In this document: positions 1 through 64,000 of the stretch, one piece after another
Position numbering within the stretch: position 1 is the first letter of the stretch
How the letters are laid out: each line of letters opens with the position of its first letter
Origin: a virus
Virus record (IMG/VR): IMGVR_UViG_3300046804_002503
Span: 32,001-96,000 of that record
DNA: 64,000 bases
Reading direction: 5' to 3' (one strand)
Program-made: the position numbers and the translations under genes
Notes under the pieces: model-generated
Databases searched by the model: none
Told to the model about the DNA's origin: nothing
What the model saw: only the letters and a program-made list of their open reading frames with translations

Positions 1-2613
1 TGTTCTAAAAGAGCTTGGTCTTATAAAGTTTACAAAATCAGAATATTGAACTGGGTTTTTATATCCTGCTAAATGTAAATATCCATTAGAAGTTATAACT
101 CCCAATAAATGTAAACCAGTACTATTATTAACAACCCGCGAAGGAACAATTTTAGTGGGTACTCCTAATTGATCTGCACCAGATCCAAAAGAAGTAATTT
201 TAGTAGGTACCTTAATTACATTGTTAGGTGCTCCTAAAACTCCAGCTACTGCATAGTCACCGGTAAGTTGTCCTGCATTGTTACTTCCCCAGCCGTAAAA
301 CCCGTCTGTTGTTATAGCTGCAAATGTAGCACATGATATGGTATTATTCACTTCTCCACCACCACCACTTACTTTAAATTCTAAAACATTATTTAAATTT
401 GGGATGGTTACAAAAGAATTATATACAGAATCTTTGTCTAAAGCTGGTTGATTAACTGAGACGTTTTGAGCAGAAAGACTTCCCAAAGCCCAATGTGGCC
501 CGTTGAGGCCTGCAACTCTTATTTGTTTAGCAGATGTTAAAAGGAAGGTAGATTGCCAGTGATAATGATTACCGTTTACTATGTCTATAATATCTGTTAA
601 GGGAGCGTTACCACTATTTGGGTCTCCGTTTAAACATTGAACAAATCCTCTAATTTCTTTTCTCCAATCTGTGTCTTGAGCATTTACCCCTACTCCTAAT
701 TGATAATATCTATTAAGCCCAGAAGCATAAACTGTTCCATTATCTTTTAAAATATGACAACTGCCTTTCCAAAATGGTAAAGTATTAGAAGAAGCATTAT
801 AAGATGTGTATATAGTTCTGGTTGGATCTGCTTCAAATGAAAAATATATTTTCTTTACCCCAGACATGAATGGTCCAGACACTCCTTGGGGTGTTACTGG
901 AGTAGTGACTACTTGACCGTAAAGTGCACCGGAATAATCCGGTGCTCCAAACATATTGCGATAATTAAATCCCCACACAAACGCTCGGCCATTATTGGTT
1001 ATAGCTCCAAAGGCCGCTTCTACTCTTTTTAAATTTTCATTATAAGAACTTGCCACTACAATTTTTTCTATAAAAAGATTGTCGGGTATAGGTACTTTAT
1101 AAAATTGAAATAATCGACTATAATGAACCGGAAGCCCGGTTTTAGGGTCTGGGTAAGTTTGGTTTACCCCTAACATACCAGCTGTATTATAACCCATCGC
1201 CCACAGGGTTCCATCCGTTAATAATGCCACTGTAACATGAGCGGTGTGAACAATTTCTTTAATCTTAATATTGTTTTGTAAATTTTTTAATAAATAATTT
1301 CCATTAAAGGGCAGACTGATGGGTGGCCATACCCGAGTTCTATTAGTTCCAGGGGCAAGGTGAGAATTAGCTCCCCAAGCCAATACCCTGTTATCTGATG
1401 TAGTTACTACACCAGTTTGAAGATTGCCTAAGTGAGTAGCTAAATTTGTAATTGTGGGTCTAGAATTAAAGGAGGTTTCTAGAATTGTCCCGTCTTTAAA
1501 GGTAATATTTTGAGCCGAAACCACCCCTGTAAAAGAAACATTTCCTCCTACTAATTGAGTCTGAGAAGACGGTAAATTTGTTTTTAATAAACCAAATGTT
1601 TCTAATTGACCAGTTGATTCATTGATCCGAACTGTGGAATTATCTACTTTAACAGCCAGGTTGGGTAAGGAAGATGTGGTGCCAGCAGAACATATTAAAC
1701 CACTATTGCTTGCTATAGTGTAACCAGAGACAATTTTGCCGTCTTTTATTAAAACTGAAGAACCGTCTACATTAGCACTGACTGAATTGGTGGTAGAGCC
1801 TAGTGTTAATCCACTATTTAAGCCGTTAAAACAATAATTTCCAGCTATTTGACCAGAATTGTTTAGTTTTATCGTACAATTGTCTACATAAGCGTTAACT
1901 GTATTGTTGAATGTATTAGAAGAGAGTCCTGCTCCAAAAGCATATGTTGAAGCCAAAGATAAAGCTCCTTGTTCATTATACACAATAGTAGAATTGTCTA
2001 CTTTAGCAGATACTGTGTATGTGGAAGTACTTCCGACGGAACATTTTAAAACTGCCTGTAAACCACGATCAAATTCATAGTAATTAACATTGCCGTATAC
2101 ACTAACTTGTATGCCACTAGTATTGCTCAGAGCTGCTAAAGAGCATAAAGAATCATAAAAAGTCTTATAAGCCACAGATATACGTTGGCTGTTGTCTAAA
2201 ACTAATGTATTATTGTCTATATTTAAGTTTACTGTATTAAATTGTGATCCTACTGATTCTGTTAAGCCTGTTCCAAAACAATATGTAGGGGGCAATACTA
2301 AAGCTCCTGCTGAAGTTTGAACAAAATTACTATTAATAGATCCAGTTACTAATAAATCTCCTACAATACAAGCATTTCCGTATCCTTTGAGGGAGTGTTC
2401 TCCGCGGGTAACCAATCCGGTATCACTTCCATAAAAACAAGCTCCGTATGTATTTGCATTATTATGAGCACTAAGGGCTCCCTTCAAAATAAAATCACCC
2501 AAAAACGGAGACTCTGGGCTGGCTATTGGATCATGTCCAGCATCTGGATTAATACCACTTGTGTTGGTGTGGTGGTTATGACGGTGATATTTAGAATGAA
2601 AGCGATTGCTCAT
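1..2613 (-). CDS. Tail fibre / receptor-binding protein with RCC1-like repeats (runs off the left window edge; absent from the ORF track)
   Basis: Manual translation from ATG 2613: MSNRFHSKYHRHNHHT..., VDNSTI/VDNCTI/VDGSSV/VDNSTV fibre-type repeats, then RCC1-like blades (LLTDGTLWAMGYNTAGMLG, ILKDNGTVYASGLNRYYQLG, ITTDGFYGWGSNNAGQL); no stop seen. Confidence 0.7.
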   Translation of the reverse strand, partial: MSNRFHSKYHRHNHHTNTSGINPDAGHDPIASPESPFLGDFILKGALSAHNNANTYGACFYGSDTGLVTRGEHSLKGYGNACIVGDLLVTGSINSNFVQTSAGALVLPPTYCFGTGLTESVGSQFNTVNLNIDNNTLVLDNSQRISVAYKTFYDSLCSLAALSNTSGIQVSVYGNVNYYEFDRGLQAVLKCSVGSTSTYTVSAKVDNSTIVYNEQGALSLASTYAFGAGLSSNTFNNTVNAYVDNCTIKLNNSGQIAGNYCFNGLNSGLTLGSTTNSVSANVDGSSVLIKDGKIVSGYTIASNSGLICSAGTTSSLPNLAVKVDNSTVRINESTGQLETFGLLKTNLPSSQTQLVGGNVSFTGVVSAQNITFKDGTILETSFNSRPTITNLATHLGNLQTGVVTTSDNRVLAWGANSHLAPGTNRTRVWPPISLPFNGNYLLKNLQNNIKIKEIVHTAHVTVALLTDGTLWAMGYNTAGMLGVNQTYPDPKTGLPVHYSRLFQFYKVPIPDNLFIEKIVVASSYNENLKRVEAAFGAITNNGRAFVWGFNYRNMFGAPDYSGALYGQVVTTPVTPQGVSGPFMSGVKKIYFSFEADPTRTIYTSYNASSNTLPFWKGSCHILKDNGTVYASGLNRYYQLGVGVNAQDTDWRKEIRGFVQCLNGDPNSGNAPLTDIIDIVNGNHYHWQSTFLLTSAKQIRVAGLNGPHWALGSLSAQNVSVNQPALDKDSVYNSFVTIPNLNNVLEFKVSGGGGEVNNTISCATFAAITTDGFYGWGSNNAGQLTGDYAVAGVLGAPNNVIKVPTKITSFGSGADQLGVPTKIVPSRVVNNSTGLHLLGVITSNGYLHLAGYKNPVQYSDFVNFIRPSSFRT

Positions 2614-2626
2614 ATTTTTTTAATAT

Positions 2627-5600
2627 TTATTCCAGTTTATTTACTTTAATTCCGTTGCAGCATGGAGACACTGCTTCAGACCATTTTTTACCCGGGGCAT
2701 AATTCAGTGGAAAGTTTGGATCTAACTCTGTATATGTTATGGGGTTAATTCCACAAATTTTAACAGTTGGTATGTTTAAATTACCACTTGAGGTAGATTT
2801 CCAGGACCAACAAAACGGCTCCGGACATTCTACATAAGCACCAGAACCCTCAGTGCGTGTGTTGGCTGCTTCTTTAATAGTTAAAAAATCTGCTATTTTA
2901 GCTAAAGATTTATACATTTTAGAAAATTCACGATTTAAAACTTGGGGTATATGTAATTCGTTGACTGCTATTTTAATGTTGTCATTTTCTACATCTGGAT
3001 GCAAAGTAGGTTGGTCTAATTTAGATATAGGCACTAAACCAAAATATATAGTTTTGCTGTATGGATCTATAAATTTTTGAAATTGAGAATTTAAAATGTT
3101 TCTAAACATTTTAATGTTTTGATTCATTTTTAATAAACTAAGATTGTAACTCTTGTCATCTGCAAAATCGTCTCTTTTTAATAAAATTTGATCTAAAGAC
3201 CAATAATTTGTTGGCAACCCCTCGCCTATTTTAAATAAGCTTGTAACATCTTGCATTTTAACTATAGATTTATTGGTAATTGCTAGAATATTTTTATTAA
3301 AATAGGATTTGATAGATTTAATAGTATAGTCTAATTTTAAGCTACCAATATAAAATCCAGTTAAAGTATATTTAAATATATAATCTTTAGTTTTTATATA
3401 GATAAAATTACCCCCTTCTTCAAAAATTATTTGCTCGATAATTTCTTCAGAATTATATTCACCATATATTATTGATAAAAATGTTTTTAATTCTGGAAGT
3501 GGTATAACAGAAACTGGAGCTAAAGAAGCTTTGTCTAAAACATAAAAATTTAATTCAGAAGTTAAAATATAAACTAAATCCTTTAAATGATCTGCGGAGT
3601 GAACTGCAAATGTCAATGGTCTTTCCGTTTCAAAGTTAGAATTGTAATAAGTGTGTATCCAGTTTAAATCTGAAGAAAATTCTTTGACACATCGGTTATT
3701 GTAATCTAAAACATAAACACTATTATTGGCGTAACTTACTAATGTAGGAGAATTAAATTTATTTGGCTCTTTTAAAGAACCAAAAGATCCCACATTTAAT
3801 GAAAAATTAAACAACAAATTGTCATAATCTAAATCAACTCTTACAATTTTATTGCGAGGGGTGTCACATACATATAAAGTGTTTATGTTTTCGCCTGCAC
3901 AAATAGAATTGGCTGATATAAATTCATTTTTAAACTCAGCAGAATTGTCAAAAATTATTTCTCGAGGAATGTAATATTCATTGAGTAATATTTTTAAATT
4001 TCCATCATCTAATACAAACAAATATTTTTCAAAAGAAGTTAAGTCTGTTATATTTGTAAAGAAAGAAATTCCCTCACTAACGGCTAATCCTTGTCCATTT
4101 GTAGTTGCTTCATACGGGTATAGATGTTCTTGACCGGTAAAATGTTTGGTATACCAGGCTATGCCTCGGTCTTTATGATTTTTGTTTGCTCCTAACCATC
4201 CATCTACAGATGTTGGAAATTTTGTGTTAATTGATTGGCTGTTGCCTTGTAGATAAGATAAACATTCATACAATCTAGTTATACTTGTGTTAAAAATGTC
4301 CGCCTCACCCCATTCATTGGGTTGTATGTTTATTTGATCTAAAGAATATGGCAGAACCAAAACATCTTCATTAAGAGTTCTAATGTCTTCTTGATAATAT
4401 TGAGGCCACTCTTCTAAAACTGTAACTGGTTCTGGAAAAGTTCCAGTTACTACCTGGCCATTACTATAAAAAATTTCATACCTTATAAAATAAACTCCCG
4501 GTGTAGTAAAGTTATAATAAACTGCTTCATTTTTGTAAGATACTACATATTTTCCAGAATTGTCAAAATAAGTTTTGTATAAAACAATTTGATTGTCTGG
4601 AGTTTCTCCGGCAGTGTCATAAACAATATAAAAACTAGAATTTACTGTTGTAATATAATCTGATATATAAAGTTGTGGTGTTATAGCTGTTGTGTAAGCA
4701 AAGAATGTTTGTGGAGAATATCCAGTTACTGTGTTGTAAAAAGATAGACTATTCCAAAGGTTTCTTTCACCTGAATACTCAGAACTGGAATAATTTGAGA
4801 AAGTGTCTGGGGTAATGCCCATTTTGACTGACATTTCTGTGGGTGTAACATTTATTAAAGAAACTGAATTGGGGCTAACATATCCGGGTTCATAAGCGTC
4901 ACCAATAGACAAAGTAATTAGCTTACTAATTCCAGAAACTGCCGGAACTTCTATAAATGTTTGCCAGAATTTAGAAGACAATTTGTAGGTGACGGTGCCG
5001 GTGTTGTCTATAGGTACAACCGGAGAACCTGAAAGTGTCGTAGAAAATGATTGCTCAATTAAAATATCTCTATTATAATCTAAAGCTGCTGATAGAGTAC
5101 AAAGAGAAAATGTTAAAGTTGGTAATCCAGAATATGGTACAATTGTAGGATTATTTTTAAAAACATCAGAGGATATTAAAGATGAAAATGTAGCAGCAGT
5201 TGTTTGAAGGACCTTAGTTACTAAATTTCCATTTTCGGGTACTACATAATTAAGAGAATAGTTGGGATATATTATGTCGTTAAATCCTTGTAAATGAATT
5301 TGTAACCCGGAAACATTTTTAAAATCAGAATTTACTGGTATTTCTAATTCAAAAACTGAAGAACTTACAGATGATAAAAATGTTTTAGTAGAACCATAAA
5401 AAACATTATACAATGGAAATATTTTATTTGCACTAATCCAGTAAGATTGGGTGTTAGATAAACGATTGTCATATGCAGAATTACCTTGACTTAAAGAAAA
5501 ATTGTCTGCACTTAATATTTTTACTTTATTAGAATCAATATACCACGAGAACTTGGGAAATAAATTAAAATCTAGAGGATTATTAAATTCTGAAGCTGGG

Positions 5601-8491
5601 GGAGTATAGAATGTAACTGTAGTAGCTAAATTGTGTCTATAATTGATAGGAAATTTGCTTAAAAAGTCTTCAGTTAACCCCCAAGAGGGTGCTAAAGCAT
5701 TGAGTGAGCTTAAGGTAATTGTTGTAATGGTTGCATTTATGTTTAATCCGTAAACTGCAGAAGTGCTGCTTACAGATGTATAATTGCCTGCATTATCTGA
5801 AATGGCCCATACATATGTTGTAGAGCTATTATCTACGGACATTCCGCCTAATTGAGTAGATTTTTCTAAATAAAAAACATTACTAGAGCTAGCCGCCCTT
5901 ACTACAGAGAAAATATTTTCTCCAGTATTGCAAATTGTTCCCGGATTACCTATGGCATAGTTGGCAGAAGCGTAATTTGCATATGTAATGGCAAAATCTG
6001 AGTTTAACATTTTACGACCCGGAAAGGCATCTAAAGAAAATGAATAAGATGTGCGTACTAATGGATCTAAAGACAAATTCTCTACAAAAACATCTACTGG
6101 AATATATGTAAAAATATTAGATTCTCCGGGAGTAATTTCTAAATAAATAGAACTTAACAAGGTAGCATCTAATCCATTTCCATATTCATATGGAATTTTT
6201 ACATTACTTTCTTCATAATAAGCCTTAATAGGAGTGGTGGCTGGGTCGTAATTGTTGTTAAATTTCCATTTCCAACAAATTTTAGTACCAGAAGGCACAT
6301 TATAAACTGTTCCATCAAATAAAACTCCAGCAGATAAGGCTAAAGTCCGAGTTCTATTAAAATTGTCTAGAGGTTTTAATATGTCTATGTTAAACTTACG
6401 ATCTTTAAACGGATTAAAAACTGACGGGGCACTAGGCAAATATGCTATTTCATTATATTTTGCAGATGAAAGTCTAGCAACAATTGTATTAAGTCCTAAA
6501 TTAGAAAATTTAACAGTATGAGAATCTTCTGCAAAGTTTAAAACTGCAGTTGGGTCTATTTCAAGCAGTTCATTACCACTTAAATCTAAGGTATGCATTC
6601 TAGCTTGAATAAACTCTGGCTCAAAAGACCAATTAATAAAGGTATTTGTTAAGTCTCTTGTAGGAAATCCTGGATCCGCTGTAAGATGGGAACATGAAAC
6701 TATAAAAATTCCTTGTTCGTCTTTTATTTTTTCTAAAAATATAGGAGTGCCAGAAGAACTTTGTTTAGAACCAGAAGCTAAATTTACAATAGTGTATTCT
6801 GGAGTATCTATAACTCCGATGTCAGAGGTTAAAGAAGCTTTTAATGTTAAATTAATTTCACCGTAAGGTGTGCGTGGGTATGAAATTAAAATTTTAGAAG
6901 CTGAAATTGCTGGTATAAATTGTTCTTCCTTTAAATTATATGGAATATCTAAATCCGGACCATAAAAACATTCTAAAACTTCTAAATCTAATATTTTAGG
7001 ATACGTCCACTTGCCAGGGTCTATTGACTTAAGGGCAAAATATTCACTACTTAAACAGTTGGAAGACAAACTATAGGTTAAATAGTCATATTCAGATCCA
7101 AAATAAGGACATATTAAAATTGCACTGGAATTTATTTTAAAAGATGACAATTTTAATTCAAAATTTAAGTAATTGGAATCTGTTCTTGAATTTAAATTTA
7201 ACGACGGAGCTAAAACAGAGGATTTATATGTATAATAATGAGGTGGATAGGTAGTTTTCCATCCAGCTGTAGTGGGTGATATTAAAGTAGACGCTATTTG
7301 GGTGTTTAATTGATAATCTGATCCATTAATTTTAAAGAAAGAAAAGTTTTTAGACCAAGTTTCGCCGTTAAAAAAGTAAAAACTTTCACCCTGATATGTA
7401 AAACCTAAAAATGAATACGGAATTCCAGAAACTGCTGTATAAATTCCATCCTGAGCCACAAAATATTTGCTAGATATTTGTAGGAAAGAAGAACTTAAAT
7501 TTACAGAAACATTTAGCAAAGAATTGGCAGAGTTAAAGTAATTTGAGGGGTCAGAATTGTTTTTAAAAATATCTTCAACTAAATAAAAAGTTTGTGAATT
7601 TGCTGATAGTTGATTTAAATTAACTGTGTAAGAAGGTTTAAATCTTTCAAAGGCAATTGTGTCTTCTCCTGGAAATGTTTGGCTAATAGGGAAGGGGTTT
7701 AATTCTGGATTTGGTGTATCATATCCAAAATTGTATGAAAAAAATGTAGAATCTGGGCGAATAAAGGTGGTAGGATCCTCTAATATTCTACTTTTAATAG
7801 ATGGAGTTGGAGTTTTAGAAAGTAAATCTCCGGGCAATGCTTCTTCATAGGTTAAAAGTGGACTATTAACCCTTAAACGGTTGGCACTTAAATTATATAC
7901 TATATTAGTAGAAGTGTCGGCTGGCAGTGGTAAAAAGGTAGGTATAGTTTTTTTGACTAATAAGTGTTGAGAATAAGCATCTTTTTCTGGATTTGAAGTG
8001 TCAAAATAATATTTTTGAGATTTAACTAAAACTGAGGAAGTGCTTAAAGTCCAACCATCATTTTGTTTTGTTAAACTAACTGGTAAAAGAAAGAGTCGAG
8101 TTGGATATAACAAATATGCAGCATAACGAGCATAAGAAATGTCTGTTTCTGGAGTATAATTTATGTAAAAATAATTAAACTGTGGCCCAATGTCTAAGGT
8201 TTTGCGAGTGTTGGCTAAATCCCAAGTAAAATAAGCATTATTAGAAGAAACATTTAATCCCCATTGGTTGTATTCTTTAAAAAAAGAAGCTGAAGTTTTG
8301 TTGTAAGATAAACTATTAATTTGTTTAGAATTTGTAAAATTATTCTTTAAGAAACTATAATAATTTTCAGATTGATAAAAAGGAATTGAAGGAGAAATGG
8401 CTCGAGAACAAAGATATGTAGTGTAGGTTTCTGTGGGCCACGTACTACTTTCACCTACAAATAAAATATTACTAGAAGATAAAGATGCCAT
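2627..8491 (-). CDS. Very large virion structural protein (1954 aa), beta-rich with a C-terminal NHL/beta-propeller region
   Basis: S/N/T-rich; NHL-like motifs (LYVCDTPRNKI, KFNSPTLV, VYVLDYNNRCV); located in the baseplate cluster. Confidence 0.6.
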   Translation of the reverse strand: MASLSSSNILFVGESSTWPTETYTTYLCSRAISPSIPFYQSENYYSFLKNNFTNSKQINSLSYNKTSASFFKEYNQWGLNVSSNNAYFTWDLANTRKTLDIGPQFNYFYINYTPETDISYARYAAYLLYPTRLFLLPVSLTKQNDGWTLSTSSVLVKSQKYYFDTSNPEKDAYSQHLLVKKTIPTFLPLPADTSTNIVYNLSANRLRVNSPLLTYEEALPGDLLSKTPTPSIKSRILEDPTTFIRPDSTFFSYNFGYDTPNPELNPFPISQTFPGEDTIAFERFKPSYTVNLNQLSANSQTFYLVEDIFKNNSDPSNYFNSANSLLNVSVNLSSSFLQISSKYFVAQDGIYTAVSGIPYSFLGFTYQGESFYFFNGETWSKNFSFFKINGSDYQLNTQIASTLISPTTAGWKTTYPPHYYTYKSSVLAPSLNLNSRTDSNYLNFELKLSSFKINSSAILICPYFGSEYDYLTYSLSSNCLSSEYFALKSIDPGKWTYPKILDLEVLECFYGPDLDIPYNLKEEQFIPAISASKILISYPRTPYGEINLTLKASLTSDIGVIDTPEYTIVNLASGSKQSSSGTPIFLEKIKDEQGIFIVSCSHLTADPGFPTRDLTNTFINWSFEPEFIQARMHTLDLSGNELLEIDPTAVLNFAEDSHTVKFSNLGLNTIVARLSSAKYNEIAYLPSAPSVFNPFKDRKFNIDILKPLDNFNRTRTLALSAGVLFDGTVYNVPSGTKICWKWKFNNNYDPATTPIKAYYEESNVKIPYEYGNGLDATLLSSIYLEITPGESNIFTYIPVDVFVENLSLDPLVRTSYSFSLDAFPGRKMLNSDFAITYANYASANYAIGNPGTICNTGENIFSVVRAASSSNVFYLEKSTQLGGMSVDNSSTTYVWAISDNAGNYTSVSSTSAVYGLNINATITTITLSSLNALAPSWGLTEDFLSKFPINYRHNLATTVTFYTPPASEFNNPLDFNLFPKFSWYIDSNKVKILSADNFSLSQGNSAYDNRLSNTQSYWISANKIFPLYNVFYGSTKTFLSSVSSSVFELEIPVNSDFKNVSGLQIHLQGFNDIIYPNYSLNYVVPENGNLVTKVLQTTAATFSSLISSDVFKNNPTIVPYSGLPTLTFSLCTLSAALDYNRDILIEQSFSTTLSGSPVVPIDNTGTVTYKLSSKFWQTFIEVPAVSGISKLITLSIGDAYEPGYVSPNSVSLINVTPTEMSVKMGITPDTFSNYSSSEYSGERNLWNSLSFYNTVTGYSPQTFFAYTTAITPQLYISDYITTVNSSFYIVYDTAGETPDNQIVLYKTYFDNSGKYVVSYKNEAVYYNFTTPGVYFIRYEIFYSNGQVVTGTFPEPVTVLEEWPQYYQEDIRTLNEDVLVLPYSLDQINIQPNEWGEADIFNTSITRLYECLSYLQGNSQSINTKFPTSVDGWLGANKNHKDRGIAWYTKHFTGQEHLYPYEATTNGQGLAVSEGISFFTNITDLTSFEKYLFVLDDGNLKILLNEYYIPREIIFDNSAEFKNEFISANSICAGENINTLYVCDTPRNKIVRVDLDYDNLLFNFSLNVGSFGSLKEPNKFNSPTLVSYANNSVYVLDYNNRCVKEFSSDLNWIHTYYNSNFETERPLTFAVHSADHLKDLVYILTSELNFYVLDKASLAPVSVIPLPELKTFLSIIYGEYNSEEIIEQIIFEEGGNFIYIKTKDYIFKYTLTGFYIGSLKLDYTIKSIKSYFNKNILAITNKSIVKMQDVTSLFKIGEGLPTNYWSLDQILLKRDDFADDKSYNLSLLKMNQNIKMFRNILNSQFQKFIDPYSKTIYFGLVPISKLDQPTLHPDVENDNIKIAVNELHIPQVLNREFSKMYKSLAKIADFLTIKEAANTRTEGSGAYVECPEPFCWSWKSTSSGNLNIPTVKICGINPITYTELDPNFPLNYAPGKKWSEAVSPCCNGIKVNKLE

Positions 8492-8519
8492 TGTATTTTA
8501 TATTTAGATAAAAAATAAA

Positions 8520-11500
8520 TTACTTCAACAATTTTAATCCTTTATAAAGTTCATAAATTAACATTGTTTCTAAAGTGCCTTCATGATCTAACCAAACTTT
8601 AAAAGCAGAAACTGGATAACTAATTGTAGTTAAAGGATTATTCCAATCTATTACACCTTCTATTTGTTTGTCATCTGAAGAAGGGACATATTCAAAAAAG
8701 CTATAATAATTTTGCCATGGCTGTTTAAGTTTTAAAAATTGTACTAGAGTATCTAAAGTATATCTTCTATTTTTATTGATACGCCCAGTATATACTAGTT
8801 TATAAGAAGATTTTAAAGATAAATCTTGTAAAATTAACGGAGTGCCCGCCACCACTGTATAAGAACTAGATATTTTAGAGCCCCTATTATAACCTCCGTT
8901 ATTGTTGTTTGTAGAATAAAAAGATTGGCCACCGGTTTCTTTCGAGCCTCTTAAACGAGAAGGGTTAATACTGGCTAAATCCATGAGTCTTTTAATAGAA
9001 TCAGGATAAAATAGCTGATAGTCTTTATTGGGTATGTCTACCATTTCTGATAAATCATACATTTGATCTATATTACATAAATCTATGTCAGTATGATTTA
9101 AAACAAAATTACTTATATTTTCATACAGTCTGGTGCCCCATTCCAAAGCAGAATTTTCATCAAAATTAAAAATATTATTTAAAAATGTATCAAACAAAAA
9201 ACTACTTTCAGCTAAAGCTGGTATAAAAGCTAAAGATTTAAAATATTTGCTTAAATTAAAATTTTCATTTATTTTAAATAAATTGTAAGCAGCAGAGTTG
9301 TCTACATAAAAATCTAATTTACGAGAAATGCCAGTAATTTGTGCAGTTCTTGATGTGTCGTTAAAATTGGGTAAGGCTATATTACCATATTTGTTAAGCC
9401 ATCTAAACCCAGTCCAGTCACCCTGGGCCTGGGCAGACTTGTTGTATTTATTATAAAAAGTTAAAAGTTTGTCATTTTGTAATTCAAATACAAAACCTTG
9501 AGGATTAATTACAAAAGAATTTTCTAAAATATTTGTTTTAGAATTTATTACATAAATTCTGTTTTCTATAGAGTTTATTACATAAACTTTACCTTTAATA
9601 TCGCAAGCCAAACCATCTAAAGCTGTAGATTCAGAGTTTGTTAAAAAATCTTGGCTGGTTAAAGTTAATGTTTCAACTTCTAAAATTTCATTTGTAATTT
9701 TACCTACCTTATTATAATCATAAGTAAACCACAAATTTTGTTCTGGGTCTATTGCTAAATGATTTATATATTTAAAGGGTCCGTAAGATGCTAAGGTGGT
9801 GCCATACTGGTTCTTTTTTTGTATATAATCTGAAGCTTCTCTGTCATTATCACCTATTAGAGACACCCAAAAATTATCATTATTATCACACAAAATTTCT
9901 TGAGGTGAACCTATTAAATTATTTTGGCTTATAGTGTATAATAAAGTCCCGTATTGATCATATTTTGCTATCATAGCACTATATGGATTGGAATATGTGA
10001 TATAAGCATTATCGTGTATGTCCGTGTCTACACAAGTAGGCACAAAAAGATTAACATCATCTTCTAAAGAATTTGACGGAAATCTAGATTCTTGGTCATA
10101 AACAGAGGATAAAAAGGCACTTAAAGATAGATTAGATGGAATTGGTAATCCGGTTAATATAGGTGATATAGAATCTATTAAAGGATTAACAGCCAACATG
10201 AAAGATCCTTGATTGCTAACTTTGATAGTGTAATGAGAGTCTATTAAAGTAATCCATAAATCATTTTTACTGTCTACAGCCATAGTAGCTGGAGAAACTC
10301 TATCTTCTATTAAATAAGGCATTTCATTGTTTATACAAAGCTGATTAATGTCAACTGCACATAAAATTTGACCGTGAGTAGAAACTTTATACAAAAATTG
10401 TAAATCTGTGTCTAATAACCATGTATGATAAGAAGGAGCTTGGCCAGCTGCTATACTATAAATTCCATGAAAACCACTTAAACCTGTAGTAACTATAGGA
10501 ACATCAAAAGAATAAATGTGTGTATTGTTTAAATTTTTTCCAAAAGCTGCTGATAAATTAGATTGGTAAAAGTATTGAACATTAGCTACTTGACCCATTG
10601 CCGGGTTAGAAATCCAAAGATATGGATTATAATAATTGCCAGACAATGGTGGAACAGGAACAGCTAAAGCAGCAGTAACATGATAACCAAAAGTATTAAT
10701 ATCAGGAATGTTGAAAGTTCCTTTATAATAACCCGGAACTTTTAAATGGTTAGAATCTAGATATACAATTTCTGGGGTAGGTGCAAATACAGCACTTAAA
10801 GAAGATAATCCTATCAATAAGTCTGGTGGATAATATACACTAGTAAGCTCATCAAATTCATTATAAGCCGAAACTCCTTGAAAATATACTGTGCTTACAG
10901 ATACTAAACCCGTAGATATTTGAACAGTTTGTGTGGAGGTTAGTGGAAAATTGTGTGAAAAACTATTATAAGACAACAATTTAACATTATTTCCATCTAC
11001 ATAATCTTCTTTAACAGTATGCTCGTAATACCCGGCATTTATTATTAATGGAATATCTGCTGTAGACCAGCGTGGATTGGAGTGTAAAGAACTTCCGTTT
11101 TCAGTTATTTTAAGATAATCTGGAGTTCTCCATAAACTTACATAGGGTATAGCTACTTGAGCTAAACTATTAGCAAAACTAGGCAAATAACTAGATCCAG
11201 ATTTAACAGAAAAATCTTGAGCCTCAGATGTGTCTAAAGTGGCTATAATAGTTGTGTACGGAGCACCTTCAAAGGCTAAATCAAAATTGTAAATATCATC
11301 TGTAAAATAAAAATCTGCGTAACCCGTAACTCCTACAACTATAGATCCGTTGGAATCTAATTCTCCAGCACTATTTGCTTTAATGATGGTGTCTATAGTT
11401 TTGAGTCTTTGAACTGGATTACCATCTAAATCATAAAAATTCCATTGTGGTCTTAAAAAAGACCATTTATTAGGAACATCAAGAGGCTGATAAGACTTTG

Positions 11501-11888
11501 AGAACTGAACTCCCAGATCTATATAGTGCTCTTTAGTATTTGCTGAAGAAATATGCAAACGAAAGGGATAACGATTTATATGCCCGGCATATACGGGCGG
11601 TGGTATAAAGTGAAAGTAAATAGATTCACTTAAAAATAATTTAACAACTACAGTTGAAGAATAGGATACAATTTCACCTTCTGAGCTATAAACTGTTAAT
11701 GTAACTTCATAGGTACCTGGGGTTTTGTAAAGGTGAGAAGGAGAATAAATTTTACTAGTAGTGCCGTCACCAAATTGCCAATAAACCCTCTTAACATTGG
11801 TGTATGAGGGGCTAATAACTGGTGTAAATTTAAAAGTAGTTATATTACTATAACCAACATTTTTATCTTTTAAAAAAGATACAATCAT
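8520..11888 (-). CDS. Baseplate/tail-associated protein with N-terminal PKD domain and beta-propeller
   Basis: PKD signature YWQFGDGTTS...HLYKTPGTYEVTLTV; propeller repeats (AVDSKNDLWIT, LAIDPEQNLWFT, VYVINS); follows gp6. Confidence 0.65.
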   Translation of the reverse strand: MIVSFLKDKNVGYSNITTFKFTPVISPSYTNVKRVYWQFGDGTTSKIYSPSHLYKTPGTYEVTLTVYSSEGEIVSYSSTVVVKLFLSESIYFHFIPPPVYAGHINRYPFRLHISSANTKEHYIDLGVQFSKSYQPLDVPNKWSFLRPQWNFYDLDGNPVQRLKTIDTIIKANSAGELDSNGSIVVGVTGYADFYFTDDIYNFDLAFEGAPYTTIIATLDTSEAQDFSVKSGSSYLPSFANSLAQVAIPYVSLWRTPDYLKITENGSSLHSNPRWSTADIPLIINAGYYEHTVKEDYVDGNNVKLLSYNSFSHNFPLTSTQTVQISTGLVSVSTVYFQGVSAYNEFDELTSVYYPPDLLIGLSSLSAVFAPTPEIVYLDSNHLKVPGYYKGTFNIPDINTFGYHVTAALAVPVPPLSGNYYNPYLWISNPAMGQVANVQYFYQSNLSAAFGKNLNNTHIYSFDVPIVTTGLSGFHGIYSIAAGQAPSYHTWLLDTDLQFLYKVSTHGQILCAVDINQLCINNEMPYLIEDRVSPATMAVDSKNDLWITLIDSHYTIKVSNQGSFMLAVNPLIDSISPILTGLPIPSNLSLSAFLSSVYDQESRFPSNSLEDDVNLFVPTCVDTDIHDNAYITYSNPYSAMIAKYDQYGTLLYTISQNNLIGSPQEILCDNNDNFWVSLIGDNDREASDYIQKKNQYGTTLASYGPFKYINHLAIDPEQNLWFTYDYNKVGKITNEILEVETLTLTSQDFLTNSESTALDGLACDIKGKVYVINSIENRIYVINSKTNILENSFVINPQGFVFELQNDKLLTFYNKYNKSAQAQGDWTGFRWLNKYGNIALPNFNDTSRTAQITGISRKLDFYVDNSAAYNLFKINENFNLSKYFKSLAFIPALAESSFLFDTFLNNIFNFDENSALEWGTRLYENISNFVLNHTDIDLCNIDQMYDLSEMVDIPNKDYQLFYPDSIKRLMDLASINPSRLRGSKETGGQSFYSTNNNNGGYNRGSKISSSYTVVAGTPLILQDLSLKSSYKLVYTGRINKNRRYTLDTLVQFLKLKQPWQNYYSFFEYVPSSDDKQIEGVIDWNNPLTTISYPVSAFKVWLDHEGTLETMLIYELYKGLKLLK

Positions 11889-11890
11889 AA

Positions 11891-13681
11891 TTAAAATTCT
11901 GGTAGATTGACTCCATATCCAACATCAACAATTTCTATACGATCACTTAAATTGTTGAGACTATATAGAGAAGCAGCCATAAAATCCTCTAAAAAAACTG
12001 TTTGTGTAAAAACTCCAACATCATTTAATGGATATTTGGGATTCCATACTAAAAATGATATTTCATTAAGACTTAAACCGGCGTCTGACCTGTATGTTTG
12101 TACGTTTTTTACCCCGTCTACTGCTAAAATTTCTGTTGTTAATTGTAAGATATTGATGTCTTTACCCAACATTAAAATATCTTTGGAGAAATTTGATTTT
12201 ATAACATTGATAACATCAAATTTAATACTAGCATTGGATCTTTTATTGTTTAAATCTTTAAAAATACGAAGTTTGCTGAGGTTTAATTTTTCAATAGAGG
12301 GGGTTTCTCCGGGTACTTGTACATAAAAATCAAAATTTAAATATTCCGGATCCATTAAAACCACTTGAGATGTAATGTTTTTGTATTTGTTAAATTCAGA
12401 CAGTACATATTCTTTTTGAGAAGGTAACAAATACTTTGAATTTTGAGATGGAATAGTATAAACGTAAATGTTGTTAAAATTACAACTACTTCCAAATTTA
12501 ACTTGATTGTACAAAACCTGATTATCTAAATGTGGTTGGGACAATCCTATATTATACAAATATTTTATATGATTACTTAAAAACTGTTCATTATTAAACA
12601 CCTTGGCATTTGCTATAATATTTTTAAAACTTGCATTGGCAAATGCTTCATAGTCTAGTAAGGTAACTAAACGTTTTTGAGATCTAAAAATTTTGGGAGC
12701 GTTTTTTCTTATAGAATCTACAGATTCTTCTGGTGAATAATTTGTAGAAGGATACGGATTAAATAATTTTACATAATCATATTGTTCATTTGTTAAATAT
12801 GAGCCATATAAATTTTTAGTATCTCTTAAAATAGTTTCATATTGAACTGTATTAAACGGAATTAAAGAAGAAGTGTCTAATAAGCCCGAGGCTAAAGTGG
12901 GTGAATTAGGGGTTGTTCTTAAGTAATACACCACAACCTCATCATCTCTATTAAGTTTAGTACCATTTATACCATCTCCAAAAATAATTTCATAGTTTTT
13001 ATTTGGATTTAATCTGGCTTCATATATTCGATCTTTAGCACTATAAGCAGAGCGATCTTCTACCCTTTCCCACCTCTCCCAACGAGCACCTTTAGGGCGA
13101 ACATACACATGAATATTGAAATGATCTATGTATATGTCTGCTCCGGGTGATATAAATAAAGTTTCATCTTCTATTCCTATTGCTTTGTATAGTGGATATT
13201 CTTCAAAAGTACCTTCGTGTAACAAATAACTATTGTCTGTTTGGGAAAGGGTTTCTAAACCACTTGTAGATTTATAAAAAGTTAAATCTTGAGTTAGAGA
13301 AAATGTTAAGTTATTAATTTGTAAAAAACTAAATCTGGGTATAACATATACATTTTGAGCCAGAGACCCGGTGGCGGTTATATAAAAAGGAACAGTTTGA
13401 GAAGTTTTGCCAATGGGATTATAGTTTAACAATTTAACTATACGATTCATGTTTTCATATATTTGAGCTTCTGAAAACATGCTCTCCGAAGAAGTGCGGT
13501 TTAAATAAAACAATAAAGTACCGAAGCTGTAACTTATAATATCTATAAGACTAGACAAATTAGACCCCTCATAATTTTGGTCTGTGAATACTTGACTATC
13601 ATTTAATTTCTGAATTATTTTAGATTTTAATTCAGTGGCGTCAAAGGTTAGAAAAGGGTTGGGAATTATAGAATTTGCCAT
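11891..13681 (-). CDS. gp6: Baseplate wedge subunit, T4 gp6-like
   Basis: FTDQNYEGSNLSSLIDI, YEIIFGDGING, ESVDSIRKNAP, RLVTLLDYE motifs. Confidence 0.9.
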   Translation of the reverse strand: MANSIIPNPFLTFDATELKSKIIQKLNDSQVFTDQNYEGSNLSSLIDIISYSFGTLLFYLNRTSSESMFSEAQIYENMNRIVKLLNYNPIGKTSQTVPFYITATGSLAQNVYVIPRFSFLQINNLTFSLTQDLTFYKSTSGLETLSQTDNSYLLHEGTFEEYPLYKAIGIEDETLFISPGADIYIDHFNIHVYVRPKGARWERWERVEDRSAYSAKDRIYEARLNPNKNYEIIFGDGINGTKLNRDDEVVVYYLRTTPNSPTLASGLLDTSSLIPFNTVQYETILRDTKNLYGSYLTNEQYDYVKLFNPYPSTNYSPEESVDSIRKNAPKIFRSQKRLVTLLDYEAFANASFKNIIANAKVFNNEQFLSNHIKYLYNIGLSQPHLDNQVLYNQVKFGSSCNFNNIYVYTIPSQNSKYLLPSQKEYVLSEFNKYKNITSQVVLMDPEYLNFDFYVQVPGETPSIEKLNLSKLRIFKDLNNKRSNASIKFDVINVIKSNFSKDILMLGKDINILQLTTEILAVDGVKNVQTYRSDAGLSLNEISFLVWNPKYPLNDVGVFTQTVFLEDFMAASLYSLNNLSDRIEIVDVGYGVNLPEF

Positions 13682-13683
13682 AT

Positions 13684-14202
13684 TTAAAAGCTAATTATAG
13701 TATTGTTTTGGTAACTATTGTTAATATTAAACTTAATGTTACGAGTCAAATTGTCATTGGTTAATTTATAAATTAATAAAATATCATATTGATTAAAGTC
13801 ATATTGAGGAGTTACCGCTATGTTTAAAACAGTTATGCGTGGTTCTTGTTCCAAGTCTGATAATATTTTTTCACCAATCATTTGAGCCCTAAAATCTGTA
13901 ATTGGACTAAACAAAAATTGATCTAAATTGCTACCAAATTTGGGATTTAATATTTTTTGCCCCGGACGGGTGGTAAAGATGTTGTATATAGCGTTGCGAA
14001 TAGCCATTTCATCATGGTCTACTGCTATGTCCGCTGTTTTTACTATAGAATCTGAAGACCCAGAAATCGTTGCGGGTTGAAGATCTAGGTGTAAATCTGT
14101 ATAAATATAAGGTATTTTTGTAGAAGTGTCTTTAGACAAGTCTACAACGGTATTAGTAGCCAAGCGAGGCTTGACTATATTATCCATGTAAATAGCTGCC
14201 AT
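13684..14202 (-). CDS. gp25: Baseplate wedge subunit, gp25-like (likely start 14202)
   Basis: AIRNAIYNIFTTRPGQKILNPKFGSNL, EPRI motifs; adjacent to gp6. Confidence 0.85.
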   Translation of the reverse strand: MAAIYMDNIVKPRLATNTVVDLSKDTSTKIPYIYTDLHLDLQPATISGSSDSIVKTADIAVDHDEMAIRNAIYNIFTTRPGQKILNPKFGSNLDQFLFSPITDFRAQMIGEKILSDLEQEPRITVLNIAVTPQYDFNQYDILLIYKLTNDNLTRNIKFNINNSYQNNTIISF

Positions 14203-14208
14203 ATTATG

Positions 14209-14220
14209 GTAAATATTTAT
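14209..14220. promoter_or_regulatory. Overlapping divergent T4-type late promoter motifs (palindrome TAAATATTTA)
   Basis: GTAAATA on + before ORF 14240 and ATAAATA on - before gp25; gp55 is encoded in the window. Confidence 0.5.
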
Positions 14221-14239
14221 GTTCAAAACTCTGTAATGT

Positions 14240-14818
14240 ATGAATCAAAAATATAATCAATTTCAAAATTTGTTTGAAACAGCCTTTTCTCACTTTTCTA
14301 ACGGGGGATTTCGAGAAGGTTCTGCTTTGACTTTAAAACCTTCTTTTCTTAAACATCCCTATTGCAAAGATCATTACAGTGGACATGAACCTTTCATGAA
14401 TTTTTTAAAACAATTGATAGACAATGAAGTGCTCTTTTTTGTTAAACGTGTAGTTGCACATGGTACTATGCAAAATAGTAAAGATGCAAATAGTAATGAA
14501 GGCGCAGGTGATGTCTATTTGGTTTTGCGTACAGACCCGCGTAAAGTAGAGTGGCCTACAGAATTTGCTGAATTTACTGTGCCCGGCTCTTATGAAGTAT
14601 TGGCTGTTAAGGATTATGGTATTAATTTGCCACCATTAGATGGTGTTCCTAATCGTTATGAGCGCCCGTTTGGACAAGATGTACAGGTTTTTAAAATGGA
14701 ATCATCTGTAAATAATCGTTCTACAGATGATGAATTGCCCATTAAGAATGTTAAGTTGGATTTTGCCAGTGATCCACAAACACCTAAAATTAAACCGCCT
14801 AAAAAGCTTAAGAATTAA
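14240..14818 (+). CDS. Hypothetical protein, possibly virion-associated
   Basis: 192-aa ORF after a late motif; N-terminus FQNLFE resembles a gp21 cleavage leader. Confidence 0.6.
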   Translation: MNQKYNQFQNLFETAFSHFSNGGFREGSALTLKPSFLKHPYCKDHYSGHEPFMNFLKQLIDNEVLFFVKRVVAHGTMQNSKDANSNEGAGDVYLVLRTDPRKVEWPTEFAEFTVPGSYEVLAVKDYGINLPPLDGVPNRYERPFGQDVQVFKMESSVNNRSTDDELPIKNVKLDFASDPQTPKIKPPKKLKN

Positions 14819-15743
14819 GAATCTTTTCTAAAGCTAAAATACAACAAAAGAATCCTATTTCGTGATCTAGTATACTAGTATCTCGATACATATATTCTCC
14901 TATCTCTAACATCAAACCTTTCTTAAGGTCTTCTTTAATGTTAAGATTGTAAACAAGATTAAACATTTCTTTGAGAAGGAATTGATAATCTCCGTTGAAG
15001 GTTTTTTCACTTTCAATAATCTTTTTGCGAATGTCTAAACTATTAATTTTGTTTAGCAAAGAATCTATAACCCATTTAGATAATTCTGTTATTTGATTAG
15101 ATTCTTCTATCACCAAAGTACCTGACAAAGAAAATCTTTGTAAATCATTAATGATGCGTCTAATATCTGGATGATTTTTTTCTATATAATTTAGTAAAGC
15201 CGGCTTTACTTCTTTTGGCACAGAAATTTCTTCTGCTTTTAAAATAAAAACACATCGCTGAATGACGTCTTTAAGAGGTGGAGTCATCTTAAAGAGTAAA
15301 CATCTAGAACGAATGGGTTCAATTATCTTGTTAAAATAATTTGCTGTTAATATAAATCGAGTTGTAGCCTCATATTCTTCCATTACATTACGAAGAATAC
15401 GCAAACTTTCTCCAGTCAATCCATCTGCTTCTTCTAGAATGATAACTTTCTTTTTATCATCTAATGATCGGGTTTGAGCAAAGCTAATAACTTTGTTACG
15501 AATAGTGTCTACACCATTTTCATCTGAAGCATTGATGTAAAGGTATTGACATTTGAGCAAAGATTTAACTATGATCTTAGCTAAAGTACTTTTACCTGTA
15601 CCCGGAGACCCATAAAATAAAATATGAGGCGTATCATTATTTAAAGAATTGAAATGTTCTTTAAAGTCTTCTGGTAAACTAATTTCTTCTAATGATTGTG
15701 GTCTGTATTTCTCTACCCATAATTTAGAATAGTGTCCACTCAT
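14808..15743 (-). CDS. gp44: Sliding-clamp loader AAA+ subunit (gp44 / RFC-small-like)
   Basis: LWVEKYRP, GSPGTGKS, INASDENG, EPIRSRC. Confidence 0.92.
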   Translation of the reverse strand: MSGHYSKLWVEKYRPQSLEEISLPEDFKEHFNSLNNDTPHILFYGSPGTGKSTLAKIIVKSLLKCQYLYINASDENGVDTIRNKVISFAQTRSLDDKKKVIILEEADGLTGESLRILRNVMEEYEATTRFILTANYFNKIIEPIRSRCLLFKMTPPLKDVIQRCVFILKAEEISVPKEVKPALLNYIEKNHPDIRRIINDLQRFSLSGTLVIEESNQITELSKWVIDSLLNKINSLDIRKKIIESEKTFNGDYQFLLKEMFNLVYNLNIKEDLKKGLMLEIGEYMYRDTSILDHEIGFFCCILALEKILNS

Positions 15744-15748
15744 ATATA

Positions 15749-16174
15749 TTAACGACCCGATTGACCAAAACCTGATGATCCTCTATCAGTTTCAGTTGCT
15801 GTTTCTGACCATTCTGGTTTGAGACTTAAAAGAGGAAAGTAAGCAATTTGAGCCACTCGATCACCCTTCTTAACTTCATAATCTACATCTGAAAAGTTGT
15901 ATAATTTGACTCCAAGATCTCCTCTATATGGGTTGTCTATTACACCTAGATGTGGTTGAATACCATGCAAGAAGCCCATACCAGAACGAGGAAGAATTAA
16001 ATACCAAACTCCTTCTGCTATATCAGCTACTTTTAGTCCTGTATTAACAATGCCTGAGTTTTTGGCTGGTATTGTAGCATCTTCTACTGCTGTTAAATCA
16101 TAACCTGTATCTGAATCTCTTTTTCTATTAGGTAAAACTGCATCTGGATGTGTTTTAATAAATTTAATATTCAT
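15749..16174 (-). CDS. dut: Trimeric dUTPase
   Basis: GYDL, PRSG, GVIDNPYRG, RGSSGFGQSG motifs. Confidence 0.95.
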   Translation of the reverse strand: MNIKFIKTHPDAVLPNRKRDSDTGYDLTAVEDATIPAKNSGIVNTGLKVADIAEGVWYLILPRSGMGFLHGIQPHLGVIDNPYRGDLGVKLYNFSDVDYEVKKGDRVAQIAYFPLLSLKPEWSETATETDRGSSGFGQSGR

Positions 16175-16179
16175 ATTTT

Positions 16180-16353
16180 TTATTCGTTAATAAGTTGAGG
16201 AGGAATTGTAGTTTGATTTGATGTATTGTTATTGACTTCTCCTAAGGTAGACGGTGATTTCCAGTTAGCTTGAAGCCATTTAATTAAATCTCCAACCTTT
16301 TCAGAAGCAATAAAAAAGGTTCCGTAACCATCTATAGATACTTTTGTTGTCAT
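16180..16353 (-). CDS. Small hypothetical protein (likely start 16353, MTTKVSIDGYG)
   Basis: Fills the gap without overlapping ORF 16391; sigma70-like motif upstream. Confidence 0.5.
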   Translation of the reverse strand: MTTKVSIDGYGTFFIASEKVGDLIKWLQANWKSPSTLGEVNNNTSNQTTIPPQLINE

Positions 16354-16390
16354 ACTTGTAAATATTATAATCAAAACTATATAATTCAAC

Positions 16391-16858
16391 ATGGATTCCT
16401 CTGACGAAATAGACAATATTATTAATGAACTCAAAGCAGACGCCATTCCATCAACTCACAATGTACCCGCTGTTCAAGAACCCACACCAGCTGTAAGTGA
16501 TGAAAATGTAAATGATTTTGTTTATCAAAAGACTGCAGAAGTTATTCAATCTGGCTTAGAAGCTATGAATAATTTAAAAAATACCTTTGCAATGGGAGCA
16601 GACCCTAAAGAAATAGCTGCCATGGCCCAATTAATGAATGCGGTTACCAAGGCTATAGATTCTATGAATAATATTAATCTACAGCAAAAACAAGCTAAGA
16701 ATGCTGTAGAACTTAAGAAATTAGATATAGCTGGTAAAAAGGAAATTATGTCTAAATTACCGCCTTCTAACAATATTTTAATAGCCACACGAGATGAGGT
16801 TATTACAAAGATGTTAGACAAACCTAAAAGAGATCGTATAGAATTGCTAGAAGATTAG
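16391..16858 (+). CDS. Probable terminase small subunit (gp16-like)
   Basis: Two long helices and C-terminal NNILIATRDEV resembling T4-like small terminases; late motif GTAAATA at 16358-16364. Confidence 0.6.
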   Translation: MDSSDEIDNIINELKADAIPSTHNVPAVQEPTPAVSDENVNDFVYQKTAEVIQSGLEAMNNLKNTFAMGADPKEIAAMAQLMNAVTKAIDSMNNINLQQKQAKNAVELKKLDIAGKKEIMSKLPPSNNILIATRDEVITKMLDKPKRDRIELLED

Positions 16859-17322
16859 TCTTGAGGGTCTTTAGGTAAAGATATGTTTCTGTCTTTGGCT
16901 ACCTTTTTCATTTTAGCCAAATAACTTTTCATAGATTCTGGTCTTTTTCCTCCGTGTTGGAAATCATTCTTTCTATGAACTAAATCTTTGTAAACTGCTA
17001 CAAATTTTTCTGGAGATAATTTTTCTAAATCTGTGTCTGTGTCCTCACCTGTGTATTTGTCTGCATTAGCTTCTAGATAATCTAGATAATCTTCAAATTT
17101 CTGTGCTAATTCAGGAGAAGATTTTTTATAACCCAATTTTGTCATTCGAGTCCAATTTAAAACTCTACCTAAATTTGCTTTGGATGGATTACTATTTAAA
17201 AACTTTTTGACATGATTTATCTTGGCATTTACGTCTTTAATTTTTTTAGCTTCTTCTCTTGTAACCTGCCAGTCTGTGTTAAATTTATTAACAGCTTCTG
17301 TAAAAAAGTTTTGAAAATTCAT
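16855..17322 (-). CDS. Hypothetical protein, candidate internal head protein
   Basis: MNFQNFFTEA leader; late motif at 17332-17338. Confidence 0.6.
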   Translation of the reverse strand: MNFQNFFTEAVNKFNTDWQVTREEAKKIKDVNAKINHVKKFLNSNPSKANLGRVLNWTRMTKLGYKKSSPELAQKFEDYLDYLEANADKYTGEDTDTDLEKLSPEKFVAVYKDLVHRKNDFQHGGKRPESMKSYLAKMKKVAKDRNISLPKDPQD

Positions 17323-17326
17323 AATA

Positions 17327-17863
17327 TTAAATATTTACTTCAAAGAAATAAGGAACGTCTCTTTTTGTCCATTTAGCTTTTACAATCTTAGACCCAAATT
17401 TAAATTCTCTTTTGCCTGCATTGTAATAATTTTGATACCCCTTTACTGGATTACCTGGCACAATGCATTGTGGAAATGACACTGCAAAGCATTGAGGATG
17501 TTCTGTCATCTCTCCGAGCGGTAAATCTGGAAGATTATTTCGAGACCAATCTATAAAATCTTTGCTAAAATGTTCTTTTTCAAATCTATACAATCTTTCT
17601 TGATATAAACCATCTAAATGATTAAGAGTCCACTCAAAATTAGCCGTGTTTGTCCTTACCCACTTAGTCATTGGATGATTATAATGTCCATGTTTACGCG
17701 GTGTGCCTTTTTGAGTACGCGGACAATCAGGTTGTGCTAGTCTATCAAGAGGATATGCAGCTGCTAACAACTGAGTACCTTCAATAATAATCTTGTTGAT
17801 ATGAAGATCTTGGTAGTACTGAGCAGCTATCTTAGGATCTAAGTCTAAAATGAACAGATTCAT
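17327..17863 (-). CDS. Pyrimidine-dimer DNA glycosylase / DenV-related protein (likely start 17863)
   Basis: MNLFILDLDP...HINKIIIEGTQLL, HYNHPMTKWVR motifs. Confidence 0.75.
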   Translation of the reverse strand: MNLFILDLDPKIAAQYYQDLHINKIIIEGTQLLAAAYPLDRLAQPDCPRTQKGTPRKHGHYNHPMTKWVRTNTANFEWTLNHLDGLYQERLYRFEKEHFSKDFIDWSRNNLPDLPLGEMTEHPQCFAVSFPQCIVPGNPVKGYQNYYNAGKREFKFGSKIVKAKWTKRDVPYFFEVNI

Positions 17864-17864
17864 A

Positions 17865-18398
17865 TTATAGATTATCAAAATATTGCTTAATAATAGCAAC
17901 TCTTTCTTCTACACTTCCGTGCACTCTAGTTACTTTGGTGCAATCTTTTAGCATTTCTTGCATGTTTTTGTCTACGTTATGTCTGTATTCCTCATCTACC
18001 TTGCGATAACCATCTTTAGGCATATCAAATTCAATAGGAATATAAAAAATTTGGTCATATAAGTGCTTAAAATAATGTGTTTGTGTCGTAATTGAATGCC
18101 AACAGCTTGCGTCTACACCAGATTCCATCATATAAGCGCATCCATCTACTACACATCTGTCTGCAAACCAGTTATACGGACGAGCAAAATTGCTTACGTG
18201 ACTGGCTGTAACTACATATTGCACAAATTCTTTGCCATTATCATTAATAGCATATCCCATTTCTTTTAATTGTTTAGCATTGCTGCTATTATCTACTAGT
18301 TTTAGATTCCATTCCTCGAAATATGTCTTGATTGTCTGTAAGATAGTAGACTTACCCACTCCATGTGCTCCACAAAAAGCATATCTTTTCAAATTCAT
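17865..18398 (-). CDS. P-loop kinase/ATPase (AAA_28 / NadR-like)
   Basis: GAHGVGKST Walker A; DRCVVD; IFYIPIEF..DGYR. Confidence 0.75.
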   Translation of the reverse strand: MNLKRYAFCGAHGVGKSTILQTIKTYFEEWNLKLVDNSSNAKQLKEMGYAINDNGKEFVQYVVTASHVSNFARPYNWFADRCVVDGCAYMMESGVDASCWHSITTQTHYFKHLYDQIFYIPIEFDMPKDGYRKVDEEYRHNVDKNMQEMLKDCTKVTRVHGSVEERVAIIKQYFDNL

Positions 18399-18434
18399 AC
18401 CTTATATTAAGACATAAAACAAGGAAATCAAAGC

Positions 18435-18470
18435 AAAAAAAAACACCCACCTCGAAAGATGGGTGTTTTT
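18435..18470 (-). terminator. Rho-independent terminator downstream of the major capsid gene
   Basis: Minus strand CACCCATCT-TTCG-AGGTGGGTG followed by a T-run; T-tracts on both strands. Confidence 0.85.
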
Positions 18471-18490
18471 AGAAGGCCTAGTACAGTGGT

Positions 18491-19924
18491 TTACAGGTAG
18501 AGCTTGCCACTGGAATTGACGTTATCTGTTCCTAACCCCTTGACGATGATTAAGTGGTAGTAAAGGGAAGCGCCGAAGATGTAATCTACGACTCCGTAAC
18601 GGGTCATCAAGCCAACACGTGGCGAGAAGTCGTTAGGTCCGATTGTACGTTGAATCATCACAGGAATGTATGGGCAGTATACGATACCAGTATCATAGTA
18701 CTCTGTTCCCTTGTAACCCAATAAGGCATACTCCAATTGAGAAGAGCGTGTGCCGGCCATGGTTTGAGCTTCTGTACGAGTGTCACGGTAGACTGTGAAA
18801 CGTCCGCCAACTGAACCAACTTTGGCAATGCCGGTTGGTTGTGTGTTAACGTTGCCGTTTACAGGCATCCATTGAAACTCTGGCAACATCTCAAGAATCG
18901 CGCAGACGCGAGGTGTAGCAACGATAAAGTTGGCGGAACCTCTGCGGTTACGGATAGCGATGCGGTTTGCTTCAACGATTACCTTGGAATAGAAGTCGCG
19001 ATTACGCTCTCCTAACCAACGGGCATCAGCTGAAGCTGCATACCAGAAACTATACCCAGTACCTTGTTGCGCATTAATACAAATTTGAAGCATTCTGATG
19101 ATCATTTCACGGTCGATTTCGGCCTGAATTTCATAGCTCATCGCATTTGTTAATTCAGAATCGATATCGAGACCGTTCATGTTCTTCAAATCTTGCTCTA
19201 ATTCAACTGACCAGCGAGCTGCTAAACGGCGGGTGCCGGCTTCAACTGCGGTTTTGCTGAATTCAACAGTGATTTGAGGAATGTTACCAGTCAACTCAAA
19301 TTGGCTCAAGAGGGCAGCAATACCTTTATCCTCGTTTACGAAGTCGAAGTGTGTAGACAACCCAGTGAGTTGGCCTGAACTTGTTCCAGTAAAGCGAGTG
19401 TCGAGGCTTTGATAACCTAATTCGCCAGTGATGCCTGCTCTATTGAAGGCTCCGGTTGTGGTACTGCCGTTGGCATAACCATCAAGACCGTTAGCTCCCA
19501 ATGAAGTGGGCTCGTATTTATAACGCAAAGCAAATGCTAATCCAACTGGACCACTCATTGGTTGAACGCCAACGATTTCGTTGGTGATCAATTCAGGGAA
19601 GGTCCTGCGAACCATGGGGATTAAAACTTTAGGCAAACGATGATCGTTAGAAGCGTATGTGTCGGAAGCATACAAAGCACCGGCGTTAGCGCCTGTACCT
19701 GCAGAACCGAATATACCACCACCACCGACCGAGTTTTGAGCCTCGTTCAAACACCATTGTTCTTGGTTCTCCATCAAAATCGCCGTAGCTAAACGACCGT
19801 GTTCGCTCTCAATAGGGTTAACCTTATTGGACGAAAAGTCCAAAATGGGTGCCCACTTTTCGAGCAATTGGGACGCACGAGCTTGGTTGATGTATCCTGG
19901 AGAAGGACTAATATTGTTACTCAT
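18491..19924 (-). CDS. gp23: Major capsid protein
   Basis: LEKWAPIL, VGVQPMSGPVGLAFALR, SVELEQDLK, EIDRE, YCPYIP, GLMTRYG. Confidence 0.97.
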   Translation of the reverse strand: MSNNISPSPGYINQARASQLLEKWAPILDFSSNKVNPIESEHGRLATAILMENQEQWCLNEAQNSVGGGGIFGSAGTGANAGALYASDTYASNDHRLPKVLIPMVRRTFPELITNEIVGVQPMSGPVGLAFALRYKYEPTSLGANGLDGYANGSTTTGAFNRAGITGELGYQSLDTRFTGTSSGQLTGLSTHFDFVNEDKGIAALLSQFELTGNIPQITVEFSKTAVEAGTRRLAARWSVELEQDLKNMNGLDIDSELTNAMSYEIQAEIDREMIIRMLQICINAQQGTGYSFWYAASADARWLGERNRDFYSKVIVEANRIAIRNRRGSANFIVATPRVCAILEMLPEFQWMPVNGNVNTQPTGIAKVGSVGGRFTVYRDTRTEAQTMAGTRSSQLEYALLGYKGTEYYDTGIVYCPYIPVMIQRTIGPNDFSPRVGLMTRYGVVDYIFGASLYYHLIIVKGLGTDNVNSSGKLYL

Positions 19925-19984
19925 AGTTTTTATTACTGTGGATATATTTTCGAGAACCCGTCAATGAATTCTCCAACTTAAAAA

Positions 19985-20866
19985 TTACCGAATAGACTGA
20001 AGGACTTGTAAATATGGATTATTTACAACCTTTTGTGTAGATTCACTAAGTACTTGTGATTTAACTACTTTAGCGTCCTTAGTTACAGCAGTTTGTCTGG
20101 CAGTAGATGCCAAGGAAGTGGTTGCTGCTACTTCGTCTTTTTCAAACATTTCAACGACATAGTTGAAATTTTCAAGAATATATTCGGGAGATTTATCACT
20201 CAAAATTTTACCAACAAATTCTTTCTTAGAAGATGGCATGCCTTTAGTTTTTTGTTCAATCAACAAGGATGCTTTGGCTTTTTGAGCCTCAGCTGCTAAT
20301 GATTTCTTTTCTAAAGTAAGGGTTCTAACTTCATTTCTGAGAGAATCCAAAGCTTGTTTACCTTCTACAATGGCATTCTTAACAGGATTGCTTAGGGTAT
20401 TACCATCTAAACCAACAATTTTACGAATTTGGATCAATTGAGTTTTAGCTTGAACATTGGCAACTGCTTCTGCCAATTGTTCACGAGGAACAATCTTGTC
20501 TAAATAGAGGTCCAAATAATTGCTCATTTCCTCAACAATACGATCACTGAACTTTTCAGCTTTCTCGTTAATGGCTTTACGATAGTAAGAAACCAGTTTT
20601 AACAATTTTTGGGTATGATTTTCATTAATAGCCCTGACCACATCTTTTAATTTACCAGTGTGGTCTTTGTCTATTTGCTCAATCAATTGTTTTAATTTGG
20701 CAGCGTGATCTTCGTCCTGTTCTTTAAGTGCCTTCTCAACTAAAAGGTTAGCTTGAGCAGTTACTTTTTCATTAACAGCTGAATCAAACGCCGAAGCTAT
20801 GGCTGAGGCAGTTTCTTCACTAATTACACTTTTATCGAGTGAATTGATAATTTCGGCTATTTTCAT
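19985..20866 (-). CDS. gp22: Prohead core scaffolding protein
   Basis: Coiled-coil; AFDSAVNEKV, NYLDLY; lies between gp21 and gp23. Confidence 0.8.
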   Translation of the reverse strand: MKIAEIINSLDKSVISEETASAIASAFDSAVNEKVTAQANLLVEKALKEQDEDHAAKLKQLIEQIDKDHTGKLKDVVRAINENHTQKLLKLVSYYRKAINEKAEKFSDRIVEEMSNYLDLYLDKIVPREQLAEAVANVQAKTQLIQIRKIVGLDGNTLSNPVKNAIVEGKQALDSLRNEVRTLTLEKKSLAAEAQKAKASLLIEQKTKGMPSSKKEFVGKILSDKSPEYILENFNYVVEMFEKDEVAATTSLASTARQTAVTKDAKVVKSQVLSESTQKVVNNPYLQVLQSIR

Positions 20867-20878
20867 ACAAAATATATA

Positions 20879-21094
20879 TTATTTATTCTTCTTAGGAGCC
20901 ATTTTAGATGATTTCTTTTTGTCATCTTTTTTAGCATCTTTTTTGGGATTCTTTTTGGCAGACTTGGCTGCTATTTTTTTAATTTTTTCTTTCATCTTTG
21001 CTTCGATGATTGTAGAAAGAGTATTGTGAGCAAACGCATACTGTTTTTCACAAATTTGAGCTATAAATTTTGAAATCAATTGATGGCTGTTCAT
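20879..21094 (-). CDS. Small prohead core-type protein with Lys-rich tail
   Basis: 71 aa in the head module, late motif at 21109-21115. Confidence 0.55.
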   Translation of the reverse strand: MNSHQLISKFIAQICEKQYAFAHNTLSTIIEAKMKEKIKKIAAKSAKKNPKKDAKKDDKKKSSKMAPKKNK

Positions 21095-21127
21095 GTGTAT
21101 ATTAAGAATATTTATCTTGGTGTAGGG

Positions 21128-21805
21128 CTACTCTGCATTTTTTAATGCATTAATAAAAGAAATAATTTGTTCTTTTAAATAAAAGTCTAAATTCTTTTTT
21201 GGTAAGGTTTTAATAGACTTTTCAAATTTTTCATAAACAGGCAAAAATTCTCCTTTGTCGTCTAATACCCATTGTTTGGATTCTAAAATACCATTTACAA
21301 AAGCTGTAGGTACAGAGGGGTCTGCTACTACGTCTACTGCTACAATTCTAAAGTCTGCTACTTTATTAACTCCACTTTTGTCTGGTACTAATCTACCTAA
21401 AGATCTGCTAGACACTCCTAATTTGACTCCATCTAAAATTAAGGATCGAACTAATTGACCCATTGCATTGGATAATATTTTAGATTTGCCTTCAAAAATA
21501 TTTCCATTTTGTTTAATGTCTGTAATAAGATGACAAACTCTTTCCAAATTAATATCTGGAGTTTGTGGGTGATTTAATTCACCAGTTGCTCGGTTCTGGG
21601 TAATCATTTCTGTGCGATAACGATCTACCTCTTTTACCATTTCCTCTAATGGATAAATTCTTTTGTTTTTATTAGTTTCATTCGCCATTAAAAATGGTCC
21701 TTGAATGAACATATTAGAAGGAGTATTACGATTTTTTTCTTCTACCAAATATTTTACCTCGTATGTGGGCTCTTCTACTAGTAAACGATAGACATTATCA
21801 CTCAT
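21128..21805 (-). CDS. gp21: Prohead protease
   Basis: NKNKRIYP, GELNHP, LGVSSRSLG, DVVADPSVPTAFV. Confidence 0.93.
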   Translation of the reverse strand: MSDNVYRLLVEEPTYEVKYLVEEKNRNTPSNMFIQGPFLMANETNKNKRIYPLEEMVKEVDRYRTEMITQNRATGELNHPQTPDINLERVCHLITDIKQNGNIFEGKSKILSNAMGQLVRSLILDGVKLGVSSRSLGRLVPDKSGVNKVADFRIVAVDVVADPSVPTAFVNGILESKQWVLDDKGEFLPVYEKFEKSIKTLPKKNLDFYLKEQIISFINALKNAE

Positions 21806-21823
21806 ATTAACAATTATACAAAA

Positions 21824-21831
21824 TATTTATA
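21824..21831 (-). promoter_or_regulatory. T4-type late promoter TATAAATA upstream of gp21
   Basis: Exact T4 late consensus, 18 nt before the ATG. Confidence 0.65.
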
Positions 21832-21860
21832 CCAGAAGGGGGTTGTATCAAGTATTTATT

Positions 21861-22337
21861 TTAAAAGTTGAGCAATTGATTAATTTTTTTCTCAGTTAAA
21901 ATAAAGAAAGTATAACCGTTTCTCTCACACCACTTACGCGCTGCTTCCCATTTAGCCATGTTTATAGCATATTGAGTGTGTTCGTATAATAAAGTTTTTT
22001 TACTTTTGTTAGGAGTTATAGTGGGTGGTAATGTATATTTTTCTGGTTTAATTTCTATTAATAATTTTGTTATAGAACCATCCTTTCTTTGTAAGTGAGC
22101 CACTACATCTACAAAGTAACGATGCAATTTTCCAGTTAAGTCTAAAGGAGATCTGTAAGGTATAACAACAGACTCTGAGCCCCAACTTATTACATGAGAG
22201 TTTAAATCTAAGTGTCGAAACACCTTTAATTCTAGACTAGAACGATATAAAATAGGCCAAGAACCTTTGTATTTGTTTCTGAATTGAGGCGTATAATTGC
22301 CTTGATTAAAATTACCGTTTTTGTTTAATCTTTTCAT
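21861..22337 (-). CDS. gp4: Head completion nuclease (gp4, TnsA-like)
   Basis: YRSSLE, WGSESVVIPY, HRYFVD, IEIKP, KWEAA, ILTEK. Confidence 0.9.
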   Translation of the reverse strand: MKRLNKNGNFNQGNYTPQFRNKYKGSWPILYRSSLELKVFRHLDLNSHVISWGSESVVIPYRSPLDLTGKLHRYFVDVVAHLQRKDGSITKLLIEIKPEKYTLPPTITPNKSKKTLLYEHTQYAINMAKWEAARKWCERNGYTFFILTEKKINQLLNF

Positions 22338-22339
22338 GA

Positions 22340-23719
22340 TTATCCTATAAAAAATCTTATAGGATCTCTGTCTATTTGATCTTGAGTAATTTCTTTTTCT
22401 AAGGCATCTCTTTCATTGACGCCTTGATTCATTAAATCTTGATAAGAAACACTTTGACCACCAAACAGGTTTGAACCACCGTATTTTCCTCTTACGTGTG
22501 CTACCGCTATTTTAGTTAAAGCTAAACTATAACGATAAACCCAAAGCTGATTAATGAGATCTTTTAAAGGTTTTTGTAACCTACAACCTACTACACCATA
22601 ATAGGTGTTATAAACACTGGGTTCTGGTACTAATTTAAGTATTTGATCTTCTGGATAAAATCTTAAATATGGTGTGGTTGCTAAAACCTTTTCTCGAGTC
22701 TCTAACCAACCCTTTAAAAATTGCCAAGTAATTAAGTCATAACCCACATTACCCAACAAGTGACCGAAATAAGCTTGTTGAGCTATAGTATGTTCAATGG
22801 TAAACAGTGTATTAACTCCGGAATTATTGCCTTCAGCAAAGGAATAAACATCTATTACTCGACGATAGTTATTTAAATCCATATCCCATCCAGCAGAATG
22901 CGTTAAATTGTAGACTGGATTGACGTCTTGACCGTTAACCACTACCACTTTATGAGAATTGGGTGGTATTGGTGCTTCAAATTTAATTACTACGTGAGAC
23001 TCGGAAGCATTTAAAATGTTAGGATAACTTAATTCTCCATTTTCTTGGTTAAAAACCTGAACTACAACATCTTTGTTATTTAAATTATGAAATACAGTAA
23101 ATTCATTGCTGCTGCCGTTACCTATAACTGAAACGTGTCTTAAAGTAGAAGAACCAGTTAATACAATTACTCTTAAAGAATTTAAAGGTATAGGTTGGTT
23201 AAATCTTAATATAGTAGTATTGCGTGAATCATTTATAGTTGTAGTATAGACCTGTTCATTAGTAACATTGTCATATATTTGTACAATAACATTTTGAGTA
23301 TCTAAATTGTGTTGTACAACATATTCAGAATCTACATTGTTGCCTATATTAGTCACATATTCACTAACGTCTGTAGCATTGCGAGCCTTGTAAGAAGCTG
23401 GAAAGGCTTGAGAGTCTGGATTAGCCGAGCTTTGTAGGTCTGGAGTAATGTTAATTAATCTACCTATAGGCAGACCCACTTTGGGTATATAAAGATCTGA
23501 TTTAAAAATTAAAAATTCTTCTGTGGTACCACTGAATTTAGTAAAAAACTCTATAGCTAAATCTATGGCTTCGTATATTTGAGCAGAACTAATTTCTATT
23601 TGTATTAATGGTTCACCCAAGGCTCTCCGTATGCGTTGAGCCAATAGATCATAACTCTTAATCTTAGAATTAAAAGTAGTACTACCGTGATAAGAATTAG
23701 GTATTACAGGTAAAGCCAT
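22340..23719 (-). CDS. gp13: Neck protein gp13 with an internal duplicated domain
   Basis: RRALGEPLIQIEI N-terminus and RGKYG...GG C-terminus typical of gp13. Confidence 0.8.
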   Translation of the reverse strand: MALPVIPNSYHGSTTFNSKIKSYDLLAQRIRRALGEPLIQIEISSAQIYEAIDLAIEFFTKFSGTTEEFLIFKSDLYIPKVGLPIGRLINITPDLQSSANPDSQAFPASYKARNATDVSEYVTNIGNNVDSEYVVQHNLDTQNVIVQIYDNVTNEQVYTTTINDSRNTTILRFNQPIPLNSLRVIVLTGSSTLRHVSVIGNGSSNEFTVFHNLNNKDVVVQVFNQENGELSYPNILNASESHVVIKFEAPIPPNSHKVVVVNGQDVNPVYNLTHSAGWDMDLNNYRRVIDVYSFAEGNNSGVNTLFTIEHTIAQQAYFGHLLGNVGYDLITWQFLKGWLETREKVLATTPYLRFYPEDQILKLVPEPSVYNTYYGVVGCRLQKPLKDLINQLWVYRYSLALTKIAVAHVRGKYGGSNLFGGQSVSYQDLMNQGVNERDALEKEITQDQIDRDPIRFFIG

Positions 23720-23759
23720 ATATTAATACTTACAAATATGGCCGATATAATTTGTATAC

Positions 23760-25034
23760 CTATCCTAAATAAGCAGCAGAATTAGAAATTACGTTGGTAG
23801 ATACATCTATCCAAGTAGCAGAATTAGATTGTATTAAGCTACTTTCTTCAATATTAAGATAAATTGATGAATTTGCTGCCAAGTTAGTAGAAGCTTCTAC
23901 TAAAGTGGCTGAAACATTAGACCAGCTAGAAGTTAAATCAGCCAATATAGCAGAATCTTGAGTGTTAAGATAAGTTCCAGAGTTGGAAATTAAATTAGAA
24001 GCAGCCTCTATCCAGGTAGCTGAATTAGACCTTAATACACTAGATTCTGAAGAATTGAGATACGAAGAAGAAAGCAAAGTTAAATTTGTATAAGCTGCTG
24101 TCCATAAATTAGAATTTGCCAAAACTGTCGATACATTGTTTTGCCAATTTGAAGATAAAGATCTTAAAACTGTAGAATCCTCAGCATTAATATAAACAGA
24201 AGAATTGGATATTAAATTCTGATAAGAAGATTGCCAATTTCCTGTGAGAGCTAATAAATTAGAAACATTATCCTTTTCAAAGGGATTTAAATATGAAGAA
24301 GACAAAGAATTAATATTTAAATAAGATTCTTGCCAATTGCTAGACAAAGAAAGCAAATTGGTAACTGCACTTTTTTCAAAAGGATTTAAATAAGAAGAAG
24401 ACAAACTAGATAAATTGCTATAAGATTGTTGCCACGCAGCAGAAGCTGATTGTAAAATAGACAATTTAGCAGTTTCTAATGGATTTAAATATAAAGCAGA
24501 ATTAGTACGAATATTGGTGGAAGAGTCTATTAAATTTGCCAAATTAGATTCAAAATATATTTTAAAATTATTTAAAGACGCACACAAATAATTCATGAAA
24601 TTGGTAAGAATATGAACTGGTGGACCCTCTTCACTGATTATAATAGCATCTGGATCATCTTCTGATTGAATTATTACTGTCTTATTCATGCTGGGTATGT
24701 CATTTTCTATTCTCCACAATCCTTGCATATAAGTTTTACGCTTACCATCAGGAAAGGTTATTCTTAAATTGTAGGAATAATTACCTATAGGCAAATCTAC
24801 AACGCGTGGTGGAATTGTTATTACACCTAAAGTGGGCAATGCTATGTAAATAGCGCCTGAACCTGATGTAAGTTTTAAAAATTCTGGACTAGAGTTGTTA
24901 TTGTAACTTTTTACAACCATTTCAACAACTGCTCCAGTCAAGTCTACAGGTTGGTTGTTATACTTGAATGTAATATTATTAATTCCTTTCCAAGTATCTC
25001 CAGTAGTATGAGGAGGAATGTTATAAATTTTCAT
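23760..25034 (-). CDS. Fibre/whisker-like structural protein: BppU-like N-domain plus Ser/Asn-rich repeats
   Basis: GDTW..PVDLTGAVVEM..GNYSYNLRI; repeated S.YLN..E...L.S.S.NW units. Confidence 0.55.
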   Translation of the reverse strand: MKIYNIPPHTTGDTWKGINNITFKYNNQPVDLTGAVVEMVVKSYNNNSSPEFLKLTSGSGAIYIALPTLGVITIPPRVVDLPIGNYSYNLRITFPDGKRKTYMQGLWRIENDIPSMNKTVIIQSEDDPDAIIISEEGPPVHILTNFMNYLCASLNNFKIYFESNLANLIDSSTNIRTNSALYLNPLETAKLSILQSASAAWQQSYSNLSSLSSSYLNPFEKSAVTNLLSLSSNWQESYLNINSLSSSYLNPFEKDNVSNLLALTGNWQSSYQNLISNSSVYINAEDSTVLRSLSSNWQNNVSTVLANSNLWTAAYTNLTLLSSSYLNSSESSVLRSNSATWIEAASNLISNSGTYLNTQDSAILADLTSSWSNVSATLVEASTNLAANSSIYLNIEESSLIQSNSATWIDVSTNVISNSAAYLG

Positions 25035-25043
25035 ATAAAAATA

Positions 25044-26933
25044 TTACCCTTCTGGAGGTGTTGGAGGAGCAGCTGCTGGTTCTGCTGCTGAGGGGGTAGT
25101 TGCTCCTCCTCCAGGTGCTGGTGGTGGTAAAGTTTCTCCGCCAGGTGCGGCTCCACCTCCGCCACCGCCTCCAAATTCTGGAATAGCTGATGGACTTGTG
25201 CCACCACCACCTCCAAATCCAGGACCTTCACCACCACCAGCAGATGCCGCATCAGCAGCCTCTTGAGCGGCTTCTAATTGTTCTCTCCAATTTGGACCTC
25301 CATTGGCTATTTGAGCTAATTCCCATTTAAATGCAGCCTCTTTGCGCATCCATTCCATATTTTCACTAATTCTTTGATCATTGTATCCAAGATAATGGCG
25401 CTGAGCAAAAATATTTGATATACTTTCATTATTACACATGTCACCGAAATTCTTGTGTTTGAGTTCAAGTATTTGTTGTTGACGAATTGCAAAATAATTA
25501 GAGGGTGGATTAAATTCTAATTGTACAAATGATTCATGTAATTTGTATTCTTCCCACCAACCTCTCAATTTTAAATGAGTTATAAAGGATTGTTTAAGGC
25601 CCTCAGCAAATTGATTCTGCAATCTCATTATAAACTTTGCAAATTTTAATTCTTCTCTTAAAATCTCTGCACCATCTTTGAAAGATTCATTAGGATTTAA
25701 TCTAGAGATTGGTACTTTTAAACTCTTGTAAAGTTTAGCTACAAAATAATTTAAGTCGTCTAATTTACCTAAGTTTTCACCGCCCTGTAGCACAGAAACG
25801 TCAGATCCTACTTCTCCATTTCTGCGTGAAAACCAATAACTATCCAACATGGACTGAGGGTTATAAACGTTTCCTACAGGAGAATTACTAGAATCACCTG
25901 TATAAACTTGTTTAGCATTATATTGATGCATCAACTGGCGTAGATAAGATTCAGCCTTAGCTGGCGGCATGTTACCTACGTCAATAACAAATTTTAAACG
26001 TTCGGGAGCTCTGACTAGGCGATATATAATAATTGCATCTTCACATAAAGAAAGCAATTTATAAGCTCTGCGACAATTTTCTAAGAAAGGTATTCTTATA
26101 GAATAATCTTCATTCCATAAACCTGAATTAACATAGGTGACCTGATTACCTTGAAAGGTAATAATTTGCTGTTGCAGGGCATTGACTGGACTAATGTTTG
26201 ATTGTTGCTGAGACAATGGATTAGCCTTATTGTCATTTAAATTAATAGGTTTTTGAAAGGTAAAGTTTTCAATAACACTATTTTGTACGTTATCATAAAC
26301 CGGACTTATAAGCTCAGACGGTATATTTAAACAACCTATAACTCCAAAATCTGGGCGATCTTTGTATGTAATGTTTTCAAAAAACACTTCACCTTCAATT
26401 AACAATTGACGGCAATAAGCCCATCCTTTGTGTTCTAAATCAAAAATATTAATGAATTTTTCAAATTCCTTTTGCAGTTCTGTTTTTTCTTCTGGACCAA
26501 GTTCTGCAAAAGAAGAATATTTTAAATGTATAACTTTATTGTTTTCGTCTTTTACAATGAATTCATCACAAATTTCATCAATACAATCAGAAACCTCTGC
26601 AAAAGAAGCCATTCTCCTATATTCTGCCAATCTTCTTGTTTTATCTGTATCTAGGTTGGCATATACATAATTGTGATATGGACTGTGAGAGGTTATGGAC
26701 CCTTTGCTGTTTGCATCCATATCGGCCTTTGTCATAGAAGGGCCTGTAATGATGGATTGTTTTAAAAGTTTTAATTGAGTCTTCTTTGCCAGCCTGTCAA
26801 ATAATTCATATTTTGGATTATTTGTGTCCATTTCAATCGGAGCTGTCACATAAGGCAGTCTCTGCAGAATGCTAGACACAAAGTTACGATTAGTACTTTG
26901 TTGACGATTTGAACTTGCTAAAATATCTGCCAT
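25044..26933 (-). CDS. gp20: Portal protein
   Basis: EDAIIIYRLVRAPERLKFVIDVGNMP, LYKSLKVPISRL, REELKF. Confidence 0.95.
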   Translation of the reverse strand: MADILASSNRQQSTNRNFVSSILQRLPYVTAPIEMDTNNPKYELFDRLAKKTQLKLLKQSIITGPSMTKADMDANSKGSITSHSPYHNYVYANLDTDKTRRLAEYRRMASFAEVSDCIDEICDEFIVKDENNKVIHLKYSSFAELGPEEKTELQKEFEKFINIFDLEHKGWAYCRQLLIEGEVFFENITYKDRPDFGVIGCLNIPSELISPVYDNVQNSVIENFTFQKPINLNDNKANPLSQQQSNISPVNALQQQIITFQGNQVTYVNSGLWNEDYSIRIPFLENCRRAYKLLSLCEDAIIIYRLVRAPERLKFVIDVGNMPPAKAESYLRQLMHQYNAKQVYTGDSSNSPVGNVYNPQSMLDSYWFSRRNGEVGSDVSVLQGGENLGKLDDLNYFVAKLYKSLKVPISRLNPNESFKDGAEILREELKFAKFIMRLQNQFAEGLKQSFITHLKLRGWWEEYKLHESFVQLEFNPPSNYFAIRQQQILELKHKNFGDMCNNESISNIFAQRHYLGYNDQRISENMEWMRKEAAFKWELAQIANGGPNWREQLEAAQEAADAASAGGGEGPGFGGGGGTSPSAIPEFGGGGGGGAAPGGETLPPPAPGGGATTPSAAEPAAAPPTPPEG

Positions 26934-26947
26934 AAATTGTTTAAATT

Positions 26948-28099
26948 TTAATAAAGGTTAAATTTTATTCCACTGATTCCTGATAGGATAGTACTTACTC
27001 CAGATTTCACAAAATGACCTTCTGTAATTTTACCGTAACCAGCCTCATTCTGAACTATAACATCTAGATAACCAGTTTCAGTAGGTACTTGGGGTAATGA
27101 AAAATCTATAAGTGATTCACCATTATAATTAAATGAATCTATTTTTATGCCATAAAAAGGCGGATAAACCGCAGACAACTTAGCAACTGCTGAAAATGGA
27201 GCAACTAAATGAACCCCAGACAACATTGTAGGGCTAGACGCACTTAAATAAACATTTTCTGGTTTAATAAAATATTTTCCTAGTAAATTAATATCTAGAC
27301 CCTGTTCAATTGGGTTGGTAGATATAAAATTAAAATATCTCGGAAAGGCATTAAGAACATACGGCCGACCAGAAACCGTAACTGTTTCTGAATTTAATTT
27401 TTCTAAGATTGTAGGTTTAAATGAACCTTGTCTGGTACTAAAAAATTCTTCATTAATAACATATATTTTTTTAATAATTTCATCTGTACTTTTAAAGAGC
27501 CAACCTTTAATTGTAAATTGAGTATCTGCAGATACTCTATAAGCTGCATTACCGGCTAATTCTGATGGATATGTTATATTTGCTGTACCGTTCCATAAAA
27601 TTTCTGTTCTTAATTCTTGATAATTGTTAGTGGGGTCTTTAACTGGAAATTTCCAAGAAATAATAATATAAGGATTACAATATGGAATAAAATTAGATAA
27701 AATTTGGTCTAAATGTTCTTGATACCTAGCCATGATAGATAGGTTAACTGTAATATTAATGGGTTGAGGTTGTGGAATTTTTTTGGAAACTACACTTGGG
27801 TCTAACGGGTCTGAGTAAGGAATGTAAAATCCATCATTTTTATTAACAACTCTGTTGTTGTCTCTAGTTAAACCCCCTAAAGTAACTGCAACTACTGGCA
27901 AAGTAATACCACCTGGACCAGGTGTTGTGAGTTGTTGAACTACTCTTTGTTTAGGTGCGTATACAAACCTAACATTGGCCTCTGAATCTGGTATTAAATT
28001 TAAATCTTTGTCATAACCCTTGACCACAATATCATTGAGAGCCTCAATAAATTGCTCTATTAAAGTCATTACCTCAAAATGATATGTGTATTTTTTCAT
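26948..28099 (-). CDS. gp15: Tail terminator / sheath stabiliser with C-terminal extension
   Basis: FVYAPKQR, PQPINITVNLSI, QILSNFIPY, FTIKGWLF. Confidence 0.75.
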   Translation of the reverse strand: MKKYTYHFEVMTLIEQFIEALNDIVVKGYDKDLNLIPDSEANVRFVYAPKQRVVQQLTTPGPGGITLPVVAVTLGGLTRDNNRVVNKNDGFYIPYSDPLDPSVVSKKIPQPQPINITVNLSIMARYQEHLDQILSNFIPYCNPYIIISWKFPVKDPTNNYQELRTEILWNGTANITYPSELAGNAAYRVSADTQFTIKGWLFKSTDEIIKKIYVINEEFFSTRQGSFKPTILEKLNSETVTVSGRPYVLNAFPRYFNFISTNPIEQGLDINLLGKYFIKPENVYLSASSPTMLSGVHLVAPFSAVAKLSAVYPPFYGIKIDSFNYNGESLIDFSLPQVPTETGYLDVIVQNEAGYGKITEGHFVKSGVSTILSGISGIKFNLY

Positions 28100-28105
28100 A
28101 TAGAT

Positions 28106-28113
28106 TATTTATA
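28106..28113 (-). promoter_or_regulatory. Late promoter TATAAATA 6 nt before the gp15 ATG
   Basis: Exact consensus. Confidence 0.65.
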
Positions 28114-28114
28114 G

Positions 28115-29776
28115 CTACATAAATCTATCTAAAAAATATTTAGGTAGGTTGTTTTTATTGTTAACAATTGCTTTGACTATAGTGCCATCCAAAATATAAG
28201 TGACTGAATAGTCTTTTTTAGATCGTGTGCATCTACCACACATTTGTATCAAAGTATCTAGCATCTTCATGCTGTAATAATTTGGATTTTTGTCAAAGAT
28301 TTTTTTAATTCTTTTAGAACCCAATGGCAAAAATGGTGCTTTGACTATAATTTGAAATCTACCTAAATCATCATCTAAGCTAACTCCTGTATCTAACGAA
28401 GGACTAACTAAAACTGTGTCATCTTTGGTACGGGATTTGTGTTCTAATACAATGTCTTCATTAGAAATACCTACTTCTCTAAACAAAAATCTACTATTTC
28501 TACCTAAAACCTTTTTAATATTTTCTGTAATTGAGTTAGTATGAGTGTGAATTAATCCTTTTTCACCTTTATGTTTATCACATATCTCTTTTATAATATT
28601 AATAATCTTAGGAAGACTTGATTCTAGGTTTTTATGAGACAGACTATACATTGTTGAACAATATATAGGCGACTTTTGAGGGTCAAATGTTGATTTAACA
28701 TCTATAAACGTATATTCTTTATCTTTAATACCTAAACTTTTAGCATATTGTTCTGGGTTACTAATTGTAGCTGACATCAGCAATATTCTTTTACTCCTTT
28801 CAAAGAGTTGCTTTGCTAAAGGTTTAATGTCATATGGTACTAAGGTTACTTCTTTGGCTGTGCGGTTCTCTACTAGATACTGACAATCTCTCCAGTTTAA
28901 TACTACATCCATCATTGAGTTGTACAAGTTGTTCAACTTTCCGAGTCTCTGCATTTGCTTAAAAAGAATGCCGTTTGATTTGTAATTTTTACCTACCATT
29001 AAAGACACTTTATGTTTAAGCTCTGCTACTCTTTCTTTAATGTGTAAAAATAATTCACTTAACCAAAGACCTGCTTCTATTGACGAATCTGAAGTTAATT
29101 TGGTGAATGGTATTTCTTCTGATGCAAGCTGAGAATAGTTAATAACTATGCTGTATTGTCCTACAAGCTCACTTTCCAATTTGTCAGCTTCATCAAAAAT
29201 GAGATATTGTCTTTTCTGAAGAAAATTAGGAAGATTAAAAAATGCTTTATAATTTAAGACTGGATCTTTGGATGTTAATGCATCTTTGCGAGATTTAAAA
29301 TACGGACATCTATTAGCATCAAAGCATTCTTGTTTTAAACCAGGTGTAAATAAACAAGGTGCAAAATCTACTGTAACGTTTTTATCTATGTCACAATTGT
29401 AATTGTTTTTGCCTTTAGCTGCTATTTGTTCTGGAAACAATTCTATATATTGATTTTGCAAAGACCTTGTAACTGTAAGGATAGCTGCACCGAAGGGAGA
29501 TGCTGCTTCAAATTTTGAAGAATGCATCCAATTTCCAGAATTGTCTTTTTTAAATGCCTCGTACGTATTTAACAAAGTTGAAAGCTCTGAATTAATACTG
29601 TCTGAAGACCTAGCAATAGAAGTTGCTATGTGAGACTTGCCAGATCCTGTAGGTAATCTAAGGATTACATATTTTTTTCCTAAATTAAAGTAATGTTCTG
29701 CTTTTTGTAAAGCCTCAATTTGTTGAGGCCAGGGGTTGTTGCCCGGGAAGTTGCTTAGGAATGTGTTTGTCTTCAA
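28115..29776 (-). CDS. DinG/Rad3-family SF2 helicase
   Basis: PTGSGKS, DEAD, MSAT, QMCGRCTRS; four Cys in the Fe-S region. Confidence 0.85.
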   Translation of the reverse strand: MKTNTFLSNFPGNNPWPQQIEALQKAEHYFNLGKKYVILRLPTGSGKSHIATSIARSSDSINSELSTLLNTYEAFKKDNSGNWMHSSKFEAASPFGAAILTVTRSLQNQYIELFPEQIAAKGKNNYNCDIDKNVTVDFAPCLFTPGLKQECFDANRCPYFKSRKDALTSKDPVLNYKAFFNLPNFLQKRQYLIFDEADKLESELVGQYSIVINYSQLASEEIPFTKLTSDSSIEAGLWLSELFLHIKERVAELKHKVSLMVGKNYKSNGILFKQMQRLGKLNNLYNSMMDVVLNWRDCQYLVENRTAKEVTLVPYDIKPLAKQLFERSKRILLMSATISNPEQYAKSLGIKDKEYTFIDVKSTFDPQKSPIYCSTMYSLSHKNLESSLPKIINIIKEICDKHKGEKGLIHTHTNSITENIKKVLGRNSRFLFREVGISNEDIVLEHKSRTKDDTVLVSPSLDTGVSLDDDLGRFQIIVKAPFLPLGSKRIKKIFDKNPNYYSMKMLDTLIQMCGRCTRSKKDYSVTYILDGTIVKAIVNNKNNLPKYFLDRFM

Positions 29777-30005
29777 TTTCTTTGAGAAGTTCTAGGTTAA
29801 GTTCTTTTTGTACACAGGTACAGGTAAGGTAGAATAGAGTATTAGTATCTCTGCCTGTAAAGCCTCTTGCACTACATTTCTTGCAATTATTTTTGGGTTG
29901 TTTTTTAAGGGGTAATTGTCCAAGCCCCATTAATTTAACATCAGATTCTGGTAAATGGTAAAATATACCCGAAAACGCACTAAAAAATAAAATAGTTTTA
30001 CTCAT
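29715..30005 (-). CDS. Hypothetical protein with putative Zn-binding motif
   Basis: CKKC..RG...CTC. Confidence 0.55.
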   Translation of the reverse strand: MSKTILFFSAFSGIFYHLPESDVKLMGLGQLPLKKQPKNNCKKCSARGFTGRDTNTLFYLTCTCVQKELNLELLKEIEDKHIPKQLPGQQPLASTN

Positions 30006-30354
30006 GGCAATTAATAGTTAATATACTATCCCAAAATTTGTTATTAGCTACCTTGGTTGCGTAAACTTTTAAATAATGTTCTATTTCCGGTGCCAATTTT
30101 GCTAAGGTTTTAATCCTATAATCAAAATAAACTAATCCTTCATCTGGATAAAATTCAATATCATAAGGAATAGGTATTTCTATTTTATCTTTGTCTCTTT
30201 TAGATGAATTAATAATAAATGAAATATAAAAATTCTTTTGATAAAAAAGAATAAGTCTACCTTGTTTATAGGTTTTGTTGTTAAATTCCAACGTTACATT
30301 TTTTTGAAGCAAAAATTTACATGCTTCTTCTAAGGTAGATCCATTAATATTCAT
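29998..30354 (-). CDS. Hypothetical protein
   Basis: 118-aa ORF overlapping both neighbours in operon fashion. Confidence 0.6.
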   Translation of the reverse strand: MNINGSTLEEACKFLLQKNVTLEFNNKTYKQGRLILFYQKNFYISFIINSSKRDKDKIEIPIPYDIEFYPDEGLVYFDYRIKTLAKLAPEIEHYLKVYATKVANNKFWDSILTINCHE

Positions 30355-30731
30355 TTATCCATAAATTGAGCTTTTTCTTGTGCTGACATTTTAATTAAAA
30401 TTTCAGAAAAATATTTCCAAAATTCTTCTGGTGTACTGGCTAAAACCTGAACCACACTAGCATTGCCCGCTGGTACGGCCCTCCAGTCTTGCATGAAAAT
30501 ATCATACACAGCTAAAAGATTATAAGATTCAAAATTGTAAGCAGGTGAGTTAGTGGGTAATCTAAAATTTAAAAATTTTAATCCCATTGGAGAATTTAAA
30601 ATTTCTAAATTTAAAGAACACAGCATACGTCTAGTAGTAGGTCTGTTTGCTCGTTGCATACGTCGAGTAAATCTTAACTCTACTACATTTTTAGACAATA
30701 GTTGTTTTAACCCATTAACTGATAAGCTCAC
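30351..30731 (-). CDS. DUF2693/WYL_2-like SH3-fold phage protein
   Basis: VVELRFT...RRMLCSL...VYD....WR pattern. Confidence 0.6.
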   Translation of the reverse strand: MSLSVNGLKQLLSKNVVELRFTRRMQRANRPTTRRMLCSLNLEILNSPMGLKFLNFRLPTNSPAYNFESYNLLAVYDIFMQDWRAVPAGNASVVQVLASTPEEFWKYFSEILIKMSAQEKAQFMDK

Positions 30732-31117
30732 TTGGTTGTTTTAGGAGAACAAACTCCAAAAATTCTATCTTCATTTAAGAAGACAATGTTTTTAAGACCA
30801 TTTAAATTAGATACTTGTAATCCTCTATCATTGGGAAATACAATAAAATCTCCTTGTTTTACAGTCTTACAGTCAGGTCCACTTAAAACTACTCTACCAA
30901 TTCTCCAAGTATGTTGTACAGCTCCCAATGGCACCCAAATACTACCTCTTTTTACTTCTGTACCTTCTTCGTTAATATCTACGTACTGGACCATTAAGAT
31001 ATTGTCTAGGACTTTTTCTAATTGCCAATCTTCTAATTCAAAGGCATTTCCTTGATAATGTTCTACTTGGATTTTTCCACCAATTCTGTCTTCTAAATTT
31101 GTAGGCCTATCTATCAT
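30728..31117 (-). CDS. GroES-like co-chaperonin
   Basis: DNILMVQ, GSIWVP, GRVVLSGPDCKTVKQGDFIVF, LNEDRIFG. Confidence 0.8.
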   Translation of the reverse strand: MIDRPTNLEDRIGGKIQVEHYQGNAFELEDWQLEKVLDNILMVQYVDINEEGTEVKRGSIWVPLGAVQHTWRIGRVVLSGPDCKTVKQGDFIVFPNDRGLQVSNLNGLKNIVFLNEDRIFGVCSPKTTK

Positions 31118-31123
31118 ACTATG

Positions 31124-31513
31124 TTATTTAATTTTAATGTTGAAATCTTCAAGGAGTTGATTATAAACCAATAATTCTTTTTGTGAAATCTCCATACTAG
31201 ATGCGTAATTTGTTAATTCTTCTTGTTCTAAATTTTCTTTGCTTTGTTTTTTGATGTAAGAAAATTTTTTATTTACTTTGGGCAATATTGTTCTGTAAAA
31301 ATATCCAACACATTCTGGATATTTGTTTAAACAAGTGTGCTTGAGCCATCTGTTTACAGTGACATTAATAATTTGAGCATAACTATCATCTAACATAGAA
31401 AGCCACCTATTCACAATAAAGCTAGATGGCACATTAGATGATGGTTGAATATTATTTTTTTTAATTAACCAATTAAGGTATGGAAACAAATCGTCTTTAG
31501 GTTTTTTAGTCAT
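31124..31513 (-). CDS. Probable clamp loader small subunit (gp62-like; likely start 31513)
   Basis: LFPYLN, FIVNRWLSM, KFSYIKK pattern. Confidence 0.55.
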   Translation of the reverse strand: MTKKPKDDLFPYLNWLIKKNNIQPSSNVPSSFIVNRWLSMLDDSYAQIINVTVNRWLKHTCLNKYPECVGYFYRTILPKVNKKFSYIKKQSKENLEQEELTNYASSMEISQKELLVYNQLLEDFNIKIK

Positions 31514-32085
31514 TAAATTACTTTTGTGGTAGCTATGAAACAATCTTTTAAAATGTTTTCAAAGATAGCTTTAACGTCTTCTGCGAATGATTTTGTATCT
31601 GCTTCTGATAAAAATAAAGAAAATGCAAAGGAAGGTGCTTTAGGACCTGCTGAAATATTAATTCCTAAATGACCCAAAGCTACATTTTCTGAGACTTTGG
31701 TAATACTAACACTAGCTTTACCAAAGGTTTCCATACCACTCTTTTTTAACATTAAATCATCACCTCTTACCTCTACATCATAAAGGCCGTATGTCTTTTT
31801 TCGTAGCAAATTTGCTATTTCCTGAACAAAAAGTCTTTGAAAAAATACTGCTCCGATTGGGTTCATGTTAGGAATTTCCCAACAAAAATTTAATGCATCA
31901 TCTGAATAGATAAAATCATTATTAATTTTATCTTCTAGATCTATCAGATTGTCTGTCACATTCATTACACCTCTAGTAATATATAAAAATCCTAAAGGAG
32001 AATTGCCTATATCTTTGTGTACTAATTTATAGGCAAATCTTTGATGTATTAAAGAACCGTCATAATCTTCTTTTACGTAACTCAT
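31513..32085 (-). CDS. DUF366-like protein (biotin/lipoate-ligase fold)
   Basis: YDGSLI, DLED, FQRL, GDDL, KASVSI, HLGINI motifs. Confidence 0.65.
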   Translation of the reverse strand: MSYVKEDYDGSLIHQRFAYKLVHKDIGNSPLGFLYITRGVMNVTDNLIDLEDKINNDFIYSDDALNFCWEIPNMNPIGAVFFQRLFVQEIANLLRKKTYGLYDVEVRGDDLMLKKSGMETFGKASVSITKVSENVALGHLGINISAGPKAPSFAFSLFLSEADTKSFAEDVKAIFENILKDCFIATTKVI

Positions 32086-32099
32086 ATGTTTATAATAAA

Positions 32100-32780
32100 T
32101 TATTTGTTGAATTTTTCTCTAAATTTTATGGCACTAGAATGCCATTCTGGGGTATTCATGCTATCACCTAAACCATGATGTGTTACTTTAATAGGTAATA
32201 CTCCCACAGATGCTTTCTTTTCATTGCAGCGTAAACAAAAAGACAAATCATAATGATGAAAATCAAAGTCTTCGTCAAAATTTAAACCCTTCTCAAAAGC
32301 TTTGTCTACATCTACAGCTATAAAAAGACCATCTATTACCAAAGCTCTGCTTTTAGTAGGTCCAAAAACTGAAGTCCATTCATTTCCATCAGCTATGTGA
32401 GATACTTCTCCTACCCAATCTTCTCTGTTACTCATTAAATGCCATGCTGTTGGTTTGTTGAGGTCTATTTTCTTAGCACCGGCTAATCCAGTCACAACAT
32501 AAGGAGATTCATTTAATTTTTCTACTAAATAAAAATCATTTATCTCTACATCATCATGAACAAATAAAAGAATTTTATTTTTGTGTTCCAGATTATTTAA
32601 ATAAGAATTATAAACTTTGGACAAACCAGTTTTATTGTCTTTAGTTATTTTAAAATCAAATAATTTTTGCCCATCACTATACAATAAGTCTAATTTGTAA
32701 AGACTTTTATAAAGAGGACAATTATAAAATTCTTCTAAAGTTTTAGATTGAGTTGCTGATACTATTACTACTTGTTTCAT
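32100..32780 (-). CDS. Glycosyltransferase-like protein (GT2-type)
   Basis: FVHDDV, GLAG, IDGLFIAV, FDEDFDFHHYDLSFC. Confidence 0.75.
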   Translation of the reverse strand: MKQVVIVSATQSKTLEEFYNCPLYKSLYKLDLLYSDGQKLFDFKITKDNKTGLSKVYNSYLNNLEHKNKILLFVHDDVEINDFYLVEKLNESPYVVTGLAGAKKIDLNKPTAWHLMSNREDWVGEVSHIADGNEWTSVFGPTKSRALVIDGLFIAVDVDKAFEKGLNFDEDFDFHHYDLSFCLRCNEKKASVGVLPIKVTHHGLGDSMNTPEWHSSAIKFREKFNK

Positions 32781-33790
32781 ACAGAAGCTAATTGACTTTT
32801 AATCCATTGATAAGTGACTGCTAAACCTTCTACTAAAGGTTGTGTAGGTTTCCAATTTAATTTTTCAAAAATAAGCGTATTATCAGAATTTCTACCCCTT
32901 ACACCGGTTGGTCCGGCTATATGTTTCTTGGTTAATTTTTTGCCTTCAAAATTACACGCCAGATCTACTAATTCATTAATTGAAACCATTTCATCTGAAC
33001 CTATGTTAACTGGTTCAGAGAAATCCGATTCCATTAACCTTCTCACCCCTTCAATACATTCATCAATGTATAAAAAAGATCTAGTTTGTTTTCCATCACC
33101 CCAAATTTCAATTTCAGAAGAAGTAGGTGCACTTAATACTTTACGGCAAATAGCAGCCGGTGCTTTTTCTTTGCCGCCTTTCCAAGTGCCAAACGGTCCA
33201 AAGATGTTATGAAATCTTGCTATTCTAACATTTAATCCTTTATTACGTGCATAACTTAGATATAAACGTTCACTAAATAATTTTTCCCAGCCATACTCAC
33301 TGTCTGGTGCTGCAGGATATGCAGAAGATTCTTTGCAATTAGGATTAGATGGATCTTCTTGATTGTATGCTGGATACATGCAAGCACTGCTAGAATAAAA
33401 TACCTTCTTAACATTGAATTTGACACTCAATTCTGCTACATTTAAATTAATAGTAGCAGAATTAGTCATTAAGTCTGCATCGTTTTCACCAGTAAAAATA
33501 TATCCAGCTCCTCCCATATCTGCTGCTAACTGATATACTTCATCAAAAGCATTTTCTTTTTCTGATAAAGAATGTTGTTCTGGTGCTAAAAACAAAAGAG
33601 AAGTCTTTTCTCGATCACGTAAATCACAAATTACAAATTCATCTGCAGATGAATCACAAAATTCTGGATGTTTTAAATCTGCTGCTCTAACCCAATAACC
33701 TTCTTGTTTTAAACGGTTAACTAAATGAGAACCGATAAAACCACCGGCTCCTAAAACTAAAGCTTTTTTTTGGTCTTTTTGATATTTCAT
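32777..33790 (-). CDS. GDP-mannose 3,5-epimerase-like NAD-dependent epimerase
   Basis: GAGGFIG, LAADMGGAGYI, SSSACMYP, YGWEK, EKAPAAICRK, GVRGRNSDN. Confidence 0.88.
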   Translation of the reverse strand: MKYQKDQKKALVLGAGGFIGSHLVNRLKQEGYWVRAADLKHPEFCDSSADEFVICDLRDREKTSLLFLAPEQHSLSEKENAFDEVYQLAADMGGAGYIFTGENDADLMTNSATINLNVAELSVKFNVKKVFYSSSACMYPAYNQEDPSNPNCKESSAYPAAPDSEYGWEKLFSERLYLSYARNKGLNVRIARFHNIFGPFGTWKGGKEKAPAAICRKVLSAPTSSEIEIWGDGKQTRSFLYIDECIEGVRRLMESDFSEPVNIGSDEMVSINELVDLACNFEGKKLTKKHIAGPTGVRGRNSDNTLIFEKLNWKPTQPLVEGLAVTYQWIKSQLASV

Positions 33791-34431
33791 ATAAAATAAG
33801 GATTTGTGTATTTAAAAGAGTCTTTGACTGTCAAGAAATTATCTTTTAATTCTAAAATTACTCCGTCTTCTTTTATTCTTTCTGCATTTTCAAATTCTGA
33901 AGAGCTAAAGCTGTCTTTTTCTACCCACAAAGAGCTTCCAGCTTTAACTACATAAAATTTCTTACCAGTAAAAACCCAACTAGTAAGCAATCCTTGCAGC
34001 TTGGAATATGTTTGAGATATATTATGGTTTTTTGTTAAAAGATAAGGAATAATAGATGAATCTACTTCAAATGAAGAGTGTTCTGGAAAAGATTTAAAGT
34101 TAGAAATAATACCATTATGAGCTACATAATACGAATCATTGTTAAATGGATGTGTGTGAGATTCTTTCCAGATAGTTTCTGTAGAATTGGTAGGTGCTCT
34201 TGAATGAAATGCAAAGTAAGAAAAATTACAAACATTATCTAAATCTTTAATTCTTTGTTTTAAAAGATTTAAATTAAAAATTCCTTTAGCTTTTTCTACT
34301 AAACTAATACATTCTTTATCTTCTTGAAAGGATAAAGCCATAAACCCAGATGAGTGAGACCCTCTTTTTAAATTTAATTTGTAAAGAGTATATGCCTTCT
34401 CTAAATCTGAACTGCCTGCAATTCCACACAT
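33787..34431 (-). CDS. Class II (Ntn) glutamine amidotransferase
   Basis: MCGI N-terminal Cys, RG, HSRAPT, HPF, HNGII, VDS. Confidence 0.85.
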   Translation of the reverse strand: MCGIAGSSDLEKAYTLYKLNLKRGSHSSGFMALSFQEDKECISLVEKAKGIFNLNLLKQRIKDLDNVCNFSYFAFHSRAPTNSTETIWKESHTHPFNNDSYYVAHNGIISNFKSFPEHSSFEVDSSIIPYLLTKNHNISQTYSKLQGLLTSWVFTGKKFYVVKAGSSLWVEKDSFSSSEFENAERIKEDGVILELKDNFLTVKDSFKYTNPYFI

Positions 34432-34435
34432 ACAA

Positions 34436-35182
34436 TTATATTAATTCACAATTATATTTTTGCCAATCTATTTCTCTGGAGTATTTGATTGGATCTATTT
34501 TACCTGCTTGAATCCATCCAGCTATGCGGGCTGAACAAGAAGGGCATTCTCCACATGCTAAATCTGTACCATAACTATTGTAACAAGTGTGTGTTTTTGA
34601 AAAATCTACACCTAATTCTAACCCATATTCTATGATTTGCTTTTTATCTAAGTCTATAAGAGGTGCTTCTATTTGAATTAAATTTCTACGATTGAGGCTT
34701 AGGATTTGGTTTAATAAGCTTCTAAATTCTTGAGTACAATCCCAATAACCCGAAGTATCATCTGCTTTTGCTGCACCATAAAAGATCGTATCTGCTTTTG
34801 CACTCTCTGCTAAAGATGCTGCTATTGATAAAAACATCATATTACGATTGGGTACATATGCTGATGTTTGAGGATCTCCTATAACATCTCTCATTTTTGG
34901 AACATCTAGGTCTAAATTGGTCAAAGAACTGTCTACTAGAGCTGCTCCGATTGACGTTAAATCTATAAATGTATGTTTAATTCTTTCTGAACCTGCTTGT
35001 TTGTTAAAATTCAAAGCATACTGCTGTGCTAATCTTAATTCTCTACCGTGTCTTTGGTTGTAATCAAAAGAAATTGCCTGAACTAACTCATATTTTTTCA
35101 AGGCATGATGTAAAACTACGGTACTATCCATACCTCCACTGTATAACACTAGACAAGACTTCGGAGAATTTTCCACATTCAT
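34436..35182 (-). CDS. queC: 7-cyano-7-deazaguanine synthase (likely start 35182)
   Basis: SGGMDS, YNQRH, YVPNRN, TCY...CGECPSC. Confidence 0.92.
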   Translation of the reverse strand: MNVENSPKSCLVLYSGGMDSTVVLHHALKKYELVQAISFDYNQRHGRELRLAQQYALNFNKQAGSERIKHTFIDLTSIGAALVDSSLTNLDLDVPKMRDVIGDPQTSAYVPNRNMMFLSIAASLAESAKADTIFYGAAKADDTSGYWDCTQEFRSLLNQILSLNRRNLIQIEAPLIDLDKKQIIEYGLELGVDFSKTHTCYNSYGTDLACGECPSCSARIAGWIQAGKIDPIKYSREIDWQKYNCELI

Positions 35183-35204
35183 ACGGTAAATATAGTATAT
35201 TCTA

Positions 35205-35759
35205 ATGAAAACTCTAGCTAAATCATCTAAAAAAAATATTGATTCATTAAATGAGGTGTCTCGTTTACTGAAAAACATGCAAAGTAATGTTCAAGAAGAG
35301 GCTTCAACACCTTTTATTAAAAGTTTTCTTAAATGTTTGGTAAAAGAGGCAGATGAATTACCCCCTCAAGCACCGGAAGATTTTACACCAGAAAAAAATA
35401 AAGAGGATTTTGAAGGGGCTATGGAGCCGAGTACTCCAGAAGGTGAGTTTGATATTCAAGGTGTAGACCCACAAGCACTGGCAGATGCTATTTCTTCTGT
35501 TCAAGAATGGTCAACTAAGCTAGATCAGTTTGTCCATTTCTTAAATGACCCTAAATCTCAATCTTTACATAAACTGTTAGCAGACTTTGACAGACCCGGT
35601 TCTTTAGTTAAAGGTATTACAAGAAAAACTTCTGATGGTATTACTCGTGTAGCTGGAGAAATTGCTAAATTGAAGCAAACTTTAGATGGATTTATTAATT
35701 TGGCTCCCAAGAAACAAAGAGATACAGAAGCTTTAGTGGCTACTGGTGCTGCTGGATAG
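35205..35759 (+). CDS. Hypothetical protein, candidate head-associated
   Basis: 184 aa, late motif GTAAATA at 35186-35192; LNE/VKE sites. Confidence 0.6.
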   Translation: MKTLAKSSKKNIDSLNEVSRLLKNMQSNVQEEASTPFIKSFLKCLVKEADELPPQAPEDFTPEKNKEDFEGAMEPSTPEGEFDIQGVDPQALADAISSVQEWSTKLDQFVHFLNDPKSQSLHKLLADFDRPGSLVKGITRKTSDGITRVAGEIAKLKQTLDGFINLAPKKQRDTEALVATGAAG

Positions 35760-35760
35760 T

Positions 35761-36726
35761 CTAAACATATAAAGATTTTAATATAAAATCATAAGGTATT
35801 TCGTTTGTTCCTTCTTTAACAGCCCATTCATTGAAATCTTTATATGGACTGTTAGTCGGCCAACGGAATACCTTTTGTTTTGCCTGTATTAACTCTAAAA
35901 TTTTATCTTTAGAAGCTTGATCTTTCTGTGGATTGTCTAAAACCCATATCTTTTCATGAAAGGTGAACTCTGATAATTGTTTTTTCTGAGTATCATTCAT
36001 AGTTAGTCCAGCTAAGCATACACCGTTTTTTACAAACATCGCGTCTATCGGGCCTTCAAATATAAAAATATAATCTAAATTGGTATCTATTCTTTCTAAA
36101 CCAAAACAAGTCTTGTCATATCCAATTTTATTAAGATAACGAGGTTCTGAACCATCTAATGCTCTGGTTTGATAGAATAAAATTTTACGATCTCTGCTCA
36201 AATAAGGTATACATAAACGGTTTTTATGAAAGTGATCTGTTAAACTAATATAATAAGAAGAACTTCTATTAATTGCTGTGTCTAATTTTCTTTCTTTTAG
36301 ATAATCTAAAGCTTGGATGTAATAAGGGTTATTCTTGTAATGCTGATATTGTTGATTATCTAGAAGATTTATTGAATCGTAAGGAAGGAGCGGCTTCTCT
36401 TTTTTGTTATTCTTGCCAAAAGAATTCATTTGTCTAGACAGATCAAAACCACTCTCCTTGTTTTGAATCTCTAATTCTATTTCTTGTCTAGTTAAACCAC
36501 TGGAAGCTTGAATCCAACTCAAAGCATTCCATGATTTAGAACAATTAAAACAATAAAAAGTATTAGTAGATGGATAAAAAAAGAGTCTTTTCTTTTTCAA
36601 CCAACTTCTACCTTCTCTGCAAATGTTGCAAGAAGCATTATATGTACCGTCAAATTTACGAAAAACCGGTTCTCCGGCATATGTATAAAATTTGCTTAAT
36701 ACATACTGACCTGGTAACTGCCTCAT
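35761..36726 (-). CDS. gp61: DNA primase (gp61-like)
   Basis: CNIC...CFNC Zn finger, FYQTRAL, FEGPIDAMF, KDFNE. Confidence 0.9.
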   Translation of the reverse strand: MRQLPGQYVLSKFYTYAGEPVFRKFDGTYNASCNICREGRSWLKKKRLFFYPSTNTFYCFNCSKSWNALSWIQASSGLTRQEIELEIQNKESGFDLSRQMNSFGKNNKKEKPLLPYDSINLLDNQQYQHYKNNPYYIQALDYLKERKLDTAINRSSSYYISLTDHFHKNRLCIPYLSRDRKILFYQTRALDGSEPRYLNKIGYDKTCFGLERIDTNLDYIFIFEGPIDAMFVKNGVCLAGLTMNDTQKKQLSEFTFHEKIWVLDNPQKDQASKDKILELIQAKQKVFRWPTNSPYKDFNEWAVKEGTNEIPYDFILKSLYV

Positions 36727-36732
36727 AAAAGC

Positions 36733-36761
36733 AGTATATAGTAATTTTATTCTTGAATCAA
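36733..36761 (-). promoter_or_regulatory. Sigma70-like promoter for primase
   Basis: TTGATT-17 nt-TATACT-6 nt-ATG. Confidence 0.55.
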
Positions 36762-37694
36762 GCTCTTAGATTTAAAAATATTTGAATAAATGTTTTTAAA
36801 ATCTACACTATCTTCTAAAGGAGATCTAGCTGTCATACCACCCATAGACATTCTTTGTAACCTTGATAATTCAGCTTGTTGAGCACGGTCTAAATCTGCT
36901 GCTGCATCCTCTTCATCACCTAATTCATCTAAAGTAGAACCAGAGGCAGAACGTGGAACTGCTATCCACCCTTCATCTGTTCTCTTAACTAATCCTTTTC
37001 TGCCCAATTCTGCTGCGATACTTCTTAAATAAGATTTAATAGAAGCATCAGATTCAGAATGCTGAGAGGGGATTAAAGATCTATCTATTTTAGACACTAA
37101 TTCATTGTTTTCTAATGGACCTTCTGCTTCAATAAGATCTAATAAAGTTTGCTGCAAATCAGTAAGGTCTAATTCGGCTCCTTCTGTATCAGAAAATTCT
37201 CCGGAAGCCTTTGGTTCTGGTTCTGATTCTTTTGATTCTGGCTCTTCGGAGGCTTCTGGAGCTTCTTCTGTACTAGATTCTGGTGAATCTGTAATTTCTG
37301 GAACTTCTGAATCTTCAAATTCTTCTGGTTCACCTTGACCATCATTTACTTCTGAAGGTTTTTCTGGTTTAAATCCGAAATCAAAGATAGTCTGGCTAAG
37401 GGTTCTAGTCCAATATTCTGCTGCAGTACCTCCAAATCCTCTATTTCTAAGAAAAGTTCTAATAGAATCTTTTAATTCCTGATAATCTATTTCAGAATTG
37501 GCTCTGTCTTTTAAAAATTCTCCTAGATATTGAAGCATTTGTGCTCCTGTATATTTTCCAGCTTGTCCACCAAACTTTTCTTTACTAGCAAATGCTGGAG
37601 ATTTTAAAACTTCACCGGGAATACCTACTCCACCTCGTTTAGGAGCAGCCATTTCTTCTAAAGTACTTTCGCAAATATTGTCAAATAAACTCAT
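36747..37694 (-). CDS. Acidic hypothetical protein with winged-helix-like C-terminal part; candidate internal head protein
   Basis: MSLFDNICESTLEEMA leader, E/P/S linker, late motif at 37701-37708. Confidence 0.6.
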   Translation of the reverse strand: MSLFDNICESTLEEMAAPKRGGVGIPGEVLKSPAFASKEKFGGQAGKYTGAQMLQYLGEFLKDRANSEIDYQELKDSIRTFLRNRGFGGTAAEYWTRTLSQTIFDFGFKPEKPSEVNDGQGEPEEFEDSEVPEITDSPESSTEEAPEASEEPESKESEPEPKASGEFSDTEGAELDLTDLQQTLLDLIEAEGPLENNELVSKIDRSLIPSQHSESDASIKSYLRSIAAELGRKGLVKRTDEGWIAVPRSASGSTLDELGDEEDAAADLDRAQQAELSRLQRMSMGGMTARSPLEDSVDFKNIYSNIFKSKSLIQE

Positions 37695-37703
37695 ATATTT
37701 TAT

Positions 37704-38342
37704 TTATGGAGTCCATATGTCAGAAAGTAAACTTTCTTTCTCTCCATAAGCGTGTCCTAAATCTGTAATATATAAATTTGTTAAAGCTATACGTTGTTCT
37801 GGTGTTCCAAAAATCTCTATAAAAGCAGGTGAATCTACTTTAGGAAAGATTCTACCATCTCCGTGAACATAAGATTGCATAAAGGCTTTAAAAATGTTGT
37901 CTATTTCTTCTCTGTAAATAGGATCCGTATCTCTTACACCATCTTCTACTAGATTAACCGGAGAGGCTTTAGTGATTGGTAAAAAGAAAATGATATCAAA
38001 AAGTTTTAAAGATTCTTTAACAATTAAACGACAGTTATCTAAAAATTTTTCAGACACTTTATCGTGAAGATGAAGCCAAGAAGAATACACTAAATTGTCT
38101 AATACACATCTATCAAAAATAATATTATCTGATTTTGAATATTGTGTGGCTTGATCTACTAAAAAGTCTAAAATAATTTGTTGTGATTCTTCTGATCCTA
38201 ATCGATTAATAGGAATATTTTTTTCTTTAATTAAGTCTCTATAAGTCTTTTCTGGAGTAGAATACATGCTCCATTTCTGGAGAAAGTCTTTTACATATGT
38301 GCTCTTACCAATACACTGTGTACCTACAACTGCTATTTTCAT
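37704..38342 (-). CDS. P-loop kinase/ATPase (AAA_28 / dNMP-kinase-like)
   Basis: GTQCIGKST, FDRCVLD, IFFLPI...EDGVR. Confidence 0.75.
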   Translation of the reverse strand: MKIAVVGTQCIGKSTYVKDFLQKWSMYSTPEKTYRDLIKEKNIPINRLGSEESQQIILDFLVDQATQYSKSDNIIFDRCVLDNLVYSSWLHLHDKVSEKFLDNCRLIVKESLKLFDIIFFLPITKASPVNLVEDGVRDTDPIYREEIDNIFKAFMQSYVHGDGRIFPKVDSPAFIEIFGTPEQRIALTNLYITDLGHAYGEKESLLSDIWTP

Positions 38343-38346
38343 AATA

Positions 38347-38613
38347 TTAATTTAATAGCAATTCTGGAAAATACTCGGTATATTTTTTAGATAAATTACT
38401 TGTAGACCACAAATTGTCATTTGATATGGTATAGGCATTTGTAACTGGCACATTTTGAAATTGTTGTCTTAATTTTATAGCCAAATTACTAATATAGTCT
38501 ATATCTTCCTTGTAGGAGTGTAAACAAACATCTTCACTAGAAGAAAATAATAATCCTTCTAAAATAACTTGTATATCTTTTTTAGATAATTTAATCGTGT
38601 ATTCTTTTTCCAT
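38347..38613 (-). CDS. Hypothetical protein
   Basis: 88-aa ORF with a near-consensus promoter. Confidence 0.55.
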   Translation of the reverse strand: MEKEYTIKLSKKDIQVILEGLLFSSSEDVCLHSYKEDIDYISNLAIKLRQQFQNVPVTNAYTISNDNLWSTSNLSKKYTEYFPELLLN

Positions 38614-38619
38614 TTAAGG

Positions 38620-38647
38620 ATTTTACCTATAAAGAGGCATCTGTCAA
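38620..38647 (-). promoter_or_regulatory. Sigma70-like promoter
   Basis: TTGACA-16 nt-TAAAAT-6 nt-ATG(38613). Confidence 0.55.
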
Positions 38648-39361
38648 CTCTGTTTGAGAAACTATTTCCTGAATTTTATTAGTAATATCTTCAGACATTT
38701 TTTCTATTTCCATTAAATCTGCAGCACCACTTTGTAAAAGAGTTTCGATTTTTTTATAATCTGTTGTGACATCAGCTATCATATCAGAAACTGTAGTATC
38801 TAAATCTTTTTTTGGAGTCAATATTGCTTTGTAGGCCAAATTTAATAATGCTACACTTCCGTAATCTTTGATTTCGTCTGTAGTAAATTCTTCTTCATCC
38901 TTAATGTTTTTGGGTGGGTTACTCTTTCTTATGAGGGCATATATGAGCTTTAATATTTCTGCATTATCAGAAGAAGAATTTGGATTCAACATTTGTAATC
39001 GGTTACGCATTTTCCGAGCTTCGGGATATTTTTCTAAAATACTATCTATATCTGTGTAAAGACAAGCTACAGATATTTTTATTAATTTAACATTAGTTAT
39101 TAAATCTTCTTTTGGTAATTCTGTTTTTTTATTCGCACTGGATGAAGAATCTGGAGTTGGAGAAGGAGGAGGAGGAGGAGCTAGATTTGGCTCTAAAGAC
39201 TGCTGGGGTGGTCCAGAAGGTGCCGGAGCTGGAACCTGAGGAGCCTCTTGTTCTAATAAGAAATCTGACAAAACTGTATCAAATTTTGTTGTATACGGAA
39301 ATTCTTTGCTGTAAATTTTGTTATATTTTTCTAAAATAGAATTAAAAGAAGAGGGTTTCAT
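38627..39361 (-). CDS. Hypothetical protein with Pro-rich linker; candidate internal head protein
   Basis: FNSILE and FLLEQE sites, PPPPPSP tract; late motif at 39374-39380. Confidence 0.6.
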   Translation of the reverse strand: MKPSSFNSILEKYNKIYSKEFPYTTKFDTVLSDFLLEQEAPQVPAPAPSGPPQQSLEPNLAPPPPPSPTPDSSSSANKKTELPKEDLITNVKLIKISVACLYTDIDSILEKYPEARKMRNRLQMLNPNSSSDNAEILKLIYALIRKSNPPKNIKDEEEFTTDEIKDYGSVALLNLAYKAILTPKKDLDTTVSDMIADVTTDYKKIETLLQSGAADLMEIEKMSEDITNKIQEIVSQTELTDASL

Positions 39362-39384
39362 ACTGAGTAATTATATTTACGTGT

Positions 39385-39867
39385 ATGAAAAGTCTAATAG
39401 AGCAATTATATACACCTAAGGCTGTATCTTTAATAAGAGATCTATACAAAGAAGATCCTAATGCTAGAGAATCTTTCTATGAAGCATTTGGGAATAAAAT
39501 TTTAGAAAAACAATCAGAATTTTTGTCTCAAAAACCTTTAGACATATTAATGTTAATATGTGCCACTGCCAAATTTGCCTCTAACCTACATGAATCTCAA
39601 AATGTAGCTGTAATAATTCATCGAAGAATAGTAGAACCCAATCCTCTACCTTATATTTTAGATGATAGGGGTTTAGAACTAGCAGAGAAAACCTTTGTGT
39701 CTTTAGCTTTTTTCTACCCAGCTATGGAAAAAAGGTGGAAAAAGGGGGGTCCACATCCAGATTTTTACAAACAATATTCCAAAAGATTGTTTGAAACAAA
39801 TAATTTAGAAGATTTGGCTCACCATTATGAAAAATGGTTAAATTTTTTAACTGAAATATTTGTATAA
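39385..39867 (+). CDS. Hypothetical protein
   Basis: 160-aa ORF filling the gap. Confidence 0.55.
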   Translation: MKSLIEQLYTPKAVSLIRDLYKEDPNARESFYEAFGNKILEKQSEFLSQKPLDILMLICATAKFASNLHESQNVAVIIHRRIVEPNPLPYILDDRGLELAEKTFVSLAFFYPAMEKRWKKGGPHPDFYKQYSKRLFETNNLEDLAHHYEKWLNFLTEIFV

Positions 39868-39868
39868 A

Positions 39869-41233
39869 TTAACCTGTAATTTCTTTAATTACGTTTCCAT
39901 AAACATCTGTGAGGCGAAAGGGTCTGCCGTTGTATGAATATGTGAGCTTAGTGTGATCAAATCCCATTAATTGGAGAATGGTAGCATGTAAATCATGAAC
40001 ATGTACCTTATCTTTTTCAGCCTTGCCACCAGTTTCATCTGTTTCACCATATCTTTGACCACCTTTAACTCCACCACCAGCCATCCAGACACTAAATGCT
40101 TTGCCATTGTGGTCTCTTCCCGGAGCACCTGCTGAACCTCCTGCTGTAACCGTACGACCAAATTCTCCACCCCAAACAATTAACGTAGAGTCTAACAAGC
40201 CTCTTTGCTTGAGATCTGTAATAAGAGCCGCAATGGCTTGATCATGGGTCTTAGTAGTCCTGGGCATTGCTTCTTTAATATTTTCGTGGTGATCATAACC
40301 ACCAATGTTTACCTGAACAAAGCGCACTCCTCGCTCTACTAACCGTCTAGCAATTAACAAACGTGCTCCGTTTGGATTGACGCCGTACATTTCTTTAATG
40401 TTTTCCGGTTCTTTGGTTAAATCAAAAACATCTGTTGCTTCTGTTTGCATTTTAAATGCAGTTTCAAACGCTTCTATGCGTGCCTCAAATTGAGCATCAC
40501 GCTGAACATTTTGCATGTGAATTTCGTTTATGGTCTTAGAAAAGTCTAATTGACGACGTTGACGGTCTAAGCCGGAAAATTGGCTTCTAATATTGTTAAT
40601 TAATTGATCAGCCGTGGCTCCTGGGCGATAATCTACATTGCTGCCTTGGAACATGCCTGGTAAAAATGCACTTTGTCTCGATACCGAGGAGCCATTTAAG
40701 CTAATAAAACCAGGCATGTTTTGATTTACGGTTCCCAGACCATACACAATCCAACTACCTAAGCTAGGTTTAGGCAATTGAGCACTTCCCGTGTGCATTA
40801 CTTTAGCAGCAATGCCGTGATCAGGAATTTCTGCAAACATAGAATTAATAATTGCCATATGATCTGCATGTTTGCTTAATTCAGACCACACTTCTGAGAT
40901 TTCTATTCCTGATTTACCACTTTTATTAAATTGAAATGGAGATGCTAGTAGTTCCCCGTGTTCCATTTTCTTGCCATTATTTTTCTGAAGTTCTGGTTTA
41001 TAGTCAAACGTATCAACACTAGAAGGTGCTCCACCTGCAAATAGATGAATGATAGACTTAGCTTTAACTGGAAAATGAGACTGTTTGGGAAGGGTAGGAG
41101 AAATAGCTTCTGCTGTATGGGGATTTATTCCATACAGAGAGGCCAATGCTAATCCTCCTATACCGCTTCCAAAGCTAGTTAAAAATTCTCTTCGAGTTGT
41201 TGGTTCAGAGGGGTGGTATCCACAATCTTTCAT
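39869..41233 (-). CDS. DUF1501 family protein with Tat signal (copy 1)
   Basis: TRREFL twin-Arg; AKSIIHLFAGGAPSSVDTFDYKP, ARRLVERGVRFV, GEFGRT, GRDH, MAGGGVKGG. Confidence 0.9.
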   Translation of the reverse strand: MKDCGYHPSEPTTRREFLTSFGSGIGGLALASLYGINPHTAEAISPTLPKQSHFPVKAKSIIHLFAGGAPSSVDTFDYKPELQKNNGKKMEHGELLASPFQFNKSGKSGIEISEVWSELSKHADHMAIINSMFAEIPDHGIAAKVMHTGSAQLPKPSLGSWIVYGLGTVNQNMPGFISLNGSSVSRQSAFLPGMFQGSNVDYRPGATADQLINNIRSQFSGLDRQRRQLDFSKTINEIHMQNVQRDAQFEARIEAFETAFKMQTEATDVFDLTKEPENIKEMYGVNPNGARLLIARRLVERGVRFVQVNIGGYDHHENIKEAMPRTTKTHDQAIAALITDLKQRGLLDSTLIVWGGEFGRTVTAGGSAGAPGRDHNGKAFSVWMAGGGVKGGQRYGETDETGGKAEKDKVHVHDLHATILQLMGFDHTKLTYSYNGRPFRLTDVYGNVIKEITG

Positions 41234-41243
41234 AATATGTTGT

Positions 41244-41251
41244 TATTTATA
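41244..41251 (-). promoter_or_regulatory. Late promoter TATAAATA 10 nt before DUF1501 copy 1
   Basis: Exact T4 late consensus in an intergenic gap. Confidence 0.6.
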
Positions 41252-41273
41252 ATTAAATTTGTATAATAATTCA

Positions 41274-41438
41274 ATGAAGAATTTTTGGTACATTTGGTCT
41301 AAAGCTTTAGGTGAAAAGGCAAGTAATAGTGACAGTGTTTCAGATAAAGTTGCTATTATAAGAACTGCTATTGTTTTGGTTTATGTAATAACAAACTTTT
41401 TTATTGTGGCAGGAATTATTCGACACTGGAATCATTGA
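41274..41438 (+). CDS. 54-aa membrane protein of a type seen in aquatic T4-like phages (absent from the ORF track)
   Basis: MKNFWYIWSKALGEKASNSDSVSDKVAIIRTAIVLVYVITNFFIVAGIIRHWNH; TATAAT 6 nt upstream. Confidence 0.7.
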   Translation: MKNFWYIWSKALGEKASNSDSVSDKVAIIRTAIVLVYVITNFFIVAGIIRHWNH

Positions 41439-41439
41439 A

Positions 41440-42033
41440 TCAATCTAAGATCAAAGCTTCAAACTCTTCAGGTGTTTTAAGGTTTAATACTTCTTTTCTA
41501 TTATTGTTCAGAAAACTATACGACAAAACACTGTCTTCTAGATTACAAGAAAAGGTGGATTTCTTTTTTTGAATTACTCCACATCCGTGATCAACATTTA
41601 CTACAAATCCTTCATAATCTTTTTGATTTTTGCGAAATTTGTACACACTTTTCCACACTGTACCACACCAATGTGGATCTTCTAATGCTTCGGTGTCTGG
41701 GCTGCAATCGTGTAAAACTATTGTTCCGTTTTCAGATAAATGTTTAATACAATTAGCCAAATCTCTATCTACTTGTTCTTCTGTATGAAGGCCATCTATA
41801 AAAATAATATCATATTTAACATCAGAACTTAAAGAAGAAAAAAACTCATCTGAGGTTAGTTGATATCCTTTATCTGGTGGGTTATAAGAACAAGAGCTGA
41901 CTCCTGGATCTACTCCAGTTTTTTCAGTACAATTTACAGCATTAAAGCAATCTTTGTTAAATATTCCTATTTCTAAATAACTAGTATATTTGTATTTATT
42001 TATAAGGTCTTGAATAATAGTTATTCTATTCAT
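41440..42033 (-). CDS. Class I SAM-dependent methyltransferase (Methyltransf_24-like)
   Basis: YLEIGI, DIIFIDGLH, IVLHD. Confidence 0.8.
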   Translation of the reverse strand: MNRITIIQDLINKYKYTSYLEIGIFNKDCFNAVNCTEKTGVDPGVSSCSYNPPDKGYQLTSDEFFSSLSSDVKYDIIFIDGLHTEEQVDRDLANCIKHLSENGTIVLHDCSPDTEALEDPHWCGTVWKSVYKFRKNQKDYEGFVVNVDHGCGVIQKKKSTFSCNLEDSVLSYSFLNNNRKEVLNLKTPEEFEALILD

Positions 42034-42046
42034 GATTTGAGTTAAA

Positions 42047-43318
42047 TTAAGCCAAAAGATCTGTTATAACCTTTCCGTCTTTAACTATAGCAGAGGGACG
42101 CCCACCAGGAGCCATCAAATGTTTATCTGGATCTATGCCTAATTGGGTATACATAGTTGCTGCAAGGTTTTCTACAGAAACTGGATTCTCTTCTACATCT
42201 GCTCCGGTAGCATCTGAAGAACCGTAAATCAATCCTTTCTTAAATCCTCCACCTGCAAATGCTACAGAGAACACTCTGGGCCAGTGATCGCGGCCTGCAT
42301 CTTTGTTAATCTTAGGTGTCCTGCCAAACTCAGAGCTAACCATTACAAGAGTAGAATCTAACATTCCTCTTTGCTCTAAGTCTGTAATCAAAGCTGCATA
42401 TGCTTGATCAAAAAATGGAAGTTGTTTACTAATTCCGCCAGCGATATTAGTATGCATATCCCAACCTCCATAAGTTACGGACACAAATCGTACTCCGGCT
42501 TCTACTAATCTGCGGGCCATGAGTAAACGTTGACCAGCTTGGTTCAAGCCGTAAGAATTTTTCATTTTATCGGATTCTTTTTGCAAATCAAAAGCTTCTC
42601 TAGCATGGGGTGAAGAAATCATAGCATAAGCTTTTTGATAAAATTCATCCATAGCAGCTACATTATCATTAGCTTCCATGTACTTAAAGTGGCTATCTAC
42701 TGTATCTAGAATACTTCTTCTTTTTTCAAAGCGAGCTGTATCTATTCCTTCTGGTAAATTTAAATCTCTTACCTTGAATTTTTCAGATGCTGGATCAGAT
42801 CCTAAACTAAAAGGTCCGTAAGCTTTGCTGAGATATCCAGTGTCTGCTGGATCTGAAAGTTTTTGTGGCACACAAACATAAGCCGGCAAACTATTTCTAT
42901 CTTTAAGTTCATGAGCTACAACTGAACCAAACGAAGGATACTCCAAAGCTGGTGAAGGACGGTATCCTGTAAACATAGATATAGTACCTCTTTCGTGTGC
43001 AGCTTCACCATGAGTCATGGAGCGAACAACGGTTAATTTGTCTGCAATCTTGGCTGTATGTTTAAAATACTCGGAAAAATGTACTCCAGGAATAGCAGTT
43101 TTAACCGTTCCAAGTGGACCCCTATACTCAATAGGAGCATTGGGATGGGGGTCCCAGGTTTCTTGGGCTGCAGCACCGCCGGGTAAAAAGATATGAATTA
43201 CCGATTGAGCCTTTGCAGACAAATTTTGGGGGGATTGAGCTTGAAGTTTGAAGTATTCACCCATGGTTAAACCTAAACCACCTACAAGCCCACTGTAAAT
43301 GAAGTCTCGTCTGTTCAT
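42047..43318 (-). CDS. DUF1501 family protein with Tat signal (copy 2)
   Basis: MNRRDFI; SVIHIFLPGG..QETWDPHPNAP.EYRG, ARRLVEAGVRFV, GGWDMH, SEFGRTPKIN..GRDHWP. Confidence 0.92.
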   Translation of the reverse strand: MNRRDFIYSGLVGGLGLTMGEYFKLQAQSPQNLSAKAQSVIHIFLPGGAAAQETWDPHPNAPIEYRGPLGTVKTAIPGVHFSEYFKHTAKIADKLTVVRSMTHGEAAHERGTISMFTGYRPSPALEYPSFGSVVAHELKDRNSLPAYVCVPQKLSDPADTGYLSKAYGPFSLGSDPASEKFKVRDLNLPEGIDTARFEKRRSILDTVDSHFKYMEANDNVAAMDEFYQKAYAMISSPHAREAFDLQKESDKMKNSYGLNQAGQRLLMARRLVEAGVRFVSVTYGGWDMHTNIAGGISKQLPFFDQAYAALITDLEQRGMLDSTLVMVSSEFGRTPKINKDAGRDHWPRVFSVAFAGGGFKKGLIYGSSDATGADVEENPVSVENLAATMYTQLGIDPDKHLMAPGGRPSAIVKDGKVITDLLA

Positions 43319-43322
43319 ATAG

Positions 43323-43607
43323 TTATTTATCGTTTACTTGTAGCAAATAATTAGAACCTACTTCTAACATATTTTTAAAATATTTCATTACATCCTTGGT
43401 AAATTCTATTTGAGCATTGTCTGGAACATGAGAAGTGTATCTTTCATATACTAGATACATCATAGCTGCTACTGTGGTTGCGTCAAATTCGTGATTTTCT
43501 ACATCTCTAAAACAAGGTAACCAGACTTCTCCGTCTTGCATTTTAATCAAACCTAATTTACCAACTATTTTTAGACTTTCTGCGTCTAAATCTTTTTCAT
43601 TGCTCAT
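43323..43607 (-). CDS. Hypothetical protein (likely start 43607)
   Basis: MSNEKD start minimises overlap with the sulfotransferase gene. Confidence 0.5.
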   Translation of the reverse strand: MSNEKDLDAESLKIVGKLGLIKMQDGEVWLPCFRDVENHEFDATTVAAMMYLVYERYTSHVPDNAQIEFTKDVMKYFKNMLEVGSNYLLQVNDK

Positions 43608-44421
43608 AATTAAAAAAATCAAAATACCACTTAAAATTATTATAGATAGTATTAGACAAAGATTCACCTAAAATTTCATTGTAATAATTAGCAATTGGTA
43701 AAACTTCTTTTTTTATAGTGTGTAAATTTCTTATACCAAAAACTTCATCATCTTCAAACGTAATTTGATCTACTAAAGAAAAATTGTGCTCAAAATTTTC
43801 TATCTTTAAAAAATTATAGATATTTTTTAATGTATTTTTAGGATTAGATGTTAAATCCTCAAATTTAATAAACAAAATTTTATCTCTAAAGGGTTGATTT
43901 ATTATGTCAAATATTCGATTAATAGACAATCCAATAGGAGGTTTAGAAAGGTTTTGCTCTACTCTTTTTATTGTAGTAGTACCTTTTAATTCTAAGTAAT
44001 TTTTGTTATCTGGATTAAGAATAGAATTTTCTCTTTCTATTTTTTCCATAGAAGCTAGTATGCTTCTTAAATCTCTTACCAAACAAATTATCTTCGGATT
44101 GGGATAAAATGAATTTAAAAAATTGTAATTTATAGCCCAGCCTCTACTTTTATCTATTACATATTTTTTATTTGTAATGGCTCTAAAATAACCTTCTAGA
44201 CCAGCTTTGCAGAAATTTTTAAATGCTGTAGAGACTGTATTAAAATCTTGGGCTTTAAATTCTATAGACTTAGAAAAATTAAGTTGAGCACCGTACAATA
44301 ATTCTAAAACTCCACTAGTAGGTGTTACATAAAAATTAGGATTTTGACCTAAAATATTTTGCAACAAAGTACTTCCAGATCGTGGAAGAGAAGAATTAAA
44401 GAATATGGTTGGTGTTGTCAT
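43597..44421 (-). CDS. Sulfotransferase family protein
   Basis: SLPRSGSTLL (5'-PSB), IDKSR, LVRDLRSILAS, FEDL. Confidence 0.85.
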   Translation of the reverse strand: MTTPTIFFNSSLPRSGSTLLQNILGQNPNFYVTPTSGVLELLYGAQLNFSKSIEFKAQDFNTVSTAFKNFCKAGLEGYFRAITNKKYVIDKSRGWAINYNFLNSFYPNPKIICLVRDLRSILASMEKIERENSILNPDNKNYLELKGTTTIKRVEQNLSKPPIGLSINRIFDIINQPFRDKILFIKFEDLTSNPKNTLKNIYNFLKIENFEHNFSLVDQITFEDDEVFGIRNLHTIKKEVLPIANYYNEILGESLSNTIYNNFKWYFDFFNYEQ

Positions 44422-45091
44422 CTAAAGGTATAAATTCACAATAAGCAAACCTTCTGTCTGATGAAATCACCGGATAAAAATAATCATTTTTTAATTTAAC
44501 TATAGACCTATAATGTTTAACATGAAAAATATCATCCATTAACAAAACTTTTGTTTTAAGTTTTTCTGGATCTAATTTCATAAACTGTAGAAACTCTAAA
44601 TATCCTACACCCCCAGCAGAATCTAAAAATATTAACTGTCGAGTATGATTGTTTATTAAGTCCCACAGTTTATTTTCTTCTGGAGGTAATCCATCATCAA
44701 AACCGCAAATCTCTTGTAAATAAAAAGATTTGGCATTTTCCCCGCCGTCAACATTTATTTTCTTGGTAAAAACTAATTCAGACTTATAAACAGAATCTTC
44801 TTCTATAAATTTACGCATTTCATTTATAGGCAAAGACGAAGCATGTAATACCTTTACATTAGAATAATTTTTTAAATTATTTGATGCTACTTGATAATGT
44901 GATTTACAACTTTCTAAAGAAATTACATTTAAACCAGTTTCTGCAAAAACCTTAGTAGAACCCAAGCCATTAAAGGCTCCGGTTTCAATGATCTCTATTA
45001 GAGAATGTTTTTTAATCAAAAGATTAACGGTATCTACAAATAAAGAACTTTTTAAATTTATATATTCTGGTTGGTTTAGTAAATCTGACAT
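44396..45091 (-). CDS. Putative methyltransferase-fold protein
   Basis: IIETGAFNGLGST, IFLDS, LMDD. Confidence 0.5.
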   Translation of the reverse strand: MSDLLNQPEYINLKSSLFVDTVNLLIKKHSLIEIIETGAFNGLGSTKVFAETGLNVISLESCKSHYQVASNNLKNYSNVKVLHASSLPINEMRKFIEEDSVYKSELVFTKKINVDGGENAKSFYLQEICGFDDGLPPEENKLWDLINNHTRQLIFLDSAGGVGYLEFLQFMKLDPEKLKTKVLLMDDIFHVKHYRSIVKLKNDYFYPVISSDRRFAYCEFIPLDDNTNHIL

Positions 45092-45092
45092 A

Positions 45093-46004
45093 TTAAATCG
45101 GTTTATCAAAATTAATTTCTTCTTGATTGATGTAATCTAAGAAGGGTTTTTTGTCAAAAATGTTATCTATATCATCATATGGACATTCATACATCCTTCT
45201 ACCCACCCAATCTCCTTCTTCTAGATAACTATCAATGTTGTGTCTGAAAGCTTTTTGTTGTGAAGGCAAAATGTTAGTATGTAAATTATGACCAAACACT
45301 TTTGGAGAATTGTAAATCCAACCAACAGCTGCCGGTCTGTCTAAAGCTGCTGCAATGTGTTGAACTAAAGAATCTATCAAGATTAATTTGTCTGCTAAGT
45401 ACACATAACAAAATAAATTTCTTAAATTGTCTGTAACTTGAATGGTATTTTGAAGAGCTGGCTGATCGTCTCTTCTAAAATGTAAAATCTTTTCAAATTT
45501 ACCCTTACATTCATCTACCAAAAGCTGAGCAAAAGCAGGTGGAAGATCTCTAGCCCAAGAATATTGTGTTTCTTGCCCTTGGGCTCCTCCAAATGGCTGC
45601 ATAATTAACATTTTACCTTGTTTATTAATAGTTTTTGCAGCATGAAAAAGTTCTCTTTGTGTGAGGTGCAATTTTGGTTTAGTAGTAACACATGGAATAT
45701 TAAAAAGTTCACACCAAACCTCTACTAAATGTTTTTTATTATTAATAAAATCACCGTGATGGTAGGGTTCTGTGCGTAAAATGATAGAATCCTTGTTTTT
45801 TACGTAATCATCATAAAAATAAGCAAAGTTACCCATTTTATAAACTCTATGAACTAGTGGATTATGCAGAAAGGGTTCAGCCCAAGCTGATACGACTACT
45901 AGTTTATGTTTTGGGTAGGCTGCTTTGATAGATTCACACATAGCCGTAGCCATGACACTTTTACCAGCTCCACCATCTATATGAAAGATAACGTATTTGT
46001 CCAT
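45093..46004 (-). CDS. Glycosyltransferase-like protein (GT9/GT-B type)
   Basis: IDGGAGKSV, IDSLVQHIAAAL, PKVFGH. Confidence 0.6.
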   Translation of the reverse strand: MDKYVIFHIDGGAGKSVMATAMCESIKAAYPKHKLVVVSAWAEPFLHNPLVHRVYKMGNFAYFYDDYVKNKDSIILRTEPYHHGDFINNKKHLVEVWCELFNIPCVTTKPKLHLTQRELFHAAKTINKQGKMLIMQPFGGAQGQETQYSWARDLPPAFAQLLVDECKGKFEKILHFRRDDQPALQNTIQVTDNLRNLFCYVYLADKLILIDSLVQHIAAALDRPAAVGWIYNSPKVFGHNLHTNILPSQQKAFRHNIDSYLEEGDWVGRRMYECPYDDIDNIFDKKPFLDYINQEEINFDKPI

Positions 46005-46006
46005 GT

Positions 46007-46471
46007 TTACTTTAATTTAGTTAAAAATTCTATTTCTTCACCTGTAGGATCTCCGCAATTTAAACCTTTATAAATTTTGTTAGAAGGTTTAAAATTTAAA
46101 TTATTTGAATTTAATTTTTTAAAATAATTTTTAAATAATTTTTTACAAATTTTAGAAATTACTTCTGATACAAAATTATTTTCTTCAAAATATTCTGAAA
46201 GTTTTTTAAATTCTGAAAAATCTTTATATACTGTAAGAATTTTTAAATTTAATTCTTTATATACAATTTTAATTTCTAAAATAATGTCTAGAATTTCTTT
46301 TTCAACAAAAAATTTAAAAAATTTTTCTTTTCCGGTGATCTTTTTGTTTAAAAGATTCCAATCAGATAATCTATCTATTACTCGAGTTAATAGAGTATCT
46401 AGATATAGGTGTAGTGGTAGAACTATAATTCTTTGTTCTAAGTAAACCACTAAACTTTCTTTAATTCTCAT
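46007..46471 (-). CDS. Hypothetical protein
   Basis: 154-aa very AT-rich ORF. Confidence 0.5.
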   Translation of the reverse strand: MRIKESLVVYLEQRIIVLPLHLYLDTLLTRVIDRLSDWNLLNKKITGKEKFFKFFVEKEILDIILEIKIVYKELNLKILTVYKDFSEFKKLSEYFEENNFVSEVISKICKKLFKNYFKKLNSNNLNFKPSNKIYKGLNCGDPTGEEIEFLTKLK

Positions 46472-46494
46472 TATATTTAGAGAATCTGTCAGTT

Positions 46495-46917
46495 TTAAAA
46501 ATTGTCAACGGTAAAATTTTTAGGGGGTCTACCAATTCTTACGTTGATTATACCATTGTAATATTCCAGCTTGAATAAAACATCCCTTAAAATTTGTTCT
46601 TTTATTTCAAAATAAGCTAATTCCCATTTACTACCACAAGTTTTAATAATGGTAAAAGTAAAATGTTCTTTACCCAGCCGTAAAATGTCTTCGTTGACTT
46701 TATCAGAAGAACTAGTATAAAATTTCCAATCAGATTCTTTGAAGTCTATCCTGTTGCGTTTTTTACCTTTTAAAGGTTTGCGTTTAACTTTAGAAAAACA
46801 TTGTTTTTTGCCTATATAATATTTGTTTTCCTTAATGTTATGTATTTCATATATAAACCCAAAGGTATCTTCAGTTAATACTACTCCTTCTTTGAGTTGC
46901 CAGTGGCCGGTTTCCAT
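46495..46917 (-). CDS. GIY-YIG-like protein of T4-like phages
   Basis: GFIY...YIGKK, ESDWKFYTSS, YYNGII. Confidence 0.7.
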   Translation of the reverse strand: METGHWQLKEGVVLTEDTFGFIYEIHNIKENKYYIGKKQCFSKVKRKPLKGKKRNRIDFKESDWKFYTSSSDKVNEDILRLGKEHFTFTIIKTCGSKWELAYFEIKEQILRDVLFKLEYYNGIINVRIGRPPKNFTVDNF

Positions 46918-47147
46918 ATTGTTTCAGGGAATGTTCTCCTAATTATGGGTGTTTTTTTCTTTTTCACCTTTTTCTTTCCTTTCTTAACCACATCTTTACC
47001 AGCTATAGCCATAGTTTTATAGGTACTTTCTTGCCCAAAAGCTTCCGGGTTGCCATATACATTAGCTACACCAAATACTCCACCAGCTCCGGCGGTGTTC
47101 ATATTTTCTAATACTTGCTCTATTAAAAGTTGAAAAAAGTTAGACAT
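46881..47147 (-). CDS. 88-aa protein resembling the gp23 N-terminal arm, with a poly-Lys insert
   Basis: Ungapped similarity to gp23 aa 61-90 and shared PxxRRTFPExI; late motif at 47166-47173. Confidence 0.7.
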   Translation of the reverse strand: MSNFFQLLIEQVLENMNTAGAGGVFGVANVYGNPEAFGQESTYKTMAIAGKDVVKKGKKKVKKKKTPIIRRTFPETIWKPATGNSKKE

Positions 47148-47170
47148 ATAGGATTATTATTAAAATATTT

Positions 47171-47563
47171 ATGTTGGACTTAAATCGTTTAAGTGAAGAA
47201 TTAAAAGAGGATACCAGAATAGATGAATTAAATCTTCTTCAAAAACAATTAATGTTGCCTGGTATTAAACATAAATGGGTTGCTCGTTTAATTACTGAAA
47301 AGAGACATTTAAATTCTTTAATAAGAAAGAAGAAAGTAGCTAAAGCAGCTGTATTATCTTCTTTAAATGATATTCCACCTGGCATTCCTAAAGCTTCTTT
47401 AGAAAAGAAAATTGATGCCTCAGATACTATACAAAAAATAGATCAAGAAATTGAAGATACTCAAACTATAATTGAGTATCTAGAAAAAGTAGAACAAATT
47501 TTTCGTTCTATGACCTATGATATTAAAAATATTATAGATATTAATCGTCTGGAGACGACATAA
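47171..47563 (+). CDS. uvsY: Recombination mediator UvsY-like
   Basis: DTRIDE..L....L.LP..KHKW; IEYLE....TYDIKNII; directly before UvsW. Confidence 0.75.
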   Translation: MLDLNRLSEELKEDTRIDELNLLQKQLMLPGIKHKWVARLITEKRHLNSLIRKKKVAKAAVLSSLNDIPPGIPKASLEKKIDASDTIQKIDQEIEDTQTIIEYLEKVEQIFRSMTYDIKNIIDINRLETT

Positions 47564-49002
47564 TGGTGACATTTAGCTTAATAAATAAAAATAAACAAGC
47601 TCAAATATCAGCTCCACCAGAAGAGCTTGACGTTGTGAGGGAAAATTTCTCTACAGCCAATCCATCTTATAGAAGAAATTCGGGAAGATTTATTCCCGCC
47701 AGGCTTTATAGTATTACCCCACAAGGTAAATTTGAAATAGGTCTTCTAAGGGAAATTTTAGAGTTCTTGCAATTGTCTAATATACCTTTTCAAGTCCCCG
47801 AAGACCTGAAGAAAATTTTTAATCCTACTATTTCGTTAAATAAAGATTTTTCTATTTCAAATCTCTCTAAAAATTATAGAGATTATCAAGAACAAAGTAT
47901 TATAGCAGCTATACGTCAGGGAAGGGGAGTTACTATTATTCCCACTGCCGGGGGAAAGACTCTTATTATGGCTGGTGTTATAAAAACAATTTGTTCTTTG
48001 AAGCAAATAACTGGTAAAATTTTAGTATTAGTACCTTCTCTACAGCTTGTTGAACAAACTGCATCTGATTTTGAAGAATATGGTCTAAAAAATGTTTCTA
48101 AATGGTCTGGTTCCAACGAATTAAATTATGATTCTGATATAATTGTAGCTGGCACACAAATTTTAATGTCAGACAAAACTGATCTTTCTATTTTAGCAGA
48201 CGTAGAATTACTTTTAGTAGATGAAGTACACTCTCTCAAAAGAGGTAATCGTATTAATGAAGTATTAAAACTAGTACCTACTATTCATAAATTTGGATTT
48301 ACAGGCACAATGCCTTCTCAAAAAATAGATCAGTGGAATATTATAGGTAAAATAGGACCCGTAACATACGAACAAAAAACTCACACCCTCAAAGAACAAA
48401 GTTATGTGTCTAAATTTAAAATTATAATTTTAAATGTTATACATAACAATGCTGTAAATTTTGATGTAGATTTTTCTCAGCCAGCTCTTGCTTATCAGCA
48501 GGAATTAGAATTTTTAACAAATAATGCTAGAAGAAATGAAATCATAGTTAATCTAACATTAAAACTAAAAGAAAATTCTCTAATAATGGTAGACAGAATA
48601 GAACATGGTAATTTAATTTACGAACAATTATCTAACTCAGCTAATTTAAAAGACAGACCAGTTTATTTTATTCAAGGAGCTACAGAGGTTGAAGATAGAG
48701 AAAAGATAAGAGCTTTAATGGACGCACGTCGTGATGTAATTGTGGTAGCTATTTCTAAAATTTTTAGTACCGGTATCAATATACCTAATTTACACAACAT
48801 TATTTTTGCAACTATAGGTAAAGCTAAAATAAAAATTATGCAATCTATAGGAAGAGCCTTAAGGTTGCATCACACTAAAACTGAAGCTACTATATTTGAT
48901 ATAGCAGACAATACCAAATACGGATCTAAACATGTTTTAGAACGTAAAAAAATGTACAATTTAGAAAAATATGAATACATCGAAAAAGAAATCCACGCGT
49001 AA
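47563..49002 (+). CDS. uvsW: UvsW-like SF2 helicase
   Basis: RDYQ, PTAGGKT, DEVH, GFTGT, FSTGINIPNL, QSIGRALR. Confidence 0.92.
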   Translation: MVTFSLINKNKQAQISAPPEELDVVRENFSTANPSYRRNSGRFIPARLYSITPQGKFEIGLLREILEFLQLSNIPFQVPEDLKKIFNPTISLNKDFSISNLSKNYRDYQEQSIIAAIRQGRGVTIIPTAGGKTLIMAGVIKTICSLKQITGKILVLVPSLQLVEQTASDFEEYGLKNVSKWSGSNELNYDSDIIVAGTQILMSDKTDLSILADVELLLVDEVHSLKRGNRINEVLKLVPTIHKFGFTGTMPSQKIDQWNIIGKIGPVTYEQKTHTLKEQSYVSKFKIIILNVIHNNAVNFDVDFSQPALAYQQELEFLTNNARRNEIIVNLTLKLKENSLIMVDRIEHGNLIYEQLSNSANLKDRPVYFIQGATEVEDREKIRALMDARRDVIVVAISKIFSTGINIPNLHNIIFATIGKAKIKIMQSIGRALRLHHTKTEATIFDIADNTKYGSKHVLERKKMYNLEKYEYIEKEIHA

Positions 49003-49678
49003 CACCACTAATTTTAAATCTCAAGATCCAGAAGATGATTTTGAAGAAATTGAGTTTGAAGAAGAGATAGGTGATTTAGAGGAATTAGCGGGTGAAGAAT
49101 TCACTGAAACAGAATTAGAGGAAATGGAAGAGGAATTAGATGATGCAGAAATTTTAGAAGAAACAGAAGAGGGCGAAGATTATGAAGATGAGGAGTATGA
49201 AAATTCTATTAAAAAGAAAAAGAAAATTAAAAATAAAAAGAAGGCTGATAAAGATCGATATTATGTTAATCCCTTAGAGTTTGATAAAGAAATTGGAGAT
49301 TATTATGAATCTGGACACATGTCTGACAATCTTGCAACCATGATCAGCAATATAGCCAACAAATTAAGTTATGCTCCCAATTTTATTAACTATACGTTTA
49401 GAGAAGAAATGGTGGGAGATGGAATTATTAGAATGTTTAAAGCTTTAACAACTAAAAAGTATGATCACCAAAAAGGAGCATCAGCTTCTGCAGGTCCTTT
49501 CTCATATTTTACTCGCATTGCTTTTAATGCTTTTCGTAATAGAATTAAAAAAGAAAAACACATGAGAGAAACTCACGAAAAGTATCAAAATGAACTTATG
49601 ATGTTTTCAGAAAATTATAACACTATTACCAAAAACAACCAACAGCGCATTTCTGTTAATCCCAATTCTTTTTATTAA
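48971..49678 (+). CDS. gp55: Late-transcription sigma factor with long acidic N-terminal extension
   Basis: YYVN, IANKLSYAPNFINYTFREEMVGDG, PFSYFTRIAFNAF..RIKKEK. Confidence 0.88.
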   Translation: MNTSKKKSTRNTTNFKSQDPEDDFEEIEFEEEIGDLEELAGEEFTETELEEMEEELDDAEILEETEEGEDYEDEEYENSIKKKKKIKNKKKADKDRYYVNPLEFDKEIGDYYESGHMSDNLATMISNIANKLSYAPNFINYTFREEMVGDGIIRMFKALTTKKYDHQKGASASAGPFSYFTRIAFNAFRNRIKKEKHMRETHEKYQNELMMFSENYNTITKNNQQRISVNPNSFY

Positions 49679-50745
49679 TGAATAAAATTCAAATTAAAGG
49701 TCCTAAAGTAGGTTTATTTTCTGACATTCATATAGGTCTAGGTCAAGACAGCTCTATATGGCACAAAAATATATTAGAATTTGCAGACTGGGTTGTAGAT
49801 TTTTATGAAAAAAGAGGTATTTCAGAAATTTTAATACCCGGTGATATATTTCACAATCGTAATGAAATATCAGTTAACACTTTAAGTGTAGCTCAAAGTT
49901 TTTTTAAAAAATTTGAAGGATTTAAACTTTACATTTCTACTGGTAATCACGATTGTTACTACAAGGACCGCACAGACATAAATTCTATTTCTATGTTGGG
50001 TGGTTGGGATAACATAGTATTAGTAGATAAACAGCCTCAAGTCTTTTCTATTTTTAACTCAGATAAGACTTTATCCATGATTCCGTGGGGTGTAGATATA
50101 CCGAACATTCCTCAATCAGACATTTGTGTAGGACATTTTGAAATAACATCTTTTAAAATGAATTCTTTTAAAGTGTGCGATCATGGTTGGGAATCTACAG
50201 ACATCTTAAGCAAATCACCTTTCATTATTACCGGACACTTCCACACTCCTTGTCTTAGGAATTATAGTAAAGGAAAAATATTATACCTTGGAAGTCCCTA
50301 TCAACAAAACTTTGGTGATGCAGGTGATACTAGAGGAGTGTATATTTTAAATCTACTAAATGATGAAACAGAATTTATAGAAAACAACATTTCTCCTACC
50401 CATCAAAAAATACTTTTAAGTTCTTTGTTAAATGGTGAGGTGTCTACAACTACCCTTAAAAGTATTATTCCTAATAATATGGTTAGTTTGGTAATCGATT
50501 CTAATTTAGAACCGTCTAAATTATCTTTATTATCGGCTAAAATTCAAAAATTGAATCCGAAATTTTTTAGAACAGACTATCAAAACACTGATCAAACTTT
50601 AAATTTATCTACAAGTGGTACCAGTCAATATGATTCTATAGATATACCTCAAAATATTAATGATTTTGTAGAAGCTTTGGATATTTTACACAAAAATGAA
50701 ACGTGCCTTTACTTAAATGAGCTTTATCATAAATTAGCTATATGA
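49678..50745 (+). CDS. gp47: Recombination nuclease subunit (Mre11/SbcD-like)
   Basis: SDIHIG, GDIFH, GNHD, GHFH, YLGSP. Confidence 0.92.
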   Translation: MNKIQIKGPKVGLFSDIHIGLGQDSSIWHKNILEFADWVVDFYEKRGISEILIPGDIFHNRNEISVNTLSVAQSFFKKFEGFKLYISTGNHDCYYKDRTDINSISMLGGWDNIVLVDKQPQVFSIFNSDKTLSMIPWGVDIPNIPQSDICVGHFEITSFKMNSFKVCDHGWESTDILSKSPFIITGHFHTPCLRNYSKGKILYLGSPYQQNFGDAGDTRGVYILNLLNDETEFIENNISPTHQKILLSSLLNGEVSTTTLKSIIPNNMVSLVIDSNLEPSKLSLLSAKIQKLNPKFFRTDYQNTDQTLNLSTSGTSQYDSIDIPQNINDFVEALDILHKNETCLYLNELYHKLAI

Positions 50746-51488
50746 GTATCGCAATAGGTATTTTAGATAACCACTCCCAATTAGATTATGACAATTGTTA
50801 TAATTCTATACCCGAAGCGTTAAGAGATTCTATTTTCACAGTTTCTAGCACTAACAACAAACTTAAAGGTAAAAATTTTAAATTTACTCGAGAAACCTCT
50901 TATGCTGCAATGAGGAATTATGCTCTATCTCAATTTAGAGCCAACCCCGACCTAAAGTATTATTTTCTTATCAATTCTAATTTAGCTGTAACAGATGTTA
51001 ATATTTTTAATCATACTATTAATTTGGCTAGTAATTTTGGAACATGGTTCATGACCGGGCCATGTGGCAATGTTCTAGAGGTAGAAGATGAAGATCATAA
51101 ATTAACCCTTCAAGTTTCACCAGAATTGAATACTAATTTTTTGTTTATTCATTTTGGAATTATTAAAAATTGTGGTTATTTTAACGAACAGTTTTATGAA
51201 ACAGACATTTTAGATGTTTTAGATTACATTATACGAATGAGAAACAATGGATTGTATTTGCCTCATTTTTATAATCCTATAGTTAATTTTGGTTTATATA
51301 AATCAGAATCTAAAGTTCAAAAAATACCAGCAAGAAATTTAGAAAAGGGTATATCTTTATCTTTTGGACTATTTCAACATTTACACGGATATATTCCTGG
51401 ACATTCAGATCCTAAACCAGTTAGCAAAGAAGATATGTTTGCAGCTTTAGAAAAATTACAAGAAAAATATGCCAGACGCGCGCAATAA
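50742..51488 (+). CDS. Degenerate GT2-like paralogue
   Basis: Aligns with the two following GTs but has INSN where they have (L/I)EDD. Confidence 0.55.
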   Translation: MSIAIGILDNHSQLDYDNCYNSIPEALRDSIFTVSSTNNKLKGKNFKFTRETSYAAMRNYALSQFRANPDLKYYFLINSNLAVTDVNIFNHTINLASNFGTWFMTGPCGNVLEVEDEDHKLTLQVSPELNTNFLFIHFGIIKNCGYFNEQFYETDILDVLDYIIRMRNNGLYLPHFYNPIVNFGLYKSESKVQKIPARNLEKGISLSFGLFQHLHGYIPGHSDPKPVSKEDMFAALEKLQEKYARRAQ

Positions 51489-52266
51489 AATCGGTGTAGG
51501 AATTATTACATGTAATAGAGAAGACTTTTTAAAAAAATGTCTAGGTTCTATTCCTGAATATATAGATGAATTAGTCATAGTTAATGACGGTAAAGTTTTA
51601 TCTAAGGAAATAGAAATTCGAGGTTCTTTAATACAAAACCCCACAGGCAAACAAGTAGGAAAATGTAAAAATTTAGCTATGTCTCATCTCTTAAATAGAG
51701 GATGTGATTATATTTTTACATTAGAAGATGATATAATGATTAAAGACCCAGAAACTTTTAATCATTATATAAATGCTAGTCTAGAAACTGGATTAGAACA
51801 TTTTAATTTTGGTTTTTCTCAAAAAGAAAATCTTACACCAGATTTAAAACCAGTTTATAGAAAAATAGTCAAATATAAAAATTGTTCTATTGTATTGACT
51901 CCTAATGTTTTAGGGGCTTTAACTTTTTATACCCGTCAAGCATTGCAAACTATTGGATTACATCATTTTAAATTTAATAAAGGACACGGTGATCATCCAG
52001 AATTAACATACAGGGCTTGGAAACACGGATTTACTACACCTTTTTGGTGGTTTGCAGACATCTACGGCAGCTGGGACATGATAGAAAATCTTTCTAATAT
52101 GGGATCTGACAGTGTAGTAAGAAACCAAGAAGACATGATGAAAAATTTTTATGAAGCTTGCAACATTTTCAAAGAACTTCATGGGGTTCATATGCTAGAG
52201 GTACCTCAAGTACCAGAACAAGAAGTAATAACTTTCTTAAAAAATAAAGTTAAAAATGAAAGCTAA
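51469..52266 (+). CDS. GT2 glycosyltransferase
   Basis: IGVGIITCNR, IVNDG, KNL, LEDD. Confidence 0.85.
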   Translation: MPDARNKIGVGIITCNREDFLKKCLGSIPEYIDELVIVNDGKVLSKEIEIRGSLIQNPTGKQVGKCKNLAMSHLLNRGCDYIFTLEDDIMIKDPETFNHYINASLETGLEHFNFGFSQKENLTPDLKPVYRKIVKYKNCSIVLTPNVLGALTFYTRQALQTIGLHHFKFNKGHGDHPELTYRAWKHGFTTPFWWFADIYGSWDMIENLSNMGSDSVVRNQEDMMKNFYEACNIFKELHGVHMLEVPQVPEQEVITFLKNKVKNES

Positions 52267-53038
52267 AATAGGAGTAGGTTTATTAACCTATAATAGGCCA
52301 GATTATTATAAAAGAGTTTTATTTTCTATACCCAAACAGAAAATAGATCATTTGACTGTAGTTAATGATGGTACTTTTGAATATGCTTCAACAGATGATG
52401 CAGAAACTGTAATTTTAACTAAAAAACAAGCCGGAGTTTCTTTTAGTAAAAATCTTATATTAAAAGATCTTTTAAAAAAAGGTTGTACTCATCTTTTTTT
52501 AATTGAAGATGACAACCTTGTTATTCATCCAGATGTATTTGATGTTTATATTAACACTGCAAATTATTACGGCGTACATCATTTGGCTTACGAAAGATTG
52601 ACTCGTACAGAAAACACCCTCAAAGCTAGTTATAAAGATCCAAATTCTGAATATGGTTTAGATTTTTTTCATAATGCAGAGGCTGGATTTACATATATTC
52701 ATGCTGATTTAGTAAACAAATACGGATTGTTTGATGAAAATTATTTTAATGCCTTTGAACATGTAGATTTTACCTATAATTTAGTTAAAAATAAAGTAGC
52801 ACCTCCCTTTTGGTATTTTCCGGATGTGTTAAACAGTAACTACTATGTTTTAGAAATTCCCAACAGCTTAAACAATTCTTCTATCACCAATAAACCAGGT
52901 TACAATGAAAATGTCAAAAATGGAGCTGAATATTTTATAAAAAAGTGGGGCATTTTTACTAATCAAATTCAAGAACCCTCCATAGAAGATTTAAAAAATT
53001 CCTTAAAATATCTTAAATCTACATATCAAATAAAATGA
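52256..53038 (+). CDS. GT2 glycosyltransferase
   Basis: IGVGLLTYNR, VVNDG, KNL, IEDD, GLFDE..FEHVD. Confidence 0.85.
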   Translation: MKAKIGVGLLTYNRPDYYKRVLFSIPKQKIDHLTVVNDGTFEYASTDDAETVILTKKQAGVSFSKNLILKDLLKKGCTHLFLIEDDNLVIHPDVFDVYINTANYYGVHHLAYERLTRTENTLKASYKDPNSEYGLDFFHNAEAGFTYIHADLVNKYGLFDENYFNAFEHVDFTYNLVKNKVAPPFWYFPDVLNSNYYVLEIPNSLNNSSITNKPGYNENVKNGAEYFIKKWGIFTNQIQEPSIEDLKNSLKYLKSTYQIK

Positions 53039-53850
53039 AAAAGATTTTATTAACAACTAATACATTCTCTTCTTATAAAAGACAAGATTTGTCTATAGAA
53101 AAAATGTCTTTATTAAAGAATAAAAACCAAAATGTAGAATGTGCTTTAATACAATACAAAAATGAGAAAGTTCCTTACAACAAATTAAAGATTTTAGATG
53201 TTCTGGACAGGGGTTCTCATACTACCTTAGGAACTAAAAAGTCCCTCCCTTATATCAAAGATTTATTTGATGCTTCTGCAGAAGCATCTGAAGAGATTTT
53301 TGTTTTTAGTAACAGTGATATTACTCTTTCTCAAAAATTAATAGATTATATTAACAATAATGAAATAGAAGCTTTGGGAGTATCTCGTATAGATATACTA
53401 GAAGTAGATAATTTGTCTCAACCTAGTCAAATTATTCGTATGGAACCAGCCGGATTTGATACTTGGATAGTTAATAAATCTTGGTGGTTTAAACATAGAC
53501 ATCTTTTTCCTGACATGTTATTAGGTAGGCCAGAGTTTGATGTAGCTTATACAGCTATTATGGATTTAAATTCCATCAATGTACACGAAAGTACAGAATA
53601 TCTTACCTACCACTACATGCACGAAATAGTTTCATTTGAAAGAGATGAATGTTATCATTTTAATGTAGATCAAAAAAATAATAAACTTAAACCTCTTTTT
53701 GATTGGTGGGGCTATATATGCAATAGTACCTATCTAGATAGATCAGATTTTGGACAATTTTTAAATTTTAAGCCCAATGAAAAAGACATTATTAAACATT
53801 ATGTTGCAGAGGCTAAAAACAATTCTAAATTAAAAGAATTTATTTTGTGA
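53035..53850 (+). CDS. Glycosyltransferase-like protein
   Basis: LPYIKD, FSNSDI, GFD, LGRPEFD. Confidence 0.5.
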   Translation: MKKILLTTNTFSSYKRQDLSIEKMSLLKNKNQNVECALIQYKNEKVPYNKLKILDVLDRGSHTTLGTKKSLPYIKDLFDASAEASEEIFVFSNSDITLSQKLIDYINNNEIEALGVSRIDILEVDNLSQPSQIIRMEPAGFDTWIVNKSWWFKHRHLFPDMLLGRPEFDVAYTAIMDLNSINVHESTEYLTYHYMHEIVSFERDECYHFNVDQKNNKLKPLFDWWGYICNSTYLDRSDFGQFLNFKPNEKDIIKHYVAEAKNNSKLKEFIL

Positions 53851-54542
53851 AACCTTCCCTTTGTATAATTTTACCCGGTAAAATAGGTGATATAGTTATA
53901 TGTTTACCTATAGCCAAATATTATGCAGATTTGGGTTATGAGGTTATATGGCCAGTCTGGGATTTTTTAATTCAAAATTTTACAGATCATATAGACTATG
54001 TAAAATTTATACCAGTAAGTTTTAACAAAGGTGTAACAGAAAGCTTAAATCTTGCTAAAGAAAATAATTGGAAAGCTTTAGATTTATCTTTTACCAATCA
54101 AGACTGTTGGCACAATGAAAATACAAAAAAATTTCAGTCTCAATCTAAACCATTTGATGAATTTAGGTATGAATTAGCTCAAGTAGATTTTTCAGAAAAA
54201 TGGAAATTAACTTTTAATCGTATTCCAGAAAGAGAACAAAACATTTTAAACTTTTTAAACACAAAAGGCAATTTTTCTTTAGCTCATTTAGAGGGCTCAG
54301 ATAGTCGGGCAGATATTTCTTTTAACAATCCTAAGAATTTACCAATATACCACGTTCAACCAATAACTACATCTATTTTTGATTGGACATTAGCTTTAGA
54401 AAAAGCAGATTATCTTATAATGTATGATAGTTGTGTAGCAAATTTAATAGAACAACTTAATTTATCTAATAAAAAATTCTTTATCAAAAGATCTCCTCCC
54501 AAAGCAACACCCACACTGCGTAACAAATGGACAATACTATAA
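53847..54542 (+). CDS. Glycosyltransferase-like protein (GT-B/GT9-like)
   Basis: GKIGDIVICLPIA, IFDW..LEKA, DSCVANL. Confidence 0.55.
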   Translation: MKPSLCIILPGKIGDIVICLPIAKYYADLGYEVIWPVWDFLIQNFTDHIDYVKFIPVSFNKGVTESLNLAKENNWKALDLSFTNQDCWHNENTKKFQSQSKPFDEFRYELAQVDFSEKWKLTFNRIPEREQNILNFLNTKGNFSLAHLEGSDSRADISFNNPKNLPIYHVQPITTSIFDWTLALEKADYLIMYDSCVANLIEQLNLSNKKFFIKRSPPKATPTLRNKWTIL

Positions 54543-55318
54543 AAAACATAGCCTTTACAATAGTTTTAAATGGTATGCCATTTATAAAAAGACAAATGGA
54601 AATTATTCCTAAAGTTTTTGATCATTGGTTTATAGTAGAAGGAGTTAGTTTACCAGTTAATTGTACTAGCTGGTGTAGTTTACCAGATAAAAAATGGTAT
54701 AATTCAAATTTTTGTAGTACAGATGGTACCTATGAATTTTTAAATTCTATTAACAATCCCAACATTACAATCTTAAGAAAAAATAATCCTTGGAATGGTA
54801 AAATAGAAATGTGTAATGCCTTTATGCCACAGGTATCAAATTCTATTTTAATGGAATTTGATGTTGATGAAATATGGGATGAAACGGTTCTAAAAGATTT
54901 ATTATATAATTGTAAATCTAAATTTTATGATTTTGATTCAATGAAATTTAAATGTAATTACTTTGTAGGTGATAATTTAAAAATAATTACAGAAAATTCT
55001 TATGGAGATTATCCGGAAGAATGGGTTCGTTTGTGGACCATATACGAACCGACTCACTTTGTAAGTCATGAACCACCTAGAATTTTTAAAAAAGAAAATA
55101 GAATTGTAGAAAAGAAAACAACATCTAAAAGAGGTTGGATGTTTGATCACTATGCTTACACCACTCCTGAGCAATTAATTTTTAAAGAAAATTTTTATAA
55201 CTATACCAATGCATACAATCAGTGGGTTGATATGCAAAAACAAACTAAATTTCCATGCGAGGTAAATCATTTTTTAAAGTGGATACCTTCTGGAGTATAT
55301 GCTGATAAAATATGTTAA
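54527..55318 (+). CDS. GT2-like glycosyltransferase
   Basis: FTIVLNG, IVEG, STDGT, DVDEIW, HYAY. Confidence 0.65.
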   Translation: MDNTIKNIAFTIVLNGMPFIKRQMEIIPKVFDHWFIVEGVSLPVNCTSWCSLPDKKWYNSNFCSTDGTYEFLNSINNPNITILRKNNPWNGKIEMCNAFMPQVSNSILMEFDVDEIWDETVLKDLLYNCKSKFYDFDSMKFKCNYFVGDNLKIITENSYGDYPEEWVRLWTIYEPTHFVSHEPPRIFKKENRIVEKKTTSKRGWMFDHYAYTTPEQLIFKENFYNYTNAYNQWVDMQKQTKFPCEVNHFLKWIPSGVYADKIC

Positions 55319-55980
55319 ATTTAAACAATGTCACCATAGTTAGCATTAATGGTAGAGACCCAGAGAATTCTGCAAAGGCTATAAATTTTAGCTGTAGAGA
55401 AATTAATTTTGGAGCAAAGTTACTTATTACCAATAGAAATGTTTCTTTTCCGGGTATAGAAACAAAAATAGTAAATGGTTTAAATTCTTCTGATAGTTAC
55501 AGTTATTTTTGTGTAAAGGAATTAACAAATTTTATACAAACTGATTACTGTTTAACAGTTCAGCCAGATGGTTATGTAGTTAATCCCCTTTCTTGGTCTG
55601 ATTCTTTTTTAGAATATGATTATATCGGTGCACCGTGGCCAGATTTTTTAACATTAGATATAATAAATAAATGCAATTTAGTTCCAGCAACCTCTAATTT
55701 AAATATAGTAGGTAATGGTGGATTTTCTTTGAGAAGTAAAAAATTTTTAAAAGAATGTTCTCTTTTAGATTATAATGATACTTCTATAGAAGAAGACTGT
55801 TTTGTGTCTGTATACAAAAGAAGAGAATTAAAAAATAAAAATTTAAAATATTCACCATTTCAAGTGGGTCAACAATTTTCAATAGAACATTTAATAAATA
55901 GTGATTCTCTTTTTATTAAATCTTTTGGATTTCACGGAAAATTAGACCATTTAAAAAATTATTTAAATTTATTACAATGA
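55312..55980 (+). CDS. DUF5672-like putative glycosyltransferase
   Basis: QPDG, YDYIGAPW, GNGGFSLRS, FGFH. Confidence 0.75.
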   Translation: MLNLNNVTIVSINGRDPENSAKAINFSCREINFGAKLLITNRNVSFPGIETKIVNGLNSSDSYSYFCVKELTNFIQTDYCLTVQPDGYVVNPLSWSDSFLEYDYIGAPWPDFLTLDIINKCNLVPATSNLNIVGNGGFSLRSKKFLKECSLLDYNDTSIEEDCFVSVYKRRELKNKNLKYSPFQVGQQFSIEHLINSDSLFIKSFGFHGKLDHLKNYLNLLQ

Positions 55981-56807
55981 ATCTTATTTTAGATAAAAGA
56001 AAATTAATTCAACAAGAGTCTATCTTAGAATGGCATTATTTTGCTTCTATTTTTAGAGAAATGAGTGATGATTCTTTTTTTAATGGTATCAATATTTTAT
56101 TCACTGATAATTTAGAATCTTTACCAGAAAATTTTAATAAAGAAAAATCTATCATTTTTGTTATTTCAGATGAAAGATATACACTGCCTCTCTATGCAGA
56201 TGGTAATGTTTTAATTTTTAAAAACTACGTATTACCAGAGCAAGAAAAATTTAAAGTGTATCCAATACCCATGGGATACAGTTACGGTATAGTGCCTCTG
56301 CCTGTTAAAAAAATATCTGAAAGAAAATTTGATATAGGATTTCAGGGTAATTTGCACACATCTAGACCTCACATATTGAATCATATTATTCAGGAATTAA
56401 ACAATCGAAACACTGATAGAGCCTATAATGTTTTAATAGCTAATTCTACTAATAGCTTAAAATATTCAGAAAATTTAAATGACACAAAAATATCTTTAAT
56501 TTTAGATGGACAAATTACACCTGAGACTTTTAGATTTTTTGAATCAACTTATTTTGGTTGTGTTAACCTAGCAAGTAAAAACCTACCTAACAATTGGTTA
56601 TATTCTAACAATGATTATTACAAAGTAGACTGGAATAATCCAAAAGAAATTGTAGATTTAATATCTAATTTATTAAATGATTCAGATTTATTATTGCAAT
56701 CTTCTCTAAATTCTTATAATTCTTGGAAACAAAATTATTCTCCATCTTCTGTAAAAAATTATATTAAAAATTTATACCACTATGATATCCACTATTCTAC
56801 AATATAG
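55977..56807 (+). CDS. Glycosyltransferase-like protein (GT-B, exostosin-like C-terminus)
   Basis: DIGFQG, KISL..G...ETFRFFES. Confidence 0.55.
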   Translation: MNLILDKRKLIQQESILEWHYFASIFREMSDDSFFNGINILFTDNLESLPENFNKEKSIIFVISDERYTLPLYADGNVLIFKNYVLPEQEKFKVYPIPMGYSYGIVPLPVKKISERKFDIGFQGNLHTSRPHILNHIIQELNNRNTDRAYNVLIANSTNSLKYSENLNDTKISLILDGQITPETFRFFESTYFGCVNLASKNLPNNWLYSNNDYYKVDWNNPKEIVDLISNLLNDSDLLLQSSLNSYNSWKQNYSPSSVKNYIKNLYHYDIHYSTI

Positions 56808-57528
56808 TACTATAGACTTTAGATTTTTAGATGCCAATTTAAAACAATTGTCTAAATTTAGTAATGAAATTATTATACCTATTTGTACTCATCTTTTTAA
56901 TGGTGAAGAAGAAGATTTTAATTTATTGGTAAAAAGTAAAGAAATTATTAAAAAATATCCATTAGCCCGGGTTAAAGTTTTTGAATGGGAAGGTATTAAA
57001 AATAATAAAGGGTATTATCACAATGTCAGCAGAAAATTAGGCACCGACTTATCTCAAAATGAATGGTTATATTTTGTAGACGGCGATGAAATAACGGATG
57101 ATAATTTTATCCCGTGGTTTGAAAAAATAAAAAATACAGACTACGGGTTTCAATTGACTTCTTATTGGTATTTTAGAGAACCTATATACCAAGCAACTAA
57201 AACAGAAGCTCAAGGACTTCTTCTTAAGAAAAAATATTGTAATTGGCAGATAAATGTTAGAGAAGAAAGGGACCAAATGCATCATTTGCCTAATTTTATC
57301 CACGGAGAGAGGCAATTAATTTTTGGTTTAGATGGTAAATCTATGGTACATCACTATTCTTGGGTAAGATCTAAGGAAGACATGCTTCGTAAAGTTAAAA
57401 ACTGGGGGCACTGTCATGACCGTGATTGGGTTTCTCAGGTAAATGAAGAGTTTTCTAGACCATTTAATGGTACAGATTTTGTACACGGTTACAACTACAA
57501 CATTGTAGACAATTATTTTAACATTTGA
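56782..57528 (+). CDS. GT2-like glycosyltransferase
   Basis: FVDGDE, HHYSWVR..MLRKV..WGH. Confidence 0.6.
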   Translation: MISTILQYSTIDFRFLDANLKQLSKFSNEIIIPICTHLFNGEEEDFNLLVKSKEIIKKYPLARVKVFEWEGIKNNKGYYHNVSRKLGTDLSQNEWLYFVDGDEITDDNFIPWFEKIKNTDYGFQLTSYWYFREPIYQATKTEAQGLLLKKKYCNWQINVREERDQMHHLPNFIHGERQLIFGLDGKSMVHHYSWVRSKEDMLRKVKNWGHCHDRDWVSQVNEEFSRPFNGTDFVHGYNYNIVDNYFNI

Positions 57529-57558
57529 TTTTTTAATATAAAATGTTAATCTTATTAA

Positions 57559-59364
57559 GTGAAAAAAGTTTTCTTTAAAAGAATTTCTGTAACCAATTTT
57601 CTTTCTGTAGGAGAAACTCCTTTAATTTTAGATTTCAGGTCTGGAATATCTTTAATTACCGGAGAAAACCGCGATGAGGGTGGGAGGAATGGAGTTGGTA
57701 AAAGCACAGTTGTAGAATCTTTATATTGGTGTTTATTTGGTAACACCATGCGTGAAATTAAAAGAGATCAAATTGTACACGATCAATGTGATGGTAGTAG
57801 TAATGTGGTATTAGAATTTGATGTAATATCTTCAGATAAAACGGACAGTTATGTTTTATCACGATTTATTAATCCTAATAAAGTGTCTCTTACATGTAAT
57901 GAAGTAGATATTACGCGATCATCCATGCCCAAGACTGATGATCTTATTAAAGAAATTATAGGTGCTACGGAAGAGGTATTTCAAAATGCAGTTATTATGT
58001 CTGCTAATAATACTCTGCCTTTCATGGCTCAAAAAAAGGTAGACAAACGTAAATTTGTAGAAGGTATTTTGCGTTTGGGCATTTTTGGTGAAATGCTTTT
58101 ACAAATTAGATCAGATTATAATGAAAACAAAAAAGCATATGATTTGACTCTTTCTCAATTTTCTGAAAAACAAAAAAATTTGTCTGTATTTCAGCAACAG
58201 TACGAAAAGACAGAACTTTCTAAAAAGACAAAAATACAACAATTACAAGATAAAATTAAAGGCAATTTTTCTCGCATAGAAGAAATATCAAATTATTCTA
58301 ATGTAGAAGATAATATTAAGAATTTAGATGAAGAAATTTTTAAAAAAGAAAAGGCTATAAAAAAATTAGAAGAACTCTTAAAAGATTGTGAATCTAAATC
58401 AATGTCTTTTTGGAAAGAAAAGCAAGAATTAGAAATACAAATTTCTCAGGTTCAAAAAGAAATTAAATCTTTAGAAAGTTCACAAGCCTTTTGTCCTCTT
58501 TGCAAAAGAGATTATGAAGATTATAACAAATCTCACATAGAATGTGTCACAGAAAAAACTAAGCAAACTGAAAAGGATTTAAAAAAATTATTTAAAAAAA
58601 TAGAAAAAGATTTGTCTGATCAAAGTAAAAGTTGTTCTAAAATTTCAGATACTAAGTCTAAAGTAGAAAAAGAAATTAAACAAGACATTCAGAAAAAACA
58701 ATCTTTGGCTTTAATTTCTCAAGAAATTACTCAACTTAAAAATAGAAATTTAGAAATAGAAAAAGAAATACAAGATATTTCTGCTATAGATAATGATTTT
58801 ACACCTCTTATAGAACAAACTAATAAAGAAATAACTTTAATAGAAGAGGAAATAAATAAGCTCAATAAAAAAATTAACATTTTAGAATCAGCCAAATATA
58901 TAGTTTCAGAAGAGGGTGTTAAAACTTTTATTGTCAAGAAAATGTTAAACGTTCTTAACAGTAGGCTTAATTTTTACCTTCAAGCAATGGATGCACCGTG
59001 TAAGTGTATGTTTAATGAAATGTTTGAAGAAACCATTTATAATAAAAACAATAAAGAATGTTCTTATTTTAATTTTAGTGGTGGTGAACGCAAACGTATA
59101 GATTTGGCTATCTTGTTTATGTTTCAAGATCTATTGAGGAATCAATCTGGAACTTCTTTTTCTTTGAGTATATATGATGAACTATTTGATTCTGCTCTAG
59201 ATGAAAAGGGTGTAGACAAAATATTAACAGTGCTAGCAGAAAGAGTTAAAAAATATGGTGAAAACATTTACATCATCTCTCACAACAAAGCAGCCATTAA
59301 GTCTAATATAGACCAAGTTATTTTACTCCAAAAGTTAAATGGAAAAACAACAATTTTACAGTAA
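57559..59364 (+). CDS. gp46: Recombination ATPase (Rad50/SbcC-like)
   Basis: NFLSVG, NGVGKST, CPLC hook, FSGGE, YDELFD, ISH. Confidence 0.93.
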   Translation: MKKVFFKRISVTNFLSVGETPLILDFRSGISLITGENRDEGGRNGVGKSTVVESLYWCLFGNTMREIKRDQIVHDQCDGSSNVVLEFDVISSDKTDSYVLSRFINPNKVSLTCNEVDITRSSMPKTDDLIKEIIGATEEVFQNAVIMSANNTLPFMAQKKVDKRKFVEGILRLGIFGEMLLQIRSDYNENKKAYDLTLSQFSEKQKNLSVFQQQYEKTELSKKTKIQQLQDKIKGNFSRIEEISNYSNVEDNIKNLDEEIFKKEKAIKKLEELLKDCESKSMSFWKEKQELEIQISQVQKEIKSLESSQAFCPLCKRDYEDYNKSHIECVTEKTKQTEKDLKKLFKKIEKDLSDQSKSCSKISDTKSKVEKEIKQDIQKKQSLALISQEITQLKNRNLEIEKEIQDISAIDNDFTPLIEQTNKEITLIEEEINKLNKKINILESAKYIVSEEGVKTFIVKKMLNVLNSRLNFYLQAMDAPCKCMFNEMFEETIYNKNNKECSYFNFSGGERKRIDLAILFMFQDLLRNQSGTSFSLSIYDELFDSALDEKGVDKILTVLAERVKKYGENIYIISHNKAAIKSNIDQVILLQKLNGKTTILQ

Positions 59365-59373
59365 AATGTTTTT

Positions 59374-60126
59374 ATGTCAGAAGAAAATTATCTATTAATA
59401 AGTGATGATGGTCCGGGATTTCATACAGTAGAGGGAGAGGGAGAGTATATTGGCCATCCAAGTGTATTTATGCGCTTGTTTGGTTGTAATTTAACCTGTA
59501 AAGGTTGGGCTTCTCCAGACTCTCCATGGGGATGTGATTCTTATATTTCATGGTCTAAGAAAAACAAATATACATTTGACGAAATGTTTAAGTTTTATGA
59601 AGAAAATGAATTACATCTTAAACTTAAAAGAGGAGACATCTGGAAGATTACAGGCGGAGAACCCATGTTAAGACAAGCACCTCTTCTTAAATTTGTAGAA
59701 GAATTTGATAAAAGATATGGTTTTATTCCACGTATAGATTTTGAAACCAACGGAACTATTATGCCAGATGAAAAATGGGTTAAAAAGTATCAAGCTACAT
59801 TTACTGTATCACCCAAGATGTCTAGCAATGGAGATCCTAAAGAAAGACGCTATATTCCTTATGTATTAAAATGGCACGTAGCTCAAAACTCTTGTTTTAA
59901 ATTTGTAGTTAGAGGAGAAGAAGAAGTTCAAGAATTGTTTGTAGAATATATCAACAATGAAGGTATTAGAATACCCAAACATCGCATATGGTTAATGGTG
60001 ATGGCGGGTTCAAGAGCAGAACATGTAGCAAATGCAGAAGCAGTGGCAGAGTTGTGTAAGTTATATGGATTTAAAATGTCTCCTCGTTTGCATTTAATGG
60101 TTTGGGATAAAGCATTAAAGGTATAA
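59374..60126 (+). CDS. queE: 7-carboxy-7-deazaguanine synthase (radical SAM)
   Basis: GEG, RLFGCNLTC...CDS, TGGEP, ETNG, SPK, SPRLH. Confidence 0.88.
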   Translation: MSEENYLLISDDGPGFHTVEGEGEYIGHPSVFMRLFGCNLTCKGWASPDSPWGCDSYISWSKKNKYTFDEMFKFYEENELHLKLKRGDIWKITGGEPMLRQAPLLKFVEEFDKRYGFIPRIDFETNGTIMPDEKWVKKYQATFTVSPKMSSNGDPKERRYIPYVLKWHVAQNSCFKFVVRGEEEVQELFVEYINNEGIRIPKHRIWLMVMAGSRAEHVANAEAVAELCKLYGFKMSPRLHLMVWDKALKV

Positions 60127-60161
60127 TTGCTTTTAAATTTATTTTTGTATTTATTAATCAA

Positions 60162-61484
60162 ATGGCTCTAAAACTTAAATCAAAATCTGAATCTAATTCT
60201 ACAATAGATTTAAACAACAAGGTAGTTTATGAATATAAACCAGTTCAAGCAACTATACCTCATCCTCCAGTTGGAGCCCCCACATTAGGCAGACCAACCT
60301 ATTCTTATATTGCTTCAACAGTGGTTAAAGCACCAGCACCTCCACCAGTTGAAATGCAAGAAACATCTTTACCGCGAGCTTTAAATTATTACGCTGATTA
60401 TGGTGGTTGTGGATTTTGGCGTATGGTCTGGCCAGAGACTGCTGTAAATTCCTATCAAAAAGGTTGTATTTCTGGATTAACTAGTATGGTTTTAGATTTA
60501 AGGTTTTATCAAAACCTTAAAAGCATACGCATGCAACGCCAAGCTACCCCGGTACAAGCAATGTTTATCAAAGAATTACATAAACACAAAGATTCTTTGG
60601 GGTATCAATTAATTTATGAAATAGATGACATTGTATTCCGTAATGATATTCCAGACTACAATAGATGTAAGGAGTCTTTTGCATCAGAAGAAACTGAAAA
60701 AACTATTTTAGAAATTATGTCTTTAATGGATGAGATTACAGTTACTTGTCCGTACATGAAACAATACTACCAAGAAAAGACTGGTAACAAAAGAGTCACT
60801 ATTATTCCAAATTATCCGCCAAAATATTGGTTAGGACGTTTTTATAACCGTCAACGTCTAATAGACAACTTTGAAAAGTATAAAAAGAAGCCGCGCATTT
60901 TATATGCTGGATCAGGAACACATATTGATGTTGCAAATAAAACAAATTTAAAAGATGATTTTGCTCATGTTGTAAAAGAAATTATTGCAGCTAGAAAAAA
61001 ATTTAAATTTATTTGGAAAGGTACCTATCCGTTAGAAATTAAACCATTTATTGATAACGGAGAAATGGAATATATAGACTGGTCTCCACTATACGACCTT
61101 CCGCAATCTGTATACGACTCAAATTGCAATGCGGTATATGCTCCTTTGCAAGACAATGTATTTAACAAATCTAAAAGCAATATTAAAATGGTAGAGGCTG
61201 GAGCTTTTGGCTATCCAGGAACCTTCCAAGATCTCTGCACATATGAGGGAGCTGATTTAAAATTTGGTAACGGATCAGAACTCATTGCTCAACTAGAACA
61301 TATTACTTCAGATATAGATACCTATATGAAGTATTCAGACAATATTCATAAATTCACAAACGGCTTGTGGTTAGAAGATCATTTAAATGAGTACGAAGCA
61401 GTGTATTTTACTAAATGGGGATCTAAAGAACGAAATTTAAAAAGTCCGGGCTTGATTTCCCTTAATTTAGACCAGAAAATATAG
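60162..61484 (+). CDS. GT-B glycosyltransferase-like protein
   Basis: GCGFWRM, YEIDD, APLQDNVFNKSKSNIK..EAG. Confidence 0.7.
   Translation: MALKLKSKSESNSTIDLNNKVVYEYKPVQATIPHPPVGAPTLGRPTYSYIASTVVKAPAPPPVEMQETSLPRALNYYADYGGCGFWRMVWPETAVNSYQKGCISGLTSMVLDLRFYQNLKSIRMQRQATPVQAMFIKELHKHKDSLGYQLIYEIDDIVFRNDIPDYNRCKESFASEETEKTILEIMSLMDEITVTCPYMKQYYQEKTGNKRVTIIPNYPPKYWLGRFYNRQRLIDNFEKYKKKPRILYAGSGTHIDVANKTNLKDDFAHVVKEIIAARKKFKFIWKGTYPLEIKPFIDNGEMEYIDWSPLYDLPQSVYDSNCNAVYAPLQDNVFNKSKSNIKMVEAGAFGYPGTFQDLCTYEGADLKFGNGSELIAQLEHITSDIDTYMKYSDNIHKFTNGLWLEDHLNEYEAVYFTKWGSKERNLKSPGLISLNLDQKI
61452..61480 (+). promoter_or_regulatory. Sigma70-like promoter for DNA polymerase
   Basis: TTGATT-17 nt-GAAAAT-6 nt-ATG. 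Confidence 0.4.
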
Positions 61485-61486
61485 GC

Positions 61487-64000
61487 ATGTATCGAAATGT
61501 CTTTTATGATTCTGCTAAACAATGTATACATTTATGGACTTGGGATGAAGCTGGCAGAAGAATTAAGCTAGAGTCTAGCTATGAGCCTTATCTTTTTGTA
61601 GAATCTGTTCACGGCACAGATGCTTTGAGTATTTTTAATACTCCTCTCAAAAAAATTAAATTTAAAAATCAATTTGAGAGAAATAAATTTGTAAATGAAA
61701 CTCCAATAAAAAGATTGTTTCACAATTTAAGTTGTGAGCAAGAATTTTTATTGTCTTCATTTAAAGATGATATTCAAAAACCAGAGGCAGTAGCTAATCC
61801 TTTAAAAATATTCTTTTGGGATATTGAAACATATAGCCCAGGAGAGTTTCCAGACCCGGCTCAGGCTAAAGATACTATTAACCTGATTACAGTTTATGAT
61901 TCTTTGTCAGAAAAATACTACACATGGGGTCTAAAACCTTACAACAATAAAAATAAAGACGTAGTTTACTTTCATTGTAAAAGAGAAACAGAATTGCTAG
62001 GATCTTTTTTAAGTTTTTGGGAGTCAGACCCACCAGATATGATTGTTGGTTGGAATACAGAAGGGTTTGATATTCCTTATTTGATGAATAGGCTTAATAA
62101 ATTGTTGGGAGAAGAAGAAAGATCAAGGCTTTCTCCAGTGAGAGCAATCTATTACAGAGAAAACGTCGCAATGAACAAGTTTGGTAAGATGATCAATCGC
62201 TGGTATATTCGTGGTGTTTCAAATATCGACTACATGGAAGTGTATGCTACATTTGCACGCGGTGATAGAGAGTCTTATTCTCTAAATTTTATTGCAGAGT
62301 ATGAATTGGGTGAAGGCAAAACAGATCTTCAAGGATGGAATTTATCTACAGTAGCTGATGAAGACTGGGACTTGTTTGTAGATTATAACATTCAAGATGT
62401 TAGACTCTTGGTAAAATTAGAAAATACACTCAAATATCTTAAACTTATTAGAGCTTTGTCTTACAAAGGCTTTATTCCATTTGAGCAATCTTTAGGTAAA
62501 GTGTCTATGATCACTGGTGCAGTAGCACATCAGGCCATATTACAAGGTTACAGGATACCTACGTTTAAAAATGATGGTCTAAGAGACGAGTATGTTGGTG
62601 GTTATGTTCATGAACCAGAAAAGAAATTGTGTAATTCAGTAGTAAGCTACGATGCAAACAGTCTATACCCAAACACAATCATTACTTTAAACATATCACC
62701 AGAGACTAAGATAGGCAAAATCCTAGAAAATACAGAAGAAGAATACACAATCCGCTTGTCCAACAACAAAACAGTCACACTTACCGCAGATAAATTTTCC
62801 AAGCTAGTAGAAAAAGAAAAATTATCAGTGTCAAAGTATAATGTTTTGTATACTCAAAAGTTTAAAGGCGTAGTACCCAACCTTATTGATAGAGTTTACA
62901 ATGAGCGAGTTCAGATTAAATCAAAAATATCTGAGTTGATAGACATTTCTTCAAAGGTAACAGATGAAAATGAGAAAAAAATTATAGAAGCAGAGATATT
63001 AAATCTAGACACTCAGCAAAATGTTATTAAATTGGTACTCAACTCTATATATGGAGTATTTGCTCAGAAATATTCTCCACTATTTGACATTGATCATTCG
63101 GCTAGCATTACACTAACGGGTCAGGCAGTAGCAAAACAAGCGTCAGAATTGGTTTATCAGTATGCCTTGGGTAAAGGAGTTCAATGTGAAAAGGCTGATA
63201 TATACAAATATGGTGATACAGACAGTGCATACTTCTCTATAGAACCAATTTTGAGGCATCAAAACATGCAGCTATTGGAAAATAATGAGATTACCTCGGG
63301 GGCACATCAGATCATTAAAGAAATTGACGTATATTTAAATAGAGAAATTGTAGAATGGGCTAAGAAAGAATTGAAATCAATAGATGCTCGCTTTGTTTTC
63401 AAGCGAGAAACTATATGTGATGTGGCTTCTTTACAAGGTAAGAAGAGATACATCCTACATGTCATAGATCAAGAAGGCAAAAAACCCAAAAAACCTTTTA
63501 AATATGTCGGTGTAGAGGTTGCCAGATCATCTATTTCAGTACCAGTCAAGTCTTTAATCAAGAAAGTTATTGAATTGGCTATGTTGTCTCAAGATAAAAA
63601 GAAGGCAGACTCTCATTTTAGACAGGCTTATGAAGAATTTTGTAATATGCCTATTGAAGAAATCTCTTTGAGAAGCAAAATTTCAGATTACGAGAAGCAA
63701 GAATCAAAGGTAGATGAGTATGGAAGAATAGGTAAGGGAGCAACTCTGCACGGGAAGAGTGCTATTCATTATAATAATCTGCTTAAAAAGTATAAACTTG
63801 ACAACAAATACGAAACCATCACAAGTGGAATCAAGATCAAGTACTTTTATGCATCTAAAAACCCATTTGCATATAAGAGCATGGCATTTATAGACACCTA
63901 TCCACCAGAATTAAAAGAAATTGTTGCAGCAGATTACCAAACCATGTTTGATAAGACAGTTCAACCCCCTCTGGAGAGGTTTTACGACTGCATCGGATGG
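61487..64000 (+). CDS. gp43: Family B DNA polymerase (cut by the right window edge; absent from the ORF track)
   Basis: Manual translation: WDIET, GWNTEGFDIPY, YNIQD, YDANSLYP, KLVLNSIYG, YGDTDS, KKRY. Confidence 0.95.
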   Translation, partial: MYRNVFYDSAKQCIHLWTWDEAGRRIKLESSYEPYLFVESVHGTDALSIFNTPLKKIKFKNQFERNKFVNETPIKRLFHNLSCEQEFLLSSFKDDIQKPEAVANPLKIFFWDIETYSPGEFPDPAQAKDTINLITVYDSLSEKYYTWGLKPYNNKNKDVVYFHCKRETELLGSFLSFWESDPPDMIVGWNTEGFDIPYLMNRLNKLLGEEERSRLSPVRAIYYRENVAMNKFGKMINRWYIRGVSNIDYMEVYATFARGDRESYSLNFIAEYELGEGKTDLQGWNLSTVADEDWDLFVDYNIQDVRLLVKLENTLKYLKLIRALSYKGFIPFEQSLGKVSMITGAVAHQAILQGYRIPTFKNDGLRDEYVGGYVHEPEKKLCNSVVSYDANSLYPNTIITLNISPETKIGKILENTEEEYTIRLSNNKTVTLTADKFSKLVEKEKLSVSKYNVLYTQKFKGVVPNLIDRVYNERVQIKSKISELIDISSKVTDENEKKIIEAEILNLDTQQNVIKLVLNSIYGVFAQKYSPLFDIDHSASITLTGQAVAKQASELVYQYALGKGVQCEKADIYKYGDTDSAYFSIEPILRHQNMQLLENNEITSGAHQIIKEIDVYLNREIVEWAKKELKSIDARFVFKRETICDVASLQGKKRYILHVIDQEGKKPKKPFKYVGVEVARSSISVPVKSLIKKVIELAMLSQDKKKADSHFRQAYEEFCNMPIEEISLRSKISDYEKQESKVDEYGRIGKGATLHGKSAIHYNNLLKKYKLDNKYETITSGIKIKYFYASKNPFAYKSMAFIDTYPPELKEIVAADYQTMFDKTVQPPLERFYDCIGW

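Follow-up and report, generated by a model that had tools for sequence, protein, structure and literature searches.

The 64,000-nucleotide stretch of viral DNA analysed here (the window, to which all coordinates refer) encodes a major capsid protein of the T4 gp23 type and, 27 kb away from it as originally predicted, a small open reading frame (ORF) whose product resembles the N-terminal arm of that same capsid protein, interrupted by a lysine-rich insert. This locus raises the question of why a T4-like phage would keep a second, stand-alone version of a capsid segment. The original prediction described the product as a mini-paralogue which, after maturation, would mimic the capsid arm in grooves left without a gp23 neighbour; alternatives put forward with it were a regulator of capsid assembly and a poison of the capsids of competing phages.

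Relationship of the small protein to gp23

The small ORF (46881..47147, minus strand) begins with an ATG and encodes 88 amino acids with a pI of 10.0, arranged as a leader, a copy of the gp23 arm, a poly-lysine tract, an RRTFPE strand and a short tail. The gene of the gp23 major capsid protein is found at 18491..19924 on the minus strand (Pfam Gp23, E 5.4e-87), and the parental segment within it corresponds to gp23 residues 50-118 (19571..19777, minus strand), which hold the propeptide end, the putative site L-N-E(61) and the mature N-terminus up to RRTFPELITNEIV. In a direct comparison of the two window proteins BLASTP gives an E value of only 0.02, with a gap of 11 opposite small-ORF residues 55-65, exactly where 11 extra residues had been expected at the Lys tract. 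The other expected correspondences were recovered as well, namely an ungapped pairing of residues 14-43 with gp23 61-90 (12 of 30 identities) and a match of residues 67-77, PIIRRTFPETI, to gp23 103-113, PMVRRTFPELI (8 of 11 identical). The shuffle test proposed for this alignment proved significant: the Smith-Waterman score of 86 was not reached once when the small protein was shuffled 5000 times (mean 29.8, sd 4.4, maximum 56), and among the 53 window ORFs of at least 150 amino acids gp23 is the top Smith-Waterman partner, the runner-up scoring 41.

A profile built from six close homologues finds gp23 as the sole other match in the 125.7-kb record (E 0.009), and a profile of 20 family members (A3) matches gp23 frames in all five other records, with E values from 4.2e-12 to 9.6e-10. 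In each of five long records, this profile has exactly two matches, the small gene and gp23. When the 20-member small family was compared by hhalign with 27 gp23 sequences of the clade (A5), a probability of 98.8% and an E value of 6.6e-17 were obtained, positions 4-83 of the small family being paired with gp23 50-118. The similarity therefore begins about ten residues ahead of the putative cleavage Glu, and not exactly at this residue as had been proposed. The small ORF has no Pfam match and hence no Gp23 domain (PF07068, the HK97-fold body); the PF07068 match begins at gp23 residue 99, and the homology of the small family is limited to gp23 50-118, that is, to the N-terminal region with the propeptide end, cleavage site and arm. 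Taken together, the profile-profile match, the gp23 matches in five of five records and the two matches per long record show the small gene, at the level of homology, to be a partial gp23 duplicate comprising the propeptide end, the presumed maturation site and the mature N-terminus up to RRTFPE. The resemblance is far stronger in relatives such as L030, in which the small protein reads DNTAGPGGVFGAGPSIGTIFNPPGTISSGDGYAPGDARIP and the gp23 from the same contig DNTAASGGVFGSGTSIGASFNPPGKITAGDDYAKGDARLP, than in the window pair.

Four segments can be distinguished in the window protein. The leader (residues 1-14, MSNFFQLLIEQVLE; 47106..47147, minus strand) is a putative propeptide which aligns to the gp23 propeptide end and contains both L-I-E(10) and, as its last residues, V-L-E(14). 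It is followed by the arm copy (residues 15-51, NMNTAGAGGVFG...AGK; 46995..47105, minus strand), homologous to the start of mature gp23, and by the poly-Lys tract (residues 55-65, KKGKKKVKKKK; 46953..46985, minus strand), an insertion between gp23 RLPKVL and IPMVRR. The second homology block, residues 67-77, lies at 46917..46949 on the minus strand. AlphaFold2 predicted the protein alone with low confidence (pLDDT 62.8), the only helix, that of the leader, covering residues 4-16.

These features recur throughout the family. Leaders are 10-23 amino acids long, with a mode of 14, and their hydrophobic positions show a helix-like spacing. Among the 125 of 154 members fitting the glycine-motif pattern, on which leader statistics are based (29 did not fit), the last leader residue (P1) is Glu in 119, and P3 is L, I, V, M or F in 105 of these 119, which bears out the (L/I/V)-x-E site anticipated at the presumed cleavage point. 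The arm copy follows the pattern (D/N)N-x-AG-x-GGVFG, a variable stretch and YAPGDAR(I/V)P-x-x-LG, the PGDARIP part having been lost in the subfamily of the window. Residues A19, G20, G22, G23, V24, F25 and G26 do not vary among the 20 aligned members, nor do R106, R107, T108, F109 and P110 of gp23 among the 27 clade sequences. The basic insert is likewise a family hallmark, in line with the original prediction, with at least 10 Lys or Arg per 20 amino acids in 127 of 154 proteins; the median pI of short members is 10.2. A hydrophobic-x-RR strand is present in 87 of the 154, extended to RR(T)F(P) in 28, and a few members continue to a GMQGPS-like stretch that parallels GVQPMSGP in gp23. Most members are small, 123 of the 154 proteins analysed having no more than 130 amino acids and mostly no additional domain.

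Locus, selection and distribution of the family

The gene directly downstream overlaps the small ORF by 37 nt and encodes a SegE-like GIY-YIG protein of 140 amino acids (46495..46917, minus strand; PF19835, E 3.7e-28). On the other side, uvsY (47171..47563, plus strand; PF11056, E 4.6e-09) is divergently oriented, 23 nt from the start of the small ORF. The arrangement is widely shared, with uvsY adjoining the small gene divergently in 19 of 20 loci and the SegE-like gene following it in 17 of 20, while the distance to the head gene cluster ranges from 27 to 83 kb. A duplication driven by a homing endonuclease, through the SegE-like neighbour, was considered and dropped, as the conserved position of this neighbour argues against a recent mobile insertion.

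A late motif had been noted upstream of the small ORF, and a T4-late-promoter-like box, CATAAATA, is indeed located at 47166-47173 on the minus strand, within the first codons of the divergent uvsY, sharing 7 of the 8 bases of TATAAATA. ATAAATA starts 25 nt ahead of the ATG, just as it does for the gp21 protease gene; before gp22 it is found 20 nt upstream, and among 60 unique family loci 27 have it 12-21 nt ahead of the start codon chosen. By analogy with T4, we infer that CATAAATA serves as a late promoter.

The size of the family has been estimated by searching profile A3 against 1.84 billion cluster representatives (clusters at 50% identity), which gave at least 422 representatives at E<=1e-3 and 108 at E<=1e-10. 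A word-indexed search returned five close homologues of the small ORF, of 82-88 amino acids and 63-97% identity, and all five retain the L-E-N site, AGxGGVFG, the Lys tract and RTFPE. The AGxGGVFG motif, written as a degenerate DNA pattern, occurs in at least 119 viral contigs, and sorting by script of those listed gave at least 25 gp23 genes and about 20 small genes; viral contigs searched with the Lys-tract and leader patterns of six close homologues gave no relative. Added domains apart, Pfam has no match for the window protein or 13 other scanned members. The only match of the small ORF in PHROGs is marginal (phrog_5070, function unknown, E 0.025), and its matches in the protein atlas are confined to unnamed viral clusters. 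Among 50,697 phage records, no match was obtained by tblastn with two family members, where the low-complexity filter may hide matches, or by blastn with the 4-kb region. The record of Methylophilales phage Melnitz carries a GIY-YIG homologue, and the small protein of L040 has no match in it at E<=10. Judged by gp23, the nearest cultured phages are cyanophages at about 33% identity, compared with 66-78% for 25 of the 26 other sequences in A5; to date, then, the small family is restricted to an uncultured T4-like clade. In the freely accessible articles searched, no description of a stand-alone protein copying a capsid arm was found.

Selection was assessed on equal-length family proteins of at least 75% identity, which gave 76 pairs, 51 of them with dS between 0.05 and 3. 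In these usable pairs, which are not independent of each other, the median dN/dS is 0.08 and all 51 values are below 0.5; the small gene is under purifying selection. A short ORF overlapping the next gene by 37 nt could be viewed as a decaying, functionless remnant of a partial gp23 duplication, but the low dN/dS, the hundreds of cluster representatives and the divergence of synonymous sites from gp23 with retention of the protein motifs contradict this explanation, making it extremely improbable. Together with the hhalign result, these values uphold the claim of a mini-paralogue, in the sense of a genuine, conserved and selected copy of the gp23 segment around the maturation site.

Maturation site and co-variation with gp23

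The proposed cleavage of the small protein calls for a gp21-type protease, and such an enzyme is encoded in the window, as a prohead serine protease (Peptidase_S77; 21128..21805, minus strand; E 1.6e-26) presumed to carry out the processing; a T4-type portal is encoded there too. T4 gp21 cuts after (L/I)-x-E and removes propeptides of 7-65 residues from head proteins (PMC9026906); in the case of gp23, 65 residues are removed. The clade gp23 aligns with T4 gp23 over nearly the full length (HMMER, E 2e-46), its RRTFPELI..GVQPM block falling on the equivalent T4 block. As this alignment is loose around the cleavage site, the position in the clade has to be deduced from conservation: the site Glu is the only nearly invariant Glu between ENQE and the glycine motif (the window numbering differs, at position 55), from which we infer that clade gp23 is cleaved after C-(L/F)-x-E.

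The leader of the small family can be compared with the capsid targeting sequence of T4, which is described as comprising ten residues, with positions 4 and 7 involved in targeting and 8 and 10 in processing (PMC9026906). The family leaders share its hydrophobic pattern, and those of ten residues have an aromatic residue at 4 and 7, Ile or Val at 8 and Glu at 10, as illustrated by MKSFKQYILE of L040 (F4, Y7, I8, E10). They thus conform, in pattern, to the T4-type rule of PMC9026906. A possible sharing of the leader with other ORFs of the same genome was considered and rejected. When a position-specific scoring matrix (PSSM) of the family leader was applied to the 142 ORFs of the 125.7-kb record, no other ORF with such an N-terminus was found, the small ORF scoring 16.3, the next ORF 6.2 and an internal-position control up to 11.0. 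The leader therefore does not define a T4-like set of proteins with one common targeting sequence.

Co-variation of the homologues with their cognate gp23 arm was among the checks originally suggested, and it has been detected at clade level. Eight cognate pairs on the same contig were available from 36 records searched, most contigs being fragments. Three kinds of variants are seen in the middle of the arm, each shared by the small gene and the gp23 gene of a given phage: GNQFPSQND in L131, L159 and L175, F/Y-(N/S)-PPG..I..GD in L030 and L070, and shorter forms in the remaining pairs. A further variant, SMGHGG, has been found in both gene types, on separate contigs. The alignment scores of the cognate pairs sum to 948. 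Permuting the pairings gives 699 on average, and a sum at least as high as 948 in 47 of 40320 permutations. Ranked among the eight gp23 proteins, the cognate one comes first in two cases, second in one and third in five, including the window pair.

Recent gene conversion was dropped as the cause of this co-variation. The same codon is used at identical small protein and gp23 residues in 5/16 to 11/23 of cases (raw fractions), and synonymous sites of the small gene and its own gp23 are largely different with the protein motifs kept. Such low codon sharing indicates that the likeness is held at the protein level, with no recent conversion tract. Behind it may be co-evolution, or an ancient gene conversion in the ancestor of each clade with selection acting afterwards.

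A matched copy of a capsid segment would also be expected of a decoy, that is, a peptide that would titrate a host protein sensing the N-terminal region of gp23, or disturb the capsids of co-infecting phages. Capsid-sensing host defences do exist. However, the small protein differs from known decoys in having a leader with a protease site, a late-type box, a tract resembling DNA-binding sequences and a clade-wide position, and the Pfam annotation of the window includes no defence-related neighbour. A decoy role is accordingly improbable, and the suggestion that capsids of competing phages are poisoned found no support.

Candidate roles in the phage head

A closer parallel is offered by the internal head proteins of T4. 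IPI, IPII, IPIII and Alt are small and basic proteins (Alt being an enzyme) whose short N-terminal propeptide has (L/I)-x-E at its end. They become part of the prohead core, are processed by gp21, remain with the DNA and are injected, and the leader of an internal protein can carry foreign cargo (PMC9026906, PMC3012670). The internal proteins and Alt enter the core by way of the short propeptides that gp21 removes, and the first ten residues of IPIII are reported to suffice for targeting (PMC9026906). There are also clear differences. The small family matches no internal-protein family in Pfam or PHROGs, its mature part copies the N-terminus of the capsid protein, which is not known of any T4 internal protein, and one such gene per genome takes the place of the T4 set with a common leader.

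Taking this parallel into account, we put at about one in two the probability that the small gene encodes a late, T4-type internal head protein, which would enter the prohead by mimicry of the capsid N-terminus, be cut by the S77 protease and bind DNA. A poly-Lys/Arg tract was inserted into the duplicated gp23 segment. In the proposed scheme, the arm copy would be recruited where the gp23 N-termini sit, beside the scaffolding core, and become enclosed as the shell closes. The S77 prohead protease would then cleave behind the Glu of V-L-E(14), just as is presumed for L-N-E(61) of gp23, leaving a mature basic peptide of about 74 amino acids in the head with its Lys tract bound to the packaged DNA; in relatives, the same module would bring extra domains into the head. 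The gp23-derived leader and site, the basic tract, the late-type box, the single copy and the use of the module as a carrier together fit a head-internal protein.

Carrier use is suggested by members with optional extra domains, which can be C-terminal, N-terminal or placed between the leader and a second I-I-E site (L079/P0110). In L079, a DUF192 domain is inserted between leader and module (E 1.2e-29); DUF5661 is fused in P0012, P0056 and P0126, and GNAT in P0030, while an ART-PolyVal match in P0056 stays below the curated cut-off (19.9 versus 31.2 bits). In Vibrio phage VPs20, DUF5661 occurs inside a gene annotated as DUF2213. Pfam has no match for the fused domains of L070, L008, P0024, P0033, P0045, P0078, P0094, P0107, L173, L155, L168, L132 and L147, and with several domains lacking a Pfam name the term cargo is partly an assumption. 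One unnamed fused domain has a DGNHR motif and looks ParB-like by eye only, and another, seen in L173 and L155, is marked by YRG...S-S-A-E-Y.

A comparable combination of a head module with varied domains, presumed to be delivered with the DNA, is described for MuF- and portal-fused effectors and polyvalent proteins (Iyer et al., 2017; PMC5512222). DUF5661, GNAT and the weak ART-PolyVal match in fused small-family members recall these systems. The carriers differ, as the folded MuF or portal module is replaced here by a probably disordered capsid-arm copy of about 70 residues, and the window protein itself has no extra domain, so that it lacks the two or more effector domains by which polyvalent proteins are recognised among virion genes. 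In relatives, the fusions point to a head-loading module rather than to a plug of the vertex.

Such a plug or cement would follow from the groove-filling role of the original prediction, in which the cleaved arm copy docks on the shell at N-fist and N-arm sites without a gp23 neighbour, in hexamers next to the portal or at vertices, and the Lys tract tethers DNA to the wall. The homology of the small protein to the gp23 of its phage runs from just before the cleavage site to RRTFPE, a stretch equivalent to the T4 N-fist and N-arm; the small protein differs from gp23 in lacking the HK97-fold body, in the poly-Lys insertion at LIPM and in its distant gene. In T4, the N-fist (residues 66-91) and N-arm are described as making contacts both inside a capsomer and with the adjacent one, and the fist as disordered in the five subunits that face the portal (PMC7136217, PMC9958956). 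Several results would suit docking. The invariant Ala-Gly and Gly-rich residues lie in the mature part, which is thus the most conserved, and not the leader alone. The clade-specific variants are common to the small protein and the cognate gp23 arm, as if the same surface were touched. No gp24 paralogue is present in the record, which has one Gp23-family match only and is estimated to be 58% complete. On the other hand, each gp23 supplies its own arm, leaving few vacant sites, and the strongly basic character and frequent large fusions of the family fit a loose internal protein better than a stoichiometric plug. The T4 fist also finishes on the outer surface (PMC9958956), so that the copy would have to thread outwards while its Lys tract stays inside. 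A complex prediction with two copies of gp23 120-477 and small protein 15-88, supplied as alignments, scored 0.00 and is evidence neither way. On balance, docking on the shell is an unlikely explanation, though it ranks next after an internal head protein.

Entry into the head interior would account for the mimicry in another manner. In the T4 prohead, the equivalent gp23 segment is described as flexible, interior and near the scaffold before expansion (PMC9546572, PMC9958956), and it is externalised on expansion (PMC9546572). A copy of a segment placed in this way would be recruited to the same place. The interior placement may thus explain the mimicry equally well as or better than docking in grooves, and co-recruitment with gp23 N-termini at the scaffold surface appears the likeliest reason for it. 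As a ten-residue leader alone suffices in T4, this precedent does not account for the strongly conserved mature arm, which needs some binding role, either before or after cleavage.

Contacts with the scaffold could also serve a regulatory purpose. The small protein might compete with gp23 N-termini for scaffold, portal or protease, thereby control nucleation, the size of the head or when maturation occurs, and afterwards be degraded or expelled. It copies the cleavage site with its P' side and is single-copy and syntenic like a core morphogenesis gene, and in T4 capsid length is stated to be influenced by contacts that the gp22 core makes with the N-terminal region of gp23 (PMC9546572). A regulator of this type would leave the poly-Lys tract and the cargo fusions without a role, and its gene would be expected closer to the head gene cluster than 27-83 kb; it is therefore a doubtful candidate, behind docking on the shell.

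A further reading can be proposed tentatively, with less confidence than that of an internal head protein. The module may serve as a natural address tag for the capsid. As a disordered version of the capsid N-terminus, kept matched to the cognate capsid or scaffold in the course of evolution, it would suffice to load itself and any domain fused at either end, with the poly-Lys tract coupling the load to DNA for injection. It would then act, clade-wide, as a second targeting principle distinct from the ten-residue capsid targeting sequence. Functional analogies can be found in unrelated systems, such as the cargo-loading peptides of encapsulins, which attach as short tags to the inner face of an HK97-fold shell, and the adenovirus core proteins VII and mu, which are basic, condense DNA and are trimmed by the virion protease. 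Neither group is homologous to the small family, and the likeness is one of function only.

Head-internal proteins are the first phage proteins to meet the host and, to our knowledge, the least understood part of T4-like virions. The small genes add to them a new, sequence-defined family of hundreds of clusters, which originated in a partial duplication of the capsid gene around its maturation site and follows a testable logic of capsid N-terminus mimicry, a protease site and a putative DNA-binding tract. Should the copy be docked on the shell instead, it would be the first capsid cement built from the capsid protein's own arm. If the arm copy places the protein in the head, this would explain protein loading in an abundant uncultured T4-like clade, the fused domains would give a handle on injected effectors, and a new tag would become available for loading cargo into T4-like capsids. 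If the module is indeed an address tag, T4-like phages would possess a second targeting principle, used by a whole uncultured clade.

Variant capsid proteins and the vertex

A divergent gp23 (L223/L140, record G008), with 48% identity to the window protein, itself carries DFYAPGDARIP, a spelling that is elsewhere typical of the small proteins. Two further gp23 sequences (L220 and L221, records G006 and G010) match the window protein as two pieces, 1-390 and 388-475, and both pieces lie inside a single open frame 519 codons long. This suggests that about 20 residues have been inserted around residue 390. In the 125.7-kb whole record only one Gp23-family match has been detected, namely gp23 at 18491-19924 (-) of the window, with no gp24-like gene downstream of it. 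Either gp23 itself may serve at the vertices, or the gene for the vertex protein may lie in the missing 42% of the record.

Other genes of the window

An ORF of 71 aa (20879-21094, -) lies between the genes for the gp21 protease and the gp22 scaffold, the same position as T4 gp67/gp68. Its C-terminal half is Lys-rich and it has no Pfam match; it is possibly another basic core protein. The N-terminus of an acidic low-complexity protein of 315 aa (36747-37694, -), MSLFDNICESTLEE, resembles the family leaders by eye, a likeness that is unproven because its leader PSSM score of 5.3 falls inside the control range of internal positions.

A protein of 140 aa (46495-46917, -) consists of a SegE-type GIY-YIG domain alone, and in 17 of 20 loci its gene comes after the small gene. 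Homologues occur in 214 phage records, the majority Felixounavirus-like, variously annotated as NAD synthetase, homing endonuclease or hypothetical. The gene behaves as a conserved resident rather than a mobile one.

Domains joined to the module

Many family members have a DUF5661 segment fused to the leader, arm and basic-tract module. This segment also occurs in a cultured Vibrio phage, vB_VpaM_VPs20 (H47/H48; 28285-28416), where it lies within a gene whose product is annotated as a DUF2213 domain protein. In the family protein L079 (6337-6932, +), and in the same arrangement in P0110, DUF192 follows a CTS-like leader (MITFKKYIEILE) and precedes a second I-I-E site, which stands ahead of the arm copy. 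Cutting at both sites would set the DUF192 domain free within the head.
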